Source: Bispira polyomma (Eukaryota). Taken from it: 64,000 bases of DNA. The stretch spans positions 2,480,001 to 2,544,000 of the forward strand of contig OZ287756.1 in NCBI GenBank assembly GCA_965649765.1. The letters are read 5' to 3'. The notes below the pieces were generated by a model, which worked only from the letters and a program-made list of their open reading frames with translations, was not told the DNA's origin and searched no databases. Position numbers and translations under genes: made by a program. Of this stretch, positions 1-64,000 are shown one piece after another (the stretch's first letter is position 1; each line of letters begins with the position of its first letter).

Positions 1-103
1 TAGTGTAGGGATACAGAACACAGGTTTGGCCAGAGACAAGGCATACTCGTAGATCTCCGTACACTGGATGCAGGTATTAGTGGCAAACTCTTCTAGGCTG
101 ACA
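1..103 (-). CDS. SEC16: SEC16 coding exon 19 (runs off window edge)
   Basis: CCTGCTTAAG|TGTCAGC; SVSLEEFATNTCIQCTEIYEYALSLAKPVFCIPTL matches the Sec16 'FATN..IQ.TE.YEYA.SL' motif. Confidence 0.92.
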
Positions 104-374
104 CTTAAGCAGGAATAGAATACAGGAATAAACTTTTCTAGACTGACACTAGAGGGGGAATATAATACAGGTGTAAAGCTCTGGTACCCACATTTCAGCA
201 CCACTACAACCTCTCTTATTACCAATCCAGTTACAGTTTTGTATTTTCATTCTGTTTGATACTAAAATACTAGTGATATCATTGTTTTAATATTCGAGAA
301 TTCGATATTAGTTGGGATTCCTGTCGCTTTCAACAGCTTAGGTTGTTTAACAATGGCCAGATTTAAGGGTGAAG

Positions 375-460
375 CCACAGTGTAAACCACAGTGTAAACC
401 ACAGTGTAAATTACTGTGTAAACCACAGTGTAAATTATTGTGTAAACCACTGTGTAAACC
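375..460. repeat. 12-bp tandem repeat CCACAGTGTAAA
   Basis: About seven degenerate copies. Confidence 0.9.
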
Positions 461-768
461 AATGAACTACAGCTACCTGATAAACTCTATAGACCACTGC
501 GGCATCTGGTAGACATCTGCAATAATTTCTTGCGATAGCATAGTACGCCATAGATCACTCCAAATGACTTGTAATTGATGCTGTTATAACAAAAACTATA
601 TGACCAACTTCTAAGCAGATCACATCACCAGATAATCATATTTTCAATGACTGCTGATTACATCTAGATTGCATGGTTTGTAATTGTTAACAGTCTTTTA
701 GAACAACTTTCCAATGAGTTTCCTAGGAAATTTATCTCTATCACGAGTGTGTATCGAGTCTGTCTTAC

Positions 769-880
769 CTGTGATTGGCTCCCAGTAATACTAATTTGGC
801 CGTCTTTTTGGAGAAGTCTTGGAATGTACAGCCAGCTAACAGGTAACAGATCTGACTGGCATAGAGGTAACCCCTGGAGG
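769..880 (-). CDS. SEC16: SEC16 coding exon 18
   Basis: TATTTCCAG|CCTCC...CACAG|GTAAGA; ASRGYLYASQICYLLAGCTFQDFSKKTAKLVLLGANH; phase 1-2. Confidence 0.93.
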
Positions 881-1360
881 CTGGAAATACAGGTGTGAGT
901 GTACAGGTAAGTGTACAGGTAACATATCTGACTGGCATAGAGGTAACCCCTGGAGGCCTTGCTAACCACTAGGCCACCGTGGCCCCTCCCTACAGGCTGG
1001 AAATATAGGTGTAAATGTACAGGTAAGTATAAAGGTAACATATCTGACTGCGTAGGGGCAATGTTTAAAGGCTGGAAATACAGGTGTAAATGTACAGATA
1101 ATCAGATTTTTTTTTTTAATTTAACAGTAAATTTGAATTTAATTGGTTTTACGTCGCTTTCAACAGATTAGGTCATGGGTTCAAATCTCACCCTTGCTTA
1201 AGTGTAAGAAAGTTGGCGGCTGAATTGCTGAAGGCTGGCGTGGTTTGCAGAACCTTGAACAACTACCTCTGCTCTGATTTCCCCCCACCTGTGAACTGGC
1301 TGTCATGACATGTTGCAAACATGTTAAAGCCAAACTCATTGACATTTTTATAGCACTTAC

Positions 1361-1501
1361 CGAAGGAATCTCCCATGGAGACAATACTCTTGTAATCTAT
1401 CTGAGGCTTGTCTGAGGGGTGACTCAGTACAATAGCCAGGTGAGGTCTCCAGTCACCAAACCTCTCATCTCCAACCATAGTACAGGCGGCCGGCTGACGA
1501 C
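1361..1501 (-). CDS. SEC16: SEC16 coding exon 17
   Basis: GTGTTGTAG|GTCGTC...TTCG|GTAAGT; RQPAACTMVGDERFGDWRPHLAIVLSH...SMGDSF; phase 1-1. Confidence 0.95.
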
Positions 1502-2108
1502 CTACAACACAAACAAAAACAGTATTATAGTTTAACACAGACTTTTGGAGGTTAGTTTCGTTACTGAAATAATATTGACAGAGGTAAACTACATTCAACT
1601 CCCACTACTGATACTATAAATAGAAGATAGCACAGAGTACTCCATCAATTCCATCGATTGTTGGTTTTTGTCTTCAACTTTTATCTTCTATTTTATCAGC
1701 ATTCCATTTACTACTTTAACAAGTTACTCCTTAAACTGTCGAGACAATAGAGGTTGTACTGGGAAGATATACTAGCCACTAGTATGGGTTTACTTAATTC
1801 AAGCTATATCTAAAGGATCCTAGTATGGAGAATATAAAAGTTGCAGTAAAAGTTCTAATAATCAAATTTTCAATTTGATGAACTTACGTAAAGTTATATT
1901 TTATGCCCAATTATCTCGTCAACATGAAGATCTTACTGTTATCTGAACAAAATCTTCTCCAACAATTTTGGCTAATAGAGATGCTACTGTACAGTTACAT
2001 GACATGAGCCGGTTCATGTGGTCACACAACACTCACCTGACATGAGCTGGTAAATGGTCACATGACACTCACCTGACATGAGCTGGCACATGGTCACATG
2101 ACACTCAC

Positions 2109-2268
2109 CTGACATGAGCTGGTACATGGTTCTCAGTGGGTCGTTCACAGACAGGGCGCTGTTCATGAAGCGTGTGTAGACCGAGGCAGAGATGCGCGGA
2201 CCCATCCTCTGAGCCAGGAACAAGGCCTGCTCCCACAGACCCGCCTTCATGGCAAACTCCAGCGCTTC
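2109..2268 (-). CDS. SEC16: SEC16 coding exon 16
   Basis: TCCCCCAG|GAAGCG...TCAG|GTGAGT; EALEFAMKAGLWEQALFLA...NDPLRTMYQLMSG; phase 0-1. Confidence 0.95.
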
Positions 2269-2516
2269 CTGGGGGACAGAGAGAGAGTTAGGGATAATGT
2301 TTACGGCTGCCACATATACAGAGACATAACAATGCATAGCAGAGGACAGGGAAAAGGAAAAGTGATCCCCATTAAAACTGTCAAAACATTATACAGTGGT
2401 ACACGTAGAACTGTCTTAAGTCAAATATTGCCACAACTTAGTGATTTCCAAGTCCCAACAATTTCTAATGTAAATGTAAGGATAACTAACTAGAAGTAAT
2501 TACAAGTTGCTCCCAC

Positions 2517-2768
2517 CTTTTTCCTGCCAAACAGACAGAGTTGTCTAAATCTATCCAGTGCGGAGGTCCTGGCCGCTTGCGAAACGACCACCCGGTCACT
2601 GGTCACATGACCTTCTGGCCCACCCTCACCTCCCTGTGTCACCACTTCCTTTGTGGTGGTCACCATGGATGTTTCCATGGGAGCACTGGAGCCTGAGAGA
2701 GGCAGGTTTTGAGTGGACTGTTCATGGCCCTCCATCAGTAAGTCAGCCAGATCAGTGCCCACCACAGT
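2517..2768 (-). CDS. SEC16: SEC16 coding exon 15
   Basis: CTCTTTCAG|ACTGTG...AAAAAG|GTGGGA; TVVGTDLADLLM...ALDRFRQLCLFGRKK; 252 nt, phase 0-0. Confidence 0.95.
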
Positions 2769-3202
2769 CTGAAAGAGGAACAAGAGTGGTTCTTTTAAAA
2801 AGAGACACAGGCAAACAGTCTGACATACACTGAGTTAAACATTCATATGGCCACTCTATTCAAGTGTGGCGTATGAATATGTAAAAATTCTACCCTGTCA
2901 CTCATTTCCAGGCTTGTTCCGAAACAGAAGAAATAGTATCAGCAGCCACCTCGCCATTTTACCATATGTTATTATAATATATACTGATGTACATTGGTAC
3001 AATGTTATTAGCTGGTCACAGACACCAGAATGCTAGCAATAATACAAGTCAAAAGCTTTACACTGAGGCATGCTTGAAACCCTACAATATGAGGCTGGGG
3101 CTAAAAAAAACACAGGCTCCCACATCTTAGAAATAAGAGACAATCTTTTAAAATAAGGAGATTTTCCAGGGAAAAGAATCTTAAAATGCAATTCTAACTA
3201 AT

Positions 3203-3285
3203 TTCCCACATCAAGCCCTGGCCGAGATTTGAACCCATGACCTTAGAGGTGGGAGGCGAGTGTGTTAACACTGCGCCACCGAGGT
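3203..3285 (-). mobile_element. tRNA-derived SINE head
   Basis: GGTGGCGCAGTGTTAA (A box) and GGTTCAAATCTC (B box); no proper acceptor stem. Confidence 0.65.
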
Positions 3286-3351
3286 CTCCCTTCTGTTAGG
3301 AGGCCTTTAGTACATTTCAGACAACAAAAACTCCACTCTCTATTTTCTTAC

Positions 3352-3490
3352 CCCATTTTGTTTGATGAGTAGTTCCAGATATCTCCATAGTAACTGTGCA
3401 GACTCCCTGTCAATCATCCCCACACAACTGCCCAGCTCTCGGATCTTATTCTGACAAAACCTCAGGACGTCGTTTTTGTGGGTTTCTCCC
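3352..3490 (-). CDS. SEC16: SEC16 coding exon 14
   Basis: TTTTAAG|GGGAGA...AATGGG|GTAAGA; GETHKNDVLRFCQNK...IDRESAQLLWRYLELLIKQNG (Sec16 'THK.DV..F...S..LLW..L.LL..QNG'). Confidence 0.95.
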
Positions 3491-4499
3491 CTTAAAAAAA
3501 ACAAGACACAAATGATGGGATCCACAACCTCCTGTACAAAGTTTATAGAAATCCTTCATCTCAGAATCTTAACAGTTGACATCATTTAGAGTGAAACGAC
3601 TCGTATTTGTTATACTGTACAAAACAAAAACTTTAGCTGGAAGAAAATTTCACTAATTTATATTATTTGAGAAGTTCACTGGAATAAATTTTTACTATTG
3701 GCTATTTTTTTTAAATAAAATACAATAGGTTTAAATCTTCATCACTGACTCACACATACATAAACACACAACAAACCTCTTAATGGGAGGCCCAGGAAAC
3801 AGCTTTAGTTCCTCCTGATATAACTCCTCGCACACACACACAGACATACATACAGGTTTATGGTGTAGATCGAGGACGTAGGTTTTTTCCTACCCAAATG
3901 AGGACATCTTTATTTGCAAGTTTTTCCACCATATTTCAGTGGTAATGCATCAAATAAATTGATTTCATGCTATTATTAATCTAAAATTTTAAGTAATACT
4001 TGTAGGTAAAATACAGGAATTTTACAAGACAACTGAGGACATTTATATCAGCACTTAGTAGCAATTTTGGTATTCAACAGAGGACACACGTGTACAAGAA
4101 CTGTAATATATTATAGAGGACACACATTTGAGGTATTATCTATCAAACTGAGGGCATAGTATGGCCTAAGATATAATTACCACAAATAGTTAACTGAATC
4201 TTTTTTAACACCTCAACTTAGTTCTGGTTAAAAGACTGACGTATGGTCAATCATAGCCTTGCTTTAATTTACTTAGGATATAATAAATCGGTCGTAATTT
4301 TCTTGTACTTTTGGCATACTAAGCAAGCATCAAACAATACTTAAAGTACATTTCCATCAGTTGTGCTCCTATCTAGAACTGTTCTATTAATACCCTGGCC
4401 TATATACAGAGAAGACAGAAATAGAAAACAAACAATATAGAAAGGGATACACATTGAAATATGAAATGCCCGTTGCAGGCATATAGTGTAGATATTTAA

Positions 4500-4960
4500 T
4501 ATCTAAAAGAGGACACTTAGATATACATGTATATTCAATGGAAGACTCACAGTTTATCAGATTAATTGTATCCAATAGAGGACACAGTTTATCAGATATA
4601 TGGTATCCAATAGAGGACACACAGTTTATCAGATATATAATACCAGATGGAGGACACACAGTATAATATCAAATTGAGGACACACAGTTTACCAGATATA
4701 TGGTATCAAATAGAGGACACACAGTTCGTCAGAAATATGGTATCAAATAGGGGACACACAGTTTAATATCAAATAGAGGACACACAGTTTACCAGATCTA
4801 TGATACCAGATAGGGGACACACAGTATAATATCAAATAGAGGACACACAGTTTACCAGATCTATGATATCAAACAGAGGGCACACAGTTTATCAGATATA
4901 TAATATTAGATAGAGGACACAGTTTCTCATATATATATAATATAAAATAGAGAACACAAA
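4500..4960. repeat. Degenerate minisatellite, core AATAGAGGACACACAGTTTA(T/C)CAGATAT
   Basis: More than ten recognisable GAGGACAC-centred units of ~27-38 bp. Confidence 0.85.
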
Positions 4961-6419
4961 CCTGAGGTAAATATTATCCTAAAGAGGATGATGTTTCTAA
5001 GTCTTAAAGTGGTAGGATAAAGTAAACATTTAACTATCAGGGTAAGTAGCCTTACAGAAATCTGTAGCTTGTATTCCCTTGAATACATACAATTTGCTGT
5101 TTGACTGAATTAGTTCAAAGTCCAGTCGTAGGTTGATGAGAATAACAGCGAAGGAGGGAGGACACCAATAGTTGTTGTGATGTAACCAAAGTTTAATGAA
5201 GAGATTTGTGCAGTTTAGTACAGTCAAGGTCTAGCTGAAGGTCAAGGGATGGAGAGAAAGAGGGAACATGGCAATAGTGATTGTGAAATGAGAAACAGAT
5301 TTAAGTAGTGTAGGCAACGGAATACCGGTATCCATTTTCCATTTTCATTTTCCATATTTTCATCAGTATCGGCCAAATTCAAACAAATTAATAGCCATTC
5401 GGTTCAAACTACATGTTTACACAATATCATTTTCTAACACCTATTTAGGCATTGTAGGTGTGTTAGTATCATATGACACTTTGCACCAACTATCTTACTT
5501 CGAATATCTGATTTTTTAAACAGGAAGTGAATTATTTTACTATGTGTATTACCGTAGCACCTAAAATTACACCTACTGAGGTATGGTTTAAGATGAAATC
5601 TTTTTATGATGTGAGCTATGACATAATTTATGACGTAAATCCCTTATTACAGTTTTCAATTAAACTATGGCTGGTAAGAAAATATTTTATGGTTTTATGA
5701 TGGTTCACCGTATTTTCGACCTATTAAACGAGTAAATAATCCTTGCAGTTTTGTAGGCCATTTTAGTATTTAAGTTACGATATGAAGTGACCTTGTATAT
5801 TTTTATAGATTTTTTTTTGTTGAAATGCAAGTTATTTTTAAAAATGACTCTGATTCTTTATTTTTGGTAAAAACGAACTGAAAATATGAATATTGACCAT
5901 ATATTATTTCGCCGGCAGAAATGTATTATTCAAATAAAAAGTGGTCAGTAAAATAAATAACTTTATTTATCGACCGAGGGTAAAATACATTCACATTTAT
6001 TTTACTAACATCTGTTGTCATAATAGCTTCATCATATTAAAAAATGGATCGAAACGTCTGGTAGGTTGAGCGTCAGATATACATTTTATTGCACAAGTAA
6101 GTCACATACTTACACACAAGACACGTTTTGAATTTTGTAAATTGGAGAAATATTAAGCAAGTTATGATGGTTTAAAGTATAATACATTTGCAAAGTAGTG
6201 GACCAATCATAAATGCAAAAGTCAAAGTAAGTCCAAGAAGTGCGAGGTATAGTAAGAACCGGTACTTGGTTCTATTTGGGGGTCTTGCCTTATTTATTTA
6301 ATGAATTTTCATAAATTCCTAACAAAGACGATATAAAAATTGAGAGACTTTATTAACAGTAAAAGTATTTGGTATCCTTGCATTACCCGTTTCTGACTGA
6401 GTAAGGCATTTTACCACAT

Positions 6420-7845
6420 TATATGACATTAACATTTGTATATTTGAAAAAAAAAACAATACTAAGAGGAACAATACTAATTAGTAATTACTCGTGTCAA
6501 TATAGTAATAAAAGATATAATTAAGTTCATTATGCAAATCTAAATGATCCATGCTGTTATTAATTTATGTGTACAAAGTTAATTTTAATCATACATGTTA
6601 TGCTTGTTATCTTTCTACCAAACTATAAACTGATTGTAAAACTCTGTAAACCCTGTTTTTCTAGCACATTGTAGTTGATAATACTGGAATCGGTGTATTA
6701 GTACTGGTTTTAAGTTTTTAGGTTTAATTGTAACTAAATATAGATCAATTGCCAATTTTATTCAATAAAGACTTCGAAGGATTGATTGAAACGAAGATTT
6801 ACGGTCTGTGAGATCCCTTTTAGAACCATACTATAGGATATAGTATGTATTGTAGTTGTCTGTATAGAGAATGTAACAAATAGAATTGCTAAATTGATTA
6901 TCATTTGCTATATTTATGTCCTCTATTGTATTCTAAATATCACAGCTGTGTGTCCTCTGTTGGGTATTATGTATCTCAGCCATATAGAAGTAATAGAAAA
7001 GTAATAGATTTGCTGAAATTTCAAAGTAATAGATTTCAAAATTTAAAATGTAATAGTAATAGACTGCAAAGTAGTAGATTTTATCTATTACCTTTCTATT
7101 ACTTTTATTGTTTTATCATGGAACATATTCTTTTAGGTACTCACATTGTTACACTGTATGATAAATTAAATATTGCAAGATTTCCACTCACAACACAGAA
7201 TTGAAGGATATATATTTAAATGAATCCATTCAACAAGCTCATTGACACAGGACATTTGATAAATTTTTATTCCCCTTTTAAAAATTATTTCATGTTAAAA
7301 GCCCATAATCATCTATTCAGATTTTTTACACTTAAAATGATTTTTAAACTTTTTATTTCGTATTTTAGAAAACACTTTTTAAAGAATTATTGCACATGAA
7401 ACTTTTTTCTTTTTTGGGCCCCCATTTATTAATGCACTCATTCATTAATGTAAGCTTTTCAAAATATGTCCATTGTCTTGTGAGAATTACCTACTTGAGT
7501 AACATTAACAAAAGCTGCAGAATTACAAAATCTTGCAAGTTTTGTCATCAAATGTGGAATACATTTATGAAGCTGTGTGTTTGCAAAGGCTAACATAGAG
7601 AGGCTGGAGAGAAAAAGAATCTGTAGGGAAACAGTTCATAGTAGTGAGGTCATCATTAGCTTATTTTATTGCGATAAATACACCTTACCTTACCCTCACA
7701 GTGTGCTTAATCCTATTTTTGAATTAACCGTTCAAACCATAGAATAAATAGCCCTTTTTTTAAAAGACTTTTCTTGTACCAACTGACAATGTGCACTGCG
7801 AATGCACGGAAGTAACTTCCTTCCGGTTACAGCATGGCATAGTAC
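6420..7845. repeat. Left arm of ~1.4-kb inverted repeat (pairs with 11563-13012)
   Basis: Reverse-complement match along its length, e.g. the same spurious peptide in ORFs 6905..7204(+) and 12232..12426(-). Confidence 0.95.
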
Positions 7846-10800
7846 TGCTGTTGTTATCTACAGAAGATCCATCACCTCTTTGCTTTGATATGACTGAACA
7901 ACAATGTTCATACAGTGATGTCCCAGTAAAACTCATTCTTTGTATGCCTAACTAGCCTCTACACTGTCTGAGTTTTGCAGTCCAGTGGGTTCTCTAAAGG
8001 AAGACCTTTGCTTCAGTGGTAGAGGATCAGCCCTCGACTGCCGTAGACCCTCTACAGGCCTTTGACGTTCTGAAGTTGCGAGTGGGCTAGGCCCCAGATA
8101 GTTCTCAACTTACTTAGCTCCAGTTTTGAAGGTGGGAGATAGATGTGCAGAATTCTGAAGACTCCTGCTGTTTTTACCTGCACATGATCAATCACCTCCC
8201 TGCTGTGGTGTGACTGAGGAGTAAAACTCAGCATTTGTATGCCTAGTAGCCTCTACAATGTCTGAAGTTTGCAGCATAGTCCTATGAACAAGAGAGCCAG
8301 GCTTCCCGAGTGGTTAACTGTCTTATCTTTTGCCCTACACAGAGATGACCATGTAAAAGTGTTTGAGTTGGCAGACTACCCTTCCTTTCTAAGGTGAGGA
8401 CAGGGCTGGACCATTGGTGTGTCCTTACTTACAGTTTCCATCCCATGAGCAAGAGTTTGTGGAGTTTGTCAGAATTGTAGATCGTGGGGAGATATCAGGC
8501 CTGATTTTATTTTTCTCTTACAAGTCAGGACGAACACAACACCCAGGTTACCAGAGAAGGCAGAAGTTCAGACTATGAGGTTGATTCTTCTTACTGCAGT
8601 TTTACCTTCATCTGACCCTTTGCAGACTCTTTTACAGAGAATGGAGCTTTATCGTGACCGGGGATCCCATATCAAGAAATTTTTAAAAAGAATGGAGCTT
8701 TATCGTGACAGGGGATCCAATATCAAGAAATTTGCAAAGTATTAAGTTATTGCCAGGAGATTAAACAGAGATTCTCTTATCTCAGACACAGACCCATGAC
8801 TTCGTCAACCTTCAAGAGATGCAGTTTTGAAAACTGTAAATCACCTTGTATTACTGAAAGGGCCATGTTTTTGACAGTAAAATAGCTCACACACAGTATT
8901 CTGACTTATCACAGTCTTCTCAGCAGAGATCCCTACTGAGAGACTGATACGTATTTGCAGTTGGCCATTTCAGCATTGCTTGAGAAGTAGTGACTGTTAG
9001 ATGGTGTTTGGTGCTTTTCGGAGTTATACGTATGATGAGATGGGCTCTTCGTCTCGAGAGCTCTCAGCATACACAACAGTTTCAGAGAGGTCTCAGCGTT
9101 TCCATGGTTTCAAGTTTGGTTATAAACAAGGCAAGCTCTCGTAGCAGTGTGAGATTTGGGGAGAGTTATCAGCATTTTCACAGGCCGGAAATGAAGGTAC
9201 ATGCTGTCCAAGTTTACCACGTTGAGATGAGGTGGAGATATGTGGATTTTACAGTGTTTCTAGCTGAAATAGGTATATTTGGGGCGTTAGACATCTCATA
9301 TTCTTGTAAATTCAAAGATTCGTCAGATTCGTATTGAGGAACCATCAGTCTATGGGGAGTTGTATGTGGCGGAAGCTGTTTGGTCACCTTTCATATCCTT
9401 ATTGGTTAGTATTCGCCCAGATTTGTCACAGATTCGCTATGCGGAACATGTGGCTACTAATGACAGCCTACAAGCCCCTGTTAGTCGACTGTCTGGTTGA
9501 TTGAGTCTACATCGCTATAACAGAGTCAAATTCAGATTTATTAAATGAGTTTAATTCAACAGTTCAAAGACTGGGCTGATTGATAAACCTTTAAAAATCA
9601 GAGCTTTAGCCCACTCGATGACAGGTTTTTGCTGCTACCACTTTACTTTGAATCCAGAAGTGGTAGTTTTTGTCGAAGGCGTTTCTAGCGGTCAAGTTAG
9701 TCCAGTGTAACACCCACAATGTTTATATTCTTCATACAAGAAAACAGTGCTATTTGTAAGGTTACTTTTAAAAACCCTTCCAATGGTATCTAAAATCTCA
9801 TTGCCAGTACCCTAGTCACTGGTAATCCAAATACCTGTAACTGCTCAGATAAGGTACCATCTTCCATGGTTTCCAGCCGATTTGACAGCCAGTGGTGTAT
9901 GGTCAGGTTTAGACACAAGTTTTTCTATAAATATCCTCAAGTTGTAGGCAGTCCTACTGGCACTCGAGGCATTTGGCAGTCAGATACTGGGAAATGAGTT
10001 TCTCCTAGCCCCCGACAGTGTAACAGCAGTAGCTCATTTGAATAAACAACAGGAACTCATTCTTTGGAGATGTGTCTCCTGGTATGGTGGATACTTACCT
10101 ATTACAATCCCAGGAAGATCTGGTTTCGAGCCTGTCTCGTAGAGAGTTGAATCTCAGATGTCTAGTAGCAATCCTTCCAAAGCTGGTTTAGAAATTGCTA
10201 ACTTACCAGTGTAGAATGATGGTCTTAGCTCCGGGATGGCCAGGCATGACCTGGTTGTGGGATCTGGTGGACTTATCGATCAGACCAGCAGTTTTCATAC
10301 CCAGTGGCTTTATTGGCTCAAGAAACTGTTTGGCCACAGTTATCTACAGAATGTTCTATATCTGTATCTCAATGTTTGGGTACTAGAATACAATTGCAAC
10401 GGATTCTCAGTACTCAAGATTAGTGAAGGATCGAAATAAGGCACTTCAGAGAATATCCTCTAGACAAGTGTATGAATCACGGTGGGCCTTACTGTTCTTT
10501 CAACAGAGAAATCTCAAATCCTCAACTATGGCTAGTTCTTCAAAACTTTTTGCAGATCACTTGTGATTGAAAAGACTAGAACTTCTGGCAAGTCTTGAAC
10601 TGAATAGAGTTCTGGACAGTTTTATAGACAAACCTGTGATTGGTAGAGGTTTTCCTTCTTGAGACTTGTCATTGGTACTTTTAGCTTTGACCAAGCCTTC
10701 ATTTGAACCTATGAAAGAGGCTTCCTTGAAACCGGTTTTCTTCAAAACCTTATTACTTATGGCCTCAGGGAAGAGAAGAGATGAACTTCATGCATGGACC

Positions 10801-11640
10801 TTCTCTTCTCGCAACTTTAAACCACATTGGAATAAGGCTATTGTATCTCTCTCCTGTGTTTTGGTTTAGAACCAGTTGACTTCTCTAAGTCTAGAGTTTT
10901 TCACCTTGTATCCTCTGAGCTCTCTGAGATCCTATCTCAAGTGCCCCAAGGATAGGAAAGCCTGCTTTCCATTTGCCTACAGGGGAAGCTTTAGCAAAGA
11001 TATATAAATAATTACTTTTTCATCTTGGCTAAAACAGACAATCTTAGATTAGAATGCAGACACTGTGATTGAGAACCTTTGCCAGGTTAAGGCACATTTG
11101 AGGTTCTCTTTACTCACAAAAATAACATTACTGGGGTCGAGACATCTTTTTGTATAGAGTTTACTGCCATGATCCTGTGTTTGTGCATGTACAGTTTTAT
11201 CTTCACCTTATGCTGATGACTCATGTGTGTTGTCTCTTCTTTGCAGGCCTCCTGATATGTTGCGTCCTGCTTGATAAGGTAGAACCATCATTAAGAAAGG
11301 TCACACTGCAGGGTTTGATTACTCCATCTACTTGTCTGGCTTTGCTACCTGCACATCCTGTACAGTTTCACATGTTTGATAGACTGAATTACAAGTTTTG
11401 AGTAAGATACACCCTAGCTGCTATCTTTTAATCTTAACTGTGTGTTTTTAGTTTTCATGAATTAATGTAATTCTTACGACTTTAACTCAGTTCTGTCTAC
11501 TACTTCACTTTATTATTAGTCTGGTGTAAACTTGGGCTTTAAGCTCCATTAAGTTTGCCACCAGTTACCATGCCACACTGTAATAAGAAGGAAGCTACTT
11601 CCGCGTATGCTCAGTGCAGATTGTCGGTTGGGACAAGAAA
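7770..11640 (+). mobile_element. Decayed DIRS1-like tyrosine-recombinase retrotransposon
   Basis: RNase H remnant at ~9890-10070 (GVWS...SINILKL*AVLLALEAF...DSVTAVAHLNKQ); YR remnant at 10660-10870 (DLSLVLLALTKPSFEPM...KTLLLMASGKRRDELHAW); many stops and frameshifts; inverted termini. Confidence 0.8.
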
Positions 11641-13012
11641 CGTCTTTTAAAAAAGGGCTATTTATTCTTTAGTTTGAGCGGTTAATTCAAAAATAGAACT
11701 AAGCACACTGTGAGGATAAGGTAAGGTGTATTTATCACAATAAAATAAGCTAATGGTGACCTCACTACTATAAACTGTTTCCCTACAGATTCTTTTTCTC
11801 TCCAGCCTCTCTATGTTAGCCTTTGCAAACACACAGCTTCATAAATGTATTCCACATTTGATGACAAAACATGCAAGATTTTGTAATTCTGCAGCTTTTG
11901 TTAATGTTACTCAAGTAGGTAATTCTCACAAGACAATAGACATATTTTGAAAAGCTTACATTAATGAAAGGCCTACATTAATGAATTGGCTCCCAAAAAA
12001 GACAAAAGTTTATGTATCATTATATCATTATCATATAAATAAACAATAATTCTTTAAAAAGTGTTTTCTAAAATACGAAATAAAAAGTTTAAAAATCATT
12101 TTAAGTGTAAAAAATCTGAATAGATGATTATGGGCTTTTAACATGGAATAATTTTAAAAAGGGGAATAAAAATATATCAAATATCCCATGTCAATAAGCT
12201 TGTTCAATGGATTCATTTAAATATATATTCTTCAATTCTGTGTTGTGAGGGGAAATCTTGCAATATTTAATTTATCATACAGTGTAACAATGCGAGTGCC
12301 CAAAAGAATATGTTCCATAATAAAACAATAAAAGTAATAGAAAGGTAATAGATAAAATCTACTACTTTGCAGTCTATTACTATTACATTTTAAATTTTGA
12401 AATGTATTACTTTGAAATTTCAGCAAATCTATTACTTTTCTATTACTTCTATATGGCTGAGATACATAATACCCAACAGAGGCACACAGCTGTGATATTT
12501 AGAATACAATAGAGGACATAAATATAGCAAATGATAATCAATTTAGCAATTCTATTTGTTACATTCTCTATACAGACAACTACAATACATACTATATCCT
12601 ATAGTATGGTTCTAAAAGGGATCTCACAGACCGTAAATCTTCATTTCAATCAATCTTTCAAAGTCTTTCTTGAATAAAAATGGCAATTGATCTATATTTA
12701 GTTACAATTAAACCGAAAAACTTAAAACCAGTACTAATACACCGATTCCACTATTATCAACTACAATGTGCTAGAAAAACAGAGTTTACAGAGTTTTACA
12801 ATCAGTTTATAGTTTGGTAGAAAGATAACAAGCATAACATGTATGATTAAAATTAACTTTGTACACATAAATTAATAACAGCATGGATCATCTAGCTTTG
12901 CATAATGAACTTAATTATATCTTTTATTACTATATTGACACAAGTAATTACTAATTAGTATTGTTCTTCTTAGTATTGTTTTTCTTCAAATATACAAATG
13001 TTAATGTCATAT
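11563..13012. repeat. Right arm of ~1.4-kb inverted repeat
   Basis: Ends ...AATGTTAATGTCATAT, the reverse complement of ATATGACATTAACATT at 6421. Confidence 0.95.
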
Positions 13013-13289
13013 ATTGTTTCAATTGAAAAACCCCCCTTTAAAAATGTTGCATGTAAATAGGAACATCAAAACAATATGAATTCTACTATTTTGTGGAATT
13101 AATTAAAAAGTAAATTTAACTCCACCAAGTTAGATTGTGGGCACATTGCATGTTTTTATTTGACCAAATGGGGACACGTGTGTTGGTATTTCCTATACAA
13201 GAGAGGACATGGTGTGTGAGGTATGTCCTCAGTTAGAAGGTGTGCAACCATGCCCATGTCCTCAGTTTGAATGCGTAAACAAGCACAGA

Positions 13290-13810
13290 CCCACACAGAC
13301 TAACAAACCACTCATTTAATGAAAGGCCCAGGAAACAGCTTTAGTTCCTCCTGATGTAACTCCTCGCACACACACACAGACAGACCCACACAGACTAACA
13401 AACCACTCATTTAATGAGAGGCCCAGGAAACAACTTTAGTTCCTCCTGATGTAACTCCTCACACACACACACACACACAAACAACAAACCACTCACTTAA
13501 TCAGAGGCCCAGGAAACAGCTTTAGGTCCTCCAGATGTAAATCTTTACACACAGACACACACAAACAACAAACCACTCACTTAATCAGAGTCCCAGGAAA
13601 CAGCTTTAGGTCCTCCAGATGTAAATCTTCACACACAGACACACACACACACCCAGACAACAAACCACTCACTTAATCAGAGGCCCTGGGAATAGCTATC
13701 AGTTGGATGTAACTCCTCACACACACAGACAGACACACATACAGCAAACCACTCACTTAATCAGAGGCCCAGGGAATAGCTTCAGTTCCTCCAGATGTAA
13801 CTCCTCACAC
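13290..13810 (-). repeat. Tandem copies of SEC16 exon-13 3' end plus donor (five intronic copies here, a sixth at 3770-3845)
   Basis: Unit of ~85-95 bp made of ~55 nt of exon (EELHxEELKLFPGPLIK), GTGAGTGGTTTG and a (TG)n spacer. Confidence 0.95.
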
Positions 13811-13961
13811 ACCCCACTAGCCTCTGTGATCTCCACCGTGGCCGGCTGACCGTCCTGTGGCCGATTGGCCAGCACCTTGACCATGTGACCGTTGGGGGCA
13901 AAGCTGGCTCTGACGTGGGGGATGGTGTGTTTGTGGGGGGTACGCCGGGCCGGCTCGGGCT
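13757..13961 (-). CDS. SEC16: SEC16 coding exon 13, start of conserved central domain
   Basis: CACTTTCAG|AGCCC...ATTAA|GTGAGT; translates EPEPARRTPHKHTIPHVRASFAPNGHMVKVLANRPQDGQPATVEI...EELKLFPGPLIK, matching the Sec16 'PHV.A.F.P.G...P..GQPA.VE...FPGPL' signature. Confidence 0.95.
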
Positions 13962-14799
13962 CTGAAAGTGTGAGACAGAGATTGGTGTAGAGCTTTTTGT
14001 GTAGAGTAAGCTATCTAAAATTTACCACTGTATCTGAACTTTGCCACCTAGAAAATATTGTATTTTGGGGAAGAATTATGGGTAGTATTTGCTGAGATTG
14101 AGACTTTTGCCTGACTTACCAAAGTTCCAGTTAATTAAGCCAAGTTTTATTAATTTAGCTTAAATTTTGGGGGTGGCGAATTTAGATTTCTGGGGGATTT
14201 TAGATTCCTTAGTCTATTACTATTTTTTGCATAATATTTTTTTGTTTATTTTTACATCAAAACTGATATTTACACTGATTAGCCCCATTCATAATGGATT
14301 TCTCTTCAAAATCCACTTCACTATCTTTCACCCTTTTGACCCCTCGGTTGGTGAGAGATAAGTGGCTCTCAAAGTTTGTAACGGCTTTAATATAAAAGAC
14401 ATACTAGGGGTGTGACAAGGTGCCCGATTACTCAAAAAAGGGCCCAATTTGTTTGGCACACAAAGTGAAACTAGCAATTTGTGTATTTTTTTTACAATTA
14501 TAATTTATTACATTATCGCCTATACTCAAGAATTACTTGGTCAAAACAATAATTTTAGTCTAACTTTTGCATGTAATAATACATTCTCCTGATAATTTTC
14601 CAATATACCCGCAGATATTTGCCTAGTTTTTGTCAATAGATTTTGTCTACATCAGTCGCCATATTTCTAGACTGGTGTATGAGGTTGGTTCTAAATGCGT
14701 GCGTACCCAGGTTCAAGGCAGTAAGACATTTGCATTTCCTTGGACCCATCAAACCCCTTAGTCGAACACAACTTTTTTAATTGACTGCAATTTTATTTT

Positions 14800-15010
14800 G
14801 AATTTAGTTGGGTTTTACGTCACATTTAATAGCTTAGGTCATATCACGATGTCCAGATCCAATGGTGGAGAAAAGCAGTGCTGAAGCCACTGTAAACCAC
14901 CAACCTTTCCAACATAAATGAACGAATGGGATTCAAACCCACATCGGTGAGAGACTAGTGATTTAGCAAATTGTGCTTTGAAACACTCGTCTGTTAAGTG
15001 GTTAAAAGCC
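14800..15010 (-). mobile_element. SINE-like element (related 3' fragments at ~310-345 and ~1143-1175)
   Basis: B-box-like GGTTTGAATCCC on the minus strand; shared tail GTTGGGTTTTACGTC..TTT.A..AG.TTAGGTCAT. Confidence 0.55.
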
Positions 15011-15031
15011 ATCCCACACCAACATATCCAA

Positions 15032-15578
15032 GGGGCCATCCTCACAAAAAGTCTTAATTCAGTCTTAAGTTTAATTTATGTCTAAAACATTTAACACTGT
15101 CTACTGTTGGTCTTAGAGTTAAGAGCAAAGTTAACACTTAGCAAAGATCTTTTCTTACTGTCACTGGGACATTAAGACCAAACAGTTTCAGACAAAATCA
15201 AAGACCAATATCTTAAGGTTAAGGTACTTGGGCTGGTATTCTCAAACGTATACTCAGCTCAAACTCATACTCAACTCAAATCTGGATTCTCTATAACTCT
15301 GGATACAGGAAACATATCTTAAATCTGACTTTATCTTTGAGTTCAGTGTTAAAAGCTCTTTTAAAATGAATGGTCACAAGTATAGGTTATTTCCACGTAC
15401 AATGATTTCCACATGGCCTATATTTGAGTTGAGTATGAGTTTAAGCTGAGTATACGTTCGAGAATACGGGCCCAGATGTTTAAGTGATGGACTAACCTGA
15501 GTATGTCACTGTTAGTAAGACAAAATTAAAGACACAAATCTTTAGCTGAAGACTAAGACCTTTTTTAAATATGGTCCC
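15032..15578. mobile_element. MITE (GGGGCCAT.../...ATGGTCCC termini) containing a nested MITE
   Basis: Imperfect terminal inverted repeats with repeated GTCTTAA/TTAAGAC motifs. Confidence 0.55.
15230..15473. mobile_element. MITE with ~50-bp terminal inverted repeats
   Basis: GGGCTGGTATTCTCAAACGTATACTCAGCTCAAACTCATACTCAACTCAAAT versus ATTTGAGTTGAGTATGAGTTTAAGCTGAGTATACGTTCGAGAATACGGGCCC. Confidence 0.85.
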
Positions 15579-15753
15579 AGTTCCTGGTTCTGTTAGCTTT
15601 GCGATTAGGACTAAAGACTACCCCTAACCCTAATACCCCAGTTCCCTACCTGTGACTGGCTGCCCCAATATACCCCAGTTCCCTACCTGGTTTGGTTAGC
15701 TTTGGGGTTAGATCAAGGACCACCCCTAACCCTAATATACCCAAGTTCCCTAC

Positions 15754-15935
15754 CTATGACTGGCTGGGGAGCCACGTAGGACTCGTAACCCGCGTAGGAC
15801 TGATTGTACGACTGTTCGTAATACCCGTGGCGGGTGACATCCTGTCCCGAGTAGATAGGCGACTGCTCATAGGTGGCGCTGGCTCTGCTACTGGGGCGGG
15901 AGCCGCCCTGGTTGAACTCACGGGCAAAGTGGTCA
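15754..15935 (-). CDS. SEC16: SEC16 coding exon 12
   Basis: CCCACACAG|TGACCAC...GTCATAG|GTAGGG; 182 nt, phase 2-1 (DHFAREFNQGGSRPSSRAS...YVAPQPVI). Confidence 0.85.
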
Positions 15936-16947
15936 CTGTGTGGGAAATGAGACAGTGAGATATTATTGAGTACAGGTCTACTAAATGTAGGTGTACTTAA
16001 AATACATGTTTATCAAAGTATAAGTGTACTTAAAATACTGATTGTAATTTTCATGTTTATAAACTGAAACATAATATTAAAAACATATTTAATACTTCAA
16101 ACTGTACATATAACTCATATAACCATGCATATATATACAATTTTTTTTTATGTTATCATTCATACCAGGTAATACTAGGTACACCAGGTGATGACAGTTT
16201 GCCAAATCCTGAATTGGAATTTTTAATCTCATTGGCTGGGAGGGTTTATCGTCTAGGATACACAATACTGGCTCACCACAAGCCATTTAAACAAGGTAAT
16301 GCATCAAGCATCTAAGTCTATTGGGAAGTTGAAACGTAAATTTGCCTCGTTACCATTTATGCATATATGTACAACAGTACTTTAAGTAGGAGTTTCATAG
16401 AGAAACGATAACGATATTAGCACTTCCAGTACACCAATACATGAACTAAATGTATATGTATTTTTTTCTAATACATGTAATTTAAAATGGTTCAACCCAT
16501 CTGTTATGGGTTTCTTTAAAATTTTAGATTTAATTGCATCAGATGCCATATTGTATATACTGAACATACCAAATGTTACCAATACCCACATTTTTGTCAG
16601 TAATGTACTTATGATTACTCACTATACTTAGTCCCATTTTTTCGACCCTGAAATCTACTAATACATGACAGAGCTCTATTTTACTGTAAGACCCAATAAC
16701 CACTTTGACATGTTGGCCATTGTCTGACACTGGACACTCTATGTTATCTGTACAGAAAAACAATGTCCATTGACCATCTGTCGGCAGTCTGTATTACTGT
16801 ATTACTGTTTTACTTTTCCTTCTAATCCAATCTAATCTAGTGCTATTTAGGCGCTAAGTCTTCTCTACTTAAAAGTAACTACACCTTATCATCAATCTTA
16901 TCTATAAAAGACGGAACAAAGAGAACTAAAAAACTCTTTTAATGAAA

Positions 16948-18975
16948 CAACAAGAGCAGTGCGGCCCGCGGCCGCTGACTAGTTTGCCAAGAGTGAGACC
17001 CAATTTCTGGGCCGCATAATCGATTTTAAAATTTTATTATAAAACAGTAAACAAAATAAGAATCAAGCGGAAGTTCATAAGAACAATTCTTAGCCAAGGT
17101 CTGTTAGTATGAAGCGATTTCATTGATAAGAAGACTGCTGTATATTTTTTGGGTGAACTGTTTGTTTAAATGCCGAAAACTGGAGTGGACCGGATTTTGG
17201 TATTTGGATTAACCATGTATAAAAACTTTTAATGCTTATATCTCCCTTAATAATTGTCCGATTTTAAAAATTCTTTCAGTTTTGTGATCAGTAACACAGG
17301 TGGAGACAAACTACATAATCAATGTCCTAGTATTTGGACTTTTAAAAATCGGAACGAAGAGCATGGGCGAAAATTGAAAAATTTCAGATTTTAGCACACA
17401 AACTATCACTACTAAACTGGTATTACAACTATTAGGCGTCAATTTATCACATAATCACTCTTCATAATTAATTTATGGCATATGTCTCACTATTTAGAAG
17501 TTTATTTTCAACATTGGCAATATTTGCAGTCTTACGAAAATGAGCCGCTTATAAAATAATAATGCATTTTTAACGCGCTTTATTGATGCCAGGCATCTTC
17601 TAAAGTGCAACAGCAGAATCAGTGATCCAAGTGAGCTTATATCATAAATAACAACCACATGTCATTTTGGATATATAGTCCCAATTAGTACTACAACTAT
17701 TGAGTAGCTATTTCATCACATAATCACCCTTCATATTAAATTATATGGTAAATGTTTTGCTATTTAGAAGTTTTTTTCGTCATTAGCTGTTTAAACTGTA
17801 AAAACAGCCCCTTATACCATATATAACAACATACTTTTTTTTGTGTGTAGGCAGAATTCACAGTAAAAGATGTATATAATAATTATGTATAATATAAAGA
17901 CTACTATCTCAGTGTATATTGAATGAAATATTATTTTGTAAAAGGACCAGAAAGTGTATTAATTACTCTTTCATGACACATAAATCTTTAAATTTTAGCT
18001 TTAGTAACCACAGAGAAATCATAGTTTGATCAGTGCCTATTCATCTCCAAACTTTTAAGATTTTTACAACAATTTCTTCACAAAGCTCAACTAATATTTA
18101 TTGGATTTGGAAACAGTTGGAAGTGTCGCAAAGCACCAAATAATAGCTTTTTGGGGATACAAAAACTAAAATTTAAGGTTAAATATTGATGAAGATGGGG
18201 CCATTTAATGAAATGGTCCATTTTTATTGTAACAATAAAAACCGGGACCTTTAAAAACGTGCGCAGAGGAAATTTTGGTTCCCTTGTTGTCGTCTGTAAT
18301 ACTTGTGAACGATCTTGTTGCAGGTAACTTACGTCATAAACCAAATACTTCAAAACGAAGTTGTATGAAGCAAGGGACATCCCAACTTTCGTGTTCAAAT
18401 CCAACTCCGTTAAACAACTAAAATGGCTTTTTTTTAATAATACATTATTATGTAGAAGCATCCCACGTTTCTGTGCAAGATTACAATAATTTTTTTTAAT
18501 CTTTAAATAACACATCTGTTAGCTACAAAAAATAATAAAAAATCCGTAAGCGGGACGTGAACTCGGACCCTTCATCTTCAAACCATACAGTTGAAGATGA
18601 TGAGTATATAAATAGACAGATATGTGTACGTGATATGCCGACAACTGGCGAAGTTTCGTTTTTCTGATTGGCCAGCTATATATTCGTGCTTTGACGGAAA
18701 TAACCGAAGATATCTCGGGGATATATATTGTTTACAATATTTTATTCTCATAAAAAGCCCAATATTCGCAGATTCGTTATTTGAATCGATCCCAAAAAAA
18801 ATCTGTAAGCACAAGAGCTTCAATTCTAGAATCGATGCGAATTTCAGACCATAGCTCTCTACCAGTTTTGAGATTTGCTTGTCGACACGATTTCCACACT
18901 TTCTTCATCTTTTCCACCTCTGGTATGAACTAGTTTGCACATGCGCAGACTTGCACAATGTGCAAACTAATTAAA
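16948..18975 (-). mobile_element. Non-autonomous Helentron-associated (HINE/DINE-like) element
   Basis: On the minus strand: T-run, subTIR TAGTTTGC with nearby inverted copy GCAAACTAGT at the 5' end; GCAAACTAGT followed by a GC-rich hairpin (CAGCGGCCGCGGGCCGCACTG) and CTCTTGTT at the 3' end; internal direct repeat at ~17430-17540 and ~17700-17810. Confidence 0.65.
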
Positions 18976-19667
18976 AATGAAGCGTCCCCAAGACCACAGA
19001 AATACACCTGCACCACTGGATACACCTTAGTAGCGGAAAAACAAGCTTTGTATCACTGTGTCACACCCATATTGACATATCGGCTGTTAGTCAATAAAAG
19101 TCACATAAAAATTCAAGATGGCCACTGAAATAGGAAATTCTGACTATTTTCAAAGTGGGCGGAAATTGTTTTCCGTCCCTACAATGACCTTAAAAATTTG
19201 AAAGGGGAATGACAGACCCATAGAGGATATATCTATATTTGTTCCATCTACTCTTAATAGACAAACACTACACACGCATTACAATTAACATTAAGTTAAC
19301 TTAAACTTAAGGTCACTATATGCAAACTGATGGTCAACTTAAAGCAACCACTTATTTAAGGTGAACACATTACGGTAAGCTTAAAGAGGAGCCAGGTTCG
19401 ATGAGAGGGACTTGAAAATAAAACGAATACTTTGTTAGGTTAACTGTTCAAGTCATACTGGTGTGACACCACAGTGGGTTGTAATTGTTATTAAACCAAC
19501 AGTAAAGAAGATAGAAAACTTAAGTTGAGATAGAAAATTTTAGGGACCTTGAAACAGGGGTTTCATCACAGCAATGAAAAGATGCTTTAACAAACCCCAA
19601 CTAACCAAATTATTGCTTACTAAAGATGCTTAATTAACAAACTAGTGCCTAATCTAATGGGATCTAC

Positions 19668-19943
19668 CCTCTAACAGTGAGTGGGTCAGCAGACAGTAGT
19701 TTGGTGCGTGTTTGGAGGACAAAGTCTTGGATACAGCTGGCTATGCACCCAATGAACCCCATCTCCCCCCTGTGGTTTCCATGGTGACCTGTGTCTAGAT
19801 GATTGCTAGTGATAGAGAGGCTGGCACTGGCCGCTTCTTGTAAGATGTCAAACAGTGGCCCCTCTAGTGGAGAGCTGTGGTCTACCCCTTCGTGTAGTAC
19901 ACAGGGGGAGGGGCTATCTAGAGTGGTACTGTTCATCAGGGGC
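19668..19943 (-). CDS. SEC16: SEC16 candidate coding exon 11 (possibly alternative cassette)
   Basis: CCCATTCAG|GCCCC...AGAGG|GTAGAT; 276 nt, phase 2-2, open and GC-richer than its flanks. Donor is weak and skipping keeps the frame. Confidence 0.55.
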
Positions 19944-20625
19944 CTGAATGGGCAGGTTTAGACACACATTTCTCAGACAATTCTCGCAACAGCGTTTTTT
20001 TGTTTACATACATTTTCCAAGATGGCAGAAATTTGTTGAAGAATTGTCGTTTTAAATGTGTTAAAAAGAAAGAAGTGGCCCAGTGGCCACATACTAGAGT
20101 GTGCTATCTGCATACACGTACAACACATGGGCGAAATGTCTGATTAAAAAATGGGGCAAATCATCGAGCATTTTCTTGAAAGCATACAGTCACTACAGGT
20201 TGAATTGATGACTGAAAGTATTTGACTCAAGTACCCATCATCGGCAAAATACACATACTTTCAATCAGAGCAAAGCTTCTTACCAGTTCCCAGATTTGCT
20301 TGTTAACAAGGTACATGCAAACGGATCGGTAAGTATACAGACAGCTTGCGCATGCGCTGGTTAAAAACTATATCCTCAATTCACATAAATTATAACAAAC
20401 TATCCTTGGGTCACTACACACATCACAATATTTATTATGAACAAATTCCATATACTTTTGGCAGTAGAACCTTTTTGGGGAAATCCACATGCTCTTGTTG
20501 TACGCTTTTGTTAATGTTTTATGTATCACCAGATGGCATAAGGTAGGACCCAAATAAACAGAATCTGGAGTACTTTCCCTTGAGTGGACTCTACTGTTAT
20601 TACAGGCACTACTAGATGTACTTAC

Positions 20626-20799
20626 GCCCCACTGTTGCTGGTGTAGGCCGGGTGGTCAAAGCCTGGAGTACTTCCCCTTGAGTGGACACTCCGTCTATCA
20701 TCGTAGGAGCTATCGTAGGACTGCTGTTGGTAGTAACCGTGGCGACTGTAGTAATCCAGCTGTTGCTGGGTGTAATGATGACCACTGTACTGGTCATAG
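20626..20799 (-). CDS. SEC16: SEC16 coding exon 10
   Basis: TTTTGACAG|CTATGA...GGGGC|GTAAGT; 174 nt, phase 2-2 (YDQYSGHHYTQQ...DDRRSVHSRGSTPG). Confidence 0.85.
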
Positions 20800-21025
20800 C
20801 TGTCAAAACAATAGCCACAATTGGTGAAGGTTAGGCAGGTGATGAGCAGCTTCTGGTTTTCTTGCTCAATGTTGTTCATATTATATTCAGTACTTTCAAC
20901 AATATTGCCTAACAAAAAACAACATCGTAAATTATAAATAGTAGAAATTTGTTCGAAAAGAGATTTTTTTCATTTGCTAGTCAGAACTTTCTGTCCCAGT
21001 GATAGTTGAAGTTTAACTCAAGACA

Positions 21026-24000
21026 AGTCTACACCCACACAGGGTCAGTGAATGAGGTCTACACCCACACAGGGTCAGTGAATGAGGTCTACACCCACAC
21101 AGGGTCAGTGAATGAGGTCTACACCCACACAGGGTCAGTGAATGAGGTCTACACCCACACAGGGTCAGTGAATGAGGTCTACACCCACACAGGGTCAGTG
21201 AATGAGGTCTACACCCACACAGGGTCAGTGAATGAGGTCTACACCCACACAGGGTCAGTGAATGAGGTCTACACCCACACAGGGTCAGTGAATGAGGTCT
21301 ACACCCACACAGGGTCAGTGAATGAGGTCTACACCCACACAGGGTCAGTGAATGAGGTCTACACCCACACAGGGTCAGTGAAATGAGGTCTACACCCACA
21401 CAGGGTCAGTGAATGAGGTCTACACCCACACAGGGTCAGTGAATGAGGTCTACACCCACACAGGGTCAGTGAATGAGGTCTACACCCACACAGGGTCAGT
21501 GAATGAGGTCTACACCCACACAGGGTCAGTGAATGAGGTCTACACCCACACAGGGTCAGTGAATGAGGTCTACACCCACACAGGGTCAGTGAATGAGGTC
21601 TACACCCACACAGGGTCAGTGAAATGAGGTCTACACCCACACAGGGTCAGTGAATGAGGTCTACACCCACACAGGGTCAGTGAAATGAGGTCTACACCCA
21701 CACAGGGTCAGTGAAATGAGGTCTACACCCACACAGGGTCAGTGAAATGAGGTCTACACCCACACAGGGTCAGTGAATGAGGTCTACACCCACACAGGGT
21801 CAGTGAATGAGGTTTACACCCACACAGGGTCAGTGAATGAGGTTTACACCCACACAGGGTCAGTGAATGAGGTCTACACCCACACAAGGTCAGTGAATGA
21901 GGTCTACACCCACACAGGGTCAGTGAAATGAGGTCTACACCCACACAGGGTCAGTGAATGAGGTCTACACCCACACAAGGTCAGTGAATGAGGTCTACAC
22001 CCACACAGGGTCAGTGAATGAGGTCTACACCCACACAGGGTCAGTGAATGAGGTTTACACCCACACAGGGTCAGTGAATGAGGTCTACACCCACACAGGG
22101 TCAGTGAATGAGGTTTACACCCACACAGGGTCAGTGAATGAGGTTTACACCCACACAGGGTCAGTGAATGAGGTCTACACCCACACAGGGTCAGTGAAAT
22201 GAGGTTTACACCCACACAGGGTCAGTGAAATGAGGTTTACACCCACACAGGGTCAGTGAATGAGGTCTACACCCACACAGGGTCAGTGAAATGAGGTCTA
22301 CACCCACACAGGGTCAGTGAATGAGGTCTACACCCACATAGGGTCAGTGAATGAGGTCTACACCCACACAGGGTCAGTGAATGAGGTTTACACCCACACA
22401 GGGTCAGTGAATGAGGTCTACACCCACACAAGGTCAGTGAATGAGGTCTACACCCACACAAGGTCAGTGAATGAGGTCTACACCCACACAAGGTCAGTGA
22501 ATGAGGTCTACACCCACACAGGGTCAGTGAATGAGGTCTACACCCACACAGGGTCAGTGAATGAGGTCTACACCCACACAGGGTCAGTGAATGAGGTCTA
22601 CACCCACACAGGGTCAGTGAATGAGGTTTACACCCACACAGGGTCAGTGAATGAGGTCTACACCCACACAAGGTCAGTGAATGAGGTCTACACCCACACA
22701 AGGTCAGTGAATGAGGTCTACACCCACACAGGGTCAGTGAATGAGGTCTACACCCACACAGGGTCAGTGAATGAGGTTTACACCCACACAGGGTCAGTGA
22801 ATGAGGTCTACACCCACACAGGGTCAGTGAATGAGGTTTACACCCACACAGGGTCAGTGAATGAGGTCTACACCCACACAGGGTCAGTGAATGAGGTTTA
22901 CACCCACACAGGGTCAGTGAATGAGGTTTACACCCACACAGGGTCAGTGAATGAGGTTTACACCCACACAGGGTCAGTGAATGAGGTCTACACCCACACA
23001 GGGTCAGTGAAATGAGGTTTACACCCACACAGGGTCAGTGAATGAGGTCTACACCCACACAGGGTCAGTGAATGAGGTCTACACCCACACAGGGTCAGTG
23101 AATGAGGTTTACACCCACACAGGGTCAGTGAATGAGGTTTACACCCACACAGGGTCAGTGAAATGAGGTCTACACCCACACAGGGTCAGTGAAATGAGGT
23201 CTACACCCACACAGGGTCAGTGAAATGAGGTCTACACCCACACAGGGTCAGTGAAATGAGGTCTACACCCACACAGGGTCAGTGAATGAGGTCTACACCC
23301 ACACAGGGTCAGTGAAATGAGGTCTACACCCACACAGGGTCAGTGAATGAGGTCTACACCCACATAGGGTCAGTGAAATGAGGTCTACACCCACACAGGG
23401 TCAGTGAATGAGGTCTACACCCACACAGGGTCAGTGAATGAGGTCTACACCCACACAGGGTCAGTGAATGAGGTCTACACCCACACAGGGTCAGTGAAAT
23501 GAGGTCTACACCCACACAGGGTCAGTGAATGAGGTCTACACCCACACAGGGTCAGTGAATGAGGTCTACACCCACACAGGGTCAGTGAAATGAGGTCTAC
23601 ACCCACACAGGGTCAGTGAATGAGGTCTACACCCACACAGGGTCAGTGAAATGAGGTCTACACCCACACAGGGTCAGTGAATGAGGTCTACACCCACACA
23701 GGGTCAGTGAAATGAGGTCTACACCCACACAGGGTCAGTGAAATGAGGTCTACACCCACACAGGGTCAGTGAATGAGGTCTACACCCACATAGGGTCAGT
23801 GAAATGAGGTCTACACCCACACAGGGTCAGTGAATGAGGTCTACACCCACACAGGGTCAGTGAATGAGGTCTACACCCACACAGGGTCAGTGAATGAGGT
23901 CTACACCCACACAGGGTCAGTGAAATGAGGTCTACACCCACACAGGGTCAGTGAATGAGGTCTACACCCACACAGGGTCAGTGAATGAGGTCTACACCCA

Positions 24001-24600
24001 CACAGGGTCAGTGAAATGAGGTCTACACCCACACAGGGTCAGTGAATGAGGTCTACACCCACACAGGGTCAGTGAATGAGGCCTACACCCACACAGGGTC
24101 AGTGAAATGAGGTCTACACCCACACAGGGTCAGTGAATGAGGTCTACACCCACACAGGGTCAGTGAAATGAGGTCTACACCCACACAGGGTCAGTGAATG
24201 AGGTCTACACCCACACAGGGTCAGTGAATGAGGTCTACACCCACACAGGGTCAGTGAAATGAGGTCTACACCCACACAGGGTCAGTGAATGAGGTCTACA
24301 CCCACACAGGGTCAGTGAAATGAGGTCTACACCCACACAGGGTCAGTGAATGAGGTCTACACCCACACAGGGTCAGTGAAATGAGGTCTACACCCACACA
24401 GGGTCAGTGAAATGAGGTCTACACCCACACAGGGTCAGTGAATGAGGTCTACACCCACACAGGGTCAGTGAAATGAGGTCTACACCCACACAGGGTCAGT
24501 GAATGAGGTCTACACCCACACAGGGTCAGTGAATGAGGTCTACACCCACACAGGGTCAGTGAATGAGGTCTACACCCACACAGGGTCAGTGAATGAGGTT
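21026..24600. repeat. 30-bp minisatellite GTCTACACCCACACAGGGTCAGTGAATGAG, ~118 copies
   Basis: Direct tandem repeat with 31-bp (+A) and single-base variants; no spacers. Confidence 0.99.
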
Positions 24601-24914
24601 CTGACTTGATACACTAGAACCTTATGCATCCACACATGTTGAGAGAGAGTTAGATTTTGTTTAGATAATAGAAGGTTCATAATATAGAAGCGGCATTTGT
24701 TGTAGTAAACAAATAGGAAAACATCAATTGGGCAGAGTGGAACATGGTTATAAAATTGGATATACAAGTACTACAAGTTTGGAAAATAGAAGTTTGGAAA
24801 ATAGAAGTTTGAAAAATAAAAGTCCTGTTGTACTTGAATTCAGCATTGCAAGTTCTGTGACTGCATTTCACACTTGGCATCCGCCCTTGATATCATTACT
24901 ATAAAGAAATGTAA

Positions 24915-25158
24915 ATAAATAAATGTAACATTTATATGGCGCTTTCTTCCAAAGTGCTGTACAGTTTACGCCCACAGCCTGGGTTGTTTCACTTGTCAAT
25001 CAATTGTTCACTCTCAGCTCCCTCAGGAAGCATACTAGCACAAAGAACAACAACCATGTCCAAGGGTACAATCTCCAGACCAGCAGCGAGGATAGAACCG
25101 GGACCCTTAGATCCCACAGATCTAAAGTCCGACACTCTAACCGCTAGGCCACAGAGAC
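24915..25158 (-). mobile_element. tRNA-derived SINE with L2-like tail
   Basis: A box TGGCCTAGCGGTT, B-box-like GGTTCTATCC, tail AAAGCGCCATATAAATGTTACATTTATTT. Confidence 0.75.
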
Positions 25159-25196
25159 TAAATGACAGGATTCCATGCAGGGCATGCACAACTTAC

Positions 25197-25314
25197 TACT
25201 GTTGCTGTCCTCCCTGGTAGTTCCTCATCTCACTCTCGTAGCCCCGCTGGTAACGGTCTCTTTGGTAACGGTCTTCGTAACCTTCGTACTGTCCTCGGTC
25301 ATAATACTGCTGAT
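25197..25314 (-). CDS. SEC16: SEC16 coding exon 9
   Basis: GTATTCAG|ATCAGC...CAGTA|GTAAGT; 118 nt, phase 1-2 (DQQYYDRGQYEGYEDRYQR...). Confidence 0.85.
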
Positions 25315-25714
25315 CTGAATACAGAGATAAACGGGTGTATGGATGCTGTAAATAGGTCCCAGTCAAACAAATGCCTTGCACTAGAAAAGAACACACAGTA
25401 GAGCGCATACCACTGCCCCCAGAAAATTTGATAATAGAATTTGCTATAATTTTGTTGTCAGTTTTTCTCAGCATATCTCCTATCGTAAAATAAAACTTTT
25501 ACCGATGTTTATATTGGTAATCATAGCCTATAATCACACACTCCACCCTTACCCCCTCCTGTTAAGTACAGAGAGAGATATGCCATTATACTGCCACCTC
25601 CTTCACATAGATTGCACATACATACAAAAAAACTGTACAGCCAGCCCAACATAACTTGGGCTTATGAGGCACATAATTGCATCTACTATGATATATTGTT
25701 ATAACTTTTCTCAC

Positions 25715-25852
25715 CATATCTCCTGTCCTTCCTATAGTCATACTCCTCGTGACCATGACGTGACCTGGGTCTCTCCTGGTAACCATAGTGACTGTAGTCT
25801 CCGTCCCCCTCATAACGGGACCTTGAAGTGGAGCGGGCACGGTCATCTCTCC
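25715..25852 (-). CDS. SEC16: SEC16 coding exon 8
   Basis: GTATATAG|GGAGAG...TATG|GTGAGA; 138 nt, phase 1-1 (RDDRARSTSRSRYEGDGDYS...). Confidence 0.8.
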
Positions 25853-26579
25853 CTATATACAGTAAACATCATTATACACGCTACAAATGGTCTGGATTGT
25901 CTTATGCTCTTAATGGGTGGTTGGTTTTAAAGAAGCAACAAATAACTTTTATGATTCTCACCACTTATTTGTTCTGTAAAATTCTATTTTTACAAACATA
26001 AGGTATTCCTTTTTATACAGTTGACATTAAGGATGTCATCATGTAATAAAATATTGTCCTATCATTAGGCATTGTGATTACAGGTTTAAAAATAGCGGTA
26101 TCGTTATTATACTTAAATCAGATATTTTTCTAAAGCTTATTTTCGTTGTAACAAATGTGATGGCGCAAAAAAACAAAACCAAAGCCAAAAATCATTGGTG
26201 ATTGACAGAAGGGAAGTTGTTATTAATACATCCACTGAGAACAGGAGAGAGACTATGAAGGGAATACATCATTGAACTACGCTGGAAGGAATGCAGGGAT
26301 GGAGCTGGTCTAATGTGTTGAGGTAAACTATTCTTCACAGTTGGAGCATCATTTGCAAATACTTTATCAAAGTAAACCTCTGACCAGTGTACTTTGGAGT
26401 TGGGAGCAGCTCGCCTGGTATTAACATAACGTGTAGACTTCATTTTTTGTTTTAAGTATTCACTATAAACACTTAATTGTGATTTGATAGAGTTTCTCAT
26501 AACAGTTTTCTTTTCTGAACCTTCTATTATCCAAACACAAATCCTGCTCTCCCAACAGATTCAGATAACAGAAGTTCCA

Positions 26580-26584
<5 letters not shown>

Positions 26585-26628
<44 letters not shown>
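26585..26628. repeat. (TA)n microsatellite
   Basis: Perfect TA run. Confidence 0.95.
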
Positions 26629-26629
<1 letters not shown>

Positions 26630-26665
26630 TCACACAGACAAACACACACACACGTCAGTACTCAC

Positions 26666-26826
26666 CATGTCTGGAGCTGTCTCGGCCGTACCTCTCCTCC
26701 TGCTGACCTTGGCGTGACCTTGCCCTGCTCCTCTCCTGATGACCCCCCTCCTGGTACTCTCCCTGAGCCACCGCGGTCCTACTTGGAGGCCGGTGTGGGT
26801 CGTACCTCTGGTCAAAGTTTGGATCC
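26666..26826 (-). CDS. SEC16: SEC16 coding exon 7
   Basis: CAACACAG|GGATCC...CATG|GTGAGT; 161 nt, phase 2-1 (DPNFDQRYDPHRPPSR...). Confidence 0.85.
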
Positions 26827-26860
26827 CTGTGTTGGGTAAAGTGGTACATTGAAAAACCTG

Positions 26861-27090
26861 GAGCCGTATTTACAAAAGGGAACAGCAAAAGACGACTAAA
26901 AAATCGGCTAAGCGAAAAATCAGATCAAATTTTTGGATCACATCAAATCTGGTTTTCGCTGAAAAGTTATGCCGATCATTTCTTTGAGAATACCAAATTG
27001 ATCCAAAGATCAGTTAAGCTTTTTTTTTAGCTGATCTTGATCTTAGGCTGATTTTTCTCTCAGATTGATCTATCTTAGTGAATACGGCCC
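26861..27090. mobile_element. MITE, PIF/Harbinger-like
   Basis: Termini GAGCCGTATT / AATACGGCCC flanked by 3-bp CTG duplication. Confidence 0.65.
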
Positions 27091-27706
27091 CTGGTTTAAC
27101 TGATCTATCTGAGTCAATACGGCCCCTGGTTTAACTGATCTATCTGAGTCAATACGGCCCCTGGTTTAACAAGTTCTTGGTTTGTTTATTGAATGAAATC
27201 AACAACCAGTTAGAAAACCAGTTCAATGTCAGAGTTAATGTAAAGACTTTGCATCAAAGTACAAAGGAGTTTTCAGATCTTTAAACATTGTTTTCATTTT
27301 TATTGAAGCCTTTCGACCGTAAGAGTAAACTATAGGCAGCAAGTTAAACTGAAGGACATTTTCTTTGATAATAGGTTACAGGTAGCCGGAGTCACTAAAA
27401 CACACACCACAGAATATTTCTGGCATTCAATAACAGCCTCGCGTATTATTATAAATAGGGAATTCTGCTCTAACGATTGCCTATTGTGAGGAACTAAAGA
27501 AAAAATATTTCTAGGGTATCGACTGCGTGTCGAGTGAATGCCCACAGACATAGGTTCTGGGAGTAGGAAATGCCATTGAATACTCTCCCGACAAACCTGG
27601 GAGTGTAAAGGCTGAACATGGTTTTGATTTTTTAATAACCAGTTGTCAGTTGGTTTTATTAAAGCAAAGGCTGATGAAGTATAATACCAACCAACTAGAT
27701 TCCTAC

Positions 27707-27888
27707 CTGTAAGGGTCGTATCTGGGGTCATATCTCCTGTCACCATAAGGGTCTCTACTATCCTGTCTGCCGTAGTACTCATAGGAGCGACTGTCACCGT
27801 ATCTACCCCGGTCTTGTTGGTCCCCTCCTCGGTAGTAGTCCTCACGACCGTAACCACCACGCTCATCTTGACGTTGAGGCTCTGTCAC
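27707..27888 (-). CDS. SEC16: SEC16 coding exon 6 (R/D/Y/G-rich)
   Basis: CATTGCAG|GTGACA...TACAG|GTAGGA; 182 nt, phase 0-2 (VTEPQRQDERGGYGREDYYR...RYDPRYDPY). Confidence 0.85.
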
Positions 27889-27992
27889 CTGCAATGAGAA
27901 GGAGATGTGCGGTCTTAAAATGACTATCTGACAAATTGTTTTTAGCTTGTGTCAGCAAACGTAAGAACGTAAGAAGTACATATACAGTTATA

Positions 27993-28165
27993 CAGTTGAA
28001 CCCCTATAAGTGGAACCTCAAGGGACCAGGGGAAATAGCTCCACTTAAGCATGATTTCTACTTAACAAGCTAGATTTTACAGAAAAAGCCTCTTTGGGAC
28101 TACAAGTTTTCTCCACAAAAAAGGGCAATTGACATGACAGAGTTTTACTTAAAGGGGTTCGACTG
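27993..28165. mobile_element. Tc1/mariner-pogo type MITE
   Basis: TA|CAGTTGAACCCCTATAAGT ... ACTTAAAGGGGTTCGACTG|TA. Confidence 0.85.
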
Positions 28166-28604
28166 TACTTTTTCATGTGTAATACAGGTGTAAACTGTCT
28201 ACATGTGTTAGAAAATAGTGTAGCTGTATTTCCAGTCTACATAGATTTAAAATTCACTAGAAAATAAGTTATGTTAGTTAATACCTCAATGGTGACAAGT
28301 TTGCTTTTGGTGATAAAGTAGCCATAAACTGATGGAGACATAAAAATAGATTTCCATGGGGGCTATGGATGATCTAGTATTTAGAAGCTGTTCTGATCCA
28401 AATTCTATGGGGTTTGTTGAAGTGATTCAGCCATTCACCTGTGAGTCTGTCCTCTGGAGTACTGATAACCCTGGTTTAAGTGACCCCTCTCACCTGTGAG
28501 TCTGTCCTCTGGAGTACTGATAACCCTGGTTTAAGTGACCCCTCTCACCTGTGAGTCTGTCCTCTGACTGTTGTACTGATAACCCTGGTTTAATGACTTC
28601 TTAC

Positions 28605-31223
28605 CTGTGAGTCTGTCCTCTGACTGTTGTACTGATTCTGTGTCGCTGAACTCTGTACACCATTACTACCACCAGTCTGTCCACCACTTTGCTTGTCCAC
28701 ATTGTACTCTTCTATCAGGGAGTCGTGTGACTCGTTCCTCCTGTGCTGTGATGACTCTGGGGCAGTAAAAGCTGATGCATTACTAGACTGAACTGGATGC
28801 ATTTCCCTGGTCACTTCCTGTGAGCTTGTGGATACAACATCTGACGTAGAATTATTCTGTACGGTTGGGTTAGCGGTCATTCTGGCGGTAATTGGTACTG
28901 AATCACCCACCTGGTGACTGGACCCTGTGGGTTGTTGACTGGGGTAATGGTTACTACTTGTATCCTGCTGACTAAAGGCCCCAGGCGGGGGTTGTTGCTG
29001 TGGCTGTTGAGGGTACTGAGCTGAGCTAGGGTTTAGTATGTCCCCCCTTTGCTCCCCCTCCTGACTTGGCTGTGACAAAACTCCCGATGATTCTTGTCTT
29101 AATGGATTTGGTGGAACAGCGGTATGCATCGGAGGCACCTGGCTAGCAATCTGATTGGCTGATCCCTGCAACTGACCAGGAAGCTGATTAGTTGATCTCT
29201 GCAACTGACTAAGAGGCTGATTGGCTGACACTTGCATCTGACCAGGAAGCTGATTGGCTGATCCCTGCAACTGACCAGGAAGCTGATTGGCTGATCCCTG
29301 CAACTGACCAGGAAGCTGATTGGCTGATCCCTGCAACTGACCAGGAAGTTGATTGGCTGACACTTGCATCTGGCCGGGTAATTGATTGGTTGATCCTTGT
29401 ATTTGATCAAGTACTTGACCCACTGACCCGTTCACCTGGACAGGTAACTGACTGACTGACCCTTGCATTTGACCAGTTATCTGATTTACTGATGCCTGTG
29501 CTTGACCAGGTAACTGACTGACTGACCCTTGCATTTGACCTTGGAACTGACCGATAGACCCTTGCAATTGACCGGGTAAATGATCTGCGGACCCTTGCAC
29601 TTGACCTACTGACCCTTGCACTTGACCAGGTAATTGACCCACTGGCTCTTGCACTTGACCTATTGACTCCTGCAATTGTCCCGTTGAGTGTTGTACCTGT
29701 GTTTGTCCTGTCATTCTAGCCTGTCCCTGATCTGTAGCTCCTTGTGACTGATGTAGTAGTTCAGTGTTGCTATGAGTGTGCTGTGACACAGACCCCATGT
29801 CCCCACCAGATACCGCCTGATAGCCGCCACTAGGAGCAGACTGCTGTACATGCTGTGTAGACTGTACTGAGACCACCGACCCTTGACTAGAATCAGCCCC
29901 AGACCACTGACTAGCTACCGTGTGGTCCAGCGATGACTGGCGGTCAATACTGACGTGTCCAGTGTTGGTCAGGGAGTGTTGTGAGGAGACTGAGGACTGG
30001 GGAGAGATCTGAGGGGAAGTCACATGACCTCTGTGTGCCGGGGGATTTGTTGTCTGTGGGGCACTAGTAGCGGTGATGTGGTGGGTCTGTAGGGGTGGGT
30101 GTGGCACTGGTGTGTTGTTAGCAGTAACAGTAGAAGGCTGTGTGTGGGTAGTATGGAGTACAGCGTCACTGTGTACAGTGTCTGTTGCGCTGCCTTGAAC
30201 CAGCCCTGATGACCCCAATGCACTCTGTGACCCTAGACCGGGGTTGCTATGGTGAACGTCTGTAGCTCCTGTCGGTAGTGTGTCTTCTCTTGGAACTAGG
30301 CCCGGAGTGTAGGCGGAGGAAGGGTCAGTGAGTGCAGTTCTAGGATATAATGGAGCACTCTCTGTGACTAGTCCAGTAGGGTGACCTTGTGTTCCTGTAT
30401 GTTGTTGTAGGTTTGGCTGTATGTCTGGCTGGCTCAGAGGTACAATACCGGGCATGGTCCTGCCTTCCTGGCCCTGCACAATGCTTTGTGCGGCACCCGG
30501 GTGGTGCTGGAATGTATCGCCCAAACTTCCAGGGCCCTGGTGGGCAGCCGGGAGTGCAGATTGTCCGGGAACTGGAGCCAACTGAATCCCCCCGACCACA
30601 CCGTTACCTTCAGGGGTTTCCCACAAGGTCAACGGAGGAGAAAACGTCCCCTGCTTGTTCTCGCTCTGCTTCTGTTGTTGGTAAAATGCTGATGTCTTGA
30701 ACTCCTCGGGAGTCTGCATATTAGGTGTTGGTTCAGGCTCCTGCAGTCCTCTGTTATCACCCACATCGGTATGACTTGCAAAACCTTGTCCCCTATTATC
30801 ACCCACATTGGCATGACTTGCAAAATCAAGTCCCCTATTATCACTCATATCACTTACATTTGCATGACTTGCCAAATCTTGTCCCCTATTACTCACATCA
30901 GAATGACTTGCAAAAGCTTGTCCCATATTGTCACTTGTGTCTCGCTGACCCGGTTTACTGATCTGTAAGGAAGCCAAGACACCGGGTGCGTTAACATGTG
31001 ACTGGCTAACCCCCTCCTCTCTCTCGGTAGGGGGTTTAAACAGCCCCTGGGGGTGGGGCACGATGGGAGAGGCGTATATGTCCAAGTTATGGCTCTGATC
31101 AGTACTGGCTGACGGTTGAGCATCCTCAGGTGTAACTATAGAGTAGGCAGAGGGAGGGGATGCTGTATCCTGGCTTGTTATTGGAGCGTCACTAGGAGCA
31201 GATGGATTGATCTCTGTGTGTGC
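28605..31223 (-). CDS. SEC16: SEC16 coding exon 5 (2619 nt, low complexity, internal coding repeats)
   Basis: 888-aa ORF trimmed by acceptor ATCTCCAG| and donor CAG|GTAAGA; phase 0-0. Confidence 0.9.
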
Positions 31224-31799
31224 CTGGAGATAGATTAATGTACAAAAACACATCAAAGAATTGTGTGAAAACAGAGATTAAAAATTGTCACCATATTCAC
31301 ACTGACAGAATTTTATATTTATTTTGAGACGTCCCTGGTACATTGATAACATATGACAAAGTCACTTATGGCCCAAGTGGCAGTATGACTCTTTTATACC
31401 GCTTATCTCTGTGCCAGCAGATTCCAAGGCGCATGAGACATAAAACCATTCGGACAATTTCATATGACCATTCAACGTACAGGGGCCATGACAATGGAGA
31501 TGCCAGAATACCATACTAGAGATTTGCAAACGAATGATTTACATTATTGAATGGACTTACTACAAGAACAAGAACATCTACTGTCCAACGAAAATACCAC
31601 ACAAATCACTTTAGCTTCTCTAAGTGATAATAGCAGATTTTTTACTGTAAAGTTAATCCCAGCACCTACCCGTCCTAAAGTTAGGCCCTTGGCCAAGGTA
31701 AAACTCAGGCAGTTTGTTTGCAAATACCACTAAGACTAGGACAAACATTCTAAACCACCATCTCATTGAAGGCCAATGAAAGAGACCTTAGAAACGCAC

Positions 31800-31895
31800 C
31801 TGTACGTTTATAGGGCCAACAGAAAACGGTGCCGAGATGGGTGATGAATGGAAACCCTGGGCACTACTTCCTGTTCCTGTGGACTGCGATACGCC
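31800..31895 (-). CDS. SEC16: SEC16 coding exon 4
   Basis: GTCTTTCAG|GGCGTA...GTACAG|GTGCGT; 96 nt, phase 0-0, open. Confidence 0.75.
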
Positions 31896-32074
31896 CTGAA
31901 AGACAAGGATTGAAATACACCTTTTATTCATTACTTTTATTGTATTAAAATAAATCAAATTACAGAAAGTTAAAGTTGTAAAAAGGAAAAGTAGTTGTAC
32001 GTTTAGGATTTCCTAACATTTTACAATAGTTTCCCTACATAGTTGTCTTTGTGTAAATATCACATAAGACTCAC

Positions 32075-32238
32075 CTGAGGGGGTGTGTAGGGAGGCCTCA
32101 GTGGACCCTTCCTGAAGGGGTTTGCCGCTGACGGAGACGAGGCCCCCAGGGGAGTGCCTCCTACGGGTGGGGAAGTCATGGGTGACTGGCCAGTAGATGC
32201 ACCCAGGGGCAGAGGAGCAGCAGGACTGGACTGGTTCA
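32075..32238 (-). CDS. SEC16: SEC16 coding exon 3
   Basis: TTCCTTCCAG|TGAACC...CCTCAG|GTGAGT; 164 nt, phase 1-0 (VNQSSPAAPL...AANPFRKGPLRPPYTPPQ). Confidence 0.85.
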
Positions 32239-32516
32239 CTGGAAGGAAAAACAATTGTGTAATGGAACAAACAGACATAACCTATCACAAAACAGTGTGG
32301 AGCAGTGAGTACAGTAGGTTTAGCTTTTAATGTACAAATAGACTCCAAGGGAGCATACTTTTATTTGATGAATAATGAACAGGCTTCCGGTGTCGTCTAC
32401 AAAGTGCTTCCCAATATTCGTCAAATGTAGTACAAGTTAAATTTAGCATTAAAACTCCTCAGACTCTGAGGGGAACTGACACCACAGACCCCCCTACCCA
32501 GCACTACCCCACTTAC

Positions 32517-32636
32517 CTAGAAGTGGGGACCTCATACTCTGAGGGGGAGTGACTCCCACAGACTGTCCTGTATGTAGGGGTGGGGCGGTGTCTACTGTAG
32601 CAGGCTGTAACTCAGGTATAGGCTGGTGCTGCTGAC
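32517..32636 (-). CDS. SEC16: SEC16 coding exon 2
   Basis: CTACCACAG|GTCAGCAG...CTTCTAG|GTAAGT; 120 nt, phase 1-1, open (GQQHQPIPELQPATVD...SPLL). Confidence 0.8.
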
Positions 32637-33483
32637 CTGTGGTAGAGAGAACACTAGGGAAGTCAGCTAATCAGCGGCAATAGGAATAAGGACAACTACC
32701 AGCCCAAAATTAAAGTAAACAAATGGAAAGTGACCTTGCGGTCACAAATCTCGGAGACATGTATCTATTTCTCAAGCTGTCTACCTAAAAGTAAATCAAT
32801 ATTATCTGTCAATGTATAAGTTACAACAAAAAAAATATCCGTCTACCCGTCTACCTATAACCTAAAATACAATTGTTAATATACAAGTTATAAAAAAGGA
32901 AATTATTCGACAACCTTTTTAAATATTAAAAAAATATTATCTGTCTACCTGTCAACCTAAAAGTAAAAAAAAACTTAATCAACTGTCTATCTATCGACAT
33001 ATCACTATGTAACCTGACAGGTCGACAAGTTTAAAAAAAATTTATTTTTAATTTTTTGATTAAAGTTAATTTTTTTTATGGTTTACAGTTGGAGTTTAGG
33101 GGAGTTAGCCATCATTCTTTAGCCTAAATATCTCTTACACTTAAAGTTAGCGTTTAGGTTTAGGGGAGTTAGCCATCATTCTTTAGCCTAAATATCTGTT
33201 ACACATAAAGTTAGATATAATCCCCTAACCCCTTAAGCCTAAAATAATTTCGACCTGACAGCTTATCTTTCTTAAATAATTAAAAAATTAGTCTACCTGT
33301 CGACCTAACTACCTGTCCAACTGAAAAAAAATTAAATTTCTACATGTCTACCTGTTGGCCTGTTTTTTTTGTTAACCTTTCGACCTGTCTACCAAGAAAA
33401 ATATATATATATATTTTTTTTTGTCAACCTGTCGACCTAGAAAAAAAGTAATTTTTTTTGGTCAACCTGGGGAAAAAAACTTG

Positions 33484-33716
33484 CTTGTGGTTATAATTTG
33501 GCCGTCTGTTGTAAATCCGCCACCATACAATAAATGTGTCATAACTTCAGTTAAATTAATTTATCTAACAATAGCGTGCTTTATTAAATATCAGTATTTT
33601 AATTGTTATACTTCAACCCTGTGGTTCATTTTGTACTGTAGTTAAAATCTTAATAATTGCCATTTAAAATTCGACGGCCGATTTACAACAGGCGGCCGCA
33701 TTATAACCAGAGGCAG
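33484..33716. mobile_element. MITE-like element with ~35-bp imperfect TIRs
   Basis: TGGTTATAATTTGGCCGTCTGTTGTAAATC versus GATTTACAACAGGCGGCCGCATTATAACCA. Confidence 0.6.
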
Positions 33717-34880
33717 TACATAGAAATAGATGTACTCATACGCCTGAGGGGGAATACTAGTACATCAGTGGACGTTACTTCGACCACTATTTAGTGATTA
33801 TCGATCGTTACAATATAATGCCTCTTTAATACTCAACTATAATTACATCATAAAACACTAGATGACATGCCTCGAAATTGTCAGTAACTTTTTCACTAAA
33901 AAGTTTTTGCTATTTTCAGTGATCATTTATTCGACCATGTTGATAGTTGCTTTCCACTAAAGGGGGACAATAATTCGGCCACCCTCAAGGTTGTTGCTTA
34001 ATTATGTTTTGGTTGGTGTTGTAACTAAGGTTAAATATCGTAAAATATGTCTACACAAGTTTATTCATACAAATAAAAAAATTATATAACCATATAAATG
34101 TCCTACCTAATTTCCTGAGGGGATTTCTAGCACTACCTTCAAAAAGTTCAAATTTGTTGTGAATTAGCTATCGCCGAAAGTGGTTTCAATATTGTGATCA
34201 AGTGTAATGGTATTTCATTTGGCTTTGTACTAAATATTTCTGTAGTAACATGGCATTTTGGGAAAAGTTGTATTTTCGTAAGTTGTAAAACATTTATGTG
34301 TTGTTTGGTTGAGTATTTTTTATTTGGTGTTTTATGTGCTATATTGTGGTAGTGGCCGAAGTATTGACCCGGCCGAAGTAATGACCAGGGATGTACATAT
34401 CGATACAGTATTTTCACCATAAATCTTTTATTGTCGCTTACTTCCGGGTCACATTTTAAGACGAAACCTCGCCTCGTGTGTTAAATAAAAGATATTATAG
34501 TGAGGAAAGAAGTTCTGAAAGCCGAGTACCCCCATAAAACGCCCCAAATATGATGAGAATATAGGCGAAAATAGAAGGAGTTCACAGACTTTGCCTCGAC
34601 TCGTCTGTTAATAAAATATATTCTAGCGAGATAGGAAATTTTGAAAGCCAAGTACCCAACCGAAATTCCCCAAAAGTGATGAGAACATAAGCAATTTGCA
34701 TGCCGCTCGTGTCAAATAAAATATACGAAAAGTGATGACACAAAAATGGCGAGAAATGCTAGTACCGAGTATCTGAATATTTAAAAAAAAAAAAAAAAAA
34801 AGACTGTAGTGTGGCACCGTCTAGCGGTCAAAACCAAGGTTAAAAGGGGTGCGTTCTCGCAAATTAGAATCAAAATAAGA

Positions 34881-36260
34881 ATTGTAATTGTAATTAGACT
34901 TTTATTGCGCTTAATCTCCTCTTAACAAAGGGGACTCTAAGGCGCACCAGCACAAAAGACAGTTATCCAATTTCCAAAATCAAGGGACAGAAAAAGGGTC
35001 AGCAACATAGAGCGCGCCGGGGGATGATTGAGACTAAGGTGGATATGCTTTAGTGTACAAGTGGGTTTTAAGCTTCTTTCTAAAACAGGCTAGAGAGGGG
35101 GAAGCACGAATCACATCAGGAAGATCATTCCAAACAATGGGAGCATCAAAAGCAAAGCTGTGACCAAACTGTTTAACCGACTTTTGAGTAGACGGGTGGA
35201 ACTTTGGAACAACAAGGAAATTGCTACCACTCTGACTACGTCTGGTATTGTAGGAACTACTGTAAGTGGAAAGATATGGGGCAAAATACTTTGGAAACCC
35301 AGTGTGGAGAAACTTATAAACAAGTATAGCTGTCTTAAACACTGAACGCTGTTCAACAGGGAGCCAATGCAATTACTTAAGAACAGGAGTTATACTAGTG
35401 TATCGACTGGTGTTTGACACAATTCTAGCTGCACTATTTTGAATGCATTATAATTTGCGTAAATTAAACTTTGAGAGACTCCTGAAAAGTGAATTGCAGT
35501 AATCCAGTCGACAAAAGCATTGGCCACAAGTATAGAAGCATCATAAGTGAGAAACCGTCTGACACGTCTAAAGTCACGGAGTTGCATAAAACAGCTTTTG
35601 CAGACACTCTGAACGTGTTTAGAGGAAGCAAAGTCAGAGTCAAACCATACACCCAGGTTCTTGACAGAATCAGCTGGACTGAAAGGGCTACCCAGGATGT
35701 CAACTGGAAACAATGCTTTCAACTTATCCCTCTGTTGTTTTGAGCCAAAGATTATGAACTCAGTCTTGTCGAGATTAAGTTTGAGTTTACCAGCTGACAT
35801 CCACTCTTTCACATCGTCAAGGCACCTGTTCAATTGTTCAAAGGCAGTAGATGTGTTTTTATGGGATAGGTGCACATAAATTTGGGTATCATCTGCATAA
35901 AAATGAAACTTTATTCCTGTGTATTTGCCAATAACCAATCTGAGAGGGGCAGTGTATAATGAGAACAACAGAGGGCCCAAAACAGAACCTTGAGGGACAC
36001 CAAACAAGAGTTTACAAAGATTGGACAGAGTAGAGCCAATTTTTATCGACTGATAACGATCAGTTAAGTAGGAAGTGAACCATTTAAGAACAGAGCCCGT
36101 AACTCCAAACCAAGTCTGAAGACAACTGAGAAGCGTGGAATGATCAATGGTGTCAAAGGCAGCAGAGAGGTCGAGCAATACCAGGGCAGTAGGTTCCCCT
36201 CTTGACAAAGATAGGTGAACTTCATTTTTTATAGACAGAAGAGCTGTCTCAGTAAAATGA
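34881..36260 (-). mobile_element. L2-clade LINE, same family, 5'-truncated RT copy
   Basis: ORFs 35390..36208 and 35034..35372 nearly identical to the 57954-60517 copy; same tail. Confidence 0.93.
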
Positions 36261-37430
36261 TTTTCCCGTCAGTATGGGTGTATATATATCGTATTTATAT
36301 CCCAAACCCTAGTCTTTGTCACATATATATATATACCTATTGAAACCTACGAATCTGACTGGCCCCACGAAAAATGGACATAACAAAATATGCGGTTATT
36401 GGGATGTCAAATGTTATATCTTATTTTACAAACAAAATAAAAAAATAAATAGATATATTAAGGCTTCTGACTCGTCCTTAGTACCAACCACATATAACTG
36501 CCAAAAACAGACTTAAAATAATGGACAAAACTGGTAGAAAGTGCTGTCTACAGACAAAAAACATCTTCTCAATACATGATCTCGGATGGCTCCGCCCTCC
36601 GAAATAACAAATAATTGCTTAAACATACAAAATATATTAAATATATGACATTATTAATTTCTTTCTACTATCACTTATTCATTGATAAAAAAAGAAAATA
36701 AATAGAAAACACAAATAATAATTTCAACAATTGTTGGGTTTGTTTACATCCCAATGTAAAACCGGAAATGAAAAATTAAACAAAAATGGCGGACTTCCTG
36801 TTTTGTCACATGTATCAGTAACGGCCCATAAATTAAGAATTTGTTAATAACTAAATGACAAAAAGGATGTATTAGATTATTATTTTACTTACTTTAAGTT
36901 CCACCAGCTTTTCAGTTAATAACTTGAAGAAAAACTACATTTTAAAATATTCGACGATTATTTACAGCTGACTTCAAATTTTGGCAGCCGTGACGTCCCA
37001 AGAAAATATAAATATTTAGTTTGGGTTAAAAGTTATTTGGAAAGCCAGCTTAAATATATTCAATCTAGCTATTATTACTAGGATGGAACATATTTTGTAC
37101 TTAAGCCAGAGCAAGTTCCACACCCAGTTAGAACAGTAGGCTATCGCCACTTGTCATTAATTTAAGAGACACCACTCACGCCTAAGCTAAGTACAAATTA
37201 CATAATCCTCTTGATCCTTTACACCCACGCCTCGGCTGCACACAAAAGACTATTCATACACACACACGTATTCAGTCAATCTAGCAGTTAGACCAGTTAG
37301 AGCAATTAACATTATCTGGGGTGGAGTAAAAATTTAAATCTTGATTGCTATACAAGTTACATATGTAGATATAGTGATACACAGTCTTATATAAAAGTTT
37401 CAATGTCTTAATTATTGTTTGTTCACTCAC

Positions 37431-38676
37431 CCATCCACCCTGGCGGCTGCATCAGATTGGCCACTTCAGCCGACGCACTGCTCTGTACTGAAGACGGCCT
37501 ACCCGTCTCTTTGGTAGATGCACTCGATGCCACTGAAGCTGGCCTCTCTGGAGAGTAGATCTGACCTTGAGTGGGTGACACAGGGCCACTGACCAGTGGT
37601 CCTGGGGCTGGTGGACCAGGTGGGGGTGGTCCAGACCCAGAGATGACCAATGCTGCTGCTGCTGCCCCCATCTGGGGTGAAGACTCTGGTGGTGGTGGTG
37701 GCCCACTGTTGACCATGAACATTCCCTGCTGCTGACCGTGGTCTTCAGAACTCTGACCCGTAGGACTGTGACTATTACTCGGTGAGGTGGACGAGGAGTT
37801 CGACCCCACGATAAACTCCACCCCTCCTCCTAGCCCTCCGGTGGAGCTGTTTCGGCTGTGGCCTGACACGGGTTGGGCCGGAAACAGGGCAGACCCTGGG
37901 GACATGTGAGCTGGAGGCTGGGAGTGATCTGGAGTCAAAGAGGGAGAATCGCCCAGGGAATCGAAGGGAGAGGGCTGGTGCTGGAGGTTGGAGAAGGAAT
38001 TAGAAGCGGGCATGATATGGTCCTGTCTGGGAGTCTCAGAATAATTGCTGTAGGCGGAGGAATCGTTCAAGTTAACCTCTTCCATCTTGTTATTTAGATT
38101 TTTCACAGAGTCCCCCGGGTTATTACTGTTGTCAGTATATTGGGAGCCTCCCGAGTTGTTCAGGGTATCGGGCTGGTAGGTCATCATCCCTGGATTATAC
38201 GGTTGGTCTACAAACTGACCCGGTTGAGGCTGGTAGGCATACGGTGCATTGTGGGTAAACTGACTTCCTCCTGCCATTGCGACTGTGGGGCCATTCATTA
38301 CTGCCTCACCGGTGGACCAAGGTTGCAGCTGCTGAGGGGAACTATTGATACCACTAACAGGGGCGGCAGCAAACGTACTTGGATTGTTGTAGCTCATGGG
38401 CTCGTTCTGTACAGGGGCAAACTTTGGGGAGAGCTGCTGCTGCTGGATTGAAGCGGGACCACCAGAGCCCCAGGCTCCTCCTTCCCCTGCTGGTGGCCAC
38501 ATGTTGTTAGGCTCAAAACCATTGGCTGCTGTGTTCTGAGCAGCCATCGGTGGCTGGTTGGTAAAGGGCGGCTGCTGGTGTGGCTGCGACTGGCCATACT
38601 GGTTAGGACTAAACATCTTCACTGGACTGGGCACATCTTGCCTGTGCCACTGGGAATTTTGAAAATGATCGGCCAT
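37431..38676 (-). CDS. SEC16: SEC16 coding exon 1 (ATG at 38676; Q/P/S/G-rich disordered N-terminus)
   Basis: ORF MADHFQNSQW...QPPGWMG ends at donor G|GTGAGT (phase 1). An upstream acceptor TTTTGTAG| at 38838 suggests a further non-coding 5' exon. Frame-compatible with all downstream exons through to the Sec16 conserved domain. Confidence 0.85.
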
Positions 38677-40043
38677 CTGGCAGCACTAGATACCCATAGT
38701 TTTACTGTAAATATGCAAGTCCTGGGAGGCTATATTTTAGGCATTGATAGTTACACTATTCACCAAAGAAAAAAAATTGTATCGAGGAAAAATGATCGAT
38801 TTTCTGTTCTAGAAACTTCAAGCTGATTTGACAATACCTACAAAACAGAAAATACCATAACAATTATGAACAAATTACAAATGTATTTATCTTTTTCCCC
38901 CCCACAAAATGAATTTATTGACAACAATACACAGACTTGGCAAGTTATGGCAACACAGATCTATGTACCCACGCCGGTATTAACATAATAAGCAAGTCTC
39001 AGATTTGCACAAGGAAAGCACATGGAGTGGCAATACAAGAACATTTTATGAAAATTAATTCAGACTTCTTATCCATATTTATACACAAATGACATTCAGT
39101 ATTTATTAAAAAAATTTATATTTTGTTTTCAATGTTGTTTTACTATAATATTCAGGTACATAATACTATGGGACCTTGTTCGCCATTGTTTTAATTACAT
39201 ATTTAAAGTTCTATCTCAGGTGGCTGTTGACTAGTACACTGACGTTAATTGGTCTGCTAACCCTAGAGAAACTGTTGATTTAAAAATTTAATTTGATAAA
39301 ATTTATGCGATATCCTCAATGTGCCGGTTTTCGATCAGGTAAGAGGAACATTGTTTAGAAGTTTTTCACCCATTATTGGAATGATAAATAACAAATAACA
39401 GTACACATTTACACAAAAGAATGTACTTGTTGGTATCTATCAGTAACCAGGTCCATAAACATAAACCATGCGTAATTAGAGCTTTGGGAGCCAGTCCATC
39501 GAAAATAGACACATATCAAAATCACCCACATTGACTATATATATTGTAAAAACTTTCAATAGGCTAAATTTAATGGCTGACCAATGGAAATATGGTGCGA
39601 ACGCCACCCAGATTGCCAATACAAAACGCCACCTTGATTATCTGTTTCACATATATTAAATATGGTGAAAAGGCTTTTATGTTATGAAAGCCGAATACTG
39701 GTGTATATTTAGTGTTCTAGCGTAAATATGATAAATTCCATTAATTGATGTGGAGTACTGATGTATATTTAATTTAAAAAAAAAGATGTCGGGCATTTTC
39801 CGTGAACTGTGCATTAAAACATTGTTCAATGGAGCAATGAGTGGCCAGTACACATCTATTAATAAAATAAAGGAAATTTTATCAGTTTTTTGATAGATAT
39901 ATTATGGTAATAAGGACAGAAACCAAAAAGTTTCTCTGCTTTTCCATTTGCTGGGGTATTTAAGAAAATATAGAGAAAACAGACAATAAACGGTCACTAC
40001 ATATCTATAAAAAAGAGTTGGACTTACTCTGCTGATTTGATAT

Positions 40044-40407
40044 AGCAGTGGGAGACCAGTTCACGACTTCACGCCCGGGAACCAATTGACGCCCACCCAG
40101 ATTAAAACAGTGAATATCTCTTTGCAGGAACATTAGTTTGTAACAGTTTTTAGATAATTCAAACATAATATTATTGTAGTATTTGTCAGAGTTTAGTGAT
40201 CTCTGAATGTACTTCCGGTTTTGTATGTGTAAATAAACGTTTGATAGTAAACCTGGTTTTTGGTTTAATCTGTTATAATCTGTGTAGATACAATTATAAT
40301 AATTAACTTGACATAATCTTTGAGTGTATTTGCTTCATGGTTAAAACAATATTCACGGTTTTAAAATGGGTTTGCGCTGATTGCGTGAACTGGTCTCCTA
40401 CCACTAC
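40044..40407. mobile_element. MITE-like element
   Basis: GGAGACCAGTTCACG near the left end versus CGTGAACTGGTCTCC near the right end. Confidence 0.6.
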
Positions 40408-40689
40408 ATGAATAATTTGTAAATGTTCTATAATAATATATGTGCTTGAAAAGTGGTGGTATTATGGAGGTGGCGTTCTGACTGGTATCCAACCAATGAC
40501 CATGCAATATGTTAATAAACCTGACTATAATGGCAACAGTAAAGATTCATTATTATTTTTTAATAAGGGTCTGCTTCTAGTAATAATTCTCATCGTTTAC
40601 CAATAGTGTTAAAATTACACAATGATCGCCCGACCGGTATTTTGAACCCCTTGCCTGAGTAAACATTAACAGGATGTCTGTCGCAGATG

Positions 40690-40920
40690 TCAAATTTTAA
40701 CGGAAGTATAAAATCGAGTTTAACAACGATCGGTGTGCATTGTGATTAACTAAACACTTGGGATAGGTATAAGTACGGACATTTCTAGTTCGAATAAGCT
40801 ATTTAAGTGAATAAATTAACCAATTATTTACTTTTTCAAAACAAATGTTATGGTGTTCAAAGAACACTTCCGTTTCTGTTTGCTACGTGTTGCACATGCG
40901 CTTCGCTGGGTTGGTGAAGT
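40690..40920 (-). promoter_or_regulatory. Candidate SEC16 promoter / non-coding first exon region
   Basis: ETS-like CGGAAGT sites (~40701, ~40866) and NRF1-like GCGCATGTGC (~40892-40901) in a locally CpG-richer patch about 2 kb upstream of the 38838 acceptor. Motif evidence only. Confidence 0.3.
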
Positions 40921-41669
40921 ACATACTAATTTGCGAAATTTGTACCGATCAGAAAATACCTTGGGAAGCAGCTCTCTCAAAGTGAATGTTGTTTTATTAT
41001 GTTTGTAATTGGAATCAGTAGACTATGAATACAATCCTTTAGAAAGGAAGTATAGATTAGGTTCAGTTTCGCATTGTTTAGATAGGGATGAAGTTATAAT
41101 TCTAAAGACTTTATGTTAGCTGAGAATATTAATTTTATTGAAGATACATGGTTTGTGTCGTAGAGCAGGGACGTTGTGATAGGTGGGTAGTCTGAGAGTT
41201 ATACAAATTATATGAATATGAGATTTAATGTTTCTCTAAAGATATCTATATCTACACTAAAAATTATTTTGACAAAAAATATTTGTCCCGCATGGTGACT
41301 AAAACAACAAATTATTTCTCGTCAAAAATCTTTTTTATTTTTTTATTTATACTATTTTACACTGCCATTTACAAAGATATTGAATACCCTCGACAGCAGA
41401 GATATCCATGATATTTGTACCTCTCACAAAAAAAAACAACAAAAAAACCCAAAAACTTCTTTAATGGCAGATTTTTCAAATTCTATATACATATGTACAT
41501 TTACACAAAGAAAAAATAGTAACAATGCAATACCAAACTGTGGTGGTTCAATTTGAGTCCATATGATAACTAGATATTTTTTAATTTTTAAGTATACAAA
41601 ATAGCTTTAACAACCCGTTGGACCTTAAATAGGATAAACACAGAGCGTACATCAGTATTTAAGTTAAGA

Positions 41670-43015
41670 TTTTTATAGTTTCGGTAATAGGTTATTCCAT
41701 TTCGCCCATACCTTTCTAAAGTCGTCATAATTCGAATTTATTTTAGCCAAGTATTCTTGCTCTAAATATTTATTTAATATTACTTCTTCAAGATAGTAAA
41801 AATTTAAAGGGACCTTCTTGTGTGCACACCAGAAGATATATTTTCTCGTTAAAACGAGTATAAAATTCAATGGCTTATAATTTTGGTCCTGTATAACATA
41901 TCCAAAAATTTTTGTTATATCACAAATGTGTAATTCAAATTTTAATTTATTTTTTATCCAGATTTTAACATTATTCCATAATTCTTGTGTCAACTTACAC
42001 TCAAGAGAAAAGATGTTTAGTAGTTTCTACATATTGACCACAGAGACGACAGCTATTGGTATCTTCAATCTTGATTTTAAAAAGGTAATCACGTGTTCCA
42101 AGTATATTATACAAAATTTGGTATTGAAACCATATAACACAATTATCTCGAATTGTTTTAAAGCAAATTTTATAAATTGAATGCCACATTTCGTCATTTA
42201 TTACAGAGCTCATTTTCCTTTCCCATTTTAACTCGCACTTTGTAGGCGCTTTCCTTTCAGCTTCAATCATACAATTATAATATGTCTTGCTGCCTTTTTT
42301 CTGGTTAAAAAGGGGCTGCACATGGAATGGCAGGTGTGGTCTCTGTAGTACAAAATGGTTTCCTTTCGAATTTTCTGAAATAAATTTTTTTAGTACAGAC
42401 CTTATTTTAAAATATTCTAAAATATTCAAATTAATATTGTAGGTGTGAGATAAATCATCCCTGCTTAGCAAACGTCCTTCTGAGCTCACAATATCTCCCA
42501 CTATATGTATTCCATGTTTGGCCCATTTTGGGAAAAACATAGTTTCTTTTGAAATATGCTCATTTAACCAAACACTAGACCGAAGTATATCAGTATTTGA
42601 TTTAATTTGCTGTTGCTTACAAAATTCGATCCAAATTTCAAAAACATTTTTCCAAAAGGGGTTCATCCTTTTAGGAGAGTTTTGCACCAGGTAAATCCCA
42701 TCGTAAAAAGCCGGTCTAGATTTTCAATAGATTCTATCAGTAGATTATACCATGGGGATTTATTTCTTAAAGCAATTTTATTCATCCAAGTAAAATTTAG
42801 TGATTTTTCAAAAATAAAGATATTGACCATATTCAATCCACCTTCTAATTTGTCTGCACAGATATCCTGTCTATTAATTTTATCTATTTTTTATTCCATA
42901 AAAAGCCATACAGCTCCTTATTTATACTATGCAATATATCTCTAGGTGCTGGTATAGAAATAAAAAGGTGGTTGAATTTAGAAAGAATCAAAGTCTTTAT
43001 GATTGTTATTTTACC
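41670..43015 (-). mobile_element. L1/Tx1-like LINE ORF2 C-terminal fragment
   Basis: GGLNMVNI block, WFQYQILYNILGT..L.KI...CRLCGQYVETTKHLF zinc-knuckle (zf-RVT-like). Confidence 0.8.
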
Positions 43016-44739
43016 CAAAATAATAATTTTACCCAAAATAATAATTTTACGTCAAAAATTTGTTGAAAGCTTGTAACTTAAATTAGTCGAATATATGAGA
43101 AATTATTAATAAATAATTGACAAACTTGTAACAATTTTTAATTGTCCTTTAAAAACTTATTGTTTTAGGCACCATTTTCGATAAATTAAAAAATAATCAT
43201 AAAATTGTCATTTTTTTGACATTGGAATCAGTTTTGGATGACTTAAATCTGATTAAAGAGCAGTCACACTTTAGTCCAAAAAAATTGATAGATGCTAGAC
43301 TGTAATTAAACATTGACAAATTAAACATTGACAAATCGAAATATAATCTTAAAAGAAATTGCCAGCAGTACAATTTGTCATATGAATGGTATTTTCAAGT
43401 TATTGACAAATTTTTGACAACTATTCCATTGGTGGTAATAAATTAGCCACACTTTTTTTCCAAAGAAATCAAGATTTACCATTTCCTCTAGTCATAATTT
43501 TGATTACACTATATATTTTAATGAACAAGACAGTCAAACACAATGAAAGGCTTTATATGTAGTTTATGAATATGTTTTACACTTACGTGTTATCATTTCA
43601 ATTTATTTAGAATCAACAGCATGTTGCAGAGATAAAATACCCAAACACACACACCAAACATATGGTGTATACTAAATAGCACATTTCTGACATTATTCTA
43701 ACCCCAAAATGACTTTTTAACAAGAATTAGTCAGCACTTTCTAATGTAGATGCTTTGAAGTATTACACTAAAAACATCGCTTGAATATTTCGAAAATTCC
43801 AGCAGTTTAAATACTTGTCAAACATAAACACAGATGCCAATACACATACAAAATCGCCTATATGTAAGCTTTCTAATATTGTTTATAGCTTCAGTATATT
43901 ATTTATTTAATTTTTATCTGCAACATACTGTCTTCATCTTTTATGGTGTTCGTCATTATGTAATATAATAAACACATCGTTATTTACTTCTTATGTGAAT
44001 TAAAATAATAAATACACCCCAATAACTATTAAAACATATATTGGGAATTTTTAAAGTCAATAAAGATCATTTCCATGTGGCCTACATAAGATTCTATAAA
44101 TTAGTATTTGGATATTTATGCAAAAGTCTAAAACATTTAAAAATAAACAATTTCAGTTTTGATATTGAGTCAATGATTATTGTTTTAAGAATCAATGTCA
44201 AGCCTTTTCTAAAGTATAACATTGCCGATAGTAAGCCAGGTCACGATGAGCCTTGCAAGAGGCCTGTCATAGAGCTATATTGTTTTATTTTATTATGGGA
44301 TGACCTGGAAAATCAATGGTTTACCATGTGTTTTGACCATGCCCAGAGAATAAAAAAAACAACAACATATTTTTAAAATTCGTATGCAAGTGTGAGCAAA
44401 CAGCTCAAAACCCACGCCCAGACTTAGAAGGAAGTATTGGCGCTGTATAGGCTTGTGAAAGGTTTAAGCAAGTATATTTTTTGGCCATAAATTTGAGCTG
44501 TACTTGACTAAAATGTAAGAAGAATACCTCTAAGCGACAAGTTTGAAGCCATCTTCACAAGTAGAATAGTGGGTCCTGAGTTTGCAGTCATACCCGTTTA
44601 CTGTAACACATAAGCTAAAAAAAAAAAATAAAAAAAATTGGGGTACTTCATGCAATGAGACAGAAGAATAGATAAGCCTTGTGGAAAGTATAGCAATGAT
44701 AGGGGAAGGGAAAAAGTCTTGAAGTATTTCTGTGTTCAT

Positions 44740-45600
44740 AGTGAATTATATGTTCTTAAAAATATTGTGCTCAGAGGTACTCACAAACATATACCTCATG
44801 CATGCCCTGAGGAAGTGGGACCTTGAATTAGTACACAAGGGCCAACAACGAGTTTTGAGCATCAAGCAAAGGCTTTGCACTAAAGTTTGGGGGCCATGGA
44901 TAGCTATAGAATGTGAACAATACTGCATATCAAGATTGTCAGATGTTCAGTTTATTCAAGCCACCAGAGTACACCTGACAAAGCTACTAGAGGAACTGAA
45001 AAGATTCGGCTGCTGATTCAATGGATATCTTCAGGAGAATATGTAGTGTTTGTGGTATGTTAATCGCTATGTTGAGCTCAAGGTCAAAATGAAAAGAAAC
45101 ATAATGTCCAGCTTTGTAATTATGAAGAAATACTTGCATCATGTGGTACTCCTTTTTCACTGAAAACAGACAAAGGAAGAACCAAGCATTTTCTTCTTAT
45201 TATTATTATGCATTTGTGTTTTTGAGGAATTTGTAACTTTTCTCAAAACCAATGGGATTCAACCTCATTTTTCTACTGACCGAGTCAATGACACTGCAGG
45301 GAAAGGCAAAAACTAAACCATGTCGAAAACACCATGTATTGTATACTCACAAAAGGGATACCTTAAATTTGGTAAGACTACTACCTGCATACAGAACAAC
45401 TGAGCATACAACCACTGATGTCACTGCAGCAAAACGTCTAATTCACTATTTTAGAGATATGCCCCAACTTACCAACAAAATACTGGTATCTAGCAATTTG
45501 GAAGGTGGTTTTGACTGGGAAAGAAATTACAGCGGGAAAATGACAGAGAACAGCAGAGACGTAAAACATCTTAAAGAGAGTGAAACTGTGCTTTTATGAC
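44740..45600 (+). mobile_element. Decayed Ty3/Gypsy-type integrase region
   Basis: LELVHKGQQ...KQRLCTKVWGPWI..ECEQYC (integrase Zn-binding block) and LLPAYRTTEHTTT ('YR.TPH.TTG' block). Confidence 0.65.
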
Positions 45601-45749
45601 ATGACAAAAAACACAAACTCTCGAAATTATTTTAAGCCAAGCCTTTCAAGGTCATTGACAAAAGAAGAATTAAAGTAATGGTTAAAAGTGACGATGGTAG
45701 TATTATGTTAGTATATAAGTTTAAAGCAACATGTTTATCAATGAATCTT

Positions 45750-46580
45750 TTGTAAGTATGTGGTATCATCATATTTTTGACAACTATGTTCTAACATATA
45801 ATGTATTTTATCTATGTATAAGTATGTAGTTTTGTACAAGTCTGTGCACTAAGAAACCTTGTTTCCTGTGCATCAATCCTTAGGAATGTAGCCCAAGGTT
45901 CTTCCCATATTTACACCAAGTTTTGGTAAAATATGTAATCATGTGACCCCTTCAGCTATCAAAAACTATATTACCCACAATCCTATGCAGGTCCCATGAC
46001 ACCCCATATAAGGCAATGTTATCTAAATATCAGATAACTGGTCACATGACCATCAACAATTCTTTCTTCCTAGTCACATGACCATCAACAATTCTTCCTT
46101 CCTAGTCAGATAACAAATCACATGACCCTTGCCAATACTACATAAGGCAATGGTTTGATCACATGACCAAGCATTGCATCAACATTTACTAAATTACTAA
46201 ATTTCTGATCATGTGACTTCTATATTAGGTCATTTTACTTATTTTCTATAACCATGTGACCAGTCTTTCCTGTAGGATTCCAGAGAATGGAATGTCAATG
46301 AGTCATGGCATGCATTCTACAGTTAGGTGTATAAGGAGGCTTTTTAGCCAGTTTGGTAGAGTTGTTTAGAAGAGACCAATATGAACTACTAAGAGTGATG
46401 TAACTCAGCTTATAGAGAATTTAACCAGAGGCACCATCAAGAAAGAACTTGTACTTTTTTATATATTTTTGTGAACATTGTTATTTTGTTGTTAATAAAA
46501 GAAGAAAACATATATTGAACTTTCATTTGACACAAACAATTGTCAAGTGGGGAACTCAGAAGAACACGACCTACCTACAG
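45750..46580 (+). mobile_element. Possible 3' LTR of the Gypsy relic
   Basis: Follows the integrase; repeated GTCACATGACC motifs, TATAA at ~46330, AATAAA at ~46494, ends ...CTACA. Boundaries uncertain and no second LTR seen. Confidence 0.35.
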
Positions 46581-47323
46581 CTGATTAACAAGGAATAATA
46601 ACTTGGCATCTAGACCACCTCCACTTGACAACCTGTTTTAAATGTGGTTTGTACCACAATTACTGAATGTTGATCACATACAAAGCTGCAACCCATCAAA
46701 TTGTCACGGTCATCAAGGCAGAAGAAGTTACCTGCTAAATATGAAGAGTATATAATAAATATACATAATAAAGCATATCGAATGTTGTTCATTGGGTGTA
46801 GCCAGATACCTGGCAATTCAAACAAATGGCAATTTGTTTGTATGTGAATGTGTATAACACAGGACCTCTACATGACTCATTTTGAATATGCATGTATCTA
46901 TCCATCTAGTCATTCACAGTAATATGCAATGAAAGAAAGTATTTCAATGTAAATTATAGAATTTCCAAAGTCTCATAGGGGTTTATCAATGAATGTTTTT
47001 AAACACTTTCAATCAGTTTTTACTTTTAATTAAAATAAGTGTTTTACCCCCAAACAAGGTGAGATATAAGCTATTAGAAACAAGCCTATCTACAATGCAC
47101 TAAATAAGCATACATCCATAATGCAGCCAGCCAACACAACTTGTTGTTGCGGATACATCATATACTATGTTCATCTCGAGAAGCTTGGAATTTGGACTAT
47201 ATATATATATATAAAAAAATATATTATAAGAACTAGATAAATGGAGCTACTGTTTGGAAAACTTAAACACACATATACATTGTATTATGTTTATATGTCG
47301 ATTAGGTGAATACACTACGGTAT

Positions 47324-47385
47324 AATTGTAATTAGACTTTTATAGCGCTTAATCTCCCCTTAACGAAGGGGACACTAAGGCACCA
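47324..47385 (-). mobile_element. L2-clade LINE extreme 3' end (same family)
   Basis: AATTGTAATTAGACTTTTATAGCGCTTAATCTCCCCTTAACGAAGGGGACACTAAGGCACCAG. Confidence 0.8.
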
Positions 47386-49204
47386 GTTGACTCTATGTTA
47401 AAAATAATCTAACAAGTGAATCACCCAGGCGATATAATCACAAATTCATTACATATTACACAATATGTAGGCACCTTGAAATACACCTTATTGGCCGAGA
47501 CTTAGAAAATTTTAAAAATTACATTCTAAGAATGTTTTTGAACACAACCTCAGTCAACAGCTACCAAATCTTGTGACATGTATTTAAACTGTGTGCGAAT
47601 TTGACCGAAAAGAAATTTTATCAATAGATATTTAGGATTACGATAATTTTACAAATATATATTTAAACTACTAGGTGTTTATTATCAAACATATAGTGAT
47701 TACATGCCTTTATTGTGTGATGGATGTTCAGTTGTTGAAGCCTTTCAATAAGTTTTTTTTAAAAAGTAGCCTTTTCAAATTATTTTATTGTTCAGTTGTG
47801 TGGCTAATTAGTCTTAAATGGAAGTAATTGTAATATATGTAAAACGTTAAATCTTACAGCTTATACTCCTAAATGTACTAAGTCTATTGTAATATCAAAT
47901 CCATCACAGTTTTATACTGCGTCTGTGGCTTATGTGGAAAATAACCTAACAAGTGAATTGCCAACAATATGTGGGAGCAAGTGTCAGATAATGAAATGGA
48001 GTAACAGGGGTTCCAGCTCAGTAGAGCCTAACTCAAACTACCCTGACCCCTACTAGAGTGAGGGGGGGGGGGCTTAACCCTGATCCTAATCCTTGTGTCT
48101 TTCCCTCATCCTAATCCCTATCGCGGTGGTACTGGTTACAGTTACTGCTAAGGTAATGGAATCTATTTTAGGGGGGAGGGGGGGGGGGCGGTGGTGCCTC
48201 TGATCAAGTGTTACACGAGATGAAACATTATGTGTTCAATTAGGCGTTACAATACAATCTTGTGGGTTTGAATGCTTCTTTTGATTTTTAAAATTTTCTG
48301 TCTTCTTCCATCAATGTAGGATTGGGTTAGGATTACAGTCAGACACTTTCCCCACTCCCCTTGAGTTAGGATAGTTAGGGTTACAGACCAACCTTAGCAC
48401 TGAGTCAGAACCCCAAGTCGAGGGTGAGGGGTGACTATTTTCTATCTAATGAACTATTAATGTGACTATTTTCTATCTAATGAACTACCTCATCCATACT
48501 GATGTCAGAAAGGGTGTCCGATTATCAATTTTGGTGCTAGAGAGAGTTTTCCTTTAACCATAACCATGAAGCACAATGTAGCATTTTTATTGGAGTGTAA
48601 ACTGACCAAAACACATGAGACAAGTGTCTCTGTGTTTTAATGTGGTGCTTATTGCAAAATGCCTATAAAACCTCCACATAACACAACTTGAAAATAGCAT
48701 AACCTTTCCAAATCTTTATTGAGGACATGATGATTTTATGACTTTTTGGGTATATTAAAACTAGTGGGAGTGTGTTTTATTTTAAACAAAGAGTAAATCT
48801 AAAATCTAAATCTACTGCTTTGCATGCAGAATATCTTTCCAACAAAGGGAACTCAGTGCGCTGAACGAAACAAAGGATTAATAATAAAATTTACATCTTT
48901 CTTGGTACTTATCAGGCAACAAAGCTTACTGTAGCAGTCTAAATCTTTAGAAGACCCACTTATTTATAATGAATGAAGCAATGCTTTGAAACATATATAA
49001 AATAATAAAATGCCAAGTATTGATGGCTTTGCTGGAGGTCACTTGGATACTGATTATTACGTGCATTAAACTTCAGTTTTGAATAAGGTGTTCTACAGTA
49101 ATCATTAAGACAATGTGTAATTACTTGCCTTCCGGAAAAAGGCAAAGCTAGAGAGTACCTTAAAATCTGGCATCCACTATCAATGCTGTCAGTAGTGTAT
49201 AAAT

Positions 49205-51355
49205 AAGCCTCCACCGCTATCGCTAACAGAATAAAACCAGTCTTGAATTTTTTGATGGATAATAGTCAGAATGGCTTTGTTCCCAGAAGATATATAATAA
49301 AATGCGCAGTTTATTGTACGATTTAATGCATTATGCAGAAAACGATAATATCTTCAGACTACTTAAGTTGATTGATTTTGAAAAGGCCTTCAATTCTATC
49401 TCTTGGCAGTTTTTGTACAAAATACTAAGCTTTTTAGAATTTAGTCCTCAATTTTTTAATTGGATACACCTTTTTAATAACATTATCAAAACAACAATTT
49501 TGCAAAGTGGTTTTATTTCAGACTTCATTGAAATCCATCGAGACTGTGGACAAGGTGATCCAATTTCACCTTAGTTTCTAAATAACTAACAATCCCAAAA
49601 TTTTAAGTTTATCTGACGGTAATACTGAATTTGTAATACACAATTTGCTGATGATACAACCTAATTCTTGGATGGGACCGATACCTCTTTTGATGTAGCT
49701 TTAAATATATGGAACAATCTTAGGTTTAAGGATGAATACTGATAAAACTAAGCTAATATAGAGTTGCAAGTAGAGACATTCTAAAGATAAACTGTCTAAT
49801 TACCCCTTCAATGGGGGGGCAACTGTTTTTGATCTTCTCTGTTGATCACTCAAAAATGATTGAAATCAAGGGAAGTATTAACTACTGGAATAAAAGGAAT
49901 TTGACACCAATGGATAAAATAACGGTACCTTTCTAGTGGTCAAACTCAACCGTATCTAAGTTTACCAATGCCAAAGGAATCTGTATTGGACCAGTTAAAC
50001 TCAATTTTGTTTAAATTTGTTTGGAATAACAAACCTGACAAGATAAACAGAAATGTGCTTTCACTGGACAATAATATTGGAGGTCTAAAAATGATAAATT
50101 TGGTATCTCAGGTATGTGAAGGGAAAAATTTCAAATACTTTATGGATAGAAGTTTTTAAGGCCTAGGCATTGTTGATTAAACAGCGTGCACTCATAGATC
50201 AGGAGGCACTGGCAAGCCCTTTATGGTTTAATAGTAAAATATCTAGTGTGACCTGTATTGCACCAGATTGGTTTAAAAGCAGAATATCGATAGTTTGTGA
50301 TGTTTTGAATCAATCAGGATTTTTTGTGACATTAGATGAACTCAAAGATATTTGAAGACTCAATAAGAAAAACTATTTACAATATTATCAAATGAAACTC
50401 AATGTCAAAGAATATATCAAAAGAAAAAGCATAAATACAGGTCATATAGTTAGAAGATTCTTCCTCGCTAGTCACCCGACAATTCTGTATAAATCTAGCA
50501 AAGGTGCAATGATTTTTTTAGTGCTTGGATAGAAATGGAAAAAAACAACCATAACATTAAACTAAAATGGAATGTTGATTAAAAAACAAACATTGACGAT
50601 ATATCTTGGGGTGCAATATTTAGAATTTGTTTTAAGATAATTACTACTAACAAGCAGACTTGGTTTCAACTTAAATTAATCTATAGACCGATAGCTACGA
50701 GAAAATATCTAAAGAAACTAAATGTTGTTGATAGCACACTTTGTGTCAGATGCAATATTGAAAATGTATCCTTAATGAGTTTTCTGAAAAAAAAAAAGTT
50801 TTGGAAATTTGTTGCAGAACATATAAATGAAATCCTGAAAGTTAAAGTCAATTTTTCTGACTTTACAATAATCTTTGGCTACCAGCTGAATGACCAAATG
50901 ATTGTCCCTTTTAATGCTTTATTATGACAGTAAATAAGTATATTTTTGATTCCACCAATCATAATGGAAGACTCTCTTTGAAGGCCTTAAAGCTGAAATT
51001 AAAAGCGCTTTACCTCGATGAATTTTTAATATATCAGCTTAAGGATAAGGTAAAAAATATAAAACTTCTTGGACTAAGTGGAAGTCAATCTTCTCTTTGT
51101 AAACTAAAAGAAAATTACTTTAATGACTAAATGTCACACTGTGTATTGTTTGGTGTGAAAGTACACAAATGGAGAACATGTAAATTTTCTGAGAACATGT
51201 TAGTTTTCTGAAATGTAAATATATGGGCTTTTAGCCGAAACAAAATAAACTACATTCTTGTTTTCTATGTATTGAAACAATGTATGTTGTGTAATTTTAA
51301 TGTTAATGAGGACAAATAAAAAATTAGAAAAACCAAAAAAACAAGAAAAAAAAAC
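49205..51355 (+). mobile_element. Decayed L1/Tx1-like LINE (RT to C-terminus) with A-rich tail
   Basis: IANRIKPVL, IDFEKAFNSISW, CGQGDPISP, QFADDT, FKFVWNNKPDKI..GGLKM; AATAAA and A-rich tract at 51315-51355. Confidence 0.85.
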
Positions 51356-51574
51356 ATAGAGGTCGAAAGAGTTAAAGATGAAAATATTTGTTGATATTGC
51401 ACACTATTTGTCCTTGCAAAACCCATTAATAACTGTTATTATTTAAGCATTAAAATACAAGTCACAGTGTCACAGTTGTAATTGGATTTAGAATCCCATG
51501 AATGCAATTAACAAACCTATAAAATCGTAACATGAGGCCAACACATTAAATTTCAAGCACATCTATTTCTAACT

Positions 51575-53086
51575 TTATGGCGAACAATGTTGAGATGGAA
51601 TCCTAAGTTTCTGCCTCCGAAAGTCCACAATTTCATGAATGCCATCAGCATATTTCTGTATCAACCCTTTATATTTAGTTGCTGATTCAGCCGATACATT
51701 AAAGTGCAAGTCCTGTAGATTTAAAACTGACTCTTTCTTGGATCTGAGCCATATATTGACTTGGTCTATGTCTATGGTATTGGGAACTGCACCTCTGTTA
51801 GCCAGATTCTTGTTCTGACTTGGTGTTGTTAGAACAGAGCATGATTCTGTTTGGGATATTTTTACGGATTGTGGCACGTCTGGATGGTACAGAAACATGT
51901 GTTCCCTTACATTAGAGAATGTCTGTAGAAAACACCTCATGGCTGCCTTAACATGAAGGCCACAATGGTAGGTCAGGTTGTTGTCCTGATTTCTACACAT
52001 AAATGATGGTAATATTAAAGTACGATTGAGTAGAGTTGATAAAACCATTGCATTTGTGAGAGTCAGTTTTTCAACAGTCCAAACAGTGGGCCATGCCAAT
52101 TGGCGTGGGTAGGTGTTTTGATACGTTACATACTTTGCTGTGGGGTTTGAATACTGGCCATTTCTGTCATAACTCCACATACCAGACTCTTTAAAGGTGA
52201 AGGTCTTGGATTCCAGGCCTTTCATACATGTCAAATGAGCAAATACCTTGTCTTTGTTTGCCACATAAAATATACCAGTTGGAGGTTTCCACCGCTCACA
52301 AGAAGTTAGAATGTGTTTCCTGGGGATTTTTACCACTTTTACTTCTCTAATCAGATTGTCGTAGGAATCCTTATCTTTTAGAATATTATTTAACAATAAC
52401 TGATCATTCCGCGGTCTGTTCTTACACTGCTGACCCATTTGCTTTAACAATGCCATTGTTTCAAGAGACTGCTTATAGAACACAAAGCCACCATTAACAC
52501 CTTTGCCCTCTTCGATCCCTGCTAAATGCCACGGCTGATCATCCGTTGGCCGTAGATCATTTGGGTGTTTGAAAAGTACTATATCAGCATCAACAAGGTG
52601 CACACTGTAGCCCAAGTACAAGAGGTCATATATGAGGAGAATCCTCAATGTCAATTTCTGATTATAGACCTGGGAACCTAAATCTGAGATGTTCTGCCCA
52701 ATGTCATAGTCAAAATACACCAAACACTCCACACCTTCATTAATATACATATCACAGGTACTCGGGGAATATGCCACAACAAGAAAGTTTTTGACACCTA
52801 TTTTCTGCATCGACGAGTACATATTCATAGTCATGTCAAAAAACGCTTGGTCACTTGATGTAATAGTGATCCAATGATCCGGAGAAGCTATCCGCGAAAC
52901 TCGGTCATCGAGTTCAGCAAGACTCATTTTTGTCAGGTGTTGATGTTGTAGCCATTTTGTGCTGCTGAAATCAAGAGGTGGATCATATGATGCATATGGT
53001 TTAGTCACAACAGCAGAGTCTGTACTTTTTTGCTTAGTTAATGTCACATCAGCCTTAACCTGACTGTGCTTTTGTACATCCCTCTC
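51575..53086 (-). CDS. Nucleotide-diphospho-sugar transferase (GT77/PF03407-like) glycosyltransferase, large terminal exon
   Basis: Acceptor TTTATTTTCAG|GAG; motifs LLYLGYSVHLVDADIVLFKHP (DxD), VNGGFVFYK, NDQLLLNNIL, and C-terminal AMVLSTLLNRTLILPSFMC. 503 aa here, 546 aa with exon 1. Confidence 0.85.
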   Translation of the reverse strand, partial: ERDVQKHSQVKADVTLTKQKSTDSAVVTKPYASYDPPLDFSSTKWLQHQHLTKMSLAELDDRVSRIASPDHWITITSSDQAFFDMTMNMYSSMQKIGVKNFLVVAYSPSTCDMYINEGVECLVYFDYDIGQNISDLGSQVYNQKLTLRILLIYDLLYLGYSVHLVDADIVLFKHPNDLRPTDDQPWHLAGIEEGKGVNGGFVFYKQSLETMALLKQMGQQCKNRPRNDQLLLNNILKDKDSYDNLIREVKVVKIPRKHILTSCERWKPPTGIFYVANKDKVFAHLTCMKGLESKTFTFKESGMWSYDRNGQYSNPTAKYVTYQNTYPRQLAWPTVWTVEKLTLTNAMVLSTLLNRTLILPSFMCRNQDNNLTYHCGLHVKAAMRCFLQTFSNVREHMFLYHPDVPQSVKISQTESCSVLTTPSQNKNLANRGAVPNTIDIDQVNIWLRSKKESVLNLQDLHFNVSAESATKYKGLIQKYADGIHEIVDFRRQKLRIPSQHCSP

Positions 53087-54543
53087 CTGAAAATAAAGAA
53101 AACCTAAAATGTTATAGGATACCAAGTATTCTTAAAAACTTTAACATCTACCAACTGGATGGGCAAGAGAAAGTATAAAAGTTTAACGATACAACATCAA
53201 TGCATCATATAGTGCAAAGACTGGTTACAAACTATACAATTACAACTTATGTTAGGAATTTTATGGCACTGATAATGCGGATAATCAGTAGAGTGGTTAC
53301 AGCTTGTGCAAATTGTATTTTGTTTATTATGTTAATTATATTTGAATATTTATTGATTCTTTTATGCCCTGAGATTACTGGTTTAGTTATCACTAGTTAT
53401 TTTAGCGATTTATTTTTCTCTCCAAAATTATTGACTTATGCCAGTGGATCAATATCTCAACAGAGCTGTTGGTTTGACCATGTTACTATAACTTTTGAAG
53501 AAATCAATACATAAACAGTTTATCTAATCTGTTATTTACACTCGATCCAAGGTCAGTCTGGGGAAAATATAAAAGAGATAAAATCATTTAGCAGGATTAA
53601 TTTTAATGTTGTGAACATCACAGTATACTTAATTTTCCTTTTGTGGTTGGGTAGAAATAAAACCAAGCATATATTTAAAATAACTATTTATTAATGTATT
53701 CTCAAAACCTATTTATTAATTTGGATATTTAAAGATGTATAAAACATACATATTTAAATGATATCTTAAATATTTGTAATATAATTTGAGCATTTTAAAT
53801 AAAACAACATTTGTAAATTGAATACAAACAATATGGATATATTTTTTGGGATATTTATTATAAAGCTTTGCAACATACATACCCATCCACACTCAGGAAA
53901 GGTTACATGATTCAGTGTAAAACATTCCAACCAAGAAAATACATAGTGGCATGTGTATTTTACAGGTTTTACCTTTCTACTGATCAGATGGATTATTTGT
54001 AAATGGATCTGCCATATTTATTTCTCAAAGTTAAGCCCTTGGCTAAGTTAAAGAACGGTCTTAAATTCTTTGTGAAAATCGCTAAGCCTCAGACAAAAGT
54101 CTAAGCCATTTTTTCCGAAAAGTTTAGGCAAAAGTCTTAACTTTAGACCTTTTGTAAATATGGCCCCACGTCTAATCTTTAGCGGTGTCAATTTTCTTCC
54201 TTATGATTAATCTTTGAGAAAATAAACAATTATCCTGGAGCCTTATTCACCAATATTCTTTGAATGCAGTTGCAGTTCTTTTTCTTGGTCTCAGCAGTCC
54301 CTTGAGAATATACGCAATTTTGTATTGTCATGTGTAAACTTAGGCATATATGACGTCACTGTGTGGTAGACTCACAGTAAAGTATAAGATTTGTAATGTA
54401 TATTAAGATTGGAAAATATTATTGATAGTGTGAGCCTTTTGCATTTTACCTTCTGGTTGAAATATATTACGTTATAGGTTTTGTCCAAAAGTGCAACTAA
54501 TATTTTTTTTTCAAATACTTATGTGTTATTTTGTCCATAAGTG

Positions 54544-54862
54544 ATTGTAATTGTAATTAGACTTTTATTGCGCTTAATCTCCCCTTAACAAAGGGGACTC
54601 TAAGGCGCACCAGCACAAAAGACAGTTATCCAATTTCCAAAATCAAGGGACAGAAAAAGGGTCAGCAACATAGAGCGCGCCGGGGGATGATTGAGACTAA
54701 GGTGGATATGCTTTAGTGTACAAGTGGGTTTTAAGCTTCTTTCTAAAACAGGCTAGTGAGGGGGAAGCACGAATCACATCAGGAAGACCATTCCAAACAA
54801 TGGGAGCATCAAAAGCAAAGCTGTGACCAAACTGTTTAACCGACTTTTGAGTAGATGGGTGG
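54544..54862 (-). mobile_element. L2-clade LINE 3' fragment (same family)
   Basis: Near-identical to 34881-35200. Confidence 0.9.
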
Positions 54863-55359
54863 CAAATATTATTTAATCAAAACTGCAACAAATAAGAAAT
54901 ATTGGTATTTATGACGTCACAATACTTTTTTAACAAAAAGCAGTCTGAGACTGAGTAGGGTAATTACAAAACCGACTATAGTCCCAGATTTGATCTTAAA
55001 GTTAAGACTGGTTGGAAGGTGCATTTAGCAAAGTCTCAAGCATTATACTCTGTATAAATAAAGTGTAATACCTAAATTTTTATGTTTTAAAATATCACTT
55101 TTGGCATCAAATAGATATATTGCAAGGATATTTTTGGCATAAAGTATATGACAAATCTTGTTTTAAAATGTAGTACACAAATACTTTTCTGATCAAAATA
55201 TGCAAAATAGATATACATTTGTTAGATATAAAATTTAGACATGTTTAGCTTAGTCTTAGCTGAGCCATTTTTTGTGAATACAAACTCGAGACTTTGTCTC
55301 AGCTGAGACTAAATCTCAAATGCGAGCCACTTTTGCAAATAGGGCATCTGGAGGATAAC

Positions 55360-57412
55360 ACATAGAAGCTTTTATCAAATAATGATCCTAATTTAGGCAT
55401 ATTTTGGACTTTGAATCTTTATAACTCAATCAGTTTCCAACATATTTTTAATGTTAGTGGCTCAACTAATAGGTATGGCATTTATTTATCATTCCACCAA
55501 ATATTATGCCCATAATATGTATAGAAATATTTAATATATAATTTTGTCCTTCTGTCTTTGGACTAAACCCAGCGATCAAACTATCATCCTATTTGTGGCT
55601 GAGTGACAGTGTTAACTCTTCATTGGTACACTGCTTGCATTTTATGCACTATGCCAAATATGGGCATTTTGTTTAACACTTGTGGAAGCAGAATTCATGG
55701 TTTGCAGAAACAATATTGTAAATTCAATATTATAAGTAGTTATATGTGCATCAAGATGAGGGAAGAATGGCAAAAATGGACAAAAACATGTGTATTCTAA
55801 AGAATTCTACTATGTATTTAAACATAGCATATTGTATTAAATGGTTGATTCATGTTTGTCATTGTAAATGTCAGAGCCCAACTTACAATTAGCCAATTTT
55901 AAGATGAGCTATCCAATCTTAGATTGGCAAGGGAAACTAGCCAAACTTGAGATTGGATTAAAATTAAAAATTAGACATCTTAAATGTTTGAATTATATAA
56001 TAATTGTTTCACATGATGATGAATTATTGTTAATTGTTTGAATGTAATCACAGGTTTAAAGCTCATTATTGAATGTTCCAGTTATTACTTGTTTTACTGA
56101 TAAACTTACATTTATAATGCATCTTTTGTTGGAGTATAATTTTCTTTTCAAAATTGCCCTAAATTGTTGTAAGATCACAATACACTTTTCCTTTCAATAT
56201 GCCTTTTGCACAGATTAATTTGATACCAAGTAATGGGAAGCCATGGATTAATTAATTTGTGAAGACTAGATGTGTGATGAACTCGCTTAACTGGATTTAG
56301 TGTCAGTAACCATTTCCTTCCTTCCTGATTGTAATAATAGGCAGCCAAATTAAATTGTGTGATTAAAACAGTTTTAAATCCATGTACACATACATGTAGG
56401 TGTAAATTGAATTTACATTGCTTTTGTACTGCATTGGGGTAAAGTCCAACAAAGAAATGGAATTGTTATTGCTAATTTTAGTTATGACTTCATGCTGTTT
56501 ATATAAATCAAACTCTACAGTGTCCTATAATTCAAGATGGCTACTTCTAAAGTACCTTCTTTAGACCACAGAGATTAAATGGAATGACTGGACAGCTCAC
56601 AAACATCACCAATTATTACTGGGGCAAAGTTTACCCAGTACAGAGATTATTGAATAGCTTAAGAAATAAGATATAAACAGAGATCCTCATTTAAAACCAT
56701 GGATGAAAAATAAACTATTTCAAATAAGTGATGAGCCTTTCTAGATTATAGGTGTTGATCAGATCCTGATTGTACCTAATCTAAAAAGGTAATTGTTTTT
56801 CTTAATTACTTTTAGTTAATGCCTAACATGGGTTATCTTAGGATTGGCTGAGAAACATAGGATCCTAAATTGGGCTGTAGCCCATCTTAAGATTGGCCAA
56901 ATTGTACGTTGGGCTCTGACATTTAAATATACAATGACAAAATGAATTGGCCATTCAATACAATTTGCTATGTTTAAATAAATACATGTAATAGAATTCT
57001 TTAGAATACACATGCTTTTGTCCATTTTTGCCTTAATTACCTTATCTTGATGTACATATAATATTCTCTGTAACACAGAATTGCCAATATTGTTTGTCCA
57101 AAACCAGGACTCCTGCTTATGCAAGTGTTAAACAAAATGCCCATATTTGGCATAATGCATAAAATGAAAGCTGTTTATTTATCAAGAGTTCATACTGTCA
57201 CTTGGCCACAAATAGGATCATAGTTTGATCGCTGGGTTTACTCCAATGACAGAAGGAAAAAATTATATATTAAATATTTGAATGATAAATAAATGCCACA
57301 CCTATTGGTTGAGCCACTAACATTAAAAACATGTTGGCAACTGGTTGAGTTATAAAGGTTCAAAGTCCAAAATATGCCGAAATTAGGATCATCATTTGAT
57401 AAACTCTTCTAT
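55360..57412. mobile_element. Foldback-like element: ~570-bp diverged inverted arms (55360-55930 / 56850-57412) around a ~0.9-kb spacer
   Basis: E.g. GATCCTAATTTAGGCATATTTTGGACTTTGAA versus TTCAAAGTCCAAAATATGCCGAAATTAGGATC; TAAACCCAGCGATCAAACTAT versus ATAGTTTGATCGCTGGGTTTA. Confidence 0.8.
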
Positions 57413-57784
57413 AATGTGATATTGGTTATATTCGAAGCTAGACTATATATATGCTAAAGTTTTATCTTTACAACAGTCTTTACAAAATGGCAGTCCATTG
57501 TAGTTACTTGCGGAGAAATAGCATGATCACACAACAAGTATTTTAATAAGCTGTGGCCATCCCCATACTCAACGTTTAAAGAATACCCAATTTTCATGAC
57601 TATGACATGAAAACTCACTTTTTATGATCAACACTTTACGAGTTAATGTCATACTCAGGCTGGGTTATATCCTTAGGGGTTCTCGTAATCCTACATGTTA
57701 ATATAATGACCACCAACCTATACTATTGCATTTTTTTTAGAAACCATCAAAGGTCCAATTTTTTTTAACCAAACCTATTCAACA

Positions 57785-60668
57785 TAGCCCTCCTTTTCCC
57801 TTTATCTTTGGGCTCCTTTTCCATTGACTTTGCCCCACTTTTCCCATGACTTTGCCTCCTTTTCCTATGACTTTGCCCTCCTTTTCCTGTGACTTTGACC
57901 TCCTTTTCCTATGACTTTGACCTCCTTTTCCCTTGATTTTGCCCTCCTTTCCCTTTCCATGTTGATGCACTAGTTGGTGACGGTCATAAGTTTATGACCT
58001 TTCTTGATTCATGCGATTTAAAACAGTCAGTTAGACAACCTACCCATCTGCATGGTCACATTCTGGACCTTATTTTATCTCCTTGTGATCAGGATGCTAT
58101 TGTAGATGTCAAAGTCTGTGATTTCATATCGGATCATGCATTGGTCAAACGCCCAATTGCTTCTCCCCCACAGGTGGCTCATATTCCTAATACAGTGCAT
58201 TATAGGAGGTACCACTGTATTAACATGTCTGACCTCCGTACTGATCTTGAGAGTACTTCCTTTATTAAGTCACCTGCTAATTCTGTAGCCAAACTTTATG
58301 AACAATACATACATGACTTGGGTGATGTACTAGATAAGCATGCACCACTTGTATCAAGAATGTCAAAGAAAGATTCTGTGCATTGGCTCTCTGATTCATA
58401 CCGACGGGCAAAATCTCTCAGGCGCCAATATGAAAGAACTTGGCGAAGGGCCAAGAATCCATTAAATAGAAGTCGACTTCGTCGCCAGTTTGGTTGGTGC
58501 AATGTATTTGTTAATGAGGATAAGTCGGTGTATTATGGCAAACTTATCTCTGACAACAGTCACAACTCCAGGAAGCTGTGGCACGAACTACGCAAGACCC
58601 TTAATATGGATACCAAGGTGGCACTCCCGTCCCATGATTCTGATAAATCACTAGCTGATAAGTTTGCTTCCTTTTTTTCGGACAAAATTAAGAGAATTAG
58701 AGATACTTTTGTTGTTTCTGGAACTAAAATTGATGTTCATCCTCTTTCTGATCCCCCAGAAATTACTGCCTTTACCAGAGTCTCTGAAGATGATGTTAGT
58801 AAAATAATAAGTAACTCGCCTACAAAATCCTGCATGTTGCACCATGGCCAACATCTCTTATTAAAGAATGTAGTGATATATTACTACCATCCATTAGAAA
58901 GCTTGTAAACTGCTCACTTACGGATGGACATATACCTGATGGTTTTAAAACAGCTGTGGTTACTCCTCTTATTAAGAAGGCTTCTCTTCCAGTTAATGAC
59001 CTGAAGAATTATCGTCCTGTATCTGGTCTTAGTTTCATATCAAAACTGGTTAAACGTGTGGTTGCTAGGCAACTGTTGGATCACATCTTTGTCCACGACT
59101 TAGACAACCCATACCAGTCTGCGTATAAAACAGGTCATTCGACTGAGACAGCTCTTCTGTCTATAAAAAATGAAGTTCACCTATCTTTGTCAAGAGGGGA
59201 ACCTACTGCCCTGGTATTGCTCGACCTCTCTGCTGCCTTTGACACCATTGATCATTCCACGCTTCTCAGTTGTCTTCAGACTTGGTTTGGAGTTAGGGGC
59301 TCTCTTCTTAAATGGTTCACTTCCTACTTAACTGATCGTTATCAGTCGATAAAAATTGGCTCTACTTTGTCCGATCTTTGTAAACGCTTGTTTGGTGTTC
59401 CTCAAGGTTCTGTTTTGGGCCCTCTGTTGTTCTCATTATACACTGCCCTCTCAGATTGGTTATTGGCAAATACATAGGAATTAAGTTTCATTTTTATGCA
59501 GATGATACCCAAATTTATGTGCACCTATCCCATAAAAACACATCTACTGCCTTTGAACAGTTGAACAGGTGTCTTGACGATGTGAAAGAGTGGATGTCAA
59601 CTGGTAAACTCAAATTTAATCCCGACAAGATTGAGTTCATAATCTTTGGCTCAGAACAACAGTGGGATAAGTTGAAAGCATTGTTTCCAGTTGACATCCT
59701 GGGTAGCCCTTTCAGTCCAGCTGATTCTGTCAAGAACCTGGGTGTATGGTTTGACTCTGACTTTTCTTTCTCTAAACACGTTCAGAGTGTCTGCAAAAGC
59801 TGTTTTATGCAACTCCGTGACTTTAGATGTGTCAGACGGTTTCTCACTTATGATGCTTCTATACTTGTGGCCAATGCCTTTGTCAGTAGTAGACTGGATT
59901 ACTGCAATTCACTTTTCAGGAGTCTCTCAAAGTTTAATTTACGCAAATTACAATGCATTCAAAATAGTGCAGCTAGAATTGTGTCAAACACCAGTCGATA
60001 CACTAGTATAACTCCTGGTCTTAAGAAATTGCATTGACTCCCTGTTGAACAGCGTTCAGTGTTTAAGACAGCTACACTTGTTTATAAGTTTCTCCACACT
60101 GGGTTTCCAAAGTAGTTTGCCCCATATCTTTCCACTTACAGTAGTTCCTACAATACCAGACGTAGTCAGAGTGGTAGTAATTTCCTTGTTGTTCCGAAGT
60201 TCCACCCATCTACTCAAAAGTCGGTTAAACAGTTTGGTCACAGCTTTGCTTTTGATATTTGTTGTTTGGAATGCACTTCCTGATGTGATTCATGCTTCCC
60301 CCTCACTAGCTTGTTTTAGAAAGCAGCTTAAAACCCACTTGTACACTAAAGCATACCCACCTTTGTCTCAATCATCCCACGGTGTGCTCTATGGTGCTGA
60401 CCCTTTTCTGTCCCTTGATTTTGAAAATTGGATAACTGTCTTTTGTGCTGGTGCGCCTTAGAGTCCCCTTTGTTAAGGGGAGATTAAGCGCAATAAAAGT
60501 CTAATTACAATTACAATGACTTATGGACAAAATAATACATAAGTATTTGAAAAAAATATTAGTTGCACTTATATTACAATTACAATTCCCTTGATTTTGC
60601 CCTCCTTTTCCCATGACTTTGCCCTCCTTTTCCCATGACTTTGCCCTCCTTTTTCCTTGACTTTGCCT
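57785..60668. repeat. 21-bp pyrimidine-rich minisatellite (CCTTTTCCCATGACTTTGCCCT-like) split by the L2 insertion: 57785-57950 and 60587-60668
   Basis: Same unit on both sides of the LINE. Confidence 0.85.
57954..60517 (+). mobile_element. L2-clade LINE, 5'-truncated ORF2 (endonuclease end plus RT) with frameshifts and (TTACAA)n tail
   Basis: PTHLHGHILDLIL..SDH (APE endonuclease), NYRPVSGL, LLDLSAAFDT, GVPQGSVLGPLLF, YADDTQ, WNALP..LKTHL; AATAAAAGTCTAATTACAATTACAAT end. Confidence 0.93.
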
Positions 60669-60669
60669 C

Positions 60670-61255
60670 TGTACTGGTCGATTCTAAGTCGCAACAATCA
60701 AAATCATTATTCAGTCATTGTGTTGTGGTGAATAGAAAGAAAGCTCATCACCAGAGATGGAGTCGGTGATAGCAAAACCGTGTCGAGTGGGATAAGCTTT
60801 TTGATAGAGATAGGTCTTGAGCTTGTTTCTAAAGGTTGAAAGAGCAGGTGAGTATCTAATATCTTGTAGTAGGTCATTCCAAAACTTTGGTGCAGCTGAT
60901 GAGAAACTTTGAGTAAAAGGGATTTTTGATCAGTGTATGCGGCTTGAGTGTTAAGGTGCTTTAAGTTCTTTTACTGGAAGTTTTAGCTCAGTCCAAAGTA
61001 CTATTTATATTATTATTATTATACATTTTTAACGTACTTTAATAATGCTAGGAATATTCTAAAGTGCAAAATCAGAATCAGTAGGCCAATCGTATAGTCC
61101 ATGGACACAGCAAGGCCGTGAGGAAAAGTGTGGGGGTGTACAGGAGGGTAAGGTGGGTAAGAAAATATTTTTAGCAAACGAAAGTGTTTCTAGTGATCTG
61201 AGGTCAATTGGGGGACTGTTCCATGACAAGGCTGCGATAGAGAAAGCTTTGGTTC
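60670..61255 (-). mobile_element. Two older L2-like 3' remnants
   Basis: Minus-strand translations SFSSAAPKFWNDLLQDIRYSPALSTFRNKLKTYLYQKAYP (~60790-60910) and KAFSIAALSWNSPPIDLRSLETL (~61180-61250). Confidence 0.65.
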
Positions 61256-61290
61256 CCGATTAGATTAGATACATAAAAGTTTCATATTAC

Positions 61291-61419
61291 CTTGGGTACC
61301 ACGAGTGACTGTTGCACTTCCAGGTGGTACTTGTGGACCAAAACAACAACCATAACGAGTACTAGGACCAGTACAAGCGCACCCACTCGGCCCTTCAGAA
61401 GTTTACGGAAACACGTCAT
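61291..61419 (-). CDS. Glycosyltransferase coding exon 1: cytoplasmic tail plus type II signal-anchor
   Basis: MTCFRKLLKGR-VGALVLVLVLVMVVVLV-HKYHLEVQQSLVVPK then AAG|GTAATA donor, phase 0, compatible with the acceptor at 53086. Too short for the ORF track. Confidence 0.8.
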
Positions 61420-64000
61420 AATGCACTAATGTAATATAAACCATCCACTACATGTACAACATTTTCAGTATTGCTCAAATCAACAATCTATCCAAGGGTT
61501 TATTTTGGAGGGATGTCATGTGATCACCTTGATAGGATATTATTGTTTAATGTAGCCATGTGCACACATTGAAGTTTATCCTATCAATATCTATCAATTT
61601 AATTATCCTGTTTTGCTACTACTTTATTCCTCTATATGTAAACCTCATATTTGCTTGCCACCCTTCATAAAAAAACAAAAAAAAAAAGAAAACAAAATAC
61701 TGATGATAATATTAATAATACACAACAAGCATGTATATGTATCAGAAATGTATCCTTTTTTAGGTGTTAATGTCACTAATTTTCAAGGTCTAAAATTTAT
61801 TTATAATATATATATTGTCACAAAATCCCATTTATCTGTGGGCATTTTATGCAGTCAATCAAACCATTCAAATCATCAATCGGATAAACAGTCTCCCTTA
61901 TTACTTATACTAGCGGTTTATAAAGTGTATATTGACAAACATAGGAGCTTTTACACAAAGCCAAACAAGTATATATACACAAATATGCTCACTGTATTCT
62001 ACGTCATGGAGTGTGTTTGAGAATCTTTGAGGCGTGTCACTTTAAGACACATCCATAATAGTCACTTGGATTCAGTGGCATTGTAGGGTGACTATCACAC
62101 TTTATATTATGGTCTTGGTTAAGCTTGGAATAGACTTATTCACATTCGTATCTGCATATCCGTATCCGCGTTCTTATTCTGCAATCCGCAAAATCAAATT
62201 ACAACTTGACACATTTTAGCTGGTTCCTAATATCTTTACATTTATCCAAATGACCATCTTCGAAATTCCGACAACCACATATATTGGTTTACAGACCAGT
62301 TTGAGTAAATACAGAAAATATTTAAATATTTAGAGATAAAACAGTTATTATATTAGTTTTATAACAGTTTATATTGTCTTTCTGAAATAAGGTAAGTTTA
62401 ACCAGACTGTGTAAAGACAGATGCCATGTATTACAATGATTCCATTGATATTGAACTCTATCACGAAATATGGCTTCAAAATATATTTTAATTACCCCAC
62501 ATCCATAAGAAAAGGTCCCAATCCTTAGTTTGCGAATATGGACACTCGCATAAAAAATATAGATGCAGGTAGGTCTATTTTTGTCAACTATTTCATAACC
62601 ATTTTTTTTTGCGGATGTAGATAAGGAAGTTAAAAAAGTACAGGTCTATCCAAGGCTTAGCCCTGCTTTGGCAAACCTCCCAGTGAAACCCATAAATTTA
62701 ACTCGAACCAATTTTACTGCTTAAACCCCCTCATATATGACAGAATAAAAGGTGGTATTCACAAAAGGTCTTAGTGATTAAATGTCAAACAATCTTTACT
62801 ACATGCCTATCATTAGTCACACAAAGAATAAATGTATAATTAACCTCGCCCTTTGGCAGAGGTTATTGTTTTCGGTCTGTGTGTTTGTGTTTATTACACA
62901 AAATCTACTGTATCAAATCCATTAAAATTTACAGACTTGTTAACAAATTGGGACCTCTACATTTGTGCCAAATTTCATACAAATCGGTTGGGAACTATAG
63001 CTTTAAGACGAGATTTCCCTTTTTATATACAAAACTACCACTGAAGATCTGTTTTCTTTCACGCCATATATAAGAAACGAAGACAGCGTTTGGCAAACCG
63101 AAGCTAGATCGGGGATCATTTGCATACAGCCAACACCGAAGACACCGCTCGGAGATGTATGACCTAATTTGCACACAGCAAAGACAGGGTTCGGTAAGCC
63201 GAAGCTACACCATCTCCGAGATCGGGGATGTATACGAAACATGAGGACGTCATTATCACGTCATCAACACACCATTTTTGATTATGACGTCACAATCTAG
63301 CACTATTGAGATAGTGTACATCCCGATGTAATATATGGAGTATATAAGCCAGAAACAGCCCATTTTATTGCATGTAAGGTGTACTTTATTTTAAAATATT
63401 AAGTTAGGGTTATTTTGTTGAATATATACCCCATTTTAATTTTTTTTTAGAAATAATAACATAACCCTAACTTTATATTTAAAAATAAAGTGCACCTTAC
63501 TCCATATATTAACCCCAATCACCAATTTGCGAGTCTGTGATTGAAATCCCGGGGTAGGTTTTACATTAAAAACCACAAGCTTAATGTTACAGTAGTTCAT
63601 GTGTACCAACAAGTGTACCAACAAGAACCTGCCAAAGAGGTTATGGATATAAATAAATAACTGAATCAAATTTGCCCAAATATGATGAAAATTACTCCAG
63701 TAGATTTTGTTTTACAAACCAATCTACCCGGGCAAAAACTTGACCCTGTAATAAGTAAGTCATAAAAAGAAGCCATTATTTGCAAATTACTGGTTCATTA
63801 CTTAAACAAAAATTTCATTTCCTGTGCTGAAATAATAATCATATACTGAGATAAACATAATTTGTGTAACAGGACTTATGCAAAAAATAGCCTTTCAAGA
63901 AGGCAGGTTGAAGGCCGCTTTATGTAAGACCATTATAAACAAACACTTTTGTGGGTCTATTTTGTTTCTGAGTGACATTCCAGGCTTTAATATTAAAATA

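What the first reader, a model, noticed from the sequence alone, without database searches (positions are those of the whole stretch)
3770..13810. Exon-13 junction array is polarised and its old copies differ from the live exon mostly synonymously: an ordered record of past exon states
Live exon end: CAT CTG GAG GAA CTG AAG CTA TTC CCT GGG CCT CTG ATT AA|GTGAGT. The nearest copy (~13667) shares CTA TTC...CTG ATT. The next two (~13575, ~13491) read CAT CTG..CTA AAG CTG TTT..CTG ATT. The three distal copies (~13405, ~13310, ~3778) read CAG GAG GAA CTA AAG (C/T)TG TTT CCT GGG CCT (CTC/TTC/CCC) ATT. In the ~13405 copy four of five altered codons are synonymous (CTG>CTA, CTA>TTG, TTC>TTT, CTG>CTC), which is not expected from neutral intronic decay. 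Proximal copies keep GTGAGT; distal ones have lost the GT (ATGAGT, GAGGT). Inference: new units were added next to the exon at several different times, each capturing the then-current coding sequence, so the array is chronologically ordered. The one shared amino-acid difference (Q for L) resembles my recollection of vertebrate SEC16A (QEEMRAFPGPL) and may be ancestral.
Basis: partly seen in the sequence, partly recalled or inferred. Interest (0 to 1): 0.85.

Follow-up and report, generated by a model that had tools for sequence, protein, structure and literature searches.

The report
Repeated exon end inside SEC16 intron
The last 56 bases of a SEC16 exon and its splice donor were copied six times into the next intron, a known kind of repeat ('mirage'), and at most three silent positions preserve an older state of the exon rather than a full ordered history.

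Summary
The array is real: six copies of the SEC16 exon end (13812-13757, minus strand) with donor, five adjacent and one displaced to ~3780 by a 9.4-kb transposon. It is a 'mirage' exon-intron boundary repeat, described before in amphioxus and here seen in a probable lophotrochozoan; earlier scan notes report the same in other genes of this genome.

The 'ordered record' is only partly supported. Unit relationships follow array order and the nearest copy is the latest capture, but u2-u6 lie equally far from the exon (6-8 substitutions). u4/u5 share a dead donor, so they are copies of a copy. A two- or three-capture model beats four captures by about 4.8 log-likelihood units and fits well. Only one branch (3 synonymous, 0 non-synonymous) looks like exon history; the other changes are 5/14 synonymous, and the other echoes in this gene 7/24, both neutral. 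A spliced contig from a close relative has Leu, not Gln, and TGT, not TGC, so those distal states are probably not ancestral. Its letters at the three decisive sites were not displayed. Left unexplained: shared changes fall mostly on third codon positions (p 0.003-0.015, post hoc).

The parts
13757..13961 (-). Live SEC16 exon (205 nt, phase 1 to phase 2); its last 56 nt (13812-13757) are the repeated part; donor AA|GTGAGT, followed in frame by TGA
   Evidence: tblastn to Sec16 homologues; spliced contig of organism B joins this exon to the 15935-15754 exon and ends at this donor; single copy in the genome
13673..13724 (-). u1: latest capture from the exon; shares CTG, CTA, TTC with the live exon; 2 substitutions and 2 gaps; GT kept
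13581..13636 (-). u2: sister of u3 (shared GAA, GAT, GAC); GT kept
13497..13552 (-). u3: sister of u2; GT kept
13411..13466 (-). u4: CAG, CTC; dead donor ATGAGT shared with u5
13316..13371 (-). u5: mosaic, TGC like u6, dead donor and tail like u4 (out-of-register duplication inside the intron)
3853..13287 (.). Dispersed repeat (probable DNA transposon with nested material) inserted in the GT/CA spacer between u5 and u6; boundaries approximate
   Evidence: right end shared with L003 and L004, each followed by a CA tract; left end has five other genomic copies at 86-93%; internal 1.4-kb inverted arms 6416-7844 / 11566-13017
3780..3835 (-). u6: last unit, donor destroyed, continues into the original intron tail
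3749..3756 (-). TGTGTGAG in the intron tail behind u6, identical to exon 13811-13804: likely microhomology of the founding duplication
   Evidence: suggestive only, since the tail is GT-rich
3352..3490 (-). Next SEC16 exon (GETHKNDV...), in frame with the live donor

Best explanation
A 'mirage' minisatellite grown by local tandem duplication. A misalignment between TGTGTGAG in the exon and the same 8 bases about 30 nt into the intron duplicated the exon end plus donor (inferred). The first unit stays live because any downstream donor would include an in-frame TGA (shown by sequence). The founding copy then decayed neutrally and duplicated inside the intron, giving u2/u3 and u4-u6 (shown for u4/u5 by the shared dead donor; inferred for the rest); a transposon later pushed u6 away. 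A second, later duplication from the exon gave u1. New junction copies land next to the exon by geometry, which gives the polarity. Up to three synonymous sites (13783, 13777, 13774) may hold the exon's older letters; Gln, CTC, TGC and the two Glu>Asp changes are most simply mutations of the copies, inherited by their daughters.
For: Flat distance of u2-u6 from the exon. Poisson branch model: two captures lnL -20.0, three -20.1, four -24.8; bootstrap fit of the two-capture model p=0.83; the ladder stays lower (best -22.2) even with the exon rate raised 2-16 fold. Stems leading to u2/u3 and u4-u6 carry 2 synonymous and 3 non-synonymous changes, fitted as well by neutrality as by selection. Organism B matches the live exon in amino acid at the Leu/Gln codon (CTA) and shows no difference at 13793-13827. 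The other echoes in the gene are 7/24 synonymous. Distal copy most diverged also in the arrays at 28605, 2109 and 880. An independent exon-end copy with another breakpoint in relative L006. Literature on mirages: PMC3087553, PMC3902484.
Against: Shared changes are 8/9 third-position against 1/8 for private ones (Fisher p=0.003; 0.015 if TGC is counted as private; 0.03-0.09 without the E/u1 branch). L006 agrees with distal copies at TGC, TTT and CTC, though its four-fold sites are near saturation (12/28 identical) and it agrees with the live exon at the other two sites. The counts are tiny (17 substitutions in 51 nt); the four-capture ladder is disfavoured, not rejected outright (fit p=0.125). 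The model assumes copies mutate at the exon's synonymous rate.
Confidence: 0.68

Rival explanations
1. Chronological ladder: four or more separate captures, each freezing the then-current exon, so distal states including Gln are ancestral.
For: Tree order matches array order; third-position bias of shared changes; L006 has TGC, TTT, CTC.
Against: lnL about 4.8 lower than two or three captures; distal copies carry only 1-3 private substitutions although the exon would need five synonymous changes at about 15 sites in the same time; organism B has Leu and TGT; u4/u5 share a dead donor.
Confidence: 0.1
2. Exchange with a selective filter: unequal crossover or contraction repeatedly fuses copy sequence into the live exon end, or captures ends from diverged alleles, so subgroup stems were coding or weakly constrained and the array is a reservoir rather than a record.
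For: Shared changes are third-position and conservative (two Glu>Asp) while private ones are first or second position; mirage arrays are reported as length-unstable, even somatically (PMC3087553); u5 is a mosaic.
Against: The synonymous versus non-synonymous split of stems and tips is not significant (p=0.15-0.35); allele capture needs alleles more diverged than organism B (dS about 0.17-0.2), while runs X1-X3 show no difference over the exon; no such bias in the other echoes of the gene.
Confidence: 0.14
3. All copies neutral and the live exon unchanged: even the three synonymous differences arose in the founding copy by chance, so nothing ancestral is recorded.
For: Overall 8/17 synonymous is not significant against 29% (p=0.09); L006 has CTG and a third-position A like the live exon at two of the three sites; about nine echoes in this gene to pick from.
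Against: Three of three synonymous has probability 0.024 under neutrality; L006 has TTT like the copies.
Confidence: 0.07
4. Copies are used as alternative donors or mini-exons and so stay under coding selection.
For: u1-u3 keep GTGAGT; each unit has an AG near its start.
Against: Reading past the live donor meets TGA in frame; u1 is frameshifted; u4-u6 lost the GT; no pyrimidine tract before the AG; tips are mostly non-synonymous (6/9); mirages did not disturb splicing in amphioxus (PMC3087553). No RNA of this species was available.
Confidence: 0.01

Closest known systems
'Mirage' minisatellites of amphioxus (Adh3, globins BflGb6/BflGb9, troponin C, PGBD5; PMC3087553, PMC3902484; original report Canestro et al. 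2002, PMID 12087171, not readable here)
   Same: Tandem units spanning an exon-intron boundary, 81-100% alike, many but not all keeping the splice signal, subgroups of adjacent units from turnover inside the cluster, terminal unit most distinct; several per gene.
   Different: Host is a probable lophotrochozoan, not a cephalochordate; unit about 85-95 nt with a GT microsatellite spacer; array split by a transposon; those papers, in the passages read, do not discuss polarity or retained older codons.
Intron gain by tandem genomic duplication (Rogers model; internal gene duplication, as reviewed in PMC3087553 and listed)
   Same: Local duplication that includes a splice signal, leaving the mRNA unchanged.
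   Different: No new intron is made here; an existing intron is lengthened at its 5' end.
Polarised growth of tandem arrays such as CRISPR arrays and minisatellites (from my own knowledge, not checked here)
   Same: Newest unit nearest one fixed end.
   Different: No dedicated machinery is implied; polarity follows from duplicating a segment anchored in the exon, and most units arose from other units.

Membership tests
Mirage minisatellite | Tandem repeats whose unit spans an exon-intron boundary | tested here: met
   56 nt exon plus donor and about 30 nt intron, period 84-95
Mirage minisatellite | Many but not all units keep the GT/AG signal | tested here: met
   u1-u3 GTGAGT; u4-u6 lost it
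Mirage minisatellite | Turnover inside the cluster (adjacent units most alike) | tested here: met
   u2/u3 differ by 2, u4/u5 by 3 substitutions
Mirage minisatellite | Normal splicing unaffected | tested here: inconclusive
   No RNA run of this species; organism B's transcript uses the matching donor but its intron is unknown
Mirage minisatellite | Copy-number polymorphism or somatic instability | not testable with these tools
   Read laying skipped the repeat (13452-13497, 13625-13749) and only contigs were available
   7, 7, 6, 7, 8 substitutions for u2-u6; only u1 is closer
   Organism B has CTA (Leu) and no listed difference at 13793-13827 (relies on hidden rows lying within 40 nt of the ends, p=0.0003 for that pattern). 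Saturated L006 has TGC but Ala
   Organism B's letters at 13757-13791 were not displayed; L006 matches copies at TTT and CTC, the live exon at the other two
Intron gain by tandem duplication | A new intron formed from the duplicated segment | tested here: not met
   The same donor position exists in L006 and L007

The most novel reading that the evidence does not exclude
Intronic junction copies are not neutral: frequent contraction or exchange puts them into the live exon end, so they stay under weak coding constraint, or they were captured from successive or diverged functional states. Either way such arrays, which seem common in this genome, would be a within-genome source of ancestral or alternative coding alleles.
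Probability: 0.2. Interest if true: 0.65.

Novelty: new member of a known kind. Interest (0 to 1): 0.3.

Why it matters
The structure is known from amphioxus; finding it at 9 of 16 exons examined in this gene, in a relative, and by earlier notes in other genes of a probable lophotrochozoan widens its range and bears on how introns grow and how decoy splice donors are tolerated. If older copies often hold former synonymous states, a single genome could polarise recent coding substitutions without an outgroup. This array alone gives at most three such sites and cannot establish that.

Tried and rejected
Recovering organism B's full exon: not in the protein searches nor JGI metagenomes; read laying allows one call and hid the rows near the exon ends. 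The 30 kinase loci were mostly single long exons and gave no usable echoes. A paralogue as donor of the copies: rejected, the exon is single-copy. MAFFT's placement of u1 (8 substitutions) rejected in favour of the pairwise alignment with 2 substitutions and 2 gaps; the distances and tree overstate u1. CpG decay as cause of the three synonymous changes: none is in a CpG context. Vertebrate Gln as evidence: rejected. First likelihood script timed out. L005 is only a microsatellite match. The original mirage paper was not held.

Full report
Gene and setting. The window is C9:2480001-2544000 of a 1.035-Gb genome. The gene on the minus strand is SEC16 (Pfam TPR_Sec16 on the 2268-2109 exon; tblastn to homologues). 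Exon-by-exon scores are nearly tied among Lingula, molluscs and Owenia and lower for echinoderms and a hemichordate, so the host is probably a lophotrochozoan; I could not place it further, and no amphioxus sequence was among the named hits. The exon is 13961-13757; a spliced contig in run X4 (organism B, 15 differences in 213 nt) joins it to the upstream exon and stops matching at this donor. The exon is single-copy.

Observation. Five are adjacent; u6 lies 9.4 kb away behind a dispersed repeat that sits in the GT/CA spacer and whose ends recur elsewhere, the right end next to CA tracts. Behind u6 the intron contains TGTGTGAG (3756-3749), identical to the exon at the unit start (13811-13804), a plausible microhomology for the founding duplication (suggestive only). 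Reading past the live donor meets TGA in frame, so downstream donors cannot give a normal protein.

Unit relationships. Distinct substitutions in the 51 coding nt: three synonymous ones separate E and u1 from u2-u6; u2/u3 share GAA, GAT, GAC; u4-u6 share CAG and CTC; u5/u6 share TGC; eight are private. The tree follows array order, which any array growing by local duplication would give. Distance from the exon does not rise with position: 7, 7, 6, 7, 8 for u2-u6. u4 and u5 share a dead donor and tail, so their common ancestor was not a live exon end; u5 is a mosaic of u4 and u6 features, as an out-of-register duplication inside the intron would produce.

Is the synonymous excess special? Neutral expectation is 29% (14.75 of 51 sites, kappa 2). 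All changes: 8/17 (p=0.09). Without the E/u1 branch: 5/14 (p=0.38). The E/u1 branch alone: 3/3 (p=0.024). Nine of 16 exons examined have an echo above the shuffled maximum; after hand trimming to the duplicated exon part and correcting one frame, the others are 7/24 synonymous. The exon-end copy in relative L006 is 9/16, not above the two-lineage null (p=0.16).

Number of captures. The ladder fails because the distal copies have too few private changes for the exon history it requires. Two and three captures cannot be told apart. The data are small and the model is simple.

Outgroups. Organism B (6 synonymous differences at about 35 sites) has CTA, Leu, at the Leu/Gln codon and no listed difference at 13793-13827, so TGT and GAG GAG as in the live exon. 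This rests on the hidden rows lying within 40 nt of the piece ends; all 17 displayed rows lie outside those zones (p=0.0003). Five real differences are hidden, and they cover the decisive sites 13783, 13777, 13774 and 13762. L006 matches distal copies at TGC, TTT, CTC and the live exon at the other two sites, but is near saturation. The Leu/Gln position varies widely among homologues, so the vertebrate Gln says nothing.

What remains odd. Shared changes are third-position 8/9 against 1/8 for private ones (p=0.003; 0.015 with TGC counted as private; 0.03-0.09 without the E/u1 branch), and the two non-synonymous u2/u3 changes are both Glu>Asp. The synonymous versus non-synonymous version of the test is not significant (p=0.15-0.35). 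This is post hoc and in one array of about nine, but it keeps open constraint on, or repeated capture of, the copies.

Known kind. Tandem duplications of exon-intron boundaries are described in amphioxus as 'mirages', with unstable length, turnover inside clusters and no effect on splicing (PMC3087553; PMC3902484). My paper searches found no report for lophotrochozoans, which is weak evidence given the library's limits. Earlier notes of this scan report the same structures in other genes of this genome; I checked this only for SEC16.

Limits. No RNA of this species. The genome-wide test was not possible. The gene was searched exon by exon; the joined step was left out. Verdict: real, a new member of a known kind; polarity mostly geometric; a record of at most three silent sites, unproven.

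Noticed in passing
window 28636-28437, 15766-15627, 2130-1991, 25727-25449 (donors); 1096-769, 171-85 (acceptors); 32489-32457, 20592-20565 (inner exon pieces): Further exon echoes in SEC16; in the multi-copy ones the distal copy is the most diverged and changes look neutral.
   Followed up: partly
L006 581-652: A relative (84% amino-acid identity over the exon) has its own single, older copy of the same exon end, starting further upstream and without a GT spacer: independent duplication at the same junction.
   Followed up: partly
window 3853-13287: 9.4-kb dispersed repeat with short internal GAGGACAC-type repeats and 1.4-kb inverted arms (93%); its right end is followed by a CA tract here and in L003 and L004, suggesting insertion preference for CA microsatellites. 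No clear target-site duplication.
   Followed up: partly
window 21027-24599: Intronic 30-bp minisatellite, 118 copies, 97% alike.
   Followed up: no
window 13591: Run X1 reads G instead of T, which would remove u2's private change; may be polymorphism or cross-mapping from u3.
   Followed up: no
window 29135-29660 and 30746-30934: Coding tandem repeats (33 nt and 42-51 nt) inside the 2.6-kb SEC16 exon.
   Followed up: no
window 51575-53125; 34881-36260 and 59135-60517: A 516-aa ORF with Pfam Nucleotid_trans; two 96%-identical fragments of a reverse-transcriptase-like element in opposite orientation.
   Followed up: no
G000, e.g. C14:6520605, C2:29345988, C5:13929273: Many dispersed, intronless kinase ORFs of 411-418 aa with near-equal scores, possibly carried by a mobile element.
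   Followed up: no
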